Positions 1-64,000 of a stretch of 64,000 nucleotides of DNA are shown here, piece after piece. Position numbers and translations under genes: made by a program. The DNA is from an uncultured Chloroflexia bacterium (GTDB lineage: Bacteria > Chloroflexota > Dehalococcoidia > DSTF01 > JALHUB01): the NCBI GenBank assembly GCA_963703345.1, contig OY969814.1:1248001-1312000 (forward strand). Reading direction: 5' to 3'. The number at the start of each line of letters is the position of its first letter. The first letter of the stretch is position 1. The notes below the pieces were generated by a model. The model was not told where the DNA came from, ran no database searches, and saw only the letters and a program-made list of their open reading frames with translations.

Positions 1-351
1 CTCCAGCGCCGCCCTCTCCGGATCGCCGGTCTCCGAGAAGCCGGAGCTGTAGATCTGCGCGCCTCTCACGCCCTTCGCCAGGCATTCGCGGAGGACCTGC
101 GGCACCAGAGGCGCCGGCACCATGATGTCTGCGGAGTCGACGGGCTCTGGGATGTCGGCGACGGTCGGGTAGATTGGCAGGCCGAAGACTTCGCCGCCGC
201 TGGGATTGACGGGGAAGAGCTTTCCTTTGAAGCCGAAGTCGAGCAGCGCCTTGAGGAAGCGGCCGCCGAAGGCGTTGCTGTCGGCGGAGGCGCCGATAAC
301 GGCGAGGGTTCGCGGGAAGAAGATGGCGTCGAGCTGGGAGGACCTGTTCAT
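1..351 (-). CDS. CoA-binding domain protein, acyl-CoA synthetase (NDP-forming) family, N-terminal part (runs off window start)
   Basis: Manual translation MNRSSQLDAIFFPRTLAVIGASADSNAFGGRFLKALLDFGFKGKLFPVNP...IYSSGFSE; AVIGAS, PVNP and SGFSE motifs are typical of this family. Confidence 0.85.
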   Translation of the reverse strand, partial: MNRSSQLDAIFFPRTLAVIGASADSNAFGGRFLKALLDFGFKGKLFPVNPSGGEVFGLPIYPTVADIPEPVDSADIMVPAPLVPQVLRECLAKGVRGAQIYSSGFSETGDPERAALE

Positions 352-606
352 GCTGCCCTTTCGAGTCTGACGCGAGGCACAGTCGCTCGCGCTCGTCGAG
401 GTCGAGCAGCGTCAGTATAGTGTACCCGCCGTTTCGAAGAAACGAAGTGGCGCTGGCATCCGGACGGCCGGTACCTCTATCGAGACGCCGTGCCTTCACT
501 CGTTCTTCACATAACGGCCGCTTAACTCACGCGCTTTTCACGTCGCGGCGGTACGTTAAGCTGTTGCCGGTAGAGAGAATGGCCGGCGCAGAAAGAGGTA
601 AAGGAA

Positions 607-930
607 ATGGCTATCGCACTGGTTATCGAATTCCCCGGCGTGAGTCGGGAGCAGTATGACAGGACAATGAGAGACCTCCGCCTCGATGGGGCCGACCCGG
701 AGTCGCCGCGGGGCATGCTTCTCCACATCGCCGGACCTGCCGAAGGCGGCTGGCAAGTCGTCAACGTGTGGGAGACGCGAGCCGACTTCGACCGGTTCCT
801 CGACAGCGATCTGGGACGGGCACTGAAGAATGCCGGAATATCGACGCCCAGGGTGAGGGAGTTCTCCGTCTACAAGGCGCTCCGCTTGCCGAAGGCCGTC
901 GGAGCGGGAACGGGCGGAATGCGCTCCTGA
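607..930 (+). CDS. small hypothetical protein (possible dimeric alpha/beta-barrel fold)
   Basis: 107-aa ORF with AAGGA RBS; ...HIAGPAEGGWQVVNVWETRADFDRF pattern. Confidence 0.7.
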   Translation: MAIALVIEFPGVSREQYDRTMRDLRLDGADPESPRGMLLHIAGPAEGGWQVVNVWETRADFDRFLDSDLGRALKNAGISTPRVREFSVYKALRLPKAVGAGTGGMRS

Positions 931-1247
931 CCGACTTCTCCAGTCTAACTCAGCGAAGGGCGAGTGCGGGCCGAACAGGATGCTTAACGCAAGCGGCCCG
1001 CACTTGTGGCTAGAAGTTGTCTATGCCCCTTTCACGCAGGAACCAAGCCGTCGGCAGCCGCAATGGGCCATTGACAGGCAGAGTCTCTGAGACGGCCGCA
1101 TTCCGCAATAACCGGCCATCGCGCGGAAGCCCAGCCCCCTAATCAGGTGTTGACAGCCCTGATAGAATGAAACCTCCGTCGGCGGCCAATCTCCTGGACG
1201 TAACCCATTAAGAGCGTCAGAATACCCGCAGGGGCTCAGAAACTCGC

Positions 1248-3293
1248 TTGGATGCCGACGAAGTGACACACTCTCCCGCTGCGAAAGGCGGGGCTCATGA
1301 GCGGCCCGTTGGATGGTGGCAGGCTCGTCCGAAACTGCCACGATGGGTCGGCGAGCTGATCCCAAGGCTGGTGCTTGTCACCGGCGTCGCGCTGGCTGCC
1401 CTGGGGCAGTTCGTCAGCGGCCGTTCATTGGAGGGGCGGTTCGCTTTTCTCCACGGCGCGGCCGGGGCCTTCCGCGGTATCTATCCAAACCCGCAGACAA
1501 TGGTCCTTGCCGTCGCTCTCCTCGCGACCGGCGGGGTATTGTTCGCTGTGGGCGCATGGCTGCTGCGTCGAGACGAGGGCGAGACCGTTTCCGCTGAATC
1601 GATTGGTTGGCCCCCACTGCCGGGTCTTGCCCTGGCAGCGATAGCGATTGGACCGTTCGCCTACCTGCTACTGAACCTCTCCCACCACAAGTATCGCGAG
1701 TGGTACCCTTACCTCCTTGTCGCGTCAGTCAGTGCATTTGCGGTCTTCTGGGCGCTGAAGAGGCCAATCAGGTTCAAGTTGAGCCGGCCGCCGCGAACCG
1801 TCTACGTCGAAGTCGGCGTCGTGGCGCTCATCACGGGCGTGTTTGTGGCTCTAAACGTCCGTGACCTCACCTCCTGGTTATACTCGGCCAACGGCGATGA
1901 GTATTCTTTCTTCGTCGCCGCGCATGAGATTGGACATGGCGTCACCCACAATCTCTTTTCCCAAACGGGTGTCTACAGCAACCACCCCTGGTTGACCTCG
2001 GCTTATCAGGCGATGGTGATGAAGGTGCTCGGGTTCGATCAGTTTGGCTGGAGGATGACTTCGGTCCTGTCTGCAGCGGCCGTCATTCCGCCTCTATACC
2101 TGCTCGTGCGTATGCTCTTCGGGGTCCGCGTTGGCCTGTTTTCGGCTACGATCTTCGCAGCTTCCCACTACATCCTCGACTTTGCCCACTACGGCTACGA
2201 CAACCTGTTTCCTCTCTTCCCGACCGTGCTCGCGCTCTGTCTGCTGGTATTCGGGTTGCGAAGGAGGAATGCGCTGGCGCTGTTCGGTGCGGGCTGCGCG
2301 GCCGGACTCGGCTTCTACACCTTCTACTCATCGCGCGCAGCCATCGTTATCATCGGACTCTATCTCATCACGCTCGGCCGGCGGGGGCTCCGCCCGCAAG
2401 TGGTCTTGCCCGTTGGCGTGGGCTTCCTGTTGCTGGTGGCGCCAATGCTCGTCGTCAATAGGCTGGACGTCTTCAGAGCCATGGGCGACCAGTCGCTCAT
2501 CGGGTACGATCAGTCGTTTGTGGGTGAGATTAGCCGGCATCTTCGGGAGAACGTGCCCATACAGATGCTTGCCTTTAACGTCAACCAGCGTCCCATCGGG
2601 TCGCTGCTCGATCCGGTTTCAGCGGTGCTTGCTGTCCTCGGTCTGATCTATGCCTCCATTCGAGTCAGGCACGGAGGTCAACGCTTGCTTGTGATATGGT
2701 TTGTGATAGGCATCACCGCGACCGGCCTCTTTTTCCCGAAACCGGGTGTCGCCGAGACGAGGCTCATGTATATGGTGCCGGTGATGGCCGTCCTCGCCGG
2801 CCTGGCGCTCGACCGCGCGCTGGCGGTCTTCCCTCCGCGCGATTGGCCACGGCCTGCTGCCGCGACAGTTCTTCAGGGTACGTTCGCGGTGGCGGTCCTG
2901 GCCGCAGTAGTTACCTTGAACTTGTATCGATTCTGGCATGAGATCCCGCTGAGGGCCAAAAGATCGCCGGAGGCTGTCGCCATGCGGGCGCTGTTCTCGC
3001 CGGAGTGCCAGTCGCCTGCGCTCATTGTGGGCCAGTTCCCGGATCCCCTCCTGAAGCCGGTTGTCTCTACGTATGCGCTGGGCGACAGGACGCCGCGCAT
3101 CGCCTCGTTCGAGCAGGTACTCGATGCGCCAAACTTTAGTGTTGGCGCATCGTGCGTTATCTTAATGCCCGAGGACGATAAGCAATCGGACCAGGTGCTG
3201 GCGCAGCTCAAGACGGGCCTAGGCACTTATAACGAAAGCCGGATGTGGGATATCGCGGGAATCACGTATGTCGATGTCCTGACCCGTCGCTGA
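1248..3293 (+). CDS. ArnT/PMT-like (GT-C fold) membrane glycosyltransferase
   Basis: 681 aa, many TM segments, NGDE motif, HPWL, FGWRMTSVL and GFYTFYSSR motifs. Confidence 0.8.
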   Translation: MDADEVTHSPAAKGGAHERPVGWWQARPKLPRWVGELIPRLVLVTGVALAALGQFVSGRSLEGRFAFLHGAAGAFRGIYPNPQTMVLAVALLATGGVLFAVGAWLLRRDEGETVSAESIGWPPLPGLALAAIAIGPFAYLLLNLSHHKYREWYPYLLVASVSAFAVFWALKRPIRFKLSRPPRTVYVEVGVVALITGVFVALNVRDLTSWLYSANGDEYSFFVAAHEIGHGVTHNLFSQTGVYSNHPWLTSAYQAMVMKVLGFDQFGWRMTSVLSAAAVIPPLYLLVRMLFGVRVGLFSATIFAASHYILDFAHYGYDNLFPLFPTVLALCLLVFGLRRRNALALFGAGCAAGLGFYTFYSSRAAIVIIGLYLITLGRRGLRPQVVLPVGVGFLLLVAPMLVVNRLDVFRAMGDQSLIGYDQSFVGEISRHLRENVPIQMLAFNVNQRPIGSLLDPVSAVLAVLGLIYASIRVRHGGQRLLVIWFVIGITATGLFFPKPGVAETRLMYMVPVMAVLAGLALDRALAVFPPRDWPRPAAATVLQGTFAVAVLAAVVTLNLYRFWHEIPLRAKRSPEAVAMRALFSPECQSPALIVGQFPDPLLKPVVSTYALGDRTPRIASFEQVLDAPNFSVGASCVILMPEDDKQSDQVLAQLKTGLGTYNESRMWDIAGITYVDVLTRR

Positions 3294-3499
3294 CCGGCGC
3301 CTCGGAGCGAAGAGGGAAGTGGCGACCTCAAAGGAGTCGAAGCGAGGCAGCCCGGTGGGCGATACAGACACCATCAGCGGTGAATCTCCTGAGGGCAGGT
3401 CAATGGCTTCTGCGGCGTCCTTTCGCCCGCATTGATCAACGCCTTGCGCGGGAGTAGATTGGCTTCATGGAAAGTCGCCCGAGAGCAAGGAGATACGTG

Positions 3500-4780
3500 A
3501 TGAAACGCTGGTCATTCGTCGCACCTATCCTTTCGCTAGTCGCGGCCGGCATCGTCTTGGCCGGCTGCTCGAACTCGAAGGAGGAAACATCGGGCGCGAC
3601 GCCCGGGGGTCCGGTGCCCGGCGTCACCGACACCGAGATCCTGCTCGGGACGCACATGCCGCTGAGCCAGACGCCGGCCGCGGCCTGGGGCGTTGTCGCT
3701 GACGGCATGAAGGCCTACTTCGGGTACGTCAACTCCCAGGGTGGCGTCTATGGGCGCAAGATCAAGCTGATAGTCGGCGATAACCAGTACGCCGCGCCGG
3801 TCGCGGTGGAGGTTGTGCGGAACCTGGTGGAGCAGGATGGAGTGTTCGCGATCGTGGGTGGCCTCGGCGACTCATGTCACCTCGCCGTCATGGATTACCT
3901 CGCGGAGAAAGGCGTTCCTGACCTGTTCATCGGCGGCGGCATGCCACAGTTCACCGATCCCATCGTGAAGACGCGCTTCAGCATGGTGACCGACTATGAT
4001 ACCGAAACGAAGATCAACACGCAGTACATGAAAGAGCATTTCGCCGGCAAGACGTTAGGCATTATCTATGAGAACAACGAGGGCGGTAACCTGGAGTTGC
4101 AGCGGACTGAGGAGGGGTTGGCCGGCTCAGACATCAAGATCGTCTCCGAGCAGGCGTACGATTTCACCAATTTCGACCTCACTGCCCAGGTGCAACGCCT
4201 GAAAGCCACCAACCCCGATTTCGTCTTCGTGATAGGCAACCCGGGCTCCCTGGCCAGCGCCTTGAAGGTGGCGCGCGAGATCCTCAACTGGGACGTACCT
4301 TTCATGACCAGCGCTGTCTCTGCCGTGGAGATGACGATTGCGCTCGCCGGAGCCAGCAACGCCGAAGGTCTGGTCAGCTTCACAACGGGCAGGATGATCT
4401 CTGAGACGGACGATCCGGGGGTGCAGCGCGACATCGCGCTGATGAAGCAGTTCGCGCCCAGCGTACCGCCGAGCAGCCTGACGGAGTACGGCATAAGCAC
4501 CGCTGAGTTGGTCGTGCAGGCACTGAAGAACGCCGGCCCGAACCTAACACGCCAGAGCGTGGTCGACGGGGCGGAGCAGATCCGCGGTTACTGCTGCATC
4601 GCTTGCATTGCACCGGTCAACCTCAGCCCGACCGATCACCGCCCCGACGAGGCAGAGTGGCCCGAGCAGGTGGTCGACGGGAAGTGGGAGCGCAGGTCAG
4701 ACACGCCGATCAGCTACGAGTCGACGCCCAGCGACGTCACCGCGTGCGAGAACGGGGAGCCGGTCCACAAGGGCCAGTAG
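3500..4780 (+). CDS. ABC transporter substrate-binding lipoprotein (branched-chain amino acid / LivJ-like family)
   Basis: Lipobox LAGC; GVTDTEILLG, NSQGGVYGRKIKL and LVEQDGVFAI motifs; AGGAG RBS before ATG 3500. Confidence 0.85.
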   Translation: MKRWSFVAPILSLVAAGIVLAGCSNSKEETSGATPGGPVPGVTDTEILLGTHMPLSQTPAAAWGVVADGMKAYFGYVNSQGGVYGRKIKLIVGDNQYAAPVAVEVVRNLVEQDGVFAIVGGLGDSCHLAVMDYLAEKGVPDLFIGGGMPQFTDPIVKTRFSMVTDYDTETKINTQYMKEHFAGKTLGIIYENNEGGNLELQRTEEGLAGSDIKIVSEQAYDFTNFDLTAQVQRLKATNPDFVFVIGNPGSLASALKVAREILNWDVPFMTSAVSAVEMTIALAGASNAEGLVSFTTGRMISETDDPGVQRDIALMKQFAPSVPPSSLTEYGISTAELVVQALKNAGPNLTRQSVVDGAEQIRGYCCIACIAPVNLSPTDHRPDEAEWPEQVVDGKWERRSDTPISYESTPSDVTACENGEPVHKGQ

Positions 4781-4832
4781 GTCAGGCTTCGGCGGCCGTG
4801 CCTGGGGTGACCTCAGCCGTGCAGGGTGGTCT

Positions 4833-4980
4833 TGGTGGGCGATGCAGGGCTCGAACCTGCGGCCTTCTGAGTGTAAAGCATCTGCGCCTGAGCGCTGTGC
4901 AACAGATTCAGCACCCCTGAGCGAAAACGCGGAAGTTATCATCTGGAAAATGGGCCATTAGGCGCGACTGCGACTAGTCC
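4833..4980 (-). repeat. att-like repeat copy 1 (tRNA-Val 3' fragment with 2 mismatches + arm of about 100 bp)
   Basis: tggtgggcgatgcagggctcgaacctgcggccttctgagtgtaaa followed by gcatctg...gactagtcc. Confidence 0.95.
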
Positions 4981-4990
4981 CACCTGTACG

Positions 4991-5377
4991 TCACTGCCGA
5001 GAAATAATGTCCTTGAATGTTACAGGGTCTGTCGCGTAGAGAACCGCTCGTTCCAAGGCTTCTTCGCGGAAACTATGAACCTTGAGATAGTCGGGGTTGT
5101 TGGCCATTTTGAGGAACGCCTTACGGGACGGATATTGGACGAGCATCACAATATCCCACGTCTCTATTCCATTGAGCAACTCTTTTGCCTTGCCGAAATA
5201 AAGCAGCTTGCCGCCGACGTTTTCGACGAAGGGCCCCGATTCCTTGATGTACCGAAAATAAGCCCCGCGGCCTCCTTCGTTCTTAAACTTCAGGAGGTTG
5301 AGCATGACAAATGGTCCTTCATTCGTATTAGCGGCTAATTCCTGGAATTGATCTTTGTTGGTTTTGATGCCAGTCAT
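4991..5377 (-). CDS. DUF1330 family protein
   Basis: GPFVMLNLLKF, WDIVMLVQYPSRKAF and HSFREEAL motifs; visibly lower GC than the flanks. Confidence 0.8.
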   Translation of the reverse strand: MTGIKTNKDQFQELAANTNEGPFVMLNLLKFKNEGGRGAYFRYIKESGPFVENVGGKLLYFGKAKELLNGIETWDIVMLVQYPSRKAFLKMANNPDYLKVHSFREEALERAVLYATDPVTFKDIISRQ

Positions 5378-5420
5378 TCTATGCTTTCTCCTAAAAGAAT
5401 GGGATGTAAGAAAAGCCGTC

Positions 5421-5470
5421 TGGAGGGCCGTGAGGGGTTCGAACGCTCGACTCCCGGATTAGAAGTCCGC
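5421..5470 (-). pseudogene. 3' fragment of tRNA-Arg(TCT), possible att remnant
   Basis: Reverse complement CGGA-CTTCTAA-TCCG (anticodon arm), GAGCG-TTCGAAC-CCCTC (T arm, one mispair), ends in CCA; no D arm or 5' acceptor strand. Confidence 0.7.
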
Positions 5471-5595
5471 GAGTCGTTTGGGCCATACCGGGCACCTGCG
5501 GATCCTGTGGTCTTGCCCGCGTTGACATCTGACGACAGGATTACACTGGTTCTTCAGGGCTGCTGTCTGCGGCTGCTAGGGCGTCGCCGCGACGG

Positions 5596-6042
5596 CTAGT
5601 GCCTGCTTCGGGCAGAGGTCGCTGCAGATCCCGCAGCCGCGAGCGGGGCAGGCTGCGAAGTATCCTGGACTCCATCCATAATCGGATGCCAACCGTCTGA
5701 GCCTTCCCCTTGCGTAACTGCCTGGGCCGCATCATCCCCGGAGGCGGCGCTCTCCGAGGCCTGCTCAGAAAGACGGAGCAGGCCCTGAGCCAGCTCTTCC
5801 ATGCTGTAAGGGCCCTGTCGGCGGTGGCGCATCAGGGCCTCAACGTTCACCGAATAACGGTTGCGCCGGCCTATCTTTTCCCGCGATATCATGCCGTCCT
5901 CCTCCAGAGCCCTGAGGATGGAGAAGGCAGCTCTGTCTGTGATGCCGACGGCAAGAGAGATATCGCGCTGGGTCGAATGTGGGTGGTCGATGACGTCGAT
6001 CAGGACAAGGGCGTGATTGGTGAGGAAATCCCAATGAGCCAT
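5596..6042 (-). CDS. winged helix-turn-helix transcriptional regulator (MarR/AsnC-like)
   Basis: MAHWDFLTNHALVL...TQRDISLAVGITDR...LEEDGMISREKIGRRNRY; GGAGG RBS. Confidence 0.8.
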   Translation of the reverse strand: MAHWDFLTNHALVLIDVIDHPHSTQRDISLAVGITDRAAFSILRALEEDGMISREKIGRRNRYSVNVEALMRHRRQGPYSMEELAQGLLRLSEQASESAASGDDAAQAVTQGEGSDGWHPIMDGVQDTSQPAPLAAAGSAATSARSRH

Positions 6043-6262
6043 GTTTTTTCCTCCAAAAGGGCTTGACAAGACCGAAAAGGGAAGTACAATGCTGGTAAAA
6101 AGTAACGGGGTATGAGGTTCATGGTATGCCTGTCTGGAATGTGGTAGCCGGTAACACGTAACCTGGTATGAAGTTCCTGGCACGTCGGTCTGGCATGTGG
6201 TAACCGGTCTTCATTGTCACGAATCATTATTCATGATAGGCGCTCCAAAGTCAAGCGGTTGG

Positions 6263-6554
6263 AGCGACAAAAGAGCCAAGAATCCCGGCAAGGGCCGGAT
6301 AGCCAGAAAGCCGTGGACAGGAGAGATCTCTGAGGCCGTCCATTCAGGGAGGATTCGGAGCCCGTCGTCGCGGAGGGGGAGTAGGGGGTAGGCCACTAGT
6401 CAGGACTGGGCGACACGGGCGTCAGTGGTGACCGGGCCTGCGGAGAGAGGTGATGGGCGATCGGATACGGGGTCCGAGGGGTACCCCGCCGGGCGGCTGG
6501 CCAGGGTCGGCCTGTCCCGCCCCGTGGGCCCGGTCAATCCAACACCAAGCCTAC
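6263..6554 (+). repeat. direct repeat of about 280-290 bp, copy 1 (putative structured RNA leader upstream of the USP gene)
   Basis: Aligns by eye with 7054-7330; contains stems GACCGGGCC/GGCCCGGTC and CGGGGT/ACCCCG. Confidence 0.8.
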
Positions 6555-6578
6555 GTTGGAGGTCGGAGGTAGGACGCC

Positions 6579-7028
6579 ATGTACAAGAAGATGCTGGTCC
6601 CGGTGGACGGTTCCCTTCGTTCGGAGGTCGTAGTACGCCATGCCGCCGAGACAGCGAAGGCATTTGGCTGCACCATCAGGCTGCTCACGGTCGTCGATCT
6701 CGACAAGCGCAACGGCAAGGTGACTCAGGGCGGGGACTCCGATGAGGTGGCGAGCCTTGCCTGGGTCGAGTCGCAGATAGAGAAAGCCGAGAACCACCTG
6801 CGACCGGTGGCGGAGCGCTTTGAGGACGAGGGCCTGAAGCCGGAGATGGAAGTGCGCTTTGGGAACCCGTCGAGCGAGATCCTGAAGGCGGCCGCCGAGT
6901 ACGGCACGGACATCATCGCCATGGCCACGCGCTCGCGACGAGGCGTCGCGCGGCTGATGTTCGGCAGCGTGGCGGACCAAGTGCTGAAAGAGTCGCACGT
7001 GCCGGTCCTGCTGATAACGGCGGCTTAG
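6579..7028 (+). CDS. universal stress protein (UspA family)
   Basis: MYKKMLVPVDGS...GNPSSEIL...DIIAMATRSRRG...FGSVADQVLKESHVPVLLI. Confidence 0.95.
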   Translation: MYKKMLVPVDGSLRSEVVVRHAAETAKAFGCTIRLLTVVDLDKRNGKVTQGGDSDEVASLAWVESQIEKAENHLRPVAERFEDEGLKPEMEVRFGNPSSEILKAAAEYGTDIIAMATRSRRGVARLMFGSVADQVLKESHVPVLLITAA

Positions 7029-7053
7029 CCGTCGGGCCGGACGAGCGCCAGAT

Positions 7054-7330
7054 AGCGACTAAAGAAACAAAAATCGTGGCAACGGCCGGATAGCCAGAAC
7101 GCCGTGGACAGGAGAGATCTCTGAGGCCGTCCAATCAGGGAGGATGGGAGCCCGTCGTCGCAGAGGGGGAAGAGGTCACTAGTCAGGACTGGGCGACACG
7201 GGCGTCAGTAGTGACCGGGCCTGCGGAGAGAGGTGATGGGCTATCGGATACGGGGTCTGAGCGCTGCCCCGTCGGGCGGGGTCAGCCTATCCCGCCCCGT
7301 GGGCCCGGTCCATCTCAGCACCAAGTCTAC
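7054..7330 (+). repeat. direct repeat of about 280-290 bp, copy 2
   Basis: Paralog of 6263-6554; ends next to an 11-nt tRNA-Val 3' stub (tggtgggcgat, 7332-7342). Confidence 0.8.
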
Positions 7331-7385
7331 ATGGTGGGCGATCAAAGTTGGAAGTTAGAGTCTGGAGAGTGAATCTGGGCGGTTC

Positions 7386-7533
7386 TGGTGGGCGATGCAG
7401 GGCTCGAACCTGCGACCTTCTGGGTGTAAAGCATCTGAGCCTGAGCGCTGTGCAACAGATTCAGCACCCCTGAGCGAAAACGCGGAAGTTATCATCTGGA
7501 AAATGGGCCATTAGGCGCGACTGCGACTAGTCC
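7386..7533 (-). repeat. att-like repeat copy 2 (perfect tRNA-Val 3' 45 nt + arm)
   Basis: Identical to tRNA-Val 11609-11653, then the conserved arm. Confidence 0.95.
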
Positions 7534-7797
7534 CGGTGGAAGCTCTGCGCAGTGGCTTCGTAAGTACGAAGCTGGTCTTCAAACGTGGACACAGAGCCTT
7601 GCCATCGGAGCAAGCACAGTTCGGTCACGACAAATGGTGCCTATGGGAGTCACACGCTGGAGTCGTTTCCGGGGGCAGGTCAATGGAAACTGGCGAAGCT
7701 TCGGACCCTATGGGACTGCCGCATTCTGGCGGCGCGGTGTATAATCTGGCGCGACATGGAAACGAACGTGCTCTATGGCGACAAAGGAGGCGAGCTA

Positions 7798-7968
7798 GTG
7801 TTTGAGTACAGAATCGTCAAGTCCAACACGCATGCCGGTCTTGAGGAGCAAATCAACAAAGCAGCCGCTGAGGGCTGGGAGCCGATAATGGTCTACGCTT
7901 GGAATACGGGATGGGTGACCGCAGCTCATGCTGTCCTGCTGCGGCGTCCTGCGCCCGGGGCCGTGTAA
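7798..7968 (+). CDS. small protein, DUF4177/DUF1737-like
   Basis: AAGGAGG RBS then GTG; FEYRIVKS...LEEQINKAAAEGWEPI; TGTATAAT extended -10 at 7738-7745. Confidence 0.65.
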   Translation: MFEYRIVKSNTHAGLEEQINKAAAEGWEPIMVYAWNTGWVTAAHAVLLRRPAPGAV

Positions 7969-8011
7969 GCCCCTAGCGGCTGGTACGTGAAGATCGGATA
8001 GAAAGGTGGCC

Positions 8012-8040
8012 GAGGGGCCGCCCTCAGGGGCGGCCTTCTC
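8012..8040 (+). terminator. GC-rich hairpin, probable terminator
   Basis: gaggggccgccc-tcag-gggcggccttctc, downstream of the small ORF. Confidence 0.55.
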
Positions 8041-8179
8041 ATTACCAGTCGGGCATGCTAGCTGTACCTCGGCTGTCGCCCGTCGTTGCGTGTGGAGGGG
8101 CTTGTCTCTCGACGACGGGGCGGCGCGGCCTCTCCCTTTTCGAGGCAGGACGCCCCGACTCGCAATTCGTTTGGAGTTC

Positions 8180-8326
8180 TGGTGGGCGATGCAGGGCTCG
8201 AACCTGCGGCCTTCTGGGTGTAAAGCATCTGAGCCTGAGCGCTGTGCAACAGATTCAGCACCCCTGAGCGAAAACGCGGAAGTCATCATCTGGAAAATGG
8301 GTCATTAGCTGCGACTGCGACTAGTC
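8180..8326 (-). repeat. att-like repeat copy 3 (tRNA-Val 3' fragment with 1 mismatch + arm)
   Basis: Same 45-nt core (cctgcggcc variant) and arm. Confidence 0.95.
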
Positions 8327-8505
8327 TTGGTGGAAGCTGGGCGTAATGGCTTCATAAGTGGTCGGGCGAGAAGCAATGCAGTCGACGAACGGATACCGCC
8401 AGCCTGGCCGATAGATAGGGCAGGTAACAAGGGTGGTAGGACCGGAGAGTGGTCACCGGCCGATATCTTCCTGTCCTTGCTCGGCAGCGCGCAGGTCGCG
8501 GATGT

Positions 8506-9186
8506 CTAAGCCGCAGTCTCGTCGTCTCGCTTGTGGCGATGCAACAAGTTGCGGAACCGGTCATGCACGCCAGCTCGAGTCTGGCCGAGTTTCTCTTCGC
8601 CGTTGGGCCCCACCGGTAGCGACCAGTCGTCCCCAGCTTTTGGCCATTGGTCGGGGTCGGGCGGGCCTTGAATTTCGACTCCGTCAGACGCGCTCGGCTC
8701 TGCGGGCTGAGACTCGAGATAGACCTCTTCTTCCAAGGGCAACGGTATGGAATCATCGCGAAAGACGTCCACAGTTTGAGACTTAAGATATTCGTCTTCA
8801 TCTGGAGGCGGTGGAGCCTCATGGACAACGCTGTCTACGGGTTGAGACTCGAGATGGAGCTCCTCATCTGAGGACGACGGTGCGACCTCGTCGCCGAGGT
8901 CATCCACGATTTGAGACTGAAGATCAATCTCGTCATCTGAAGACGGTGGAGCCTCGTCGACGACGCTGTCCACCGGTTGAGATTCGAGATAAATCTCGCC
9001 ACCTGAGGGCGACGGTGTAACTTCATCGCCAAGGTCCTCCACGGTTTGAGACTGAAGATCTTCCTCTTCACCCGAGAACTGAGGCATGCCTTCGTAGCGT
9101 GCGTTGTCGTTGCCGACCTCAGCTAAGCGCTTCAGAGCCCACGCACCGAGAGCCGCGACTATTGCTAACGTCAGGAATCTGCGCAT
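8506..9186 (-). CDS. acidic repeat protein with N-terminal hydrophobic segment
   Basis: GGAGGTG RBS; MRRFLTLAIVAALGAWALK; about 6 repeats of ~22 aa (L[QE]SQxV[DE]...). Confidence 0.7.
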   Translation of the reverse strand: MRRFLTLAIVAALGAWALKRLAEVGNDNARYEGMPQFSGEEEDLQSQTVEDLGDEVTPSPSGGEIYLESQPVDSVVDEAPPSSDDEIDLQSQIVDDLGDEVAPSSSDEELHLESQPVDSVVHEAPPPPDEDEYLKSQTVDVFRDDSIPLPLEEEVYLESQPAEPSASDGVEIQGPPDPDQWPKAGDDWSLPVGPNGEEKLGQTRAGVHDRFRNLLHRHKRDDETAA

Positions 9187-9364
9187 TTCTTCACCTCCAT
9201 GTGTCAATGAATTATCGGCACACTGCACGATCGGAGGACTGCATTAAGGCTGCTGGTTGGCACCATCTTCACTTAGTGTGGGTTCTGCAGACGGCTGGGG
9301 TCCGCAAAAGGGAGTTTTGGGAGAATTGGAAGTTAGAAGCTGGAAAGTGAATCTGGAAGGTTTC

Positions 9365-9512
9365 TGGTGGGCGATGCAGGGCTCGAACCTGCGACCTTCT
9401 GGGTGTAAAGCATCTGAGCCTGAGCGCTGTGCATCAGATTCAGGACCCCCGAGCGAAAACGCGGGAGTCATCATCTGGAGAATGGGCCATTAGCCGCGGC
9501 TGCGAGTAGTCC
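9365..9512 (-). repeat. att-like repeat copy 4 (perfect tRNA-Val 3' 45 nt + arm)
   Basis: Same core; arm has several substitutions. Confidence 0.95.
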
Positions 9513-9766
9513 TGAGCGCCAAAGCGATCGTTCCTCGCTCTGGGCCGGGGTTCGGATGACTCGCTGAGCTAGCGCTTAACTACTTTCAGGCATTTCACCC
9601 ACATCGTCGCTCCTTTCATCGTTGGCAGGCGCAGCGAGCATGGTTTCTTCACCTCGATTGGCTGGCCTTTCACGCGGCAACCATATCGCCGTGATAGCCT
9701 CAGCTTAACGAGCAGTCGCCGACGACACCTGGCTCATTCAGCAGATGCGAAGAGGAGGGATATCCA

Positions 9767-10402
9767 ATGGCAACACCGCTTGATGCTATAACCAGCATCC
9801 ACAAGGCTTTCCGTCGCGATATCGCAGAAATTGACGATGCGGCATACAAGGCCGCAGCAGGCGACGGTGATTTGTCGGTTGTTGTGGATCGACTTCGCTT
9901 TTTCAGCGAGATTTTGCGATGGCATGCAGACGGCGAGGAAAAGACGGTGTTCTCGACCATGGACAGAGTGGCGCCGCTCGTGGCGAGGCCCTACTTCCTA
10001 GATCACCGCCAGTTGGACATGATGACCGATGGCCTGGCCCAGGTGTCGGCTACGTCAGACCCGCTTATTACAGCCCGGGCCACGGCGGCGCTCAACACAC
10101 ACTTGCGAATTCACCTCGACAAAGAGGACGTACATCTCTATCCGATTCTGCGCGAGCGTACCCTAGCGGACGAGCAGGCCTCGATAGTCGGAACGATGGC
10201 CGGAGAAGTGCCGCCTGAGCGACAGCCCGAACTCATACGCTGGTGGTTCCCCCTGGTAGGACTCGATGATCGAGAGGTCACGATCAGCGTCTGGAAGGTG
10301 CTGATGCCTGAGCCCGTGTTCGCCAGGCTGAAACCGCTTATCCAAGACACCATTGGACCGGATTGGGCGGAGCTAACGCGGCGAATCCCAGGACTAGCCT
10401 AG
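9767..10402 (+). CDS. hemerythrin (HHE) domain protein
   Basis: H-x3-E motifs (WHADGEE, IHLDKED) plus IHKAFRRD and DHRQL; GAGGAGG RBS. Confidence 0.85.
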   Translation: MATPLDAITSIHKAFRRDIAEIDDAAYKAAAGDGDLSVVVDRLRFFSEILRWHADGEEKTVFSTMDRVAPLVARPYFLDHRQLDMMTDGLAQVSATSDPLITARATAALNTHLRIHLDKEDVHLYPILRERTLADEQASIVGTMAGEVPPERQPELIRWWFPLVGLDDREVTISVWKVLMPEPVFARLKPLIQDTIGPDWAELTRRIPGLA

Positions 10403-10587
10403 CATGATTCCATTCCCCGGCCCCTGCACCGGCGACGAGCAGGGTGGTCCGCCTTCGATAGCACGGTAACTTTCGGGCTTCAACTTCGGGGCTGGAAGCT
10501 GGGGCCATAGCGCATGGGGGGCGGACTTAGGAGACCGTCGAGACCGGAGGCGCTAAGCGACGCCTATCATTCGTTTGGCAGCGGTTT

Positions 10588-10706
10588 TGGTGGGCGATGC
10601 AGGGCTCGAACCTGCGACCTTCTGGGTGTAAAGCATCTGAGGCTGAGCGCTGTGCATCAGATTCGGCACCCCCGAGCGAAAACGCGGAAGTTATCATCTG
10701 GAAAAT
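10588..10706 (-). repeat. att-like repeat copy 5 (perfect tRNA-Val 3' 45 nt + shorter arm)
   Basis: Same core; arm conserved as far as ...atcatctggaaaat, then diverges. Confidence 0.95.
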
Positions 10707-10742
10707 CTGATGCTGCGAATGAGGCTAATGGCTGGCGCAAGA

Positions 10743-11453
10743 CTAGTGCGTTCGTTGCACCATCGAGCTCAATAAGTGTACAGCTTCATCGGGAAGACCG
10801 GAGTCGCCGATGCGAAGGATATTCAGTCTGAAGATGAGTTGAGCCTTCCTTGAGAAGGCTATTGTGAGAATGACGGGGACTATTTGGTTTCCGCTGGGGA
10901 GGGTTGCGTTGACTTCCGCACCCCACGATTCATCGCCGATCTGTGGGAAATCGAGTTTCTGAACGGCTCCGTAGGATACGCCCTTGCAGGAGGTGTTGGC
11001 CAGTTGCGATATCCCATCGGCCATATAGTTGAAAGCCATGGCGGCACCGGTCTGGTCTTGGAAGACGTGTATTCCTGAACTTATCTCGAAGACGCCGTCC
11101 GAGGCTGTCTGCGTTCCTTCGGATGGTCGGAAATCGTTGCCGTAGCCTCCGAGTTCGTGAGAGGCGTCGAACACCGCCCCGGTATTGGGATCGCACGAAG
11201 AGCTAATGGCGTTTTCCCGTGTCCCTGCTCCAGACCGCGCGGGGTCGAGGGCGAATGTACTGTAGGTAATAGGCAGATCACCAGCCCTCAGAACCATATT
11301 AGGAAGATCTGCCAGGGAAAGGGGGGTAGTTGTTGGGCTGGTGCTCGTTGCCACGCTTTGCGGGGTGGAGTTGCCTCGGCCACAGGCGCATATTACCAAC
11401 GCTATGCCGGTCGCAATGAGGAGGAAGAGTCTCGGGTGCATGATTCGCCTCAT
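10743..11453 (-). CDS. putative lipoprotein
   Basis: Signal peptide with lipobox-like ICAC, Thr/Ser/Pro linker, PQIGDES motif reminiscent of PknH-like extracellular domains. Confidence 0.7.
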   Translation of the reverse strand: MRRIMHPRLFLLIATGIALVICACGRGNSTPQSVATSTSPTTTPLSLADLPNMVLRAGDLPITYSTFALDPARSGAGTRENAISSSCDPNTGAVFDASHELGGYGNDFRPSEGTQTASDGVFEISSGIHVFQDQTGAAMAFNYMADGISQLANTSCKGVSYGAVQKLDFPQIGDESWGAEVNATLPSGNQIVPVILTIAFSRKAQLIFRLNILRIGDSGLPDEAVHLLSSMVQRTH

Positions 11454-11556
11454 GTAGGCAGATCGGCGTGCTCCTGCGGCCGTTCGGAGGTCGGATCGCC
11501 TGCGAAAGGCCGAACCGAATCAAGAGCGAGTTGTTCAGGGAACGGGTAGTGTGGCC

Positions 11557-11584
11557 ATTATAGGCCTCCCAGACGCTGGGTCAA
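11557..11584 (-). promoter_or_regulatory. sigma70-type promoter for the lipoprotein cassette
   Basis: TTGACC-N16-TATAAT on the minus strand. Confidence 0.6.
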
Positions 11585-11608
11585 CCATGCGGGGGTTGCT
11601 GAGAGTTC

Positions 11609-11685
11609 TGGTGGGCGATGCAGGGCTCGAACCTGCGACCTTCTGGGTGTAAACCAGACGCTCTATCCAACTGAGCTAATCGCCC
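11609..11685 (-). tRNA. tRNA-Val(TAC)
   Basis: GGGCGATTAGCTCAGTTGGATAGAGCGTCTGG-TTTACAC-CCAGAAGGTCGCAGGTTCGAGCCCTGCATCGCCCACCA, full cloverleaf. Confidence 0.97.
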
Positions 11686-11705
11686 ACGCTTCGGCAGGCG
11701 TTTCG

Positions 11706-11734
11706 ATCCTATAGGGGAGGTCCCGCCGCGTCAA
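11706..11734 (-). promoter_or_regulatory. promoter of tRNA-Val
   Basis: TTGACG-N17-TAGGAT on the minus strand. Confidence 0.6.
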
Positions 11735-11819
11735 GCCGGAGAGCTCGCTCCCAAGTCTTCGCGCGGATTTCGAGGGAGTGCCGGCATGCGCCCGGGAGGC
11801 GGGCGGGAGAGCGTTCCAC

Positions 11820-11852
11820 AAAAGGAGAGTCCGCCTTTCGGCGGACTCAAAA
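11820..11852 (-). terminator. rRNA operon terminator
   Basis: gagtccgcc-tttc-ggcggactc hairpin just after 5S, followed by a T run on the minus strand. Confidence 0.75.
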
Positions 11853-11854
11853 GT

Positions 11855-11971
11855 CCTGGCAGTGGCCTATTTTCCGCAGGGAGTTGCCCCCCAAGTATCG
11901 TCGGCGCTGAGGCGTTTCACTTCCGTGTTCGGGATGGGAACGGGTGGTTCCACCTCGCTCTGACCACCAGA
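11855..11971 (-). rRNA. rrf: 5S rRNA
   Basis: CCCATCCCGAACACGGAAGTGAAAC core and terminal stem. Confidence 0.95.
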
Positions 11972-11982
11972 ACGAACAAACT

Positions 11983-12057
11983 TGGTAGCGGGAGGAGGAT
12001 TCGAACCTCCGACCTTCGGGTTATGAGCCCGACGAGCTGCCACTGCTCCATCCCGCG
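11983..12057 (-). tRNA. initiator tRNA-fMet(CAT)
   Basis: CGCGGGATGG...GGGCTCATAACCC...CCCGCTACCA; C1:A72 mismatch and three consecutive GC pairs in the anticodon stem. Confidence 0.95.
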
Positions 12058-12135
12058 ATGCCAAACTGCCTGTCGCAGGCACAGTATCAACTGAACGTAG
12101 GTAGCGTCTGCACTCTTTCGCGCGCGTATTAATGT

Positions 12136-15130
<2,995 letters not shown>

Positions 15131-15358
15131 CACTAATACCCGCGCATTAAAGATGCGTCCGCTACCATGTTCAGTTGTTAATGTGCTTTCCACAAAACTA
15201 TCGGCCTGATGCCTCAAGCCGATAGGGTCGCTTCTCGCATCAGCCGGACTGGCTATTCGGTTATCAGTTGGCCGAAAACCATCTAATTACCGCTAGTCCT
15301 CCGTTAACCTCACTGAGTGTACCTCATCGGCCGTACTTTGACAAGTGCCCGGTGTGGC

Positions 15359-15434
15359 TGGTGGAGCCGAGGGGATTCGAACCCCTGACCTCCGCCGTGC
15401 AAAGGCGGCGCTCTCCCAGCTAAGCTACGGCCCC
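15359..15434 (-). tRNA. tRNA-Ala(TGC)
   Basis: GGGGCCGTAGCTTAGCTGGGAGAGCGCCGCCTTTGCACGGCGG...CTCCACCA. Confidence 0.97.
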
Positions 15435-15440
15435 AGTCTT

Positions 15441-15517
15441 TGGTGGGCCATGGTGGAGTCGAACCACCGACCTCGGTCTTATCAGGACCGCGCTCTAACC
15501 AGCTGAGCTAATGGCCC
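15441..15517 (-). tRNA. tRNA-Ile(GAT)
   Basis: GGGCCATTAGCTCAGCTGGTTAGAGCGCGGTCCTGATAAGACCG...CCCACCA. Confidence 0.97.
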
Positions 15518-15735
15518 AGTTTACAGCAGCGACCTGTCCGCCGACGGCGGACCGCTCTGACCAGCAGGGCTAGTGGCCCGACCGTCAACCTACAATGACA
15601 CCTTAACTCCTGGATAGCGGAAGGAACGCCCCGTGGGACGAGAGGGGCATAGGTTTGACGATGGATCCGGTTACCCGGATCGCACCGATCGACCTAGGAT
15701 GAGCTTGGTCGCCAGAGGCAACCTCGCTTCTCCCT

Positions 15736-17243
<1,508 letters not shown>

Positions 17244-17453
17244 TACTAACCTTCATCCCGGAAACGAATTCCCGGGACAAAGACCAAACGGTCTGGCCCC
17301 ACATTGTTCCTTCCGCTATCCAGTTGTTAAGGTGCCCAGCCGTCGAAGCCGACGACACACAAAATTAACACGACCCTCGCATCCTCGCTTATCGGAGCGA
17401 GAGCCTGTGTTAACGATGAGCGTTAGAAAGGCGGCTCAGTCCACCGCGACATG

Positions 17454-17482
17454 AGTCTATCATCGTCGAACGCGCTTGTCAA
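17454..17482 (-). promoter_or_regulatory. rRNA operon promoter overlapping the tilS 3' end
   Basis: TTGACA-N17-TAGACT on the minus strand. Confidence 0.7.
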
Positions 17483-18995
17483 GGGCCGACGGCCGATTCG
17501 GCGAATCCCCTTCCTCCGCATCGCCGGACTCCGCCGCGCTCAGGCGCAGCACCCGCCGCGTCGACGGCGAAAGCTTCGTCCGTTCGGCGATGCGGTAGCC
17601 GGCGACCCAGACGATGCCTACTTCGTCCTCTACGACCGGTACGCTGTCGCGCCGTCGCCGCGGCACCTTGAGGTCCACGAAGACGTCCTGGAGCTTCTTT
17701 TCGCCCGCGAGCCCATGCCTACCGGCAGGCAGGCCCAGCGGTTGGAAGCGGTCGCCGGGGCGGCGCCGTCGCGCCCGCAGCCCGCCGACGAGCGAATCGG
17801 CGTCCAACGTGGCTTCCCAGGCGCTCTCGGACAATGGCGCGTTGTCATGGTAGAGCGACGCTTCGATCCGCCATCTGCCCGCCGTCGTAACGCCCGGCAC
17901 GACGAGGGGGACGCCGTCCACCGGCAGGGCCTCGACCGCTGACTGGTTCAGCGCGAGGACGAGATCGCCATATTCGACGTGCAGATGCAGGCCGCGCGGC
18001 AAGTCTAGCTCCGTTCCGGCCGGCTTCGCCGCTGCTGCCGCCATCGCTTGCAGATGCCGCTCCGTCAGGTCCTTCGCGTCGCCGAGTAGCTTCGATGCGG
18101 CCAGGCGCATGACCTGCGGCATCAGTTCCGCCGGTGCCTGTTGGAGAGATGCCAGCGAGAACCGCACGGTGCTGTCATCGATGGTAGCCGATTGCGCCAG
18201 CGCTCTCTCCGCGGCCTCCTCCAGCGCCCGCCGTTCCGTTGCCGCCGCTCTCGCCAACCGCAAAAGCGAGGCGTCGACGCCCGGGATGTGTGCGCGCAGC
18301 AGGGGCAGCAGCTCGTTGCGCACGACGTTGCGCTTGTGCCGCGGCGAGCGGTTCGTGGCGTCCTCCAGCGGCTCGCGGCCCATCTCGCGGCAGTACGACT
18401 GCGTCTCGGAACGTCGCACCTCAAGGAGCGGTCGCACGAGCGTGAGGTCGTGTTCTTCCGCAGGGGCTACCGGCCACGGCGAACGCGGCAGCATCCCGGC
18501 CAGGCCTGTCAGCCCGCTGCCCCGCAGGATGTGCAGCAGTACCGTTTCTATCTGGTCGTCCGCAGTGTGTCCGACGGCGACTATCCGCGTTCCGGCCTCT
18601 CGCGCGGCGCGGGCCAGGAAGCGATAACGCACCTCTCGCGCCGCTTCTTCGATGCCGAGGCGTTTTTCACGCGCGTACGTCCGGACGTCGTCAGAGCCGA
18701 CCGTCAGCGGGACACCGAGGTCACCGGCGAGGCGAGCGACGGTCTCCCGCTCCTCCTCCGACGCCTTGTTCCCGCGTAACTGGTGGTCGAAGTGGGCGGC
18801 ATGCAGGACGAGGCCGAGCCGGGGCGCGAGGCGGACGAGCAGCAGGAGCAGCGCTGTCGAGTCGGCGCCGCCGGAGACGCCAACGACCACGCATTCGCCG
18901 GCCGCGAGCAGCCCCTGCGCGTTGATGTAGCGGAAAACTCGCCGCTCGATGCTGCGAGCCTGCGGCGTCGTCTCGACAGGTCGGGATGTAGACAT
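17460..18995 (-). CDS. tilS: tRNA(Ile)-lysidine synthetase
   Basis: SGGADS PP-loop, HTADDQIET, RPLL, EDATN and RN-x-VR motifs, C-terminal TilS_C (PGDRF...KKLQD). Confidence 0.95.
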   Translation of the reverse strand: MSTSRPVETTPQARSIERRVFRYINAQGLLAAGECVVVGVSGGADSTALLLLLVRLAPRLGLVLHAAHFDHQLRGNKASEEERETVARLAGDLGVPLTVGSDDVRTYAREKRLGIEEAAREVRYRFLARAAREAGTRIVAVGHTADDQIETVLLHILRGSGLTGLAGMLPRSPWPVAPAEEHDLTLVRPLLEVRRSETQSYCREMGREPLEDATNRSPRHKRNVVRNELLPLLRAHIPGVDASLLRLARAAATERRALEEAAERALAQSATIDDSTVRFSLASLQQAPAELMPQVMRLAASKLLGDAKDLTERHLQAMAAAAAKPAGTELDLPRGLHLHVEYGDLVLALNQSAVEALPVDGVPLVVPGVTTAGRWRIEASLYHDNAPLSESAWEATLDADSLVGGLRARRRRPGDRFQPLGLPAGRHGLAGEKKLQDVFVDLKVPRRRRDSVPVVEDEVGIVWVAGYRIAERTKLSPSTRRVLRLSAAESGDAEEGDSPNRPSALDKRVRR

Positions 18996-19064
18996 AACGT
19001 TACTGTTGCTTATGATGAAGGCCAGGTCAATGCCTGGCCTCTGTCTCCTTGCTCGTCGCCGGTT

Positions 19065-19478
19065 CTATTGTCCGAAGAGCGATTCCCACCAGGCGCCGGC
19101 TGCCGGCGTCGGCGCCGCTGCAGGCGTCCCCGCGTCCGTTTCCGGCGAGGAGACGATGACCCGCGTCTCGCCCGGCTTCACGAGGCCGAGCACCCGACGC
19201 GCTACGCTTTCGATGTACTCGTCGGACGAAAGGTATTCGCGGACGGAGACGAGCTCGTCGTGCTGGCGGTCGAGGTTGGCGATCTCCCGTCGGACCGAGG
19301 TCTCGTCCTGCGCCAGGCCGTGCGATTTCAGAGCGGTAGCGACGGTTGTGAAGAGGAGGTAGCCTGCGACGACGGCCGCCACTACGAGGATTATCCGGGG
19401 CACCGAACGTCCCAACACGTCCTTCGCGTCCTCTCCCTCGGACACGCCGTCCGCCCCTTTTCGGGCCGCGCTTAACAT
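19065..19478 (-). CDS. septum formation initiator (FtsB/DivIC family)
   Basis: TM segment, coiled coil, YIESVARRVLGLVKPGE motif. Confidence 0.85.
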   Translation of the reverse strand: MLSAARKGADGVSEGEDAKDVLGRSVPRIILVVAAVVAGYLLFTTVATALKSHGLAQDETSVRREIANLDRQHDELVSVREYLSSDEYIESVARRVLGLVKPGETRVIVSSPETDAGTPAAAPTPAAGAWWESLFGQ

Positions 19479-19568
19479 AGCACAGGAAAACCGTCATTAC
19501 AAGTGCAAGCGCTTATTCGTTTCGTCGCGAGGCGCGGCCTTGAATTTGCTGAGTGATTCCGCTAGACT

Positions 19569-21275
19569 GTGCCGGTTATGGCGGCAACGAACGAGGAAAT
19601 CGGGTTTGAGCACAAGGGCATCGGCGACGTGCTTGCGCACAACCGCCTAGTAGTACCCCTTAATCAGAGGGAGTACTCCTGGGAAGAAGAACACGTCGAA
19701 GACCTGTTCCGGGATTTCGCGAACGCCATAGCGAACGACAGAGCCACCTATTTTCTCGGGACGATTGTGCTGACGAGAGGCGACGGCGACATTCCGGAGG
19801 TTTCCGACGGACAACAGAGACTAGCGACGACAACCATCCTTCTGTCCGCGATTAGGGACTACTTCTTCGGCACCGACGATGCCATCCGCGCCAGATCGAT
19901 TGAGTCTGATTTCCTAAGAACAACAGACATCGAAACAACGCAGATCGTGCCGAAGCTCCGGCTGAACGTAGACGACAACGAGTTCTTCACCAAGTTCATC
20001 CTTGCGGAGCCGTCCTCTCCCGACCGCGGGGTCAAAGCGACAAAGGAATCTCATAGCAGAATTCAGCGTGCCTCACAGATCGCGGCGAAACACATTGAGG
20101 CGATTCTTGAGCCTTATAAGGAGTCCGCTAGGACCGCGCGGCTCTTAGAGTGGGTGAAATTCATTCGACAAGGCGCTCAAGTAATCCTGCTTCGTGTGCC
20201 AGACCACCTGAACGCATTCATGATGTTCGAGACCCTGAACGATCGAGGACTGAAAGCGTCGCAGGCTGACCTTCTCAAGAACCATCTACTTAGCTACTCA
20301 GGAGACCGCATAAGGGAAGCCCAACAGAAGTGGAGCGCGATGACGAGTGTGCTGGAGACCCTTGGGGAAGATGATGTCACCGTCACTTATCTGCAGCATT
20401 TGCTCATAACAAAATTCGGCCCCACTAAGGAGCGCGAGGTATTCGACAGAGTTAGACAGGCGGTCAACAGCCAGGGCCGCGCCATTGAATTCCTCGATGA
20501 GATTGCCGACGGAGCAAATGACTACGTCGCGCTCTTCAACTCGGATCACAGGAAGTGGAACGAGTACGGCACCAGCACGAGAAACCATATTGCGACCATC
20601 AACCGCGATCTGCGCGTCCAGCAGATCCGCCCGCTGATGTTCGCCGTATCGCGGCACTTCGCCGTGAAGGAAGCTCAGATCGCGTTTCGCCTGTTCGTCT
20701 TCTGGTCGGTGAGATTCCTCATAGCTGGGGGGCGTGGGGGTCTTTTGGCCAGCCACTACGCACTCCGTGCTCAGGAAATCGCGTCGGGGAAGATAAAGAC
20801 GGCGAAGGGCTTGACCGACGCACTGGAAGAGATCGTCCCGGGGGACGCGTTGTTCGAAACGGCGTTTGCGGAGGCTCGCGTGTCTCAAGGTCACCTTGCC
20901 CGGTACTACCTTCGAGCCCTGGAGCTCAAGGCAAGCGGCTCGGCGGAGCCCGAGTGGGTTCCGATGAACGACGAGAAGGTCGTCAATTTGGAGCACATCC
21001 TGCCGGAGAATCCTGAAGGGGAGTGGGTGCAGATAGATCCCGAGACGGCCGCTGCCTACTGGCGGCGCATAGGCAACATGGTTATCCTTCAGGCAACACA
21101 GAACTCAATTATCGGAAACAGTTCCTTTGCGGAAAAGAAGAAGACGCTTCAGGATTCATCATATTTGCTCACGTACGAAGTTGGACAAAACGACGTGTGG
21201 GGCATCGAGCAGATCAAAGCGCGGCAGAAGCGCCTGGCTCAACTCGCGGTCGCCACCTGGCCAATGAAGATATAG
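19569..21275 (+). CDS. GmrSD-type (DUF262 + DUF1524) modification-dependent restriction endonuclease
   Basis: NQREYSW, DGQQRL, FETLNDRG and C-terminal LEHILP...IGNM...N motifs. Confidence 0.9.
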   Translation: MPVMAATNEEIGFEHKGIGDVLAHNRLVVPLNQREYSWEEEHVEDLFRDFANAIANDRATYFLGTIVLTRGDGDIPEVSDGQQRLATTTILLSAIRDYFFGTDDAIRARSIESDFLRTTDIETTQIVPKLRLNVDDNEFFTKFILAEPSSPDRGVKATKESHSRIQRASQIAAKHIEAILEPYKESARTARLLEWVKFIRQGAQVILLRVPDHLNAFMMFETLNDRGLKASQADLLKNHLLSYSGDRIREAQQKWSAMTSVLETLGEDDVTVTYLQHLLITKFGPTKEREVFDRVRQAVNSQGRAIEFLDEIADGANDYVALFNSDHRKWNEYGTSTRNHIATINRDLRVQQIRPLMFAVSRHFAVKEAQIAFRLFVFWSVRFLIAGGRGGLLASHYALRAQEIASGKIKTAKGLTDALEEIVPGDALFETAFAEARVSQGHLARYYLRALELKASGSAEPEWVPMNDEKVVNLEHILPENPEGEWVQIDPETAAAYWRRIGNMVILQATQNSIIGNSSFAEKKKTLQDSSYLLTYEVGQNDVWGIEQIKARQKRLAQLAVATWPMKI

Positions 21276-21289
21276 CACTGTCCGTTCGC

Positions 21290-21325
21290 AAAAAGGAGGG
21301 CGGACCTTTTCAGATCCGCCCCCGG
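21290..21325. terminator. hairpin terminator between convergent GmrSD and clpC
   Basis: aaaaaggagggcggacc-tttt-cagatccgccc. Confidence 0.6.
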
Positions 21326-21344
21326 GTTGCTGACCCCTTGAGTA

Positions 21345-23808
21345 TTACGTGAGCGCCGGCTGAGAGACGCCCTTCAAGTTCAGGCCGTCGTCGCCGCAGT
21401 CGATAACAACCGTATCGCCCGGGCCGAACTGGCCTTCGAGAAGCGCTTCTGATAGCCGGTCCTCAACCTCGTTCTGAATGAGACGCCGCAGCGGCCGCGC
21501 GCCAAACGTCTCGTCGTAGCCCTTGTCGCCGAGCCATTCCTTCGCGGCGTCGGTGATCTCAAGCGTGATCCCCTTGAAGGAGAGCTGGATATCGACCTCG
21601 CGCAGCATCAGGTCGACGATGGCGCGGATGTGGTCGCGGGAGAGCGCGTGGAACACCACAGTGCTGTCGACGCGGTTCAGGAACTCCGGCCGGAACGTGT
21701 TCTTCAGCTCGTTGAGCACCTTCTCGCGCATCTTCTTATGGCGTTGCTCCAGCGTCTTCGCCTCTTCCGTCTTCGTCGAGAAGCCGAGCGCCGTCTCCTT
21801 GCGGATCAGGTCGGAGCCGACGTTGCTCGTCATGATCAGGATCGTGTTTCGGAAATCGACCTTGCGCCCCTTGGCGTCCGTCAGATGCCCGTCGTCGAAG
21901 ATCTGGAGGAGCATGTTGAAGACCTCTGGATGCGCCTTCTCGATCTCGTCCAGCAGCACCAGGCAGTACGACTTTCGCCGCACAGTGTCCGTGAGCTGTC
22001 CCGCGTCCTCGTAGCCGACGTAGCCGGGGGGTGCCCCGACCAGTCGCGACACGGTGTGGCGTTCCATGAACTCCGACATGTCGAGCTTTATCATCGCGTC
22101 TTCGCTGCCGAACATGAACTCCGACAGCACGCGCGCCAGGTGCGTCTTCCCCACGCCGGTCGGGCCGAGGAAGATGAACACGCCTATGGGGCGTCGCGGG
22201 TCCTTGAGGCCGGCCCGCGCCCGCCGCACGGCCTTCGCCACCGCCGTTATCGCCTCGTCCTGGCCGATGACGCGGTCGTGCAGGCTTTCCTCCATCTGGA
22301 GCAGCCGCGCCGACTCCTCGCTGGCGATGCGCGAGACGGGAATGCCCGTCCACATGCTGACCACTTCGGCGATGTCCTCTTCGTTCACGACCGGCTTTGT
22401 CAGCTCACGCTGGTTCTCCCAGCCCTCTTCCATGTCGTCGAGCTTTTCCTGGAGCTTCATCTCGCGGTCGCGAAGCTCGGCGGCGTACTCGTATTGCTGG
22501 GCCGAGATCGCTGCTTCCTTTTCGCGACGCAGGCTGTCCAGCCCGTGCATCGCCTCTCTGAGCGAGGGAGGCGCCGTCGCCCGCGTGATGCGGACGCGCG
22601 AGGCGGCCTCGTCGACCAGGTCGATCGCCTTATCGGGCAGGAAGCGGTCGGAGACGTAGCGCGAAGCGAGCTGGGCCGCCGCTCTTACCGCCTCTTCCGA
22701 GATGGTGAGCTTGTGGTGGTCTTCGTAGCGCTCCTTGATGCCCATGAGGATGTCGATCGTCTCGTTCGACGTTCGGCTCCTCGACGAGCACCGGCTGGAG
22801 GCGCCGCTCCAGCGCCGCGTCGCGCTCGATGTGCTTGCGGTAGTCGTCCAGCGTCGTCGCGCCGACGCACTGGAGCTCGCCGCGGGATAGCGACGGCTTC
22901 AGGATGTTCGCCGCGTCGACAGCGCCTTCGGCCGCGCCCGCGCCGACGAGCATGTGCATCTCGTCGATGAACAGGATGCAGTTGCCGGCCGCCTTTATCT
23001 CTTCGATAACCTTCTTCAGGCGCTCCTCGAACTCGCCGCGGTACTTTGTGCCGGCGACCAGCGAGCCGATGTCCAGCGTCAGGAGCCGCTTGCCCTGCAA
23101 CGTCTCCGGCACCTGTCCGGCGACGATGCGGTGCGCCAGCCCCTCGACGATTGCAGTCTTGCCGACGCCGGGCTCGCCGATGAGCACCGGGTTGTTCTTG
23201 GTGCGTCGCGACAGGATCTGGATGACGCGCTGGATCTCGCTGTGACGGCCGATGACCGGGTCGAGCTTGCCGGCCCGTGAGGCCGCCGTGAGGTCCATGC
23301 CGAGCTGATCGACAGTCGGAGTGCGCGTCGTGGGACGGCCTGCCGGCTGTGCGCCGGGCGGCGTTGTCTGCGAGAGGATGCGCGTCGTCTCCGCGCGCAC
23401 TCGCTCCAGGTTCACGCCCAGGCTCTCAAGAACGCCGGCCGCGATGCCTTCGCCCTCGCGGACGAGGCCCAGCAGCAGGTGCTCGGTGCCGATGTAATGA
23501 TGATTCAGCCGCCGTGCCTCATCGACTGCCAGCTCGATGACCTTCTTGGCCCGCGGCGTCAGGCCTATCTCGCCCATCGTCGTGCGCTCGCCGCGCCCGA
23601 TGATGAACTCGACTGCCGAGCGCACCTTGTTGAGCTCGATGCCAAGGTTGGCGAGCACTTTTGCGGCCACGCCGTCGCCCTCGCGTACCAAGCCCAGCAA
23701 GAGATGCTCAGTACCGATATAATTGTGATTGAACCGCTGAGCCTCTTCCTGGGCGAGTGTCAGCACACGTCGTGCGCGCTCTGTGAATTTGTCAAATCTT
23801 TCTGCCAT
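21345..23808 (-). CDS. clpC: ATP-dependent Clp protease ATP-binding subunit ClpC, split by a +1 frameshift near 22765
   Basis: Clp N repeats, Walker A motifs GEPGVGKT and [15 protein letters not shown]; two overlapping ORFs 22630-23808 and 21345-22745. Confidence 0.9.
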
Positions 23809-23893
23809 GCCAGTTTCCCTTGAATTCCCCTAGATCAACCTTAGCATACGGATCGAACCTAGTCTAGGGCCTCCATGGCAGCCGAACCTCTCC

Positions 23894-26008
23894 CTAAGCG
23901 TCCTCCTTGACAGATCCCTCTTCGCCGCTGACCGGCTCCTCGACATCGCTTTGCCCTTCCGTCTCGGCGTCGGCCTCGTCTTCGGCTGCTTCGGCTGCGA
24001 CGTCTTCGAGCGCCGGCTCTTCGACAGCCTCCGGCGCCTCAGCCGCCACCGCCTCAACGCTCTCCTCGGTCTCTTCCGTAGCCGCCTGCTCCTCCGCCGG
24101 CGTCTCTTCCTCTTCGGAGGCCGCTATCTCTTCCTCTGCCTTCTCTTCCATCTCGGCCGCCTCTTCGACGATGGCGGTCTCTTCGGCTACCGGCGCCTCG
24201 ACCTCGGCCGCAGCTTCGACGGTCTCTTCGGCTACCGGCGCCTCGGCCTCGGTTTCAGCCTCGACGGCCTCTTCGGCTACCGGCGCCTCGGCCTCGGTTT
24301 CAGCCTCGACGGCCTCTTCGGCTACCGGCGCCTCGGCCTCAGCTTCCGCTTCCGCTTCGACGGTCTCTTCGGCTACCGGCGCCTCGGCCTCGGTTTCAGC
24401 CTCGACGGCCTCTTCGGCTACCGGCGCCTCGGCCTCGGTTTCAGCCTCGACGGCCTCTTCGGCTACCGGCGCCTCGGCCTCGGCTTCCGCTTCGACGGCC
24501 TCTTCGGCTACCGGCGCCTCGGCCTCGGCTTCCGCTTCGACGGTCTCTTCGGCTACCGGCGCCTCGGCCTCGGCTTCCGCTTCGACGGCCTCCTCAGCTA
24601 CCGGCGCCTCGACCTCGGCCGCAGCCTCGACGGTCTCTTCGGCTACCGGCGCCTCGGCCTCGGCTTCCGCTTCGACGGCCTCTTCGGCTACGGGCGCCTC
24701 GGCTTCGGCTTCCGCCTCGACGGTCTCTTCGGCTACCGGCGCCTCGACCTCGGCTTCAGCCTCGACGGCCTCTTCGGCTACTGGCGCCTCGACCTTGGCT
24801 TCAGCCTCGACGGCCTCCTCCTCTTCCGTCTCCGCGCCTTCAGCCGCCGTCTTTGCCGCGCCCTTCTGCGCCACGCCTCCCGGCAGCCCGGTCACCCGAC
24901 CGTCCTTGTCGAAGACGAAGCCCATCTCCTCGGCCTCGTCGCGCGCCTGCCGCAGGCTCAACCCGAGTCGCTGCCGGTCGCGCTCGATGCGGACGATCTT
25001 CAGCGGTACCTGGTCGCCCTCTTTGACGACCTCCCGCGGGTGAGCGATCCGCCGGTTTACCAGCTCCGATACGTGCACCAGCCCTTCGACCGGGCCCTCG
25101 ATTCGGGCGAACGCGCCGAAGGTGACGAGCTTCGTTATGGTGCCGGTGACGATCTGGCCGACGCTATACTTATCGACAATCTCCTCCCATCTTTCAGGCT
25201 GCGCCCGTCGGATGCTCAGAGCTATTTTCTTCGCCTCCTGGTCGACCTTCATGACGTACACGTCGACCTCCTGGCCGACGCGGTACAGCTCCTCCGGCGT
25301 CTTGTCCCGCTCCCAGGACAGCTCCGACAGATGCGCCAGGCCATCCGCTCCCCCAAGGTCCACGAAAACGCCGAAGCTGCGGATGCTGCTTATCCGGCCC
25401 TTCCGCACTTCGCCCTCTTGCAGCTCCTCCAGCAGGCGGTCCTTCTGGAGCGCCCGCCAGTCCTGCATCGCCGCTCGCTCAGAGAGGATGACGCGGTTGC
25501 GGGCACGGTTAATCTCTATGACCTTGACTAGCAGCGTTCGCCCGACGACCGCTTCGGCCGGCGCGTCGGTCTCCTCACCCTCCGCCGGCGACTGGGCGCT
25601 GACGGACTGCGAGAAGGGGATGAAGCCGTGCACGCCTTCGACGTTGACGAGCAGGCCGCCCTTGTTGTGGCCGCCCACCTGCACCTCGAAGCTCTCGCCT
25701 TCCTCGAAACGTTGCTGGAGGATGCGCCATCCCTTTTCGCCGCGCGCCCGGTCGAGCGAGAGGAGCACCTGACCCTCCGGCGTCTCCGGCTGCATGACGT
25801 AGACAAGGATGCGGTCTCCGCTGGTGGGCCATTCCTCCATGTTCGGCCCCAGGGAATGCATCTCGCTGGGGGGGACGATGCCCTCTGACTTCGTCCCGAC
25901 GTCCACCACCATTCCGTCGCGGTCGGAGCCCACTACTACTCCCTCAAGAATATCGCCGCGCCGAAGACTCTTGTACTCCAGGGACTCTGCTTCTAACAGG
26001 GTTGCCAT
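23894..26008 (-). CDS. rpsA: 30S ribosomal protein S1 with long acidic repeat tail
   Basis: Four S1 domains (VDVGTKSEG, GFIPFSQ, FGVFVDLGGADGLAHLSELSW, FGAFARI...GLVHVSEL) followed by an E/A/P/V-rich tail. Confidence 0.9.
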   Translation of the reverse strand: MATLLEAESLEYKSLRRGDILEGVVVGSDRDGMVVDVGTKSEGIVPPSEMHSLGPNMEEWPTSGDRILVYVMQPETPEGQVLLSLDRARGEKGWRILQQRFEEGESFEVQVGGHNKGGLLVNVEGVHGFIPFSQSVSAQSPAEGEETDAPAEAVVGRTLLVKVIEINRARNRVILSERAAMQDWRALQKDRLLEELQEGEVRKGRISSIRSFGVFVDLGGADGLAHLSELSWERDKTPEELYRVGQEVDVYVMKVDQEAKKIALSIRRAQPERWEEIVDKYSVGQIVTGTITKLVTFGAFARIEGPVEGLVHVSELVNRRIAHPREVVKEGDQVPLKIVRIERDRQRLGLSLRQARDEAEEMGFVFDKDGRVTGLPGGVAQKGAAKTAAEGAETEEEEAVEAEAKVEAPVAEEAVEAEAEVEAPVAEETVEAEAEAEAPVAEEAVEAEAEAEAPVAEETVEAAAEVEAPVAEEAVEAEAEAEAPVAEETVEAEAEAEAPVAEEAVEAEAEAEAPVAEEAVEAETEAEAPVAEEAVEAETEAEAPVAEETVEAEAEAEAEAPVAEEAVEAETEAEAPVAEEAVEAETEAEAPVAEETVEAAAEVEAPVAEETAIVEEAAEMEEKAEEEIAASEEEETPAEEQAATEETEESVEAVAAEAPEAVEEPALEDVAAEAAEDEADAETEGQSDVEEPVSGEEGSVKEDA
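24178..24813 (-). repeat. coding tandem repeat, about 14 x 45 bp (AVEAEAEAEAPVAEE)
   Basis: Unit ctcttcggctaccggcgcctcggcctcgg... repeated; 14 APVAEE motifs counted in the translation. Confidence 0.95.
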
Positions 26009-26203
26009 GTCCTGGTAACCCTCACTTGTGGGGCCTGTAGGATCAGGCGACGGATCGTTAGACAAGTCGCTCGGGCCTCCTAATTCAGCGGCAAGGCAAC
26101 ACGACGATCCGCATTCATCGCAGAATGAAGGACCTCGCGGAGCCCCGCCTGTTTGGCCCATTGTAGCACAGGGGATTACATACGGAAAGGCGACGATGAC
26201 CTG

Positions 26204-26863
26204 CTATCCCTCGCGGCGCTCCGGCGGCCAGCCTTGCGTCTCGGCCAGACCGCGCGCTTCCAGGTGACAGGTGTCGTTCATATGGACGACGATCATCCGC
26301 CCGCCGCGCACGTCGAGCAGGCTCGTCGCGGCCAGGTCGTGACGCAGGCGACGGAAATCGCAGATCGACATGTTGAGGGCTTCGCAAAGCAGGGCATGGA
26401 TGACGAAGTTGTGTGTGACCGCGACGACCGTTTCGCCGTCGTGGCGGTCGCAGATCCGCCGCGTCGCCTCTCGGGCCCGGTCCTGCACGTCCTGAAGGCT
26501 TTCGCCGCCGCCCGGCATGCGCAGGGTTCCCGCCTCGTCGCCCAGCCAACGGGACACGAACTCCGGGTTGCGTTCCCGCATCTCGCGGAACGTCAGGCCA
26601 TCCAGCTCGCCGACGTCCATTTCCGTCAGACCCTCATCGGGGACGACTTCGAGGCCGTGGGGCGCCGCAATTGCCGCAGCCGTCTCGAAGGCGCGACGCA
26701 ACGGGCTGGAGTAGACGGCCGCGATCTCCTCGCCGGCCAGGGCCTCGGCCAGGGCCTGCGCCTGCAGCCGCCCCTTTTCCGTGAGCGGCACGTCCTGCCG
26801 TCCCAGGCCGAGCCCCGCGCGATTGCTTGCCGTCTCGCCGTGTCTGGCTAGAATCAGACGCAT
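26204..26863 (-). CDS. histidine phosphatase family protein (GpmB/CobC-like)
   Basis: RHGET, SSPLRRA, GGESL and VTH motifs. Confidence 0.9.
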   Translation of the reverse strand: MRLILARHGETASNRAGLGLGRQDVPLTEKGRLQAQALAEALAGEEIAAVYSSPLRRAFETAAAIAAPHGLEVVPDEGLTEMDVGELDGLTFREMRERNPEFVSRWLGDEAGTLRMPGGGESLQDVQDRAREATRRICDRHDGETVVAVTHNFVIHALLCEALNMSICDFRRLRHDLAATSLLDVRGGRMIVVHMNDTCHLEARGLAETQGWPPERREG

Positions 26864-27402
26864 TGTCGCTCAACCAGAAAGAATTCCGCCCGAGGAGGAG
26901 AGTCGCGGAACAGGGCCACATAGATTGCGAGAAAGCGAGAGCCCTTCGGCAGGCAGAGGTTCGCGACTATTCGATCGGCGTCCCCCGCCGTGTTTGCTAT
27001 GGCCCGCACCAAGTCCACGACGAGATAGGTGGGCACCCCATACCGCTTCCTGCAGTGTGCTTCGATCGTCTGTTGGGCGTTGCGAACGAGCGCCGCTGTC
27101 GGGTTAACTAGAACCGGTGCCAACCCCAGCCTTTCTCCGATATCTTCACCGGGCCGAACGTAGCGGGCAGATAGTTCGGGCTTCCCGCGGAGGGGTGTCC
27201 AAGTATTGCGGGCTTCGTCGGCTGAGTAATCGGCGCTCGTCACCTCGATTCCGATGTGGTGGCCTCTCGAATCGTGGCAAGTCGCGTCAGGCGCTTCACT
27301 CGCTTTGGGGATTCCGTAGTCCGTGCCGTATCGCTCGTTCAAGAAGCGAACGAACTCACCGGCCAACGCCAACTCAAGTTCCTTCGCGACAGCATCAGCC
27401 AT
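26854..27402 (-). CDS. hypothetical protein, possible PD-(D/E)XK-fold
   Basis: 182-aa ORF packed between operon genes; EAPD...IGIEVT pattern. Confidence 0.5.
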   Translation of the reverse strand: MADAVAKELELALAGEFVRFLNERYGTDYGIPKASEAPDATCHDSRGHHIGIEVTSADYSADEARNTWTPLRGKPELSARYVRPGEDIGERLGLAPVLVNPTAALVRNAQQTIEAHCRKRYGVPTYLVVDLVRAIANTAGDADRIVANLCLPKGSRFLAIYVALFRDSPPRAEFFLVERQCV

Positions 27403-27406
27403 TTCG

Positions 27407-28099
27407 CTAGACGAACCTTCCGTGACGCCGCCAGGCCTCGTGCGCCGGCGAGGTCTCCGCCAGCACCAGCTTGCGCCGATGCAGCCGCGTCGGCTCCGGC
27501 AGCCCCATCGCCGCTATCACCTGCTCCGGCCGGCCCGCTCCGCCGCTGTCGGCGCGCAGCCGCATGGCGACGATCGCCGCTCCGTTGTTTCGCTGCTCGA
27601 GCCACATCTCCTGCACCAGCGCCCGAACGTCGTAGCGCCGGACCTCCTTATCGCGGAGTTGCTCCCACGGCAGGCTCTCCGCCGCCAGGAAGCGCTCGAC
27701 GGCCTGGCGCGCGCCCTCCTCCGCCAGCGACGCCGGCAGCGACGCCTCGTACTCGGCGGCCCGCAGCTCGGATTGCAGAGACGGCCCGCGCAGCCCGACC
27801 TCCTGCACGTCCAGCAGCTCGATTCCCGCCGGCAACTGGCGACCGACCTCTCGCAGGAACTCCAGCGGCGTCAGGCGCGTTGCCAGGAACACGTCGATAA
27901 GCTCGCCAGCGCTCGTCACGCCGACGGCCAGCGGCGCCGCCAGCGATAGCTGCGCATGGGGGGTAAACCCCTCGGAGTAGGCGACTTCGACCTTCGCCCG
28001 CCTGAGCGCCCGCTCCCAGAGGCGCATCAAATCAAGATGGGTGATGAACTTCACCTCATCGCCTCGGGAAAAGCGGACGCGAAGACGTTGTATCTTCAT
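27407..28099 (-). CDS. radical SAM-linked protein (TIGR03936/DUF2344 family)
   Basis: KFITHLDLMRLWERALRRA...YSEGFTPH...PLAVG motif. Confidence 0.9.
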   Translation of the reverse strand: MKIQRLRVRFSRGDEVKFITHLDLMRLWERALRRAKVEVAYSEGFTPHAQLSLAAPLAVGVTSAGELIDVFLATRLTPLEFLREVGRQLPAGIELLDVQEVGLRGPSLQSELRAAEYEASLPASLAEEGARQAVERFLAAESLPWEQLRDKEVRRYDVRALVQEMWLEQRNNGAAIVAMRLRADSGGAGRPEQVIAAMGLPEPTRLHRRKLVLAETSPAHEAWRRHGRFV

Positions 28100-28101
28100 C
28101 G

Positions 28102-29397
28102 CTACTTCTTCGTCACCAGGACGCGCTCGATCTTCCTGCCCTGCATCTCCGCGACGACCATTCGAAAGCCGTCCTCCTCCACCTGCTCGCCTTCCTTTGG
28201 AATGTGCCCCAGCCGGTCGAGGACGAAGCCGGCCACGGTCTCGTAACGGCCCTCCGGAATCTGGAGGCCCAGCTCCTCGTTGGCGTCCCAGACGCTCATG
28301 CCGCCGTCCACCGACGCCGTGTGCTCGTCGATAGGCTGGAACTCCTTCGCCGTGCCCGCTTCCTCTTCCGCCACAGGGCCCACCATCTCCTCCAGTAGCA
28401 GCTCGATGGTCACGATTCCCGCCGTGCCGCCGTACTCGTCGACGACGATCGCCATGTGCTGGTTCTGCGTCTGCATCTCGCGGAAGAGCGCGCCGACCGG
28501 TTTCGTCTCCGGCACGAAGTACGTCGGTCGCATGCAGCTTTCGATGGAGCTGTCGCGCTCCAGCTCGCCGCGGGCAACGCTGCGGAGGACGTCCTTTATC
28601 GCGACGACGCCGATCACGTTGTCGACGCTCTCCCGATAGACAGGATAGCGCGAATGTCCGGTCTCCTCGAAGACGCGGTAGAAATCGCCGACCGTCGATT
28701 CCGTCTCCAGCCAGATGACTTCTGTTCGCGGTACCATTATCTCCTGCACCTGGCGGTCGCGGAACTGGAAGACGTTCTCCAGCAGCTCGCCCGTCTGCTC
28801 GCCGAGCACGCGCTCCACCGTGCCGATGTCGATAAGCATGCGCAACTCTGCCTCTGTGACCGTAGGCGTCGGTCCCGGCGCCGACCCGAAAAGCAGGCGC
28901 TGGAAGCCGCGCGGGATCGCGGCAAGGACCATCATGAGCGGATTGACGACGCGCACCAGCGTTTCCACCGGCCGCGCGACCAACAGCGCGTAGCCCTCGC
29001 CAGACTGCGCGGCAAGGACCTTCGGTGTGAACTCGCCGAGGAGCGCCAGCAGCAGGGTTGTGATTAGCGTGCCGAAGATCAGGCCCAGATTGCCAATTGC
29101 CTCGACGGAGAGAACGCTGGCCATGGCCGCAGCCATCACCACGAACAGGTTCTGAAGCAGCACGACGCCGGCGAAGAAGCGGTCGCGGTTGGCGCGAATC
29201 CGCTCGATGGCCTGCGCCCGGCGGTCGCCCGATTCCGCGAGGTGACGCACGCGAATGCGGTCGGCGGCGACGATCGCTATCTCGATGCTGTTTACGAGCG
29301 CGTACAGAACGACGCTAACGACAAGGATGACGACAATGAGGGGAGTGCTGAGGCCGCTTGCCCCAAGCCCATCCTGCGCGGCAAGAGGTGAAACCAT
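28102..29397 (-). CDS. hemolysin/CNNM family protein (DUF21 + CBS + CorC_HlyC)
   Basis: GEFTPK, IMVPRTEV, HSRYPVY, VVDEYGGTAG and YETVAGFVL motifs; start could be 29448. Confidence 0.9.
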   Translation of the reverse strand: MVSPLAAQDGLGASGLSTPLIVVILVVSVVLYALVNSIEIAIVAADRIRVRHLAESGDRRAQAIERIRANRDRFFAGVVLLQNLFVVMAAAMASVLSVEAIGNLGLIFGTLITTLLLALLGEFTPKVLAAQSGEGYALLVARPVETLVRVVNPLMMVLAAIPRGFQRLLFGSAPGPTPTVTEAELRMLIDIGTVERVLGEQTGELLENVFQFRDRQVQEIMVPRTEVIWLETESTVGDFYRVFEETGHSRYPVYRESVDNVIGVVAIKDVLRSVARGELERDSSIESCMRPTYFVPETKPVGALFREMQTQNQHMAIVVDEYGGTAGIVTIELLLEEMVGPVAEEEAGTAKEFQPIDEHTASVDGGMSVWDANEELGLQIPEGRYETVAGFVLDRLGHIPKEGEQVEEDGFRMVVAEMQGRKIERVLVTKK

Positions 29398-29643
29398 ATA
29401 GATCAACTCGGTGCCTCTTCGCACAAGCGGAGAACCGGCACCGGGCATTCAAATCATAGCAATTGCCGTCCCGCCTGTCAAAAACGGAAGCGCAAGCACG
29501 TTGGGCATGCAGAAAACGGCTGGAAACCAGGTCTAGCGCTTTCCCCATCAGCGGGCCCGTGCTGCTACGCCTCAGGAAGGTCTCCGGGAATTGGTTCGCA
29601 ATGCCTCAAAAGGCTATAATAGACATAGCAAAAAGGAGGAGAC

Positions 29644-31173
29644 ATGAGAACCAAAGAAGAGTACATCAGGGGACTGGGCAAGATGCGGCGGAACATCTAC
29701 TACAACGGTGAACTCATCGACCGCACCGACGAGCGGCAGATGGCCTGCCTCGACACCATCGGGACTACCTTCGATGAAGCGGCCAGGCCCGAGAACGAGG
29801 ACTTGTGCACGGCCATCTCCCATCTCACGGGACAGCGGATCAACCGCTTCACTCACATTCACCAGAACACCGACGACCTGCACAAGAAGCAGGATATGAC
29901 TCGCATGCTCTGCCAAAAGGTCGGCGGCTGCATCCAGCGCTGCATGGGCATCGACGCCACAAACGCGATCTACAACGTCTCCTACGAAGCCGACAAATCG
30001 AACAACGGCGCCACCCAGTACCACGAGAACTTCAAGAACTGGCTCGCCCGCTTCCAGACGGAGGACCTCGTCGGCTGTTGCGCGCAAACCGACGTGAAGG
30101 GCGACCGCTTGCTGCGGCCGGCCGAGCAGCCCGACCCCGACGCGTACGTCCACATCAAGGAGCGCCGGCCGGATGGCATCGTCGTCAGTGGCTGCAAGGT
30201 CCACATCTCCGAAGCCTCGGTTGCCGACGAGATATTGGTGGTCCCTACCAGGGCCCTGCGTGAAGAGGACAAGGACTACGCCGTCGCCTTCGCCGTCCCG
30301 GGTGACTGGGAAGGCGTGAAGCAGGTGGTCACGATCCACAACCTCCGAGAGAGAGAGTTCTACCCGCGCGGATTCATGCCGGGCTCCACCGACTCGTACG
30401 TGATCTTCGACAATTGCTTCGTGCCCTGGGAACGCGTCTTCCTCGCCGGCGAATGGCAGCATGGGGGAGTCCTGGCGCTCCTCTTCGCGTTGTTCCACCG
30501 CCACTCCTATTCGGGCTGCAAGCCGGCGATTGGCGATGTGATTCTCGGCGGGGCGGCTCTCGCTGCTGAAATGAACAACATCCAGAAAGCGCCGCACGTA
30601 CGGGAGAAGCTTGCGGAGATCATCATGACCACGGAGCTAGGGTACGCCGCCGGCTACACGGCCTCGGACCTCGGCAAGCCGGAGGTCTACATCCCCGGCG
30701 TCGGCTTCATGCCTTACGGACCCGGCTCCTACATCCCCAACTCGATCTACTGCAACGTCGGTCGTTGTCTCACCGGTGAGGCGGTTTATCGGGAAGCAGA
30801 GATCCTCTGCGACATCTCCGGCGGCGTCACGGCGACTTTCCCGTACGAGAGGGACTTCGCAAATCCGGAGATCGGCGGCCTCCTGCGCAAGTACACGAAG
30901 CGCAGCCCTAAGGCCGACGTCGAGGACCAGGCGCAGTTCTGGCGCTTCCTGGGCGATGGGCTTTGCTCCGCAGCGGGCGGAATCCACAACATCGGCTCCT
31001 ACCACGGTGGCGGCTCGCCGATCATGGAGCAGATCGCCATCACCACGCAGTACGACATCGAGGCACGGAAGAAGCTGGTGAGGTTCATCGCTGGAATGGG
31101 CGGCGGGGACCGTGAAGCGCTGGCCAAGAAGACCACCCGGCACCGCGCTAAGGAGGCTGTGTCCGTCAAATAG
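29644..31173 (+). CDS. 4-hydroxybutyryl-CoA dehydratase / 4-hydroxyphenylacetate 3-hydroxylase family protein
   Basis: INRFTH, CIQRCMG (Fe-S cysteines), TDVKGDR, FDNCFVPWERVF, HRHSYSGCK and HGGGSP motifs. Confidence 0.85.
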   Translation: MRTKEEYIRGLGKMRRNIYYNGELIDRTDERQMACLDTIGTTFDEAARPENEDLCTAISHLTGQRINRFTHIHQNTDDLHKKQDMTRMLCQKVGGCIQRCMGIDATNAIYNVSYEADKSNNGATQYHENFKNWLARFQTEDLVGCCAQTDVKGDRLLRPAEQPDPDAYVHIKERRPDGIVVSGCKVHISEASVADEILVVPTRALREEDKDYAVAFAVPGDWEGVKQVVTIHNLREREFYPRGFMPGSTDSYVIFDNCFVPWERVFLAGEWQHGGVLALLFALFHRHSYSGCKPAIGDVILGGAALAAEMNNIQKAPHVREKLAEIIMTTELGYAAGYTASDLGKPEVYIPGVGFMPYGPGSYIPNSIYCNVGRCLTGEAVYREAEILCDISGGVTATFPYERDFANPEIGGLLRKYTKRSPKADVEDQAQFWRFLGDGLCSAAGGIHNIGSYHGGGSPIMEQIAITTQYDIEARKKLVRFIAGMGGGDREALAKKTTRHRAKEAVSVK

Positions 31174-31218
31174 TAGTTACGGAGAGACGAGATAGCCGAC
31201 CGCGCCAAGAACGAGGCC

Positions 31219-31461
31219 ATGGGCCGATTTCATAGCCGGCCGGGCGTGGCATTGGGAGCGCCGATGGCCGGACTTGATCCCTTAGTTGAGGAAGTGCTGG
31301 TCGCGGCTCTAGCGGTGAGCGCTCTAATAGCGTTGATCGCTGTGCTCTACTGGCTGTCTACGGGCCTCTCCCCGTGGCCTTTCGTCATCCTGGCGGCTAT
31401 AGCCGGCTTCGCGCCGGGCATCGCAATCCTCTCGATTTCCTCACCGCGACATCGCGGGTGA
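31219..31461 (+). CDS. small membrane protein
   Basis: Two hydrophobic segments; start uncertain. Confidence 0.45.
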   Translation: MGRFHSRPGVALGAPMAGLDPLVEEVLVAALAVSALIALIAVLYWLSTGLSPWPFVILAAIAGFAPGIAILSISSPRHRG

Positions 31462-31542
31462 CGGCTGCTCCGAATAATGCCCTCGGGCTGAAGTTCGCGC
31501 CGTCTCCACCGAGCTGAGGGCGGAGTTGAGGGGTCAGCAGAG

Positions 31543-32511
31543 CTAGGGGATCAGCAGGACGCGCCCGAAGGCCTTCCGGCTCTCGATGTAGGCGTGCGCT
31601 GCCGCCGCCTCCGACAATGGATACGTACGGTCGATGACAACCCGAAGGGTGCCGGCGGCTACGTCCTCCAGGTGCCGTGCGACAATCCCCCTGGCATGCT
31701 CCGCGTTCAGCGCCATCTCAAGGCCGAACACCATGCCGGTCAACGAGCGGTTGCCCTGGGATAGGAAGGCCAGGTCGGGAGGTTCGTTGCTGCGGGCGGT
31801 CCGCCCTATGCTGATCGCGCGCCCTCTGTAGGCCAGGCTCTTGATGCTTCCCTCCAGCGTCTTGCCTCCCACCGAATCGACAACCAGGTCTACCCCCTTA
31901 CCGTCCGTGAGTTTCAGGCAGACTTCCACGAAGTCACTGGTCACGTAGTTGATCCCATGGTCCAACCCGAACTCTCTCAGCCGCTCCAGCTTCTCGTCGG
32001 TCGAGGCTGTCGCCAGGACGGTCGCGCCCGCCCGCTTTGCGAGTTGGATCGCGGCCAGGCCGACGCCGCCCGCACCCGCCTGGATGAGCACTGTCTCGCC
32101 CGCCCTGAGGTGACCGAACTCGAAGAGGCAATCATCGGCGGTACCGAAGGGGATGGGGACGCAGGCCGCCTGTTCGAGGTCGAGTCCTTCGGGGACCGGC
32201 CAGGTGGCTCGGACCGGCACGGACAGGATCGCGGCGTGCGAGCCGTAGGGCGCCGTCGCAACCACCCGCTGGCCGACCGACCGGTCGGTGACGTTCGCGC
32301 CGACCTCTCGGACGATGCCGGCGCACTGATAGCCGACGATGTGCGGCCGCGAGGCCATCACGCCGAGGGCGCGGTTGAGGATATCTCCGCCTTCGATGCT
32401 CACGGCCTTGACGTCGATCAGAATGCCGTTGGGATGACACTGAGGGTCGCGCACCTCCTCATACTTGAGGACGCTGGGAGGTCCGGTCTCGTAGTAGACT
32501 GCTGCCTTCAT
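31543..32511 (-). CDS. NADPH:quinone oxidoreductase (MDR / zinc-binding dehydrogenase family)
   Basis: AGAGGVG, GVDLVVDSVGG and AAAHAYIESRKAFGRVLL motifs. Confidence 0.9.
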   Translation of the reverse strand: MKAAVYYETGPPSVLKYEEVRDPQCHPNGILIDVKAVSIEGGDILNRALGVMASRPHIVGYQCAGIVREVGANVTDRSVGQRVVATAPYGSHAAILSVPVRATWPVPEGLDLEQAACVPIPFGTADDCLFEFGHLRAGETVLIQAGAGGVGLAAIQLAKRAGATVLATASTDEKLERLREFGLDHGINYVTSDFVEVCLKLTDGKGVDLVVDSVGGKTLEGSIKSLAYRGRAISIGRTARSNEPPDLAFLSQGNRSLTGMVFGLEMALNAEHARGIVARHLEDVAAGTLRVVIDRTYPLSEAAAAHAYIESRKAFGRVLLIP

Positions 32512-32763
32512 TCTGTCCTCACCTCCTTGCTTTCGCGGAACGGGATCCCGGCAGGGCGCGTCAAAACGGATTATTGCGCGGCCCCGCCGCCTGTGCAACG
32601 TCGCGATGGGAGTGCCGCCGCGGTCTGTGTTATCGTAGCCCTGACGCCCCTGGACACCGCGGCCGGCGCCGGGACCGGACTCGTTCTCGGGGCCGGGCGG
32701 CACGCCGCTCAGGTGTCTATCTGCAACTGGGGTCTCCATTCCGAGTCTCTCGGGAGGTGACAG

Positions 32764-33522
32764 ATGAGGCTAGAGGGCAAAGTAGCGATGGTGACCGGGG
32801 CAGGTTCAATAGGGCCCGGTATTGGAAACGGAAAGGCCACGGCGGTCCTGTTTGCCAGGGAAGGAGCCAAAGTAGCCTGCGTTGACCGAAATCTCGCCGC
32901 TGCCGAAGAGACGGCGGCCATCATCAAGAGCGCGGGCGGTGAGGCCACAGCAATACAGGCAGATGTCACCAAGGAATCGGACGCTCAGAGGCTGATCGAG
33001 GTGACGGTCTCTGGCTATGGCAAGCTGGACATACTATTCAACAATGTCGGTGGCGCTCGCGGGGGCACCAGCCTTTCGGTAACAGTCCAAGATTGGGATG
33101 CCACCTTCGATCTGAATCTCAAGAGCGTGCTGCTCGTCTGCAAATACGCTGTTCCTGAGATGATAAGGAATGGAGGCGGAACGATAGTAAACAATGCCTC
33201 CATGGCTGCCTATCAGTCCCACCCCTTGTATGCTTATTCGGCCTCCAAAGCCGGAGTCATCGCCTTGACCAGATGCCTTGCCGTTGGGCTAGCCGGGCAC
33301 AACATCAGGGTGAACTGCGTGGCGCCCGGCTTTATGGACACTCCCATGGTAGCGCCCATAATGGACGAGAAACGCATTCGCCTTGTCCAGGAGAGGGTGC
33401 CCCTCAGGCGACACGGGAAAGCTGAAGAGACTGCCTACACTGTGCTCTTTCTGGCGTCCCCTGAAGCTTCTTACATAACGGGACAGACCATCCCCGTCGA
33501 TGGTGGGCTCGCGGCACGGTGA
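32764..33522 (+). CDS. short-chain dehydrogenase/reductase
   Basis: TGAG...GIG, NNVG, YSASK and IRVNCVAPG motifs. Confidence 0.95.
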   Translation: MRLEGKVAMVTGAGSIGPGIGNGKATAVLFAREGAKVACVDRNLAAAEETAAIIKSAGGEATAIQADVTKESDAQRLIEVTVSGYGKLDILFNNVGGARGGTSLSVTVQDWDATFDLNLKSVLLVCKYAVPEMIRNGGGTIVNNASMAAYQSHPLYAYSASKAGVIALTRCLAVGLAGHNIRVNCVAPGFMDTPMVAPIMDEKRIRLVQERVPLRRHGKAEETAYTVLFLASPEASYITGQTIPVDGGLAAR

Positions 33523-33641
33523 GCCTGGGGAGGGCACGGGGCACGCCTTGGTCGGCGCAGGCGCAGACGATGGAGACTTAGTGTGCGGTCTTCCCGGAGG
33601 GATGATCACCGCACTTGACGCGCGAACGTATTCCCGGACAG

Positions 33642-33950
33642 CTAGGAGCTGTACTTCTTGCCGATGGCTTCCAATCCCGCCTTGCCGAGGTCTTCCGGAG
33701 TCATAGCAATCCGGAACTCCACTTTGGCGTTGAAGCTGAGGAAGAATGGCTCCGCAAGCGCCGGTATCCTCGATGGCTCTGGCACGTCAACGATCAGGAC
33801 CGCACCACGAAGGCCGTCCCGCTCGGTGAAGTAAACCGCCTCGGGTTTGATGTCCTCTAGCGCCTGCTGAATCTTCGCCCCGACGGTGCCGTTCTTTGTA
33901 AGGGTGTTGAACGGTTCCACCGGCATTTCGACGAGCATCACCATACGCAT
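33642..33950 (-). CDS. conserved small protein (DUF3303/GYD-like)
   Basis: IKPEAVYFTERDGLRG...IPALAEPFF...AMTPEDL; CAGGAGG RBS. Confidence 0.7.
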   Translation of the reverse strand: MRMVMLVEMPVEPFNTLTKNGTVGAKIQQALEDIKPEAVYFTERDGLRGAVLIVDVPEPSRIPALAEPFFLSFNAKVEFRIAMTPEDLGKAGLEAIGKKYSS

Positions 33951-34123
33951 TATTGCATCCTCCTGTCCTGGAGTCCGACTAGCCAACCCCTCAACTCTAG
34001 GGGTCGGATGTGGGGGGCACGTGAATGACAATGGCCAGGCAGTGAAGGAAGCATGCAGAATGGGGAACGAGTCGGCGATGGACTCTGGGAATCGGCCAGT
34101 TGGCGTTGCCGGTGCCTCGGTGC

Positions 34124-35674
34124 CTAGTACCGGCCTATTTCTTCTTCTGTCACGTCGAGCTTTGCGCCCGGAGTCCGCTCGAAGAAGATCCGCAAGTTCT
34201 GAATGAATCGGTAAGGCTCGATGACCTCCGGCGCAAGGTCTTTGACGGTAACACGCGCGCCCTGCTTTCGGAGCGCGTCCTGCAGCAGCTTCACGTCGAG
34301 CTTCTTTGCGCTGACGTTGTTCTTGGCCGCCAGCGCGGCGGCCGTGCCTGCCGCCTGGCCCGCGCAGATGCTGGGAGTGCAGTACCTTAGCCCCGCCACG
34401 GCAAAGGCGCCGCTCGATATCGTCGTGCCGGCGGCGAGCAAGTTGTCGATCTCCTTCGACACGAGGGAACGATAAGGGATGTCATGCGGCAGAATCTCAT
34501 AGCCGAACCTGCCGACCGCTTCGTAGACGTCGGGCGGCATGTTGTTGATGGCTACCGAGTCATCGAAGGCCTTGCCCTCCCGCATCTCGCTCACAGTCAT
34601 CACGTGTTCGCCGACCATCCTGTGTCCGGGGAACGTGGCGAGTTGTGGCGTTTTTTCGATATAGGAGTTCTCGAACCCCGGGACCTTCTCCTTGAGCAAT
34701 CGATGGATTGCCCATGCCTGCTTCCGCAGGTCTATCTCACAGTCGGTCATCTCTTCGGTCATCCAGCCGTTGCGGCCTTCGGGTATGACGTGGACAGGAT
34801 TCATGACGTACACTCTGCCTGTGCCGCGGTGGTCCCATTCGGTCGCGAGGATGACGGCGCCGCTCTTGATGTGGGCGCCGTTTTGCTGCGCCTCTTTGAT
34901 GATCTTCCTGCCGACGTACATTGGACCCCATTCGGCTTGGTTGGCGGCCCTGAACTGCCTGTATTTGGCCAGGTCTACCCCGGCGAGGTAGAAGGCGTGC
35001 AGCATTCCGCCGGGGCGCCCCTTTCTCGGGCCAACGGGGAAGCCTTCGTCGCCCAGGACGGGCGCTCCTGATTTCCAGGCGATGTCGCCCTGGCCGGTGG
35101 TGTCGATGACAACACCCCCCAGGATCGCTCGTCGTCCCTCCTTAGTTTCGATTATGACGCCCTTGAGCGAATTGCCCTCGCGGATTGCGGCGGCAGCGAA
35201 GGTGTGGTAGAGGAGCTTGACGCCGGCTTCCCGCATCATCTCGTCGAGGAGATATTTGTAGTACTCTCCGTCGAATGAGAGGCCCCAGCGCCCCCAATAG
35301 CCGACGCTTGTCTCAGCCAGCCGTTTCGGCAATTTGTCCGGGCTGAGGCCCCTCGTGAAAGGGGCCTTTCGGATAAGAGTCTCAGCCGCCGACATGTCGT
35401 CCGGCTTCTGCATCGCGCCGGCGTCGGAAAGGCGCCCGAGGATCTCCTGGATGATCCCGCCGTGCAGCTCCGGATCGACGAAACTGAAGATGGAGTTGTT
35501 GCCCTGAGTCTGCAGCCCGCCCAGGCTGCCGAACCGGTCTATCAGAACGGTGTCGGCTCCGGTCCGACCGGACGCTAGGGCAGCGCCTATTCCAGCCGGG
35601 CCGCCACCGACGACTATGACCTCCGCTTCCCGCAGCACCTCAGTATCCCGCTGCGGCTCAACGATTGTCTTCAT
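34124..35674 (-). CDS. FAD-dependent oxidoreductase
   Basis: VVGGGPAG, IDTTGQGD, IPYRSLV and GQAAGTAA motifs. Confidence 0.9.
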   Translation of the reverse strand: MKTIVEPQRDTEVLREAEVIVVGGGPAGIGAALASGRTGADTVLIDRFGSLGGLQTQGNNSIFSFVDPELHGGIIQEILGRLSDAGAMQKPDDMSAAETLIRKAPFTRGLSPDKLPKRLAETSVGYWGRWGLSFDGEYYKYLLDEMMREAGVKLLYHTFAAAAIREGNSLKGVIIETKEGRRAILGGVVIDTTGQGDIAWKSGAPVLGDEGFPVGPRKGRPGGMLHAFYLAGVDLAKYRQFRAANQAEWGPMYVGRKIIKEAQQNGAHIKSGAVILATEWDHRGTGRVYVMNPVHVIPEGRNGWMTEEMTDCEIDLRKQAWAIHRLLKEKVPGFENSYIEKTPQLATFPGHRMVGEHVMTVSEMREGKAFDDSVAINNMPPDVYEAVGRFGYEILPHDIPYRSLVSKEIDNLLAAGTTISSGAFAVAGLRYCTPSICAGQAAGTAAALAAKNNVSAKKLDVKLLQDALRKQGARVTVKDLAPEVIEPYRFIQNLRIFFERTPGAKLDVTEEEIGRY

Positions 35675-35687
35675 GAGAATTGTCTCT

Positions 35688-37037
35688 CTAGTTCCCCATC
35701 TCGCCCCCAAGGGGCGGACCCGGCTGATCCGTCGCGTCCGGCGGTGGCGTCGGCACGGTGCAGTCTTTGGTTGACTCGAAGCCCACCGGCTCTCCGAAAG
35801 GCTGCCAGCGGAATGTGGGAGTGGCGGTTGAACGATCGACAGTCGCTTTAACGAAGATTTCGGCTTCGAGGAAGCGGTGGTCCGTCGGACTCGTAGTCGA
35901 GGGCAGCAACGATAGGTCGGTGCCGTATTTGCAGACCGACTCGGCAGCCGCAATCAGCGACTGGCGGGTCAGGTTCTTGCCCACCTGCTTAATGAGGCCC
36001 AGCATGCTCTCACCCAGCTCGTAGCCCACCAACGTGCTGTTGTCGAATGGGAGGTCAGGCGCGACCTGCGCCATGATCGCTTTCCTGCTGGCGATCCCGG
36101 GTATGTCGGTCTCCCACGCCTGACGGCCGACGACTGTACTTATCACGCCCTCTATGTTGTCGTAGCCGGCGAGTTGCGCTGTGATGTCCAGGGCGTTGGC
36201 TTCGTTGATGACCATGGGGACGTTCCAGCTCAGAGTCTGACGGGCGGTTTTCATCATATTCGCGGCCTGGACCGGCGAGCCCCAGAACATGATCACTTCA
36301 ACGCCGTCCGCCTTCAGACGCTCCACCTGGGCAGTGACATCCGACTGCGACGCGTCGTAGAACTCGGTGGTGACATCCATATTGGCGCCCAAGTCTTTGA
36401 GCCCCTGCCTCGTGCCCTGTTCACCCTCTTTTCCGTAGTCGTCGTTCTGGGCGAGAATGCCCAACTTCTTCCCATCGTAGTTCTTGAATAGATACGTGGC
36501 GAATATTTGACCCTCTGTCGTGTAGTTGACCATCGTCGTGAAACGGTTCTTGCCGATGGGGACGGTCAACTCGCGGACACCGCTCAGCGCGAACATGTCA
36601 GGGACACCCCGCTCTTCGAGGTACTTGTAGACAGCGGCTTCGGGCTCGGTGCCGAGATTGGCGAGAAGGGCGAAGACGCCATCCTGCTCCACGAGCGTGC
36701 GGACCACCTCGGTGGCGACGGGTCCTGAGTACTGGCTGTCACCGACGATGAGGGTGATCTTGCGGCCGTAGAGACCGCCCTGAGAATTGATATAGTCGAA
36801 GTAGGCCTGCATGCCTTTGCTTATTTCAATCCCCCAGGCGGCCGTTGGGCTGCCGCTGAGCGGCATGAGAGTGCCGATCCGTATCTCGGTGTCAGTGACG
36901 CCGGTCGTGTCACCGGCTGTCGTGTTCGAGCCGCCGCCGCTCTGATCCTTCGTCGAACTGCAGGACAACATTAAGACAGAGCAAAAGACGAGTGCTGCAG
37001 CAAGAGGGAACGTTATTCGCCCGAGTTGTGTTTTCAC
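35688..37037 (-). CDS. ABC transporter substrate-binding lipoprotein (LivJ-like), paralog of 3500-4780
   Basis: GVTDTEIRIG, NSQGGLYGRKI, LVEQDGVFA and QNDDYG motifs; AAAGGAGG RBS. Confidence 0.85.
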   Translation of the reverse strand: MKTQLGRITFPLAAALVFCSVLMLSCSSTKDQSGGGSNTTAGDTTGVTDTEIRIGTLMPLSGSPTAAWGIEISKGMQAYFDYINSQGGLYGRKITLIVGDSQYSGPVATEVVRTLVEQDGVFALLANLGTEPEAAVYKYLEERGVPDMFALSGVRELTVPIGKNRFTTMVNYTTEGQIFATYLFKNYDGKKLGILAQNDDYGKEGEQGTRQGLKDLGANMDVTTEFYDASQSDVTAQVERLKADGVEVIMFWGSPVQAANMMKTARQTLSWNVPMVINEANALDITAQLAGYDNIEGVISTVVGRQAWETDIPGIASRKAIMAQVAPDLPFDNSTLVGYELGESMLGLIKQVGKNLTRQSLIAAAESVCKYGTDLSLLPSTTSPTDHRFLEAEIFVKATVDRSTATPTFRWQPFGEPVGFESTKDCTVPTPPPDATDQPGPPLGGEMGN

Positions 37038-37208
37038 CACATCCTCCTTTCGGAGGTTAGACCGGATTGAAGTGGCCAGCAAGAACTTGAAATCCTGTGG
37101 CAACACTGCTCCAGCGCCGTCGGCCCGTGCCCCCAGTGAACCAGGGAGACGAACCAGATTGTAGCGCCTCCCGCGACGCTTGACAAGCGTCTGGAGGTAA
37201 AGTCGTAC

Positions 37209-37237
37209 TTGACAAAACCCCCTGAGAGTGCTACAAC
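37209..37237 (+). promoter_or_regulatory. sigma70-type promoter for the large surface protein gene
   Basis: TTGACA-N17-TACAAC with extended TG. Confidence 0.55.
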
Positions 37238-37560
37238 AGCGACGACTGGTGGCCTTTCCCCGCTCAAAGACCTGAGCAAATAGCTGGCACTGATTGCCGA
37301 AGAACCAGCGAGGAGCGCCATGCGTCTCTGTTTACGTTCGTCTTCGGTCTGCGAATGGTGCCACGAAGGATTCTCCTCGTCACCAGTCCCCTTCGTCGGC
37401 CCGGCAGATCCCCCACCAGCGAGCTAAAGAACCAGCGTTAGCGCACAGCTCGGATTGCATGGCTAGAAAGGAGGACTGCATAGAAGGGGAGCAGGACAAT
37501 ACTGGCCATGACCCCGTGGAGGGTCAGACTGGCGTTGTTTTTTCTGGCAGGAGGAATCTG

Positions 37561-40500
37561 ATGATAAAGAAAGTCTTTTTCGTAATTGCCATCGGGCTGG
37601 TAGCGGTGGTGGCAGCCCTCGGCCTGGGTCCCCTGGGCCGCGGCGCTACCCCGAGCCGCGCCCTCATCGGCATACCGATCCAGCCGTTCGCCCCAGACTA
37701 CTCTTTCAGTGGACTCTCCAACTCTCAACTGGGAGACACGAACACAGGGGGGACCCTCATATCGAACCTGGTCGAGACGAAGATTCCCCGCGGTCAGCGC
37801 ATCGCCGGACCGCTGTTCTTCTCTGACGCAGCTTACGCTGTGCCCCCGACCATGGACCGCACAGTGGGGGCGCCCGTGGGCGACATCATCGCCACGCTCG
37901 ATGCCCTGTGCGACTCTCCGGCGGATGGCGTGTCCAACGACATAATGGCCAACACGAGCCTCACCGACCCCTGGCCGTGGACGGCAACCACAACGGTAGT
38001 GCAGGGGACGCCAGACGCCTTCCTCATCCCCGTGGTGCCGCCTTATCCCTGGCTTTTCCGTGATACCTCCGACGTTACGCGGTTCTGGATCGCGGGCGCA
38101 CCGGTTACCGTGAAGGTCGTGCTGAACAGCGTTTGGACCACGGTTCCCTGGTCGGTCAACGGCGGCGCCGATATCGTAGCGACGAGGAACGGCGGCGACG
38201 CCCGCGCCTGGTCGGCCGCCACTGACGGCCTCTGCATCGATACGCCGCAGGACAGCACGTCGCACACCACCACGAACTATGCGCCGCCCAAGTTGGGCGA
38301 CACGGGCGGGCCTTGCAGCGGTGGAAACTGCGCCGACGCTGCCGTCTACGGTCCGACCGCCAACTACATTCAGAAAGGCGCCGGAGCCGTCCCCGTGACG
38401 TCCACCTACGTCAACAGGGGACCCAACGCCGGCAACTTCACCGCCCACTGGGAGATTGAAGTGACCAACCCCAGCGTAGCCGACGCCAACTGGGATGCTG
38501 GCGGGAAGACCCTGGACGTTGATGCAGGCAACGTCGGCGGCCTGGGGATTATCCTTGACTACAGGAGCATTGCCGTCACCTGCCCCGGTACCGGTGAAGG
38601 TCTGGTAGTCGTCAAGAACGTCCTCTGGCCGGTTTCTCCGACTCAGGACTACTACCCGGCCGACAACGCCAACGTTGCCGTGATCAAGGTGGTGTGCGGC
38701 ACGGACGCATCTCCTCTCGTAGACATGTCCGTCACCCTGCTCAAGGCGACTCACGTCACCCCGACGAGCACCAAGCCTGAGCAGGTTACCCTTGCTGCTG
38801 GCGCGTCGGCGACGGTCACGATTCGCGACGTAACCACCAACAACGACATAGCCGCCCAGAACGCGACGCAGTGGCTGGTCGCCGAGAAGGCGTCAACCAG
38901 CCCTCTGACTCTGAGTTGGGGTTCAGCAACGCTGCCTAACGGCGGAACCCAGACCGGCGTTGGAACCGCCGCGACCAAGATCGCCGGCGTCAGCGAGCCA
39001 CCAGGCCAGAGCGACATCAAGGATGACCTTACAATCGGTTGTCCCGCCAGCCCGTCCACTACAGGCCGCTTCTCCGTCGTTGTGAAGGGGATCGTTGCTC
39101 CCGCGGGAGAGTCGAAGCCGCAGGACAACGCCCAGCGCCTGGTGATCATGGTCAACTGCGCGTTGACTGTGACTGCTGATGGTAAGGACGATGGCGAGGG
39201 TATCTACCCCCGCTGGGAGATCGTCTTCAGCAACCCGGACTCGCGTCAGAGCTTTGCCAGCCCGCCCAGCTTCCCATCGGACACAGGTCCCGACACCAAG
39301 CTGCAGCAGCCCATCGGCGGCTACATCGAGCGCTTCATGCAGTTCGGCTGCTACTGGCACGATGAGTTCGGCACCTGCTACACCGATGCCGCGGGGACCG
39401 TTCCCTGTGACGGCTCCGTTTCCGGCCACCCGGCCGACGGCTACATCGATCAACTTGAGAGCCAGCAGGACTATCATCTGCAGCAATTGGGCGGCATAGC
39501 CACTGTCGACCCCGATGGTGACTGCCTCGAGCTCTCCACCTTTGCCCAGCCCGGGCACCCCGTTGACCTGCCGGATATTGCCGGCACGTGCGACCCGGTG
39601 CCCTGGTCGATGGCAGGGGGGCCCATCCAGGTGACCTACACTAAGGCCGCCGACCACGACTGCGACGGTCTGCCGGATGGAGTCGAAGCCTCCTGGGGCT
39701 CCAACCCCATGGTCGCCGACACCGACAACGACGGCGCCAACGACTACGTCGAGATGTTCGACAACACCAACCCGATCAACACGGATACCGACGCAGACGG
39801 GTTCCTGGACAGGCCGTCCGCCGCCTTCGGCGACAACACGGACAAGTCCCAGGACAACTGCCCGACGGTCTCGAACGCCGACGGACCAAGTGGCAACAGC
39901 CAGTTGAACACCGACGGCAAGCACCGCTCCGTTGGAGCCTCGATCCCGGCGGGCAAGGCGAGCAACCCGAACAAGGACAAGATGGGCGACGCCTGCGACC
40001 AGGACAACGACAACGACGGGCTTCCCGACGCTGTTGAGGGTGTCATGGGCACTGCGCCTAAGAACTTCGCGCCGGACGGCGTAACGCCCTCCTACGACAC
40101 CGACGGTGACCACTGCGTCGATGGGTCAGAGGTCTTGACGGGCAGCGACCCAACGTTAGCAACGTCCAAATGCCCCACCGGTGTCTACTTTACGCTGGCG
40201 ATGGCGAAGTTCTTCCGCGCCTGTCGCTGGAACCTGCCGATCCTGAGCACCGACACCGGAGGAGAGGCCAAGTTCCAGCAGTGGGACGCCAAGTACAGCG
40301 GCAACACCGACCGGGCCGAGCTTGACCCGGACCACGACGGTGTTAACTGCCAGACCACAGACAACAAGATAGGCGACAAGGACAACGACAGCGGGCCGGC
40401 CACGTACGCCGACGTGCCCGACATCGTTGAGATCGAAGGCTACAACACCAACCCGGCGAACAAGGACACGGACGGCGACACCTGCGAAGACTTCGTCCAG

Positions 40501-40734
40501 ATAAACGACCTAAACGGGAGCGGTGCGGTTGACACGACCGACCTGCTGATCGTTGCGACGTACATCAACAAGGTCCCGCCGGCGGTTGACGCTACCTCCT
40601 TCGAGGTGATCGACGTCAACAAGGACCTGAAGATCAACTCCAGCGACCTCCTGCAAGTCGCATCCAACACCTGTGCTGCCAAGGCCAGCGCCGGTAACTG
40701 TGGTAAGACGGCCTGCAAGAACGCCGTGTACTAG
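37561..40734 (+). CDS. large secreted/surface protein with thrombospondin type-3-like Ca-binding repeats and a dockerin-like C-terminus
   Basis: Signal peptide MIKKVFFVIAIGL; many DxDxDG motifs, DNCP, GDACD; paired DLNGSGAVDTTDL / DVNKDLKINSSDL; CAGGAGG RBS. Confidence 0.8.
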   Translation: MIKKVFFVIAIGLVAVVAALGLGPLGRGATPSRALIGIPIQPFAPDYSFSGLSNSQLGDTNTGGTLISNLVETKIPRGQRIAGPLFFSDAAYAVPPTMDRTVGAPVGDIIATLDALCDSPADGVSNDIMANTSLTDPWPWTATTTVVQGTPDAFLIPVVPPYPWLFRDTSDVTRFWIAGAPVTVKVVLNSVWTTVPWSVNGGADIVATRNGGDARAWSAATDGLCIDTPQDSTSHTTTNYAPPKLGDTGGPCSGGNCADAAVYGPTANYIQKGAGAVPVTSTYVNRGPNAGNFTAHWEIEVTNPSVADANWDAGGKTLDVDAGNVGGLGIILDYRSIAVTCPGTGEGLVVVKNVLWPVSPTQDYYPADNANVAVIKVVCGTDASPLVDMSVTLLKATHVTPTSTKPEQVTLAAGASATVTIRDVTTNNDIAAQNATQWLVAEKASTSPLTLSWGSATLPNGGTQTGVGTAATKIAGVSEPPGQSDIKDDLTIGCPASPSTTGRFSVVVKGIVAPAGESKPQDNAQRLVIMVNCALTVTADGKDDGEGIYPRWEIVFSNPDSRQSFASPPSFPSDTGPDTKLQQPIGGYIERFMQFGCYWHDEFGTCYTDAAGTVPCDGSVSGHPADGYIDQLESQQDYHLQQLGGIATVDPDGDCLELSTFAQPGHPVDLPDIAGTCDPVPWSMAGGPIQVTYTKAADHDCDGLPDGVEASWGSNPMVADTDNDGANDYVEMFDNTNPINTDTDADGFLDRPSAAFGDNTDKSQDNCPTVSNADGPSGNSQLNTDGKHRSVGASIPAGKASNPNKDKMGDACDQDNDNDGLPDAVEGVMGTAPKNFAPDGVTPSYDTDGDHCVDGSEVLTGSDPTLATSKCPTGVYFTLAMAKFFRACRWNLPILSTDTGGEAKFQQWDAKYSGNTDRAELDPDHDGVNCQTTDNKIGDKDNDSGPATYADVPDIVEIEGYNTNPANKDTDGDTCEDFVQINDLNGSGAVDTTDLLIVATYINKVPPAVDATSFEVIDVNKDLKINSSDLLQVASNTCAAKASAGNCGKTACKNAVY

Positions 40735-40788
40735 GTTCGGGGAAGTCGTTTCCCGAACGGAACAATAGAAAAACAGAATAGGCAATAA

Positions 40789-40830
40789 GTACCGTCCGGG
40801 CCGGCGCCCGAAGAACGGCCCGGACGGTAC
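40789..40830. terminator. 15-bp perfect inverted repeat hairpin downstream of the surface protein gene
   Basis: gtaccgtccgggccg ... cggcccggacggtac. Confidence 0.6.
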
Positions 40831-40884
40831 GAACGCCGGTGGCAGTCGTCAGGCGCGCCTTACGAACGGTCCCGCCAACGACGT

Positions 40885-40995
40885 GTTGTCCGCCTGGTCG
40901 CCCCACGGTCGAGGATCGCGTTCGACAGAGACGGGGAACGAGATCTGCGCGACGAACGCCGATGGCACCCGCCGGGCGCAGCTGACCAACAGTGG
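40885..40995 (+). pseudogene. TolB/PD40-repeat gene remnant
   Basis: Across frameshifts reads SAWSPHG / RIAFDRDG / NEICATNADGTRRAQLTN. Confidence 0.55.
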
Positions 40996-41279
40996 CGCTT
41001 GTGCGTGGCATCGCAGAGCGTCCGGATGGGGCCGGCGCCTCGCTGAGGAGGTCAACGCGGCGGCGGGACCCGGCCGGGAATGCGCGACTCTGGCCGCGGC
41101 GTGGCCGCGGTGGTAATGGCTGTGGGCGCTGGCGTCTGGTGTGCCGGGAGGCGCTCGCTGAGGTAGGCTAACGACGCACTTGGCGCGCCGTCGCATTGAG
41201 TAAGCTGAACGGAATCCCGCAGGCTGATCGGCTAAGCGGCCGGTGGTCCAGGGATAGGCGCGAAGAGCGGGGTCCAGCC

Positions 41280-41525
41280 CGGGAGCGTCGTTGCCCAGCG
41301 CTGCTCGCTCTCGCGCAACGCTATCTCCGCTCGCTTGCGCTCGAGCGCCTCAACGGTAGCTGTCGCAAGCGCTACCGCTGTTTCCTGCTCCTCCTCGGAA
41401 TAGCCGCCTTCTCGGTTGGCAAGGCCAACCATGCCGATCACCCTGGCGGCGCTGATCATCGGTACGCCGAGGAACGCCGTCAGGGCCGGATGGCCCTCCG
41501 GCGTCCCGATTCGGTCCGGCCGCCG
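41280..41525 (-). pseudogene. GAF/PAS sensor kinase fragment
   Basis: RIGTPEGHPALTAFLGVPMISAARVIGMVGLANREGGY...RKRAEIALRESEQRW with no 5' part. Confidence 0.65.
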
Positions 41526-41539
41526 GCTCGGTGCCTACT

Positions 41540-41623
41540 TCATCGAACTGTGACACTCACCACGCCCAGGAGGACGAGGACGATGAATCCAATGATAAGG
41601 ACGAGCCAGATATTGTTGCCCAT
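41540..41623 (-). CDS. 27-aa single-TM micropeptide, copy 1
   Basis: MGNNIWLVLIIGFIVLVLLGVVSVTVR, within a ~160-bp repeat (41527-41688). Confidence 0.55.
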   Translation of the reverse strand: MGNNIWLVLIIGFIVLVLLGVVSVTVR

Positions 41624-41730
41624 TTAGTCACCGCCACTTGATCTTTCGTGTATACATCGACTCCAAGCTTCACCTGCGCGCTGGCGCTAAGCGTAAGCGC
41701 GCAGATGACACTACGTGCCGGGGTGAAAAG

Positions 41731-42063
41731 TTACGCTTCGCGCGAGGTTCGCCCGTTACCGAAGCCACCGAACAGCATGCCATTGAGGAGGGCCAGGACT
41801 AGTGAACCCACGATGAGGTAGACGATAAAGGCAATAAGGGAAGCTGGTTCTACGACGCCACCGGTATCGCTCACCGCCTTATTCGTCAAGTGGAAAATGC
41901 TGAAGAACGGCTGCACCCAGTAGTCACTACGGCTCAACATCCAGTGGACTATTTCATTACCGTTGTTGGCGTTGAACAGAAGAAGGAGGAATCGACCACC
42001 AGTCATGAACAAAAGGAATGCCAAGAAGAAGCTGGCCAAAGTCGACAGAATACGCATTCTCAA
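41731..42063 (-). CDS. YggT-like membrane protein
   Basis: RFLLLLFNAN...QPFFSIF...EPASLIAFIVY. Confidence 0.7.
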   Translation of the reverse strand: MRMRILSTLASFFLAFLLFMTGGRFLLLLFNANNGNEIVHWMLSRSDYWVQPFFSIFHLTNKAVSDTGGVVEPASLIAFIVYLIVGSLVLALLNGMLFGGFGNGRTSREA

Positions 42064-42331
42064 TACTTCCTTACTCGGTCTGGAGCGCTTCAGGTAGTCA
42101 TCAGAAAACTAAAGCCCGCCAACTGGCGACGATGCCGCCTACTCCACCGTCCTATCCACCGCAAATCAAAGCGATTATCACAGTGGCTGACCACGAATGT
42201 TAGGCCGGGATTCCCCATTTCAACTTGCTGACGTTGCCTGCCCCCCTTTCTTCGACCCAGTATCCGCTGTTCTCTCGCTGAAGAGTAACATTGGATCTGG
42301 ACTCGTTTTCGGGGGCAGGCCACCACGTAGT

Positions 42332-43354
42332 TTACCCTTCCTTATGTTGTGCTCGGCTAGCCGCCCGCCACCGAATGACTACCGCTGCGGCAAACGCGCT
42401 GCCTGCCGCGAGTAGCAACCAGGTTGCTGGCAGCCATGGTGGCGAGTCGTTGCCCGGGCCGCCGCCTGTCGACGGTGGTGCAGCTATGGGGTGGCCGGCC
42501 CCACCTAAGGGAGTAGGCGTGGCCGGCGCCGCTGTGGATGCCACGGGCGAAGCGGTGGGCGGCGCAGGCGTTGCTGTAGCCACGGGCGTACCGGGCGTAC
42601 CGCTCGGGGCGGGGGTTTCAGGCGACGCATTGGAGCAGCCCTGGATCGAGACGTTGTTGGTATCCATAGTCACTTCACCATTTCGCGCCAGGGCTCTACC
42701 GGACACGCTCGCACCGTTTTGTAGGGCGATGCTCGTGAGCGCGAGAATATTTCCTACGAATTTAGTGGTTGTGCCGAGAGTCGCGGAACTGCCGACCCGC
42801 CAGAACACGTTGCAAGCTGTACCGCCATTGATCACGCGGACAGAAGAGCTGCTGGCGGTCGTGAGTTTGCTCGCCATCTTGAAAATGAAGACGGCGTCGG
42901 CGCTACCCTGGGCGTCGAGAGTGAGCGCTCCTGTCAACTGAGCGGACGACGAGAAGCAATAGACTCCTTGCGTGAGCGTTTGCCCACCCAGATCCTTGCC
43001 AGTCTTATCGGCGGTGCAGGCCTGGGCTGCTAGAGCATCGTACGCAGTGGTGACGTCACTCTGGGCCTGAAGCGCGACCGCATCCGCTTTGTGCGTTGCT
43101 CCCGCGGTCACGCTCCCCGGAGGAAAACCAGTGACCGCAGTACCTGGGCTGACACCGAGATCTCCGAAGATCGTGGTCGGGCCGGTATTGGTCACAGTCT
43201 GGCCACCGAGGACCGCGAAGCTCGCCGCTGAACCCAGTCCTGGCGCGGTTTGCGCGCTGGGGCTTGCCATGGCGCCCGGCGCGGCAAGGAGCGCGGCGAG
43301 GGCAACGGCGCTGAGCCCCACGATAAGCCTGTAAGAGATTGACCTGTGTAACAT
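42332..43354 (-). CDS. ice-binding-like (DUF3494) surface protein with sortase-like C-terminus
   Basis: ASFAVLGG.TVTNTGPT, GVSPGTAVTGFPPG, LTLDAQG, NVFWRVGSSATLG, GRALARNG; PT-rich linker, PPSTG, TM segment and basic tail. Confidence 0.9.
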   Translation of the reverse strand: MLHRSISYRLIVGLSAVALAALLAAPGAMASPSAQTAPGLGSAASFAVLGGQTVTNTGPTTIFGDLGVSPGTAVTGFPPGSVTAGATHKADAVALQAQSDVTTAYDALAAQACTADKTGKDLGGQTLTQGVYCFSSSAQLTGALTLDAQGSADAVFIFKMASKLTTASSSSVRVINGGTACNVFWRVGSSATLGTTTKFVGNILALTSIALQNGASVSGRALARNGEVTMDTNNVSIQGCSNASPETPAPSGTPGTPVATATPAPPTASPVASTAAPATPTPLGGAGHPIAAPPSTGGGPGNDSPPWLPATWLLLAAGSAFAAAVVIRWRAASRAQHKEG

Positions 43355-43455
43355 CCTTCGTTACCTCCTTGTAAGGGTCTACGCGGGTAGACGTTCGGGC
43401 CGTGTGGCACCGGGGCTCCGCGCCGTTGGCCTGAAGGAACTTCTCGGTGCCTACG

Positions 43456-43539
43456 TCATCGAACTGTGATACTCACCACGCCCAGGAGGACGAGGACGAT
43501 GAATCCAATGATAAGGACGAGCCAGATATTGTTGCCCAT
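43456..43539 (-). CDS. 27-aa single-TM micropeptide, copy 2
   Basis: MGNNIWLVLIIGFIVLVLLGVVSITVR with GGAGGTG RBS, within a ~160-bp repeat (43443-43602). Confidence 0.6.
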   Translation of the reverse strand: MGNNIWLVLIIGFIVLVLLGVVSITVR

Positions 43540-43630
43540 TTAGTCACCTCCACTTGATCTTTCGTATACATCGACTCCAAGCTTCACCTTCTCGCTGGCG
43601 CTTGTGAGTTCCGCCTTCGGTCATTCGACA

Positions 43631-44107
43631 CTAGCGCCGCCACCGCCTGGTGCGGCTGGTAACGACTTTCTCCCCGGTTGCCGAGGGGCCGGCCGTAATC
43701 GCAGATAGGACGGCAATTAGCAACAGCGCAGCGACCGCGTACACGCCTATCGCGATAAGGGACGCGTATTCGAGATCGCCTCTGTTAGCGAGGATCCCTT
43801 GAAACGGCGCGGCGAGTGGCTTGCTGATGTCGTAGATGAAGTTGACGAAGCCGCTGTTGGAATTGGCTTCGGCCAGACGAAATCCCAGCCGGAAGACCAG
43901 CAACGTCTCCACTACTGCGAGGGCGACCATAATTACGTCGCCCAGGCTACGACCCCAGCTGCGTGCCAGGTTCCAACCGCCGGCTGACGAGTGCACGACC
44001 TGCTCTTCGACTACGCTATCGTCCCTGGCGATCGGTCGGTCTTCGGCGACGGGTCGCCGCTCGTTGTCGTCTGCCATCTCCTCATCTTGTCTCCGGATAG
44101 TCATCAT
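43631..44107 (-). CDS. YggT-like membrane protein
   Basis: LLVFRLGFRLAEAN..SGFVNFIYDISKPLAAPFQGI...EYASLIAIGVY. Confidence 0.8.
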   Translation of the reverse strand: MMTIRRQDEEMADDNERRPVAEDRPIARDDSVVEEQVVHSSAGGWNLARSWGRSLGDVIMVALAVVETLLVFRLGFRLAEANSNSGFVNFIYDISKPLAAPFQGILANRGDLEYASLIAIGVYAVAALLLIAVLSAITAGPSATGEKVVTSRTRRWRR

Positions 44108-44132
44108 TTCCTCCTTGCGAGGTCACCGGCGT

Positions 44133-44333
44133 CTAAGCCGCGACGCTTAACGGCCTCTGTGACATGAGCCAGCGCGTCGCATTGGTGTGTTCCTCAGTAT
44201 TCGGTCCGACCGAGGCGGCTTGAACTGCCTGGCGGTGCCCGCACTGGAGACACACCAATTCCTCCAAACGCGAAAGTATGTCCTCTTCGACCAACATGTC
44301 TCCGCTGCATCGCTGACATCCCCTGAACACCAT
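44133..44333 (-). CDS. small Zn-ribbon protein
   Basis: CQRCSGDM...CLQCG; GAGGAGGTG RBS. Confidence 0.7.
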   Translation of the reverse strand: MVFRGCQRCSGDMLVEEDILSRLEELVCLQCGHRQAVQAASVGPNTEEHTNATRWLMSQRPLSVAA

Positions 44334-44347
44334 ATTTCTGCACCTCC

Positions 44348-44590
44348 TCAATTGGCCTTCAGACCGGGGCTATCGATCGCCCTGCTGCCAGCGTCCTTTC
44401 GATCGACATCACGCCACAGAACGGTGTGTTCTGTCAGCCATCTCTCCAGGGAATCCTCGTCAATGCGGATCTGACGGCCGAGACGGATGAACGGTAGGTC
44501 ATCGCGGCGAATCATCCTGTATACCCATTGCGGCTTGACCTTGAGCAGATCCGCCGTTTCCTTGACTGTGAGCACCTTCATGTACTTCAC
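44348..44590 (-). CDS. excisionase-type helix-turn-helix DNA-binding protein (HTH_17)
   Basis: LTVKETADLLKV...VYRMIRRDDLPFIRLGRQIRI. Confidence 0.85.
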   Translation of the reverse strand: MKYMKVLTVKETADLLKVKPQWVYRMIRRDDLPFIRLGRQIRIDEDSLERWLTEHTVLWRDVDRKDAGSRAIDSPGLKAN

Positions 44591-44734
44591 TATAGGAGGC
44601 CGGCGTTCCGTACGCGTTCCGCAGCCGTTCCGGGCGCGTTCTTTTGACGTTCTTTTCGTTCTTGTAATTCGCTGTGACGTCGTTGTACAATACTCGTACT
44701 TCCTTCAGTTCTAAGGGGGGCATAGTACAACGCA

Positions 44735-45511
44735 GTGCAAACGGACGACGTAGGGCTGCGCATGTTTCTGCTGGGGCGCTTCGAGGTGCGCGCCGGTGAC
44801 CACGTGATCATCGACCAGGCGTGGCACCACCGGAACGCCAAGGCGTTACTCAAGCTCCTGGCCGTTCAGAGGGACCGCGCTCTGCACCGCGAACAGATTC
44901 TCGATGCCTTTTGGGCCAGCCTCGACCCGTCGGCCGCAGCCGCGAACCTCCGCAAGATCCTGTTTGATCTGCGCGCCGAGTTCGCCGCGCGACGCGTAGC
45001 AGCTCAGGTGGTCACCATCGCCGACGATATGGTCGTCCTTTCGCCTGAAATCTCCCTGGACATCGACGAATTCCGTTCTTGTGCGCGCGCAGCCCGTTCC
45101 GCTCAAGACAGGCTCGATCTCTACGAGGAAGCCATCGCCATCTACGGGGGCGACTTGCTTGTAGAAGATCTCTACGCGGAGTGGACCGAGGGCCTGCGCC
45201 GGGAGCTGCGGGATCTACACAATGACCTACTGATTGAGCTGAGCCAGCTGTACGCGGCGGCGGGAAAACTCGAACTGGCGGCCGAACGTCTCGAACGTCT
45301 GCTCCAGGCCGACCCTCTGAATGAGGACGCCAATCGGTTGATGATGCGCCTCTACGCCGAGGCGGGTAGTCGCCAGAAGGCCCACCGCCAGTATAAGACC
45401 TTCCGTGCCGTGCTTCGCCGCGAGATCGGAGCCGCGCCCTCGGAAGAGACGGAGACGCTCATCCGCGATATTCTCGCGGGCAAGGTCGGCCGCGGCCGGC
45501 CCGTTCGATGA
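44735..45511 (+). CDS. SARP-family (BTAD domain) transcriptional regulator
   Basis: LLGRFEV, LDIDEF, YGGDLL, DPLNEDANRLMMRLY and PSEET motifs. Confidence 0.9.
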   Translation: MQTDDVGLRMFLLGRFEVRAGDHVIIDQAWHHRNAKALLKLLAVQRDRALHREQILDAFWASLDPSAAAANLRKILFDLRAEFAARRVAAQVVTIADDMVVLSPEISLDIDEFRSCARAARSAQDRLDLYEEAIAIYGGDLLVEDLYAEWTEGLRRELRDLHNDLLIELSQLYAAAGKLELAAERLERLLQADPLNEDANRLMMRLYAEAGSRQKAHRQYKTFRAVLRREIGAAPSEETETLIRDILAGKVGRGRPVR

Positions 45512-45595
45512 AGCAAGATCGGCGGCAACCGCCTTGCAGCATCTTCTAAGAACTTGTCAAAGTCTCACGACTTATGTCGAGTGCTTGAGAAGGGC

Positions 45596-46177
45596 TCACT
45601 TTCGTGAGAGGTTGGCCAGAGCGCGACGTATCTGCGGGTCGGAGCGCAAGAACTTCAAGAGCTGGCTCGTCGTCAGGCCGAGCGCCGCCGCGGCCCGAGC
45701 GTAGCTGCCACCCGCCGCGTCGAGGGCGTCGAGCACGATGGCGACGATTATCGGATAGCCACGGTTGCTATGGTTCACCGCCAGGCCGCCCTCCCGGCCC
45801 CGCTGCGCTTCGAGCTCCGGCACCGACGGCGGCGACTTCAAATCGAAGGGCTGCCTGAGCGCGAGCGCCATTCGCTCGCGCAGTCGGCGGACCGCCCGCG
45901 ACCGGTTCTCTTCCAGATAGCGCGATTCCTCGGCCTGGGCGATGAGCCCGCTCGGCTCGTGGCGGAGGCGCACCGCCGTCTCCACCTTGTTTCGCCGTTG
46001 CCCGCCCGGGCCACTGGCGCGATAGCGCTCCTCGCGGCACTCCTTCAAGAGCGCGGCTTCCTCCATCCGCAGCCACACGTTCCTGCCACTTGCCGCCGTC
46101 ACGGCGTCCAGATCGCCCGCAGTCAACGCGAATACCTCCCGACTCGAAAACGCGGCGGTCCCACTCTCGCCGCGCAT
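45596..46177 (-). CDS. peptide chain release factor-like protein (RF-1 domain, GGQ)
   Basis: RASGPGGQRRNKVETAVRLRHEPSG..AQAEESR...N; C-terminal HTH-like segment. Confidence 0.85.
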   Translation of the reverse strand: MRGESGTAAFSSREVFALTAGDLDAVTAASGRNVWLRMEEAALLKECREERYRASGPGGQRRNKVETAVRLRHEPSGLIAQAEESRYLEENRSRAVRRLRERMALALRQPFDLKSPPSVPELEAQRGREGGLAVNHSNRGYPIIVAIVLDALDAAGGSYARAAAALGLTTSQLLKFLRSDPQIRRALANLSRK

Positions 46178-46329
46178 GATTGTAGTCCATCGCGGCCGGC
46201 GCGGTCATTCGCCTTCCCGACTAAGAGATTTGCTTGCGAAATCCCTCGCCTCTCTCGTTGACACGGATGTTACAACAAGAGGTCAAGCGCCAATCTTCGG
46301 AGGCTTGATTCGGTGTCTGCAGTCCAAGG

Positions 46330-47358
46330 ATGGCGAAGGTGACTGCGCCCAAGGCGAAGAACGTCTTCAAGCAGTTGAAGGCCGCCGAAGAGGAATTGCA
46401 GCGCAAGGACGAAGAGCTGCGAAAGGCGTGCCTGGAAACGGACGTGGAGCGGCACCGCTACTATGACCTCTTCGAGCAAGCTCCCGACGCGTACGTGGTC
46501 ACCGACATCGACGGCAAGATACTGGAATGCAATCGCGCCGCAGCGGAGTTGCTCAACCGGAAGGTTTCGCAAGTTACCGGCAAGCCGGTGCCCGGCTTCT
46601 TCTCCCTTGATGACCGCCCTGCCGTTCTGCAGCTCCTGAACTTGTTCCGCGAGTCCGAGGAGCGGCAGGAATGCGAGTTGCGGCTCTCGCCGAACGCGGG
46701 CAGCGAACCGTTGCACGCCCAGGCGACGGTCAGTCTCGTCCACAACGCGGCGCGAGAGGACGTCGAACTGCGGTGGCTGCTTCGCGATGTATCGCGACGG
46801 AAAGCCGCCGAGGCCGCCCTCGCCCAGAGCGAGCAGCGGCATCGCTTCCTTACCGAGCACGCCCAGGATGCCAGCTATCTCGTCCGCTTTTTGCCCGAGC
46901 CGCACCTGGAATACGTGAGTCCGGCCATCGAGCGCGCTGGTGAAGGATGCGCACGCCGCCTTCGTCAGGGGTGGCACGACGCACAAGGTGCTCGTTGAGC
47001 TGCCGGAGGATCTCCCCCCTTGAAAGCGGACAAGCGGCGCGTCGTGCAGGTGCTGAGCAATCTCCTCTCCAACGCCGCTCACGTCTCGCCACCGTCGGAG
47101 CCGATCACGATCTTCGCGCAATCGCAGGACGACGGCGTGCTCATACAGGTGCGCGACCGCGGCCGCGGCATTGCGCCGGAGCAGTTGCCGCTGCTCTTCC
47201 GAAAGTTCTACAAGATCGACGAGCGGGGGGACAAAGGAAGCGGCCTCGGCCTGGCGATCTCGAAGGGCATCGTGGAGGCGCACGGCGGGCGCATCTGGGC
47301 GGAGAGCGCCGGCGAAGGCGAGGGTGCCAGCTTCAGCTTCACGCTGCCGGCGGCCTGA
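46330..47358 (+). pseudogene. PAS sensor histidine kinase with internal deletion (HisKA missing)
   Basis: PAS ORF 46330-46998 breaks at YVSPAIER and joins out of frame to the HATPase part (NLLSNA, DRGRGI, GSGLGL); no H-box. Confidence 0.7.
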
Positions 47359-47407
47359 GAGAACGCAGCTTCAGGCGCGTCGTTCCTCGCGCGAGAAACG
47401 CTCCGGT

Positions 47408-48181
47408 TTACTGTTCCACGATCTGAATGCTCTGGACAACGTCGCCCTTCGCGAGCTGTTGCAGGACGTCCAGACCTGAAGTGACCTTGCCGAACGGCCA
47501 GAAGTCCGTCGAATCGAGGCGGGAGGGGTTGAGGGCTATAAAGAAGCGGCTGCCCGCCTTCATCCCGGTCGCGCTCCCTTCGAACATGCCCAGCGAGCCC
47601 ACCTCGAAAGTGTGCGAGTTCGGCTCGTTGGCGATCTCGTAGCCCGGACCGCCCTTGCCGTTGCCAGCCGGATCGCCTGTGGCTGCGAATGCGTCGGTGT
47701 CAACGTAGTAGAACTGCAGGTTGTTGAAGAAGCCCTGCCTGGCCAGGAAGACGAAGTTGTTGACCGTATTCGGCGCGTCGGCAGCGTACAGCGACACGAC
47801 GATTGGGCCCTTGTCAGTGGTGATTGTTGCGGTGTAGGTCTTCGCCGGATCGATGCTCATCGCCGGGGCGGCCTGCCACTGCTTCACCTGCTCGACGGTC
47901 GGCGTGGGCGTGACGTCGCTGGCTGAGGGCGTCGGCGTGTCGGTCTGAGAGACGGCGCCTACAGGCGTGGGCGTAGGAGTGGAGGCGTTGGTCCGGCCCC
48001 AGATCGCCAACCAGCCGGTTGCCAGGCTGCCCACCATTATCAGGGCGCCGGCGATGTAGAACATCTTGACGTTGCTAAAGATCCCAAAGGGCCCGTGCTT
48101 AGCGGCCGGCCCCGACCAGTCGGCGCGGCGCGGCTTGCGGCCCTTCCGTTTGATGTTTCTTGGTTGCTTCTGTTTCGGCAT
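47408..48181 (-). CDS. membrane-anchored cyclophilin-type peptidyl-prolyl isomerase
   Basis: APNTVNNFVFLARQGFF, GDPAGNGKGGPGY, GSRFFI and FGKV motifs; N-terminal TM segment and PT linker. Confidence 0.85.
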   Translation of the reverse strand: MPKQKQPRNIKRKGRKPRRADWSGPAAKHGPFGIFSNVKMFYIAGALIMVGSLATGWLAIWGRTNASTPTPTPVGAVSQTDTPTPSASDVTPTPTVEQVKQWQAAPAMSIDPAKTYTATITTDKGPIVVSLYAADAPNTVNNFVFLARQGFFNNLQFYYVDTDAFAATGDPAGNGKGGPGYEIANEPNSHTFEVGSLGMFEGSATGMKAGSRFFIALNPSRLDSTDFWPFGKVTSGLDVLQQLAKGDVVQSIQIVEQ

Positions 48182-48595
48182 TAAGAAAACCTCTGAGTTA
48201 CTAAACGAGCCTTGAAGGCGACTGTATGTAGTATAACAGAGCGAATTCGCTTGGCAAACCGGCCGCCGACAAGGAGGGTCCTGCCCCGCCCGGAGACCTC
48301 CTGACAGCCAGATTGGTCGAAAGCGACGGCTAGAGGGACGGTGAGATCGCGCTCCTGCGATGCGCGAGGCGAAGCCTCGCGCGGAACCCACGTAGCTGCA
48401 GCAACCGATGCCTTATGTTACGTCGACCTTCCATGGCAGCTTCGCAACGGCAGTGGGATGTGCGCTGGTGGCGTTCTCGGAGCGGTCCTCGACAAAGTAC
48501 TCTGAGACAAGCTGGTCTGATGCCCATCGGTCTTTCATCTAGGCGCTGACCATCGCTTAGTCTATAACGAGTATCCTTCTCCGACGTTCTCATTA

Positions 48596-48945
48596 GTGAC
48601 CCGACTGCGAGCCGACACTGTGTACGCAGTCGGCGTCGGCAGTCAAACAGGCGCCGCGAACTGCTGCAACGCCCATGAACTGGATGAAACCCTCCTCCAG
48701 GCAATCGTCGAGGGACCGCCCGGCAACTACACGCACGCGGTAGACGCGTCCACCTTGCCGGACATCTACAGCGGGATATCGCAGGACGTGATCAACATCT
48801 GCGCCAACTTCAGCGGCCACAAGTACGACGATCTGGCATGCGGCATCTCCGGGCTGCTTGGCGTCGATGTAGTCGTCCAATTCGTCGGAACTGGTCACCT
48901 GCTTGTCGTCAACGCCGATTATGACATCGCCACCTGGTGGTATCG
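48596..48945. pseudogene. head-to-head mosaic of gene fragments (vWA-like piece on +, PDZ-like piece on -)
   Basis: + strand: TVYAVGVG...LLQAIV...SGHKYDDL; - strand: GGDVIIGVDDKQVTSSDELDDYIDAKQPGD. Confidence 0.5.
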
Positions 48946-49079
48946 CCGCGAGTTCGCTGTTCGATGGCTCGGAGCCCACGCGACCTGCCGGCTCACTGGG
49001 AGGCTCATAGGAGTCGCTCTCAAAGGGCAGACGCGTCGACAAAGCGGTGGTACAATGCCAGAACCGAGGCGGCAGACCC

Positions 49080-49679
49080 ATGATCAGGATCCTGATCGCG
49101 GACGACGACTCCGGCGCGTGCGAGACTCTGGCGGACATACTCAGCGGGCAAGGCTATGAGGTGCGAACCGTCGAGAGCAGCCAGGCTGCGCTGGAAGCGG
49201 TGCAGGGCGAGCACTACGACGTCGCGCTGATTGATCAGCGAATGCCGGCAATGGAGGGCCTGGCAGTAGCCGGCGAACTGATCAGAACGCGGGCGTGCGA
49301 CGAGGTCTTCATGATCACGGCCTATGCGGAGCCGGGTTTCGCGAAGCGCGCTCACGCCAGGGGAGTGAGGCACGTGTTCGTGAAGCCGATCGACATTCCT
49401 CACCTCCTTCAGATGATAGGGCGGACCCGGGGCGGCCGCGCGTTATCGCAGCCTGCGGACTTTCAGCCGGATGCAAAGTCGCCGCCTTCGGGCCTGACGC
49501 GTCGAGAGTTGCAAGTGTTGGCACTCATCGCTCAGGGGAAGCACAACCGCGAGATTGCCGCCGAACTGACGCTTAGCCCGCGGACGGTGGAGCGGCACGT
49601 CGGAAAGATACTGGCGCGGCTGGAGGTGCCTGGTCGCGGTGCTGCGGCGGCCTTCGCTATCCGGCACCGGCTAGTCTAG
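49080..49679 (+). CDS. response regulator (REC + LuxR HTH)
   Basis: ILIADDD, LIDQRMP, KP; LTRRELQVLALIAQGKHNREIA...TVERHV. Confidence 0.9.
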   Translation: MIRILIADDDSGACETLADILSGQGYEVRTVESSQAALEAVQGEHYDVALIDQRMPAMEGLAVAGELIRTRACDEVFMITAYAEPGFAKRAHARGVRHVFVKPIDIPHLLQMIGRTRGGRALSQPADFQPDAKSPPSGLTRRELQVLALIAQGKHNREIAAELTLSPRTVERHVGKILARLEVPGRGAAAAFAIRHRLV

Positions 49680-50051
49680 GTAAGACGGCGCCAGGGTCCT
49701 GCGCCGATCGCGGGCAATGTAGGCCGCCTTTCGCGTACCGGCTTCCCAGGCCTGCAGGAGGGCGGCGCGCGCGGCGTTGCGGAACGGGGAGTGATAGTGC
49801 TCCATTATCGCCTGCACGCCGTCAGTCGGGATCGCCGCAATGGTCTTGCCGATAATGGCTTCCTCGATAAGACGCTTGAGCGCCATGCATTCGGGGTAGA
49901 CGTATACGGCCAGGACCAGTTGGGTGGTGCGTTCGACCTCCAGTTCTATCGTTAGAAGCCCTGAAGTGCCAGCCGACGACTGGGGAAGGCGCGCCATTCC
50001 CCCATAGACATCTGCCTGAGGGTGCGGCTGCTCCGGATCACGGTGAACCAC
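49671..50051 (-). CDS. DUF3870-like protein
   Basis: ARLPQ...LTIELEV...IIGK...YHSPFRNAARAAL. Confidence 0.5.
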   Translation of the reverse strand: MVHRDPEQPHPQADVYGGMARLPQSSAGTSGLLTIELEVERTTQLVLAVYVYPECMALKRLIEEAIIGKTIAAIPTDGVQAIMEHYHSPFRNAARAALLQAWEAGTRKAAYIARDRRRTLAPSYLD

Positions 50052-50302
50052 TTGACAGCCCGTCCTTCCTCTATTAGGCTCTCGTCAGGAAGCTGCGAGT
50101 TGACACGTCTGCTTGTTGGCAGTCCCCCCTCGAACGGTCGGCAGGCGTTTCTCAACTCGCTCCCCGGTCTTGCCTGCCTGCCTTGTAGCAGCCTTCGCGA
50201 GGGGCTGTCATGCGCGAAACTACGCATTTTCGTGATTTCGTGAACGTTTCCTTCGTTCTGTCCCGACTGGGGCCCTAGACATCAGTCTCAGGGAGGTGGC
50301 CC

Positions 50303-53300
50303 ATGACGGTACGGCATCGCATCTCTCAGGCAGGAGAGGTAGAGGAAGCGCTCCGCCGCAGTGAGGCGAAATACCGCGCGATCTTCGAGAATATGCAAGA
50401 CATCTTCTTCCAGACGGATCGCCAGGGGTTCATCGTGGAGGTTAGCGCCTCAGTGGAGCGGTACGGCTACGCCCGCGAAGAGCTGATCGGCACACCGGCC
50501 GCGGGGGTTTACGAGGACCCGGGAAAGCGGATAACGCTGACACAACTTCTCGAAAACGGAGAGGTCACTGATCGCGAGGTGCGGCTGAAGGCTCGGGACG
50601 GCCGCGTGGTCGACTGCTCGCTCAGCTTTCACATGTTGCGGGACCCTGACGGCGCCCCCGCCGGGACCGAGGGTTGCCTCAGGGATATCAGCGATCGCAA
50701 GCGGGTCGAGGAGGAGTTGCAGAGGCATCGTGACCGGCTTGAGGAGCTGGTCGGTGAGCGAACCGTCGAGCTGAGGAGGGCCAATGCAGAACTCCTGTCT
50801 GAGGTTAATGAGCGGAAACGGGCGGAAGAGACGCTGCGCGAGAGCGAAGAGCGGTTCCGCTTGCTTGCCGCTTCAGTGCCGGTGGGCATCTTCCAGACGG
50901 ATGCTGAGGGCAAGATCGAGTATGTCAACCAGCGCGTGCTGAAGATCACCGGATTGACGGCGTTGGAAGAGACGGCGGACTGGCGCTGGGGCATTGACCC
51001 TCACCCTGATGACCGAGAGGCGGTTCTGGCGGAGAGGACGAAGGCGATGGCAGAGGGTCGCGTGTTTCTAGGAGATTTCCGCATATTGACGCCACAAGGT
51101 GTGACACGGTGGGTGGAGACACGCATTTGCCCTCTGTTCAACGAGAAAGGTGAGCAGATAGGGCATGCGGGCATGGTGGAAGACGTCACCGAGCGGCACC
51201 AGGCGGAGGAGGCGCTGCGCGAGAGCGAGAAGCGCTTCCGCACCCTCTACGAGTCCTCCCGTGACGGTATTGCGGCCGCGGACCCGGACGGGCGCTTCAC
51301 AGAATGTAACCAGGCGTACGCCGACATGCTTGGCTACAGCCGCCAGGAGCTGCAAAGGATCAGGTACCAGGACATAACGCCGTCGAAGTGGCACACCCTC
51401 AATGCGGACGCCGTCAGAGAGGCAATGGAACGCGGCTACTCGGAGGAATTCGAGAAGGAGTACACCAAGAAAGACGGGACGGCGCTCCCCGTCTCTCTGC
51501 GCATCTGGAGGATCGAGGACGAGGCCGGTAGGCCAATCGGCATATGGACCATCGCAAGGGACATCACCGAGCGCAAGCGAGCGGAGGAGGTGCTGCGCGA
51601 GAGCGAGCAGCGGTTCTCCAAGGCTTTCCATGCCAGTCCGCTTGCCATCGTCATCGCCACGGTGTCTGAAGGACGGATCGTTGACGTGAACGAGGGTTTC
51701 CTGCAGCTAATGGGCTATAGCCGGGAAGAGGTTATTGGGCGGACTTCCCTGGAGATTGGAATCTGGGTTGATAGTAAGGGGCGGGAGCGGATGGTCCAGG
51801 AAGCGCTCAAGAGAGGAAGCGTCCCCGATTGGGAACTGAGGGTCCGTACCAGGTCAGGAGAAACGCGCGTTTGGCTCGGCGCTTTCGTGACGATTGAGCT
51901 GGACGGTGTTCCTTGCCTTCTCGGGATGTCCAGAGACATCACCGAACACCGGCAGGCGGAGGATGCTCTGCGGGAGAGTGAGAAACGGCTTGCATCCATT
52001 TACGACACCGTTGGCGACGTCATTTTCCTGCTGGATGTGGAAAAGGATGGAGGATACCGGTTCACTTCTGTCAACCATGCGTTCCTCTCAGTGACAGGGC
52101 TGCCTGCCGAAGCAGTAGTCGGCAAGCGCGTTAACGACGTTATCCCAGAGCCGTCGTTGACCCTGGTGCTGGGCAAATACAGGCAGGCAGTCCAGAAGAA
52201 GGCAGTTGTCCATTGGGAGGAGACATCCGACTATCCAGCGGGCAGGCTCACCGGCGAAGTCAGTGTCGTGGCCGTCTTCGACGAAGGCGGGAACTGCACC
52301 CACTTGGTTGGCACAGTGCACGACATCACCGAGCGCAAGAAGGCGGACGATGCGCTGCGGGAGAGCGAGAGGCGCTTCCGCCAGGTGCTCGATGTCTCCG
52401 CCGACATGATCTACAAGCTGGATCTGGAGTCCGACACCTTCGACTACATCAGCCCGTCTGTGCTGGAAATGACGGGCTTCACGCGGGAAGAGTTCATCGC
52501 TATGGGGCCCCGTGGTCTCCGTCGCAGGATTCATCCTGAGAACTGGCCGGATCTCAGGCGAGGGTCTGAAGAGTTCGTTGAACTCGGCTCCCACCCCGGC
52601 TTTGAGTACCGCTTGCAGTGCAAGGACGGCGAGTACCGCTGGTTGAGCGACAACCGCTCCCTCGTCCGCGGCGAGAGCGGCCGCCCGCTGGCCTTGGTCG
52701 GCACCGTCCGTGATGTCACCGAGCGCCGGCGGGCGGAGGAGGCGCTACGGGAGAGCGAGGAGCGGTTCCGCTCCCTGAGCGCCGCCGCGCCTATCGGCAT
52801 CATGCTAATAGACAATAAGGACGGGATGGTTTACTGCAATAAGCGCTTCCTGTCCATTTTCGGGTTGCCCAAGGAGGAAGCCATGGGATTTGGCTGGGTC
52901 AAGAGCCTTCACCCTGATGACCGGGAGGCGTTTCTTGCCGAGAGGTCAAAGGCCATGGCCGAAGGGCGGGAGTTTATCCGGGAGTTCCGCGTTGTCGCTC
53001 CTCAGGGAGAGACGCGTTGGTTGAGCGTACACACCACGCCGCTCTTGTCCCAGGAGGGAGTGTCGAAGAGCCGCGTGGGCACCCTAGCAGACATCACTGA
53101 GCGCAAGCAGGCGGAGGAGAGGGATCGGCAGCTACACGCGGAGCATGTCCGAGCAAACGAGCTGCGCCGTATGGTGCGCATCTTGGAGCAGATGGCGGCG
53201 ACCCTGGGGCACGAGCTGCGCAACCCCCTCGGCGTAATCAGCAACTCCGCCTACTTCCTGCTTGGCCAGGCCGACCTCCCGGAGAAGGCACGCAAGCATG

Positions 53301-53815
53301 TGGAGATAGTCAGTCGGGAGGTGACGAGTGCGAAGCGGGTCATAGACGACATCCTGGAGTTCGCTCACGTGCCCGACCTTCTGCTGGCGCCGGCCGACAT
53401 CAATGCCATCGTCAATGGCACGATAGCGCGTTCGCAGATCCCCGCGACGGTCCGCGTGTTCCGGAATCTGGCGCCGGACCTGCCGCTGGTCGTCTGCGAC
53501 GCGGAGCGGCTGGAACGCGCCTTCATCGACATCATCACGAACGCTATCCAGGCGATGCCGCACGGCGGCCGGCTGGATGCGAAGACACATCCTTCGGCGG
53601 GGGGCGTCACAGTTGTCTTCTCGGACAGCGGCGAAGGGATCGCGCCGGAGAACCTGCCAAAGGTGTTCGAGCCGATGTTCACCACCAAGTTGCGCGGCAT
53701 GGGCCTCGGCCTGACGGTGGTGCGCAGGACGATCGAGTTGCACAAGGGCGAAGTCGAGATCAAGAGCGGACGGCGGCGGGGGACGACGGTTGAGATTACT
53801 CTTCCGTTAGGTTGA
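50303..53815 (+). CDS. multi-PAS (7 domains) sensor histidine kinase
   Basis: Seven ESE..F/Y-started, D[IV][TS]-ended PAS/PAC units; HELRNPL H-box; NAIQAM, DSGEGI and GMGLGL boxes. Confidence 0.95.
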   Translation: MTVRHRISQAGEVEEALRRSEAKYRAIFENMQDIFFQTDRQGFIVEVSASVERYGYAREELIGTPAAGVYEDPGKRITLTQLLENGEVTDREVRLKARDGRVVDCSLSFHMLRDPDGAPAGTEGCLRDISDRKRVEEELQRHRDRLEELVGERTVELRRANAELLSEVNERKRAEETLRESEERFRLLAASVPVGIFQTDAEGKIEYVNQRVLKITGLTALEETADWRWGIDPHPDDREAVLAERTKAMAEGRVFLGDFRILTPQGVTRWVETRICPLFNEKGEQIGHAGMVEDVTERHQAEEALRESEKRFRTLYESSRDGIAAADPDGRFTECNQAYADMLGYSRQELQRIRYQDITPSKWHTLNADAVREAMERGYSEEFEKEYTKKDGTALPVSLRIWRIEDEAGRPIGIWTIARDITERKRAEEVLRESEQRFSKAFHASPLAIVIATVSEGRIVDVNEGFLQLMGYSREEVIGRTSLEIGIWVDSKGRERMVQEALKRGSVPDWELRVRTRSGETRVWLGAFVTIELDGVPCLLGMSRDITEHRQAEDALRESEKRLASIYDTVGDVIFLLDVEKDGGYRFTSVNHAFLSVTGLPAEAVVGKRVNDVIPEPSLTLVLGKYRQAVQKKAVVHWEETSDYPAGRLTGEVSVVAVFDEGGNCTHLVGTVHDITERKKADDALRESERRFRQVLDVSADMIYKLDLESDTFDYISPSVLEMTGFTREEFIAMGPRGLRRRIHPENWPDLRRGSEEFVELGSHPGFEYRLQCKDGEYRWLSDNRSLVRGESGRPLALVGTVRDVTERRRAEEALRESEERFRSLSAAAPIGIMLIDNKDGMVYCNKRFLSIFGLPKEEAMGFGWVKSLHPDDREAFLAERSKAMAEGREFIREFRVVAPQGETRWLSVHTTPLLSQEGVSKSRVGTLADITERKQAEERDRQLHAEHVRANELRRMVRILEQMAATLGHELRNPLGVISNSAYFLLGQADLPEKARKHVEIVSREVTSAKRVIDDILEFAHVPDLLLAPADINAIVNGTIARSQIPATVRVFRNLAPDLPLVVCDAERLERAFIDIITNAIQAMPHGGRLDAKTHPSAGGVTVVFSDSGEGIAPENLPKVFEPMFTTKLRGMGLGLTVVRRTIELHKGEVEIKSGRRRGTTVEITLPLG

Positions 53816-54035
53816 GGAGGGCCAGGAAGCGGGCGTATGCCTCGTCCAAGAGCGCGCTCGCCAGGCTCGTACACCGCCACCTGGAAAGAGCGGCGCAGCC
53901 TAGCCAGGCCGCTGCCTTCACGCTGGAGCGCGGTCAAAGGCCGCCTCATCCTTCACCGGCCCTCCCCCGGCTTCTCGGGGCAAAGGGCCCGGATGTAGCG
54001 GAGGTCTTCAGGCCTCAACTAGAGGGCTGGAACGC

Positions 54036-54632
54036 TTACTCCAAAGGCGCATTCGCCCGAAAGACAGGCCCAGGCTGCCACGGCGTTCCGAGGGTCGGCA
54101 GGAGCCAGCGGTCCACGCCGATCCAGCCCGCTACCTTCCAACCGAGGAGGATCAGCAGGGCGATCACAAACAGCACCGGGTTGGTGCTCGCCGAGCCGGC
54201 GAGCAGATAGTTGAAGTTCATCGCGGCGCCGCCGAGGGCAGCAAGCCCCGTGAACGCGCCGATGATGAGCAGGACTCCGGCCGTGGTCTCACCGAGAGCG
54301 ATGACCCACGAGAACCACCTGTACCACTCGTGGTTCAGCATGAAGGTCAGGAAGTGGCGATACCAGTCATAGGATATCGGCGGTTTTCCCTGTTGAGGTA
54401 TGGCGATGGCGTTCTGCCAGTAGTTCTTGAGGGCCACGCCGTCCGGGCCACTCACCGCGATCCAGCGGTTCGCGCCCCATACCTTGTGAGAGCCGGCGAT
54501 CAGCCACTGATAGCCCAAGTACAGCCGCGCCGCCAGCCATAACGGGGCCAGCCAGGTGTTGCTGAAGATCGCCTGGATGAAGCCCGGGTCGCGCAAGTCG
54601 CGCTTCTCGAACGATCGCTGTAGGAAGGCCAT
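54036..54632 (-). CDS. DoxX/DoxD family membrane protein
   Basis: RLYLGYQWL.AG.HK, GETTAGVLLIIG, NFNYLLAGSASTNP and GWIGVDRW motifs. Confidence 0.85.
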   Translation of the reverse strand: MAFLQRSFEKRDLRDPGFIQAIFSNTWLAPLWLAARLYLGYQWLIAGSHKVWGANRWIAVSGPDGVALKNYWQNAIAIPQQGKPPISYDWYRHFLTFMLNHEWYRWFSWVIALGETTAGVLLIIGAFTGLAALGGAAMNFNYLLAGSASTNPVLFVIALLILLGWKVAGWIGVDRWLLPTLGTPWQPGPVFRANAPLE

Positions 54633-54832
54633 CAGACCCCTTTCTCGTGCCCGGTGAACACGCGCTGGGTCACCAGCTCCCCGATAAACCAGGCGACCAG
54701 TACCACCGCGAGGATCGGGAGGAACATGAGGACCTGGTTCTTTCCGCCCATGTTAAACACGATGAGGATCGCCGTCGCAGCCACGACGGCCCATGCCACG
54801 ACCCCCCCAGCCAACACTAAGGCCTTGTTCAT
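54632..54832 (-). CDS. small two-TM membrane protein
   Basis: 66 aa, AAGGAG RBS, stop overlaps the doxX start. Confidence 0.65.
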   Translation of the reverse strand: MNKALVLAGGVVAWAVVAATAILIVFNMGGKNQVLMFLPILAVVLVAWFIGELVTQRVFTGHEKGV

Positions 54833-55118
54833 GCATCTCTCCTTCTGCGAGTTTCTCCCGACGCTGTGCCGAAGGGGGCGTATCCCCCGGTCACGCCGTA
54901 TACGACCACCGTCTGGTCAACTACCGTGTCGCGACATGCACGTGGTGCAAGAAGCGGCGGCCGCTCTCGGCCTGCGACCCGTCGCTGCCCGATCGGGCCT
55001 CCTGAGCCACGCAATATAGGAGCGCAGGCCGCGAATTGGAATCTGTGGCGTCTGTAGAAGCCACGGATTTCGGCCCTCAGACACAACGAGAGCTAGGTGC
55101 GCTCTGATGTGTCCACTC

Positions 55119-56153
55119 CTATGGCAAGGGGTAAACGGGCACCGTTGCCTTGTTCAGCCCAAGGCTAACGACGCGTGTGTTGGTGGTGTTGGACTCCCAC
55201 ACCCCGTAGTACTCGCTGGTGATCCTGTTAGCGACAATACGCGTGTCTGTCACCGGGGCCACCGCCCCCACCACGATGATCCCGGCTCCTTTGGTGGGAT
55301 CAGTGAGACCCACCTCCGGGTCGAAGCCATTGCCGCTGATCCTGTTCCCCAGCACCACGGTTCCAGCGACGGTGTCGCCTGGGGCGTTGCTGTGAATTAT
55401 GACGCCCGGGAGGAAGTTATCGGTGATCGTGTTGAGGAATACCCAGTTGTGCGTGGCTGACGTGCCGGGCGTGTCAGCGGCCACGATAATACCGGCCGGA
55501 TTGTGACTGACGGAGTTACGGGCCACGAGGTTGTGATCAACGCCTTCGCCGACGTTGAACGCAGCGAGGACGATCCCGCAGCCGACCATATTGCCAGTAA
55601 TGTCGTTCCCGACAATGGTGTTGCCCGTTGCGGGGCGAGGGCTGCCGGGGCCGGGGGCGCCAGGGTCAATGGGCCCGTCGTCCAGGACGGCAATGCCCCC
55701 GTCAGCCAGGTTGCCAGTCACGATATTGCCTCGGACCACCGAGTCGCTAGTGCCGACGAGTGCGATCGCCTTGTTCTGGATGACCCCTGGCGTAGGGGAC
55801 ACCCCGTTGCCGGTGATCCTACTATTCTCCACGGTCACGTCGGAAGTGTCCTGAATCAAGATTCCATGATCGTAAGCGCCGGTGATGGTTGCGCCAGAGA
55901 TCAAAACGTCGCTGACCCCTGGACCCACGTACACTCCCAGGTCGCAGCCCGTCCCGTCGATAACGCCCCTTATGGTTTGGTCGGGGCTGGCGACAACGGC
56001 CGCCGTCAGACCGGTGGCTCCTGCTGGGGTACAGCTGGGGCCTGCGGCAGACGCCGGCCCAGGCAGGGCAAGAAAACCCACTACTAACGGGAGAACCAAC
56101 ACTCCCGCCAGTCCCACAAGCACCAGTCGAGGAATGGTTCCAGCGCGCATCAT
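55119..56153 (-). CDS. secreted right-handed beta-helix repeat protein
   Basis: Signal peptide; repeated N.ITGN...GI units. Confidence 0.8.
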   Translation of the reverse strand: MMRAGTIPRLVLVGLAGVLVLPLVVGFLALPGPASAAGPSCTPAGATGLTAAVVASPDQTIRGVIDGTGCDLGVYVGPGVSDVLISGATITGAYDHGILIQDTSDVTVENSRITGNGVSPTPGVIQNKAIALVGTSDSVVRGNIVTGNLADGGIAVLDDGPIDPGAPGPGSPRPATGNTIVGNDITGNMVGCGIVLAAFNVGEGVDHNLVARNSVSHNPAGIIVAADTPGTSATHNWVFLNTITDNFLPGVIIHSNAPGDTVAGTVVLGNRISGNGFDPEVGLTDPTKGAGIIVVGAVAPVTDTRIVANRITSEYYGVWESNTTNTRVVSLGLNKATVPVYPLP

Positions 56154-56473
56154 GCACCTCCGACGTCCATATCTGCCCTTGGTGGATAGTCTCATATTCT
56201 CGGCCCTTCTCTGACCAGGAAAACTATGGACTTAATACCTATTTTAGCGGCCAGGGAGTTTCTGTCAACCCCCCGCTGGAGGGGCTGCCGACATCACAAT
56301 GTCCGGATGGTGTGGGACCATCGGCGGAACGAGGCCTTGGAGCATCTGCCTATCACGCAGAGGGTCGAGTGCTGCCCTCCAGATACGGATGGAATTTTGG
56401 CACCCCACAATTCCGCCGGCAGCTCCCGTCGCGGCTGGGTAGCGTACCACCCTTGCGCCCAGCACACTCGCGC

Positions 56474-59400
56474 TTATTCCTTGACAGGGCTCTCTCCGCC
56501 TCCACCCGCCCGTTCGGGCAGTAGTCGCCGGGAGAAGCGCCCTTTCACGCCCTCAAGCAGGCTGTAGACTACTGGCACTACCACCAGGGTAAGCAGGGTT
56601 GAGCTGAATAGCCCGCCGATCACCACCCGGCCCAGCTCGCTCGCGATCAGCGCCCCCTGGTTGCGCCCCAGCGCCAGCGGGACGAGCGCGAGCATTGCCG
56701 CGACGGCGGTCATCATGATCGGTCGCACGCGCGTCTGCCCGCCCTCCACCAGCGCGTCATAGGTGCTGTAGCCGCGCTCCTTGCGAAGCATGATCACGAA
56801 CTCGAGCAGGACGATGGCGTTCGTCACGACGATGCCGACGAGCATCAGGATGCCGATCAGCGAGCTAATGCTGAGCGCCGAGCCGGTGACCGCCAGCGCC
56901 ACGATGGCGCCGATCAGAGCCAGTGGCAGGCTGAAGAGAATGACGAACGGCGTGAGCAGACTCCCGAACAGCAACGCCATGACGGTGTAGACCAGTACGA
57001 TTGATACCAGGATGGCGACGAACATCTTGGAGAAGCCCTCGTTGATGTCCGATGAGATGCCGCCAGCCTTCACGCTGATCCCTTCCGGCAATGACAGCTT
57101 GTCGGCGGCATTCTGCGCGTCTCCCGAGACCTTGCCGGTGTTTTCGCTGGTGATGTCGCCGGTGATGGTCGCCGCCGGCTTGCCGTCGACACGTGTGATC
57201 GTCGTCTGCTTGGTCACGGGCACGATGCTCGCCACAGAGTCCAGCCTCACGCCGCGGGCGATTTCCAGCGCGCCCAGCGCCTCGGCGCTATTGAGATCGC
57301 CGCCGGATACCACCAGGCTCACGCCGAGAGGCCCCTGGCCAAGGTCCGCCGTGGTGATGGTGCGGTTGGATGAGAGATTGGCAACACTGTCGGAGATCTG
57401 CTGCGGCGTCAGTCCGGCTGCGGCAGCCTTCTCCGGGTCGACCTGCACCTCCAGCGTGGACTGAGCAGCGGCGAGATCGCTCATGACGTTGGCGGTGCCG
57501 GGTACGGCCGCGACCGCCGCCCGCACCTGTTCCGCCGCGTCGGGCAGCGCACTCGCCGCCGCATCGCTTCCAGCCGAGACGGTTATCGAGATGCCGGACG
57601 ATCCCATGCTGCTATCGGCGGCGGAGACGGACATGTTGTCGCTGTTGGGGACGTCCCGCGCTATCAGGTTGCGAAGTTGGGTCGCAACTGTGTTCTTGTC
57701 CGGCCCGCTCTTTGCCAACTCAACCGTGATCTTGGCGCTATTGGCGCCCTTGCCGGAAATGACGTTGCTTACGGCACCCAGGTCGCCGGCGGTGCCGTTG
57801 ATCACAGTCTGATAGCGGTCGACCTTGAAGTTCGAGAGCAGGTTCTCGACGGCGATGGCCTGCTGCAGGACGGCGTCCTGGGTCTCACCGGGGCGGGCAT
57901 CAACCGACACCGTTACGGTCTTCTGGCCCGAGCCGGGCAGGAACTGCACGGGCAGTCGCGGGACGAGCGCCAGGCTGCCGACGAGCATCAAACCGGCAAC
58001 GCCGAGCGTTATCCAGCGGTGCCCGAGTGCCCAGCGCAGCACGGGCGTGTACACCTTCGCCAGAGGGGTATCGCCTGGACCCACCTTCTCACGCACTTTC
58101 ACGCGGCCGGCGATGGTGAAGCGAGTGAGCGCCGGAATAACGGTCACGGCCACCAGGAGCGAAGCCAGCAGGGCGAACACGACGGCGAGCGCGAATGAAA
58201 AGAAAAGCTGACCGATAAGGCCGCCCACCAGGCCGAGCGGCAGGAAGACGGCGCAGGTTGTCGCGGTGGCCCCGGTGATGGCGATGCTTACCTCGCGGGC
58301 GCCGCTAACGATTGCGGGGAAGGTCTTCTCCCCCTTCGCCATATGCCGGTAGATGTTCTCGAGGACCACTATGGAGTCGTCGATCACGCGGCCGATGGCG
58401 ATGGTGAGGCCACCCAGCGTCATGATGTTCAGCGAATAGCCCATGCGGTCGAGCAGCACAACGGCCGTGATCACCGAGAGCGGGATCGAGACCGCCGTCA
58501 CCAGCGTCGTGCGCCAGTTGGCCAGGAAGAGAAAGACGATGATGATCGCGAACACGCCGCCGATCAGTCCGTCCCGGACCACTCCGTTGATCGAGTTGGT
58601 AATGAAGGTGGACTGGTCGAAGAAGACGCTGAACGAGGCGCCCTGCGGGAGCGTAGGCTTGATCTTGTCCAGCTCCGCGGTCACCTCATGAGCGACTTGG
58701 ACCGTGTTGGCGTCCTTCGCCTTGACCACCTGGATGCTCACGGCTGGCTGTCCATCGGTGCGGCTGGCACCGTTTGGGGCGGCCGACGCCTCGGCGACCG
58801 TGGCGATGTCCCCCAGGCGGACAACGCTCGCGGGCGCGCCGGTGGTGGGCGTCGTGCGGATGCCGATGTTGCGGATATCGTCCAAGCTCTTGTAGACGGC
58901 GACCGTCTCGACCGGTAGGACGGTATCGCCGGTGGCGAGCTGGCCGGAGGGGAGGATGACGTTGTTCGCCTCCAGCGCCTGCGCCACCTGGTCATAGGTG
59001 AGCTTGCTATCGAGCAGCTTCTGGCGATCGAGCGTTACGACGACGTTGCTGAGCGCGCCGCCGCTCACAGAAACGGAAGCCACACCGTCCAGGTTCGCCA
59101 GGTTAGGGACGACCTGGGACTGAGCAAGCTGATACAGCTCCGCCTGGTTGAGGTCGCCCTGCAGGCTGAACGTGACGATGGGTATCATCGAGATGTCGAA
59201 CTTGAGGATCGATGTGGAGACGTTCGACCCGAGGCGGGCATCGGCGAGCGCTTGCTTCACCGCCGTTTCGGCGCTGTTGAGGTCCGTACCGTAGTCGTAG
59301 CTGAGCATCGTGACGCCCAGGCCCGAGACGGCGGTGGAGGAAGTCTTGCGGACCCCGGGGAGGCCGCCGACGGCGGACTCGATGGGTGTAGTCACCGTCT

Positions 59401-59596
59401 GGGCGATGTCCTGGGGCTGGTCGCCAGGGCTGCGGGCGATCACCGTAATCACGGGGAAGCTGATATCCGGGAGCAGCTCTTCTCGGACGCGGGTGACGGT
59501 GTAGACACCGAATGCGACCACAAGCACGACGGCCACGAGCACAAGTCGTGCCTTACCATATGAGAATTCAGTCAGCCAGGAGACAACACGACGCAT
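56474..59596 (-). CDS. RND efflux permease (AcrB/SwrC family)
   Basis: IPLS, AIGRVIDDSIVVLENI, GIVVTNAIVL, RVRPIMMT and GGLFSSTLLTLVVVP motifs. Confidence 0.95.
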   Translation of the reverse strand: MRRVVSWLTEFSYGKARLVLVAVVLVVAFGVYTVTRVREELLPDISFPVITVIARSPGDQPQDIAQTVTTPIESAVGGLPGVRKTSSTAVSGLGVTMLSYDYGTDLNSAETAVKQALADARLGSNVSTSILKFDISMIPIVTFSLQGDLNQAELYQLAQSQVVPNLANLDGVASVSVSGGALSNVVVTLDRQKLLDSKLTYDQVAQALEANNVILPSGQLATGDTVLPVETVAVYKSLDDIRNIGIRTTPTTGAPASVVRLGDIATVAEASAAPNGASRTDGQPAVSIQVVKAKDANTVQVAHEVTAELDKIKPTLPQGASFSVFFDQSTFITNSINGVVRDGLIGGVFAIIIVFLFLANWRTTLVTAVSIPLSVITAVVLLDRMGYSLNIMTLGGLTIAIGRVIDDSIVVLENIYRHMAKGEKTFPAIVSGAREVSIAITGATATTCAVFLPLGLVGGLIGQLFFSFALAVVFALLASLLVAVTVIPALTRFTIAGRVKVREKVGPGDTPLAKVYTPVLRWALGHRWITLGVAGLMLVGSLALVPRLPVQFLPGSGQKTVTVSVDARPGETQDAVLQQAIAVENLLSNFKVDRYQTVINGTAGDLGAVSNVISGKGANSAKITVELAKSGPDKNTVATQLRNLIARDVPNSDNMSVSAADSSMGSSGISITVSAGSDAAASALPDAAEQVRAAVAAVPGTANVMSDLAAAQSTLEVQVDPEKAAAAGLTPQQISDSVANLSSNRTITTADLGQGPLGVSLVVSGGDLNSAEALGALEIARGVRLDSVASIVPVTKQTTITRVDGKPAATITGDITSENTGKVSGDAQNAADKLSLPEGISVKAGGISSDINEGFSKMFVAILVSIVLVYTVMALLFGSLLTPFVILFSLPLALIGAIVALAVTGSALSISSLIGILMLVGIVVTNAIVLLEFVIMLRKERGYSTYDALVEGGQTRVRPIMMTAVAAMLALVPLALGRNQGALIASELGRVVIGGLFSSTLLTLVVVPVVYSLLEGVKGRFSRRLLPERAGGGGESPVKE

Positions 59597-59658
59597 TGCT
59601 GGTCCTCCGCCGCGCTAGTCGGAAATGAGTTGGCCGTTGAAATGGTCGCGGCTGCACA

Positions 59659-60048
59659 TCATCCCACGATCGAATCTACCTCCTTGACTATCTTATTCTC
59701 CACCTCGAGATTCCAGAGCATCTCCGGGACGTCGACGAGGAGAAACAGTTCAGATAGCAACAGAGTTTCGACCGCCGTGACTCCCAGATGTTCGAGCCAC
59801 TTGCCGATGCCGACCCTGACCGTGAAGTTGTTGGGCTCGCCGTCGATCAGTATGTTGAAGGCGCGGTCGGCAGCTATGACAGCGCTGAGGAAACCGCCCT
59901 TCTGCACCTGAATGAGCGTGCCGTGAGGGCTTGGCGCGGAGGACTGAACCTTGAAGCCATCACTTTGGAGGTACTCCTCTATTTTCCCCTTCAAGGCAGC
60001 CAAGTCGGTATTCTTACCCTCATAGTGCCGGACCTTTTCTCCAATCAT
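59659..60048 (-). CDS. hypothetical protein
   Basis: 129-aa ORF with AAGGAG RBS. Confidence 0.65.
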   Translation of the reverse strand: MIGEKVRHYEGKNTDLAALKGKIEEYLQSDGFKVQSSAPSPHGTLIQVQKGGFLSAVIAADRAFNILIDGEPNNFTVRVGIGKWLEHLGVTAVETLLLSELFLLVDVPEMLWNLEVENKIVKEVDSIVG

Positions 60049-60559
60049 AACCTTCTCCTTCTTGTCCCGTATCGGGCGTTCCCCGATACGGGATACGCCA
60101 GGCTGATGACCCTGGCTTCTCTTGCCTCTAGTGCTGGAACGGACTGGCCCGTCTTGCGCGATACTGCTTATCAAGTGGCTGCGTGTCGAGAAACTTCGGC
60201 TGCTCGTCTGGCCGCGTAACTTCTATGGGTTTCGTCTGCGCGACTGACTCCTCAAGTTCAAGTGTACTCATTCAGATACATGTGAGACAGGAGGCGCTAA
60301 GAGAGGAGGGTGTGGGGTGGCCTAGCTGTCGCAAGGCCGGTGCTCGGAGGTCTGCACGGTGGGCACGAACGGGTGGCCGCTTGAGGGCAGAAGGGACGGA
60401 CGGAGTCTTGCCACACCACAGGCTTGCAGCGCGTGGGGTGTGGGTGTCAATATTCCATCCGTATCTGGGAGAGCGGCGAGTGGCAAACCAGGACCGCCGG
60501 ATGCCGGCAGAGGAGCGCAAACCCTCTGTCTGGAAAGCAGATGGTCGCCTCTTTGAGGC

Positions 60560-60590
60560 GAAAAAGGCTGGGCGAAATGCCCAGCCTTCC
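60560..60590 (-). terminator. intrinsic terminator following the tRNA-Gly fragment
   Basis: AGGCTGGGC-ATTTC-GCCCAGCCT then TTTT on the minus strand. Confidence 0.7.
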
Positions 60591-60607
60591 TCTATGTATA
60601 TGTGTTC

Positions 60608-60653
60608 TGGAGCGGGAAACGGGACTCGAACCCGCGACCCTCTGCTTGGGAAG
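60608..60653 (-). pseudogene. 3' half of tRNA-Gly(CCC), probable att site of an integrated element
   Basis: CTTCCCAAGCAGAGGGTCGCGGGTTCGAGTCCCGTTTCCCGCTCCA; starts at the anticodon loop, no D arm. Confidence 0.8.
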
Positions 60654-60787
60654 ATTGTGCCCGCCCCGTTGAATCTATGTGAGCCCCAAAGGCCGTGTTC
60701 GGCCCGTCTTGACCCCCTGTCTCCAAGACGTCAGGCCCCTTGCCTCCAACTGATGCTACCATATGCTTGCGTGTGCGAAAACCTCTC

Positions 60788-61462
60788 CTACCTCTGCCAG
60801 CGCCTTCTCACGTACCATCCGCTGGCCAGCAGAAGCGCGACGCCCGCCGTGGCTCCCGCGATACCGGCGTACGGCGGGGAAGACGACCCGCCCGCCGAAT
60901 CCGCTGCATCTGGAGGCTCCGCCACACCGCCAACGGCCGCAGCCGGGCCGGCATAGCAGCAGACCTTCGTCGAATAGTCGTTGGTGCCGTCGCAGTCCGC
61001 CACGTGGGCGTTCGTGCTGCCGGAGATAGTCGCCAGGCAGGTGTAACCGCTGCCGCAGCTCGATGAGTACTGGCAGTTCATTGCTGTGCCGGTCGCCGAC
61101 AGGCACGCCTGGGTCGTGTAACTGACGTCGCTGGAGGCGACGTGTGCGTTGGTCGTTGCCGATAGCCTCAGCACCGTGGCGTAACTACCCGTACAGGACG
61201 CGCTCAGGCCTGCCGGGCCACTGCAACAGATGGTGTCGGCGTAGGTCGAGTCACTAACTGTCCCCGCATGCGCGTTGGCCAGCCCCGACATCTTGAACAC
61301 CGCCACCTCGCCTGAGCCGCAGGACGCCTTCACACTGCATGTCAGGTCCGAGGAGGACGCCTCAGTCGTGCTGTGTAGCAGCCCGCGGAACATGCCCACC
61401 CCCGCAGGGCCGAGGGCCAGCAGGAGGGCTGCCGCCAGACCCACTGAAATCAGTCGTCTCAT
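60788..61462 (-). CDS. secreted Cys-rich protein with C-terminal sorting-signal-like tail
   Basis: Signal peptide; three S..[AT]NAH[AV] repeats with Cys; VGG motif, TM segment and WYVRRRW tail. Confidence 0.75.
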   Translation of the reverse strand: MRRLISVGLAAALLLALGPAGVGMFRGLLHSTTEASSSDLTCSVKASCGSGEVAVFKMSGLANAHAGTVSDSTYADTICCSGPAGLSASCTGSYATVLRLSATTNAHVASSDVSYTTQACLSATGTAMNCQYSSSCGSGYTCLATISGSTNAHVADCDGTNDYSTKVCCYAGPAAAVGGVAEPPDAADSAGGSSSPPYAGIAGATAGVALLLASGWYVRRRWQR

Positions 61463-61513
61463 GTTCGTCCTCTTTCCATCATCTTCTCCGCCGTGCGAGC
61501 CCTACCCGTGCCG

Positions 61514-62845
61514 TCACCGCGGCCGGAGGTGGGGCAGGCAGAAGCGGTTGGAGCAGTGGGTCACCTTCAGGTCGCCGTTGGTCGTGTCGTTGTAGCTGAT
61601 GAGCGGCAGGCCGTCCACGCCCACGGTCGCCGAGCTGTACTGGCCGACACCCGCGGTGTCGGCGTTGATGGAAATGGTGGCGGAGATGCAGTTCAAGTTG
61701 CTGCAGTGAGCCATCATAAGGTTGGTGCTAGTCGCGTCGTAGTAGCTGATGAGCCCCAGGCCGTCCGCGCCAATAGTCACCGAGGTGAACTGGCCTCTGT
61801 CGTTGGCGGTGTCGAGGTCGGTTATGGTGGCTGCGGTGCACGCCGCGTTGGAGCAGTGGGCCACCTTCAGGTCGGTCCCGTTGTAGTAGCTGATGAGCCC
61901 CAGGCCGTCCACGCCCACTGTCACCGAGGTGTACAAGCCGACGTTCCCGGTGCTGTCGACGGTGCTGATGGTGTGGCTGCTGCAGGTCAGATTGAGGCAG
62001 TAGGCCACCTTCAGGTCATTGTTGGTCACGTCGTAGTAGCTGATGAGCCCCAGGCCACCACCTGGGATCGCCGTTATCGAGGTGTACATGCCGACAAGCC
62101 CGGTGCTGTCGACGACGGAAATGGTGGCGGCGGTGCAGACCACGTTGGAGCAGTGGGCCACCTTCAGGTCGCCGTTGGTCGCGTCGAAGTAGCTGATGAG
62201 CCCATCGCCGTCGTAGCCAATGGTGACTGAGTTGTACGAGCCTACGGTGCCGGCGCTGTCGAGGGTGGAAATGGTGGCTGTGGTGCACGCCGCGTTGGAG
62301 CAGTGGGCAACCTTCAGGTCAGCGTTGGTCCCGTCGAAGTAGCTGATGAGCCCATAGCCGTCGGAGCCAATGGTGACCGAGGTCCACGCGCCGACGATGC
62401 CGGCGCTGTCGAGGGTGGTGATGGTGGCTGTGGTGCACGCCGCGTTGGAGCAGTGGGCAACCTTCAGGTCAGCGTTGGTCCCGTCGTAGTAGCTGATGAG
62501 CCCCAGGCCGTCCACACCCACCGTCGCCGAGGTGTACGTGCCGACGCTGCCGGCGCTGTCCAGCCTGGTAACGGAGAAGCCGGCGCGGCCGGTCGCAATC
62601 TGGCTTGCGTCCAGACCGTCGAGCTTGTCGGCGTCCAGGCCGGGCCAGGTGCCGGACGGCAGCTCTATCTGGCTGTAGGAGTGACCCGGGTTCGGCATGT
62701 CGGGGTTGGCCGACGGGTTTGCCGACGCTCTGTCAGCCACGAGCGAGCGGGCGCCCTGCGCCCCGACAAAGGCAATGGCAACTATGGCTACCGCCACACC
62801 CCAGGCCGCTGCCGCTCGGGTCCGTCTCAACAGGTGCGCTTTCAT
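61514..62845 (-). CDS. secreted protein with seven ~50-aa repeats (probable beta-propeller)
   Basis: Seven units of D..G.VG.YTS..G.DG.GLISYYD.TN.DLKVAHCSN..C; LDADKLDGLDA motif before the repeats. Confidence 0.85.
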   Translation of the reverse strand: MKAHLLRRTRAAAAWGVAVAIVAIAFVGAQGARSLVADRASANPSANPDMPNPGHSYSQIELPSGTWPGLDADKLDGLDASQIATGRAGFSVTRLDSAGSVGTYTSATVGVDGLGLISYYDGTNADLKVAHCSNAACTTATITTLDSAGIVGAWTSVTIGSDGYGLISYFDGTNADLKVAHCSNAACTTATISTLDSAGTVGSYNSVTIGYDGDGLISYFDATNGDLKVAHCSNVVCTAATISVVDSTGLVGMYTSITAIPGGGLGLISYYDVTNNDLKVAYCLNLTCSSHTISTVDSTGNVGLYTSVTVGVDGLGLISYYNGTDLKVAHCSNAACTAATITDLDTANDRGQFTSVTIGADGLGLISYYDATSTNLMMAHCSNLNCISATISINADTAGVGQYSSATVGVDGLPLISYNDTTNGDLKVTHCSNRFCLPHLRPR

Positions 62846-63373
62846 TTGACTACTCCTCTCGATTTGGCGGGATGACGACGATGACTGACGCAATTTGGAG
62901 GTTGGTATGAATGAGTTCAGAGGACGCCAGCCCTATGCGACGGTTGGCGCCGCCTGAGAACTACGATAGGACATTCATCGACTGGTAGGCGCCGCGCAAC
63001 CTCCCTGTTGGCGGGAACGCTAGAAAGCGGGGATTTGAGGGGTCAGCCACCAATGCGGCGATCGTACCACTGCCCTGACGTTTGTCAACTTCTCTGTAGG
63101 GTGCCAGATAGGACATGGGTGAGCAGCCCGTAGTCAGTCATTGGGAGCCCTATGGGCCGTAGTGCGGCGAGGCGATGCGGATTCGAGGCCAGTCGACCGC
63201 GTATAATTGCGGTTATGTGGATTCGCAGGTTCCGCGCTTGACGGCTCCGAGTGGGGGGTCGTCAGTCGTGTTCAACATCTATGGAAGTGTTACCTGGCCC
63301 CATTCAGGGCATAGCTTGAGACAACCCCCCGCTCGGCGCAGGCGCGCTTGACGATGGCGACGAACAGGCGGCC

Positions 63374-63694
63374 CTACAAGTGGTCGACCACCTCACCCAC
63401 CAAGAGGATAGCGCAGAAGACCAAGACAATGAGCGCAAGAAACACTAGTACCGCCCGCTCGCCGCGGCGGGCGACGGCGACGGCTGCGGTTACGCCCGCG
63501 AGCGCGCCGACCAGGAGCCCGATGAAGCCCACCCGTGGGGACCACGGCAACCAGTGGTCCGAGGCTGCGAGAGCGACCCCCGGCAAGAAGAGCGCCGCGA
63601 ACGGTATCAAGAGCCGAACCGCCCACCAGCCAAGCGGCGTGCGAGGCAGCAGATGAGTCCTTGAGCGGCGACGGCGTGTCGGCGTGCTTTCCAC
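63374..63694 (-). CDS. small membrane protein
   Basis: Three hydrophobic segments; LLPRTPLGWW and RRGERAVLV motifs. Confidence 0.6.
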   Translation of the reverse strand: MESTPTRRRRSRTHLLPRTPLGWWAVRLLIPFAALFLPGVALAASDHWLPWSPRVGFIGLLVGALAGVTAAVAVARRGERAVLVFLALIVLVFCAILLVGEVVDHL

Positions 63695-63701
63695 GCGACC
63701 A

Positions 63702-64000
63702 CTATCTCTGCTGGCCCTCGTTGGCGCAAGAGCCTGACGACGCGAAACGGCTGGCGTACAAGGGGTGGCTGACAGCGACGGGGATACCCCTGTCGCCGCA
63801 CGCGCGCTTGACGATGGCGACGAAAAGGGCCCCTCTGGACTTCCGTATCTTGCCCTCGTGTACCGCTCGTTTCACTAGGCTCAGAGCTTCGAAGATGATG
63901 TCCTTCGGTACGGTCGACGCTAGACGGCGGTAGTATCCCTCGCTCTCCACGTCTCCAAGAGTCGATAGCATCTCGTCCAGCAGATAACTCTGCTCGTCCT
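63702..64000 (-). CDS. C-terminus of a protein running in from beyond the window, possibly a replication initiator
   Basis: Frame open to the window edge: DEQSYLLDEMLSTLGD...YYRRLA...IIFEALS..K...KIRKSRGALFVAIVK. Confidence 0.4.
   Translation of the reverse strand, partial: DEQSYLLDEMLSTLGDVESEGYYRRLASTVPKDIIFEALSLVKRAVHEGKIRKSRGALFVAIVKRACGDRGIPVAVSHPLYASRFASSGSCANEGQQR

Follow-up and report, generated by a model that had tools for sequence, protein, structure and literature searches.

Integrase-less mini-elements stacked at a tRNA-Val(TAC) gene of a Chloroflexota bacterium, a likely site of integron-like gene shuffling

CIMEs lack integration and transfer genes, keep attL and attR, and occur in tandem with autonomous relatives, as described for the ICESt1 family of Streptococcus thermophilus (PMC5704250). 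The ssrA genomic islands of Dehalococcoides are also arranged in tandem and bounded by repeats of their target gene, and 15 of them without an integration module have been proposed to be CIMEs (PMC3146451). In Prochlorococcus, tycheposons are transient integrase elements at tRNA islands, where older ones are pushed inward and partial tRNAs are left (bioRxiv 10.1101/2020.12.28.424599). Islander-type searches discard candidates that are <2 kb or have no integrase (PMC4383910); arrays like the one reported here would thus be overlooked because of these size and integrase filters. No description of this array family was found in the literature searched, most subscription papers lying outside the search.

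The array lies beside an rRNA operon in a 64-kb stretch of DNA, the window analyzed here (Table 1). The 3' 45 nt of tRNA-Val(TAC) are repeated five times in the same orientation, with start-to-start spacings equal to the unit lengths, and in every copy the tRNA match breaks off at the edge of the anticodon loop (7 nt) and gives way to a non-tRNA arm, confirming observations of a preliminary description. Each junction consists of a 72-bp arm, the anticodon loop and the tRNA 3' half, and five junctions bound five units. The arm had been put at about 100 bp and regarded as shorter at 10588; however, only 72 bp are common to all units and the further ~30 bp is an optional extension, present in 25 of the 65 units examined, so that the 10588 copy is complete. 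The 3' half of the intact tRNA-Val was presumably contributed by unit 1, and the chromosomal flank after the terminal junction is the same in relatives. As already noticed, no recombinase ORF is present in the 64-kb window, and all 6 tyrosine and 4 serine recombinase matches of the genome fall outside it. Cargo genes are found in both orientations. Pfam supports the proposed hemerythrin, USP, wHTH and DUF1330 cargo, whereas no Pfam or NCBIfam family was found for the lipoprotein ORF or the acidic protein, so the name lipoprotein reflects the N-terminal sequence only. Unit 5, described as one cassette, has the length reported but is a composite: USP/wHTH and DUF1330 are separated by a Val junction in G003 and G002, and by the tRNA-Lys(TTT)-type junction in the window. 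Run X1, possibly the source sample, contains contigs that agree with the array over seven stretches, apart from 0 to 5 differences, and one of them bridges the 8225 arm into the unit 3 cargo; no X1 contig covering the entire array was found.

Table 1. Features of the array in the window, listed from the tRNA-Val gene outward
Feature	Position	Strand	Remarks
tRNA-Val(TAC)	11609..11685	-	attL-type site
Unit 1, tRNA-proximal	10633..11653	-	1021 bp core to core
Sigma70-like promoter match upstream of unit 1 gene	11557..11584	-	consensus match only; own promoter, not shared Pc
Predicted lipoprotein ORF	10743..11453	-	no family
Junction 1	10588..10704	-	arm 10633-10704, loop + tRNA 3' half 10588-10632; mismatches 3/72 vs L091 arm, 0/45 vs tRNA
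Unit 2	9410..10632	-	1223 bp; homologue is unit 1 in G006
Hemerythrin-domain gene	9767..10402	+	PF01814, E 1e-14
Junction 2	9365..9481	-	arm 9410-9481, tRNA half 9365-9409; 5/72, 0/45
Unit 3	8225..9409	-	1185 bp; retains helper's first P'-side motif
Acidic protein gene	8506..9228	-	three 135-bp repeats; no family
Junction 3	8180..8296	-	arm 8225-8296, tRNA half 8180-8224; 2/72, 1/45
Unit 4	7431..8224	-	794 bp; 91% identical homologue in L122
56-aa ORF	7798..7968	+	sub-threshold DUF1737/DUF4177 matches
Junction 4	7386..7502	-	arm 7431-7502, tRNA half 7386-7430; 1/72, 0/45
Unit 5	4878..7430	-	2553 bp; composite of USP/wHTH and DUF1330 cassettes, separate units in G003 and G002
Universal stress protein gene	6579..7028	+	flanked by ~280-bp direct repeats 6263-6554, 7054-7330
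Winged-helix regulator ORF	5596..6183	-	PF13412 just above cut-off
Nested tRNA-Lys(TTT)-type junction	5419..5535 (upper end approximate)	-	shortened Lys arm, degenerate 3' half
DUF1330 gene	4991..5377	-	also as a solo cassette in G000 (1,025,917-1,026,500; 93% identical)
Terminal attR-type junction	4833..4949	-	arm 4878-4949, displaced tRNA 3' half 4833-4877; 2/72, 2/45
Periplasmic binding protein gene	3467..4780	+	conserved distal flank of array

Metagenome contig L091 carries a 4,535-bp element at tRNA-Val(TAC) with an arm of the window type, in the order tRNA-Val, integrase, cargo, Rep_trans, arm, core and tRNA 3' half. Its 302-aa tyrosine integrase (PF00589, E 7e-27) is arm-less, with a SAM domain from residue 14, and its Rep_trans protein matches PF02486 (E 2e-20); helper and cassette stand in tandem. 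L106 holds a second such element, at a secondary site, with an integrase 82% identical to that of L091. Between the arms of the window and that of L091, 1 to 5 of 72 positions are mismatched, supporting the earlier proposal of non-autonomous units with one attP type, and the two elements supply candidates for the integrase expected to act from elsewhere. The arm motif GATAACT also precedes the integrase gene in L091, L106 and relatives. Two arm-bounded units, L039 and L038 (15 and 19 kb), were rejected as helpers, having no integrase match. Viral contigs yielded neither a match to the arm nor a confirmed relative of the integrase, and integrase matches in phage and plasmid collections were all <60%, the top ones 28 to 35%. 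Several findings speak against mobilization by a visiting helper: of 35 metagenome loci with the arm, just 2 have a whole integrase inside an element; no Val-type integrase was found in the host genome, where the best match (55%) belongs to a tRNA-Gly(TCC) element; a related integrase occurs in 3 of 18 family genomes, adjoining Gly, Lys or Phe tRNAs; and units 1, 2 and 4 of the window are without the P' motif.

Across Dehalococcoidia genomes and contigs, arrays hold 1 to 5 units each, and 65 units form 39 clusters with a median length of 1,305 bp. The right end is sharp in 54 of the 65, and the left ends are ragged, with the first P' motif in 21 and the integrase -35 box in 6. Integrase fragments occur within units of L037, L124 and L030 and in none of the window. 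Ragged left ends together with fragments in three units point to deletion from larger autonomous elements and leave the argument that small size speaks against decay unsupported; these larger elements would still be small, at 4.5 to 5 kb, and not the large ICEs whose deletion scars were once named as a refutation. In 23 ungapped genome arms, motif columns, picked after inspection and compared under a loose motif filter, are 97% conserved versus 88% for other columns; metagenome arms were chosen by motif, so that motif conservation there is circular. Motif spacing is fixed even in distant arms only ~61 to 76% identical. No Rfam family was found for the arm, and its interpretation as a dif site was dropped, given identical geometry at Gly elements beside their own integrase.

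The window units resemble CIMEs in being without integration and transfer genes, in apparently retaining attL and attR, judged by sequence, although units 1, 2 and 4 have lost part of the P' side, and in having a related autonomous element, with the same arm in L091 and L106 and integrase fragments in units of three relatives. They differ from the CIMEs of PMC5704250 in being mostly one-gene, with a median of 1.3 kb, 39 clusters among 65 units and up to five per array, and in being reordered and found also alone at secondary sites. The helper differs in its size of ~4.5 kb and in an integrase without an N-terminal arm-binding domain, and it has in common with IMEs with Rep_trans the combination of a site-specific tyrosine integrase with an RCR initiator/relaxase (PMC5704250). 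Dehalococcoides ssrA islands share the host class, tandem arrangement and target-gene repeats, but they are multi-kb and use ssrA as target, a 20-bp repeat and the serine recombinase DsiB (PMC3146451); the present array has a tRNA anticodon loop as target and a helper with a tyrosine integrase. Tycheposons carry their own integrase and leave remnants without clear boundaries (bioRxiv 10.1101/2020.12.28.424599), unlike the sharp conserved arm here. Mycobacteriophage Brujita has a simple system with a tyrosine integrase that is without an N-terminal arm-binding domain (PMC7194413). The helper resembles it in arm-less architecture and simplicity; the best phage matches to the helper integrase are 32 to 35%. 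Brujita reportedly has an extra Int site left of the attP core.

The array, earlier proposed to be functionally an integron, is not one: there is no IntI, no attC hairpin and cargo in both orientations. Integron cassettes point the same way and are expressed from a common promoter; here both orientations occur, and sigma70-like promoter matches (consensus only) lie within units 1 and 5. Scores against the IntI-type model TIGR02249 are 65.6 for L091 and 62 for L106, below the cut-off of 265, all 6 folds examined for attC likeness are unremarkable (z -0.83 to +1.01), and no resident integrase gene with attI was found beside the array in the window. Like an integron, the array brings together small units with unrelated genes at a single site, where they are gained, lost and reordered; unlike in an integron, IntI, attC hairpins and a resident integrase are absent and at least some units have putative promoters of their own (PMC11089894).

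Do such units still move? We think it probable that the five integrase-less mini-elements stacked at tRNA-Val(TAC), which share their arm with an integrase- and Rep-encoding element, were derived from such elements by internal deletion and can be cut out and inserted anew by the tyrosine integrase of a visiting copy. This model builds on the observed junction anatomy, the existence of a helper with the same arm, variable order and secondary-site copies. Comparison of the tRNA-Val locus among relatives, as originally proposed, revealed varying cassette content and order. G003 and G007 have the DUF3303 and USP-wHTH cassettes in opposite order, the cassettes being 95% and 92% alike and the host region flanking them 89%; the swap could be chimeric since the G007 assembly consists of 250 contigs. 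The DUF1330 cassette has an identical left breakpoint in the G003 and G002 arrays and in G000, where it occupies a secondary site. The GYD cassette is the tRNA-proximal one in L097, L111 and L117, follows the helper in L091, and in G000 belongs to an array without a tRNA. One miniature cassette occurs at both tRNA and secondary sites with junctions at the 7-nt core. Against the model, no empty tRNA-Val/binding-protein site was found among 12 loci with both ends; other tRNA-Val loci (L159-L172) yielded none either, no binding-protein flank lying directly behind the tRNA there. A joint from 8061 to 7381 in run X2 resembled a circle but was rejected, because L108 has a variant unit 4 cassette whose P' end matches the linker.

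It is rather unlikely that the units are immobile scars of autonomous arrivals that decayed in place, as in classical CIME accretion, and that later differences stem from transformation and from RecA recombination across the junction repeats (~120 bp). Ragged left ends, integrase fragments, the presence of ComEC, the three-step model in PMC5704250 and the finding of no circular junction in contigs of four runs fit this history, as do the many tRNA halves with palindromic insertions in G003, G006, G007 and others, which would no longer restore the tRNA, a decay that speaks against the helper model. The same miniature cassette and breakpoint at tRNA and non-tRNA sites and the order swap argue against immobility, and the window halves are nearly intact, with arms 93 to 99% like the helper's versus 85 to 90% for host genes of relatives. 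A visitor would be unnecessary if the resident tRNA-Gly(TCC) sister integrase (G000 1,469,173-1,470,120) moved Val units by relaxed specificity, which we consider improbable. In favour of this reading, its element is intact with Rep_trans, its arm geometry is alike (42/72 identical), it belongs to the same family, and both G000 and L106 have Val arms at a core resembling Gly(CCC), but it falls in a different subclade in a quick tree, the sole source of the subclades, and G003, G006, G007 and G008 have arrays yet no match to its family at E 1e-50. An artefact of assembly, or a dispersed repeat of MITE type by chance beside tRNA-Val, is highly improbable; no read spans the array and G000 has arms at 7 further positions, but cargo is unrelated between units, junctions are non-identical, numerous independent assemblies have arrays at the orthologous locus, and units are bounded by direct repeats, with no inverted arm pair among the 25 longest inverted repeats listed.

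Under the model of a visiting helper, mini-elements would arise by internal deletion of small rolling-circle integrative elements, and the tyrosine integrase of a helper copy would excise and re-insert them. Crossover within the 7-nt anticodon loop would restore the tRNA and displace older units away from it, and the 72-bp arm may offer extra integrase-binding sites in place of the absent arm-binding domain. Units may travel as non-replicating circles, either alone (in trans) or with an adjacent helper (in cis), and could reach new cells by natural transformation or piggy-backing. The likely helper makes this directly testable, since only its 302-aa integrase, a site of ~120 bp and the tRNA as target are involved, and the small integrase and short sites could seed genetic tools for Chloroflexota. 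The array site is likely one of integron-like gene shuffling from ordinary island parts. Only tentatively do we extend this to convergent integron-like shuffling throughout Dehalococcoidia, in which selection would keep mobile a shared pool of one-gene cassettes (72-bp arm plus tRNA half), arm-less integrases on 4.5-kb rolling-circle elements would excise, reorder and swap them between species, and sister Val, Gly and Lys systems would insert into each other's sites and trade cargo. If the units are mobile, they would represent a second route to integron-like cassette arrays, one in which double-stranded attachment sites at a tRNA gene take the place of attC hairpins.

Repeat comparison bore out, in position and spacing, the five copies of the tRNA-Val(TAC) half recognized behind the gene in the preliminary description. 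Each copy comprises the 3' 45 nt with 0 to 2 mismatches and gives way, at the edge of the anticodon loop, to a shared 72-bp non-tRNA segment with three motifs, the arm. The array itself is real. G000, the genome holding it, is a single contig of 2.28 Mb with 64% GC, versus 56 to 60% in the array units. The recombinase matches of this genome, 6 of the tyrosine and 4 of the serine type, all lie outside the window, consistent with the initial impression that none is visible within.

The arm recurs at 7 additional places in G000, where secondary targets keep the 7-nt core with stem-like flanks. At 2.125 Mb and in the metagenome contig L106, we read the target as a dispersed repeat with a core similar to the tRNA-Gly(CCC) anticodon stem. 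A similar scatter is seen for Lys(TTT), Gly(CCC), Gly(TCC), and Pro(GGG) halves among the 53 tRNA fragments of G000.

Locations of Val-arm elements and associated features in the window, G000, and other loci
Feature	Location	Strand	Remark
tRNA-Val(TAC)	window 11609-11685	minus	directly 3' of rRNA operon
~280-bp direct repeat flanking USP gene	window 6263-6554, 7054-7330; third copy G000 550,743-551,013		no above-threshold Rfam match
tRNA-Gly(CCC) 3' half	window 60455-60653		adjoins ~90-bp dispersed repeat (at least 6 genome copies); Val-type elements use the repeat core as a secondary target
Three-unit array, Val arm	G000 1,919,367-1,923,381		no whole tRNA present
Solo Val-arm cassettes	G000 ~1.026 Mb, ~2.125 Mb		
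Single Val-arm junctions	G000 0.979 Mb, 1.982 Mb		
Sister element at tRNA-Gly(TCC)	G000 1,464,478-1,470,301		5.8 kb, intact; integrase and Rep_trans
Larger tRNA-Lys(TTT)-half arrays	G000 568,000-595,000, 1,903,000-1,911,000		two arm types of their own
Shorter homologue of unit 3 acidic-protein gene	G000 2,124,435-2,124,851		lacks 135-bp repeats; beside Val-arm junction
USP copy, 89%	G000 1,505,074-1,505,541		
wHTH copy, 81%	G000 550,283-551,013		
Patatin/SMODS-domain unit	L124:910-4619		3990 bp; behind integrase C-terminal fragment
Large units	L038:1196-19989, L039:1826-16948		19 and 15 kb; same arm geometry, no integrase
Tandem tRNA-Val 5'-end copies upstream of gene	L021:12661-12800, L023:15474-15610, L122		

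A search of 60 relatives found the arm, among the matches listed, in at least 6 of 8 genus genomes, at least 4 of 9 other family genomes, and a few of the order; in the genome collection its pattern occurs at 19 loci, with record titles of Dehalococcoidia, Chloroflexi/Chloroflexia, and one uncultured bacterium, and we accordingly regard the host as Dehalococcoidia-like. Comparison of the orthologous locus across relatives, with the same binding-protein gene as its boundary, revealed the variation sought, with 1 to 5 units and reordered cassettes. The window has 5 units, G003, G008, and G016 have 3 each, L122 has 2, five loci have 1, and L097 and L118 each have a complete unit and a partial junction. 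DUF3303 lies before USP/wHTH in G003 and after it in G007, an order swap to be read with the fragmented G007 assembly in mind; the hemerythrin unit is second in the window and first in G006; and window unit 5, whose inner junction is of Lys type, corresponds to two separate units in G003 and G002. Script extraction from 55 loci yielded 65 arm-bounded units below 6 kb, including near-duplicate contigs and a few mis-cut units (e.g., L119 and L124+6147). Clustered by nucleotide sequence, the units give 39 groups; unit length has a median of 1305 bp and runs from 575 to 4535 bp. Their cargo includes DUF3303, GYD, MarR, RCC1, heliorhodopsin, guanylate cyclase, SIR2-like, and patatin/SMODS families, and 40 of 66 scanned ORFs have no Pfam match. 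The L124 cargo suggests a CBASS-like defence function, and the L038 and L039 cargo, read by eye, looks like CoA-transferase and steroid-type catabolic clusters. Palindromic insertions of ~20 to 40 bp occupy the same T-arm position in copied halves at L021, L022, L024, L032, L033, and L036 junctions.

A truncated integrase immediately behind a Val junction in G026 gave the entry point to a family of 300- to 350-aa tyrosine integrases with members in 30 of 401 class genomes, most of these loci adjoining tRNAs of Val, Gly, Lys, Pro, Gln, Arg, or Ala. Of 35 metagenome loci with the arm, two hold a whole element. That of L091 (4535 bp, with the left end of the GYD cassette behind it) runs from tRNA-Val through a promoter region, a 302-aa integrase, two cargo ORFs, Rep_trans, an 83-aa ORF, and a beta-flower ORF to the arm and tRNA half; that of L106 sits at a secondary site, with a weak HUH-type Rep match and an integrase 82% identical to L091's. 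Fifteen protein clusters show at least 75% identity at full length. In the integrase of L091, the putative helper, the SAM-like domain begins at residue 14, leaving no space for an arm-binding domain. The Gly(TCC) sister element of G000 is built alike and carries the only Rep_trans of that genome; it duplicates the tRNA 5' half, and a quick tree places its integrase apart from those of L091 and L106, which cluster with other 3'-side Val/Gly integrases.

With an anticodon-centred attP, as outlined for tRNA-targeting integrases in PMC4383910, the tRNA is restored and the old 3' half displaced; repeated insertion into the anticodon loop would stack halves behind tRNA-Val exactly as seen. Spacing between the arm motifs is constant even in distant genomes and in the sister Gly elements; the motifs form no fold, and one reappears beside the integrase promoter, which suggests integrase-binding sites. 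An origin by deletion is indicated by right ends that are sharp, left ends that are ragged, and remnants of the integrase gene inside three units. That units moved after they had shrunk is indicated by the order swap and by breakpoints shared between different sites. Against this reading, we count the lack of a Val-type integrase in 18 family genomes, damaged tRNA halves in several relatives, and the absence of circular junctions in metagenome contigs of four runs and of an empty site among the 12 orthologous loci with both ends, together with the state of the G007 assembly. Circles of single units would not replicate, since, apart from the element ends, L091 has no Rep or origin-side sequence in common with the window units; ComEC is present.

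The array works like an integron, as first proposed, yet no integron test came out in its favour. Its sequence fits the definition of CIMEs in PMC5704250, and Dehalococcoides ssrA islands (PMC3146451) and tycheposon islands (bioRxiv 2020.12.28.424599) offer parallels. A literature search covering main texts found no paper on the Val-arm mini-element family. What is new here is an autonomous element matching the arm of the array, together with evidence for cassette reordering.
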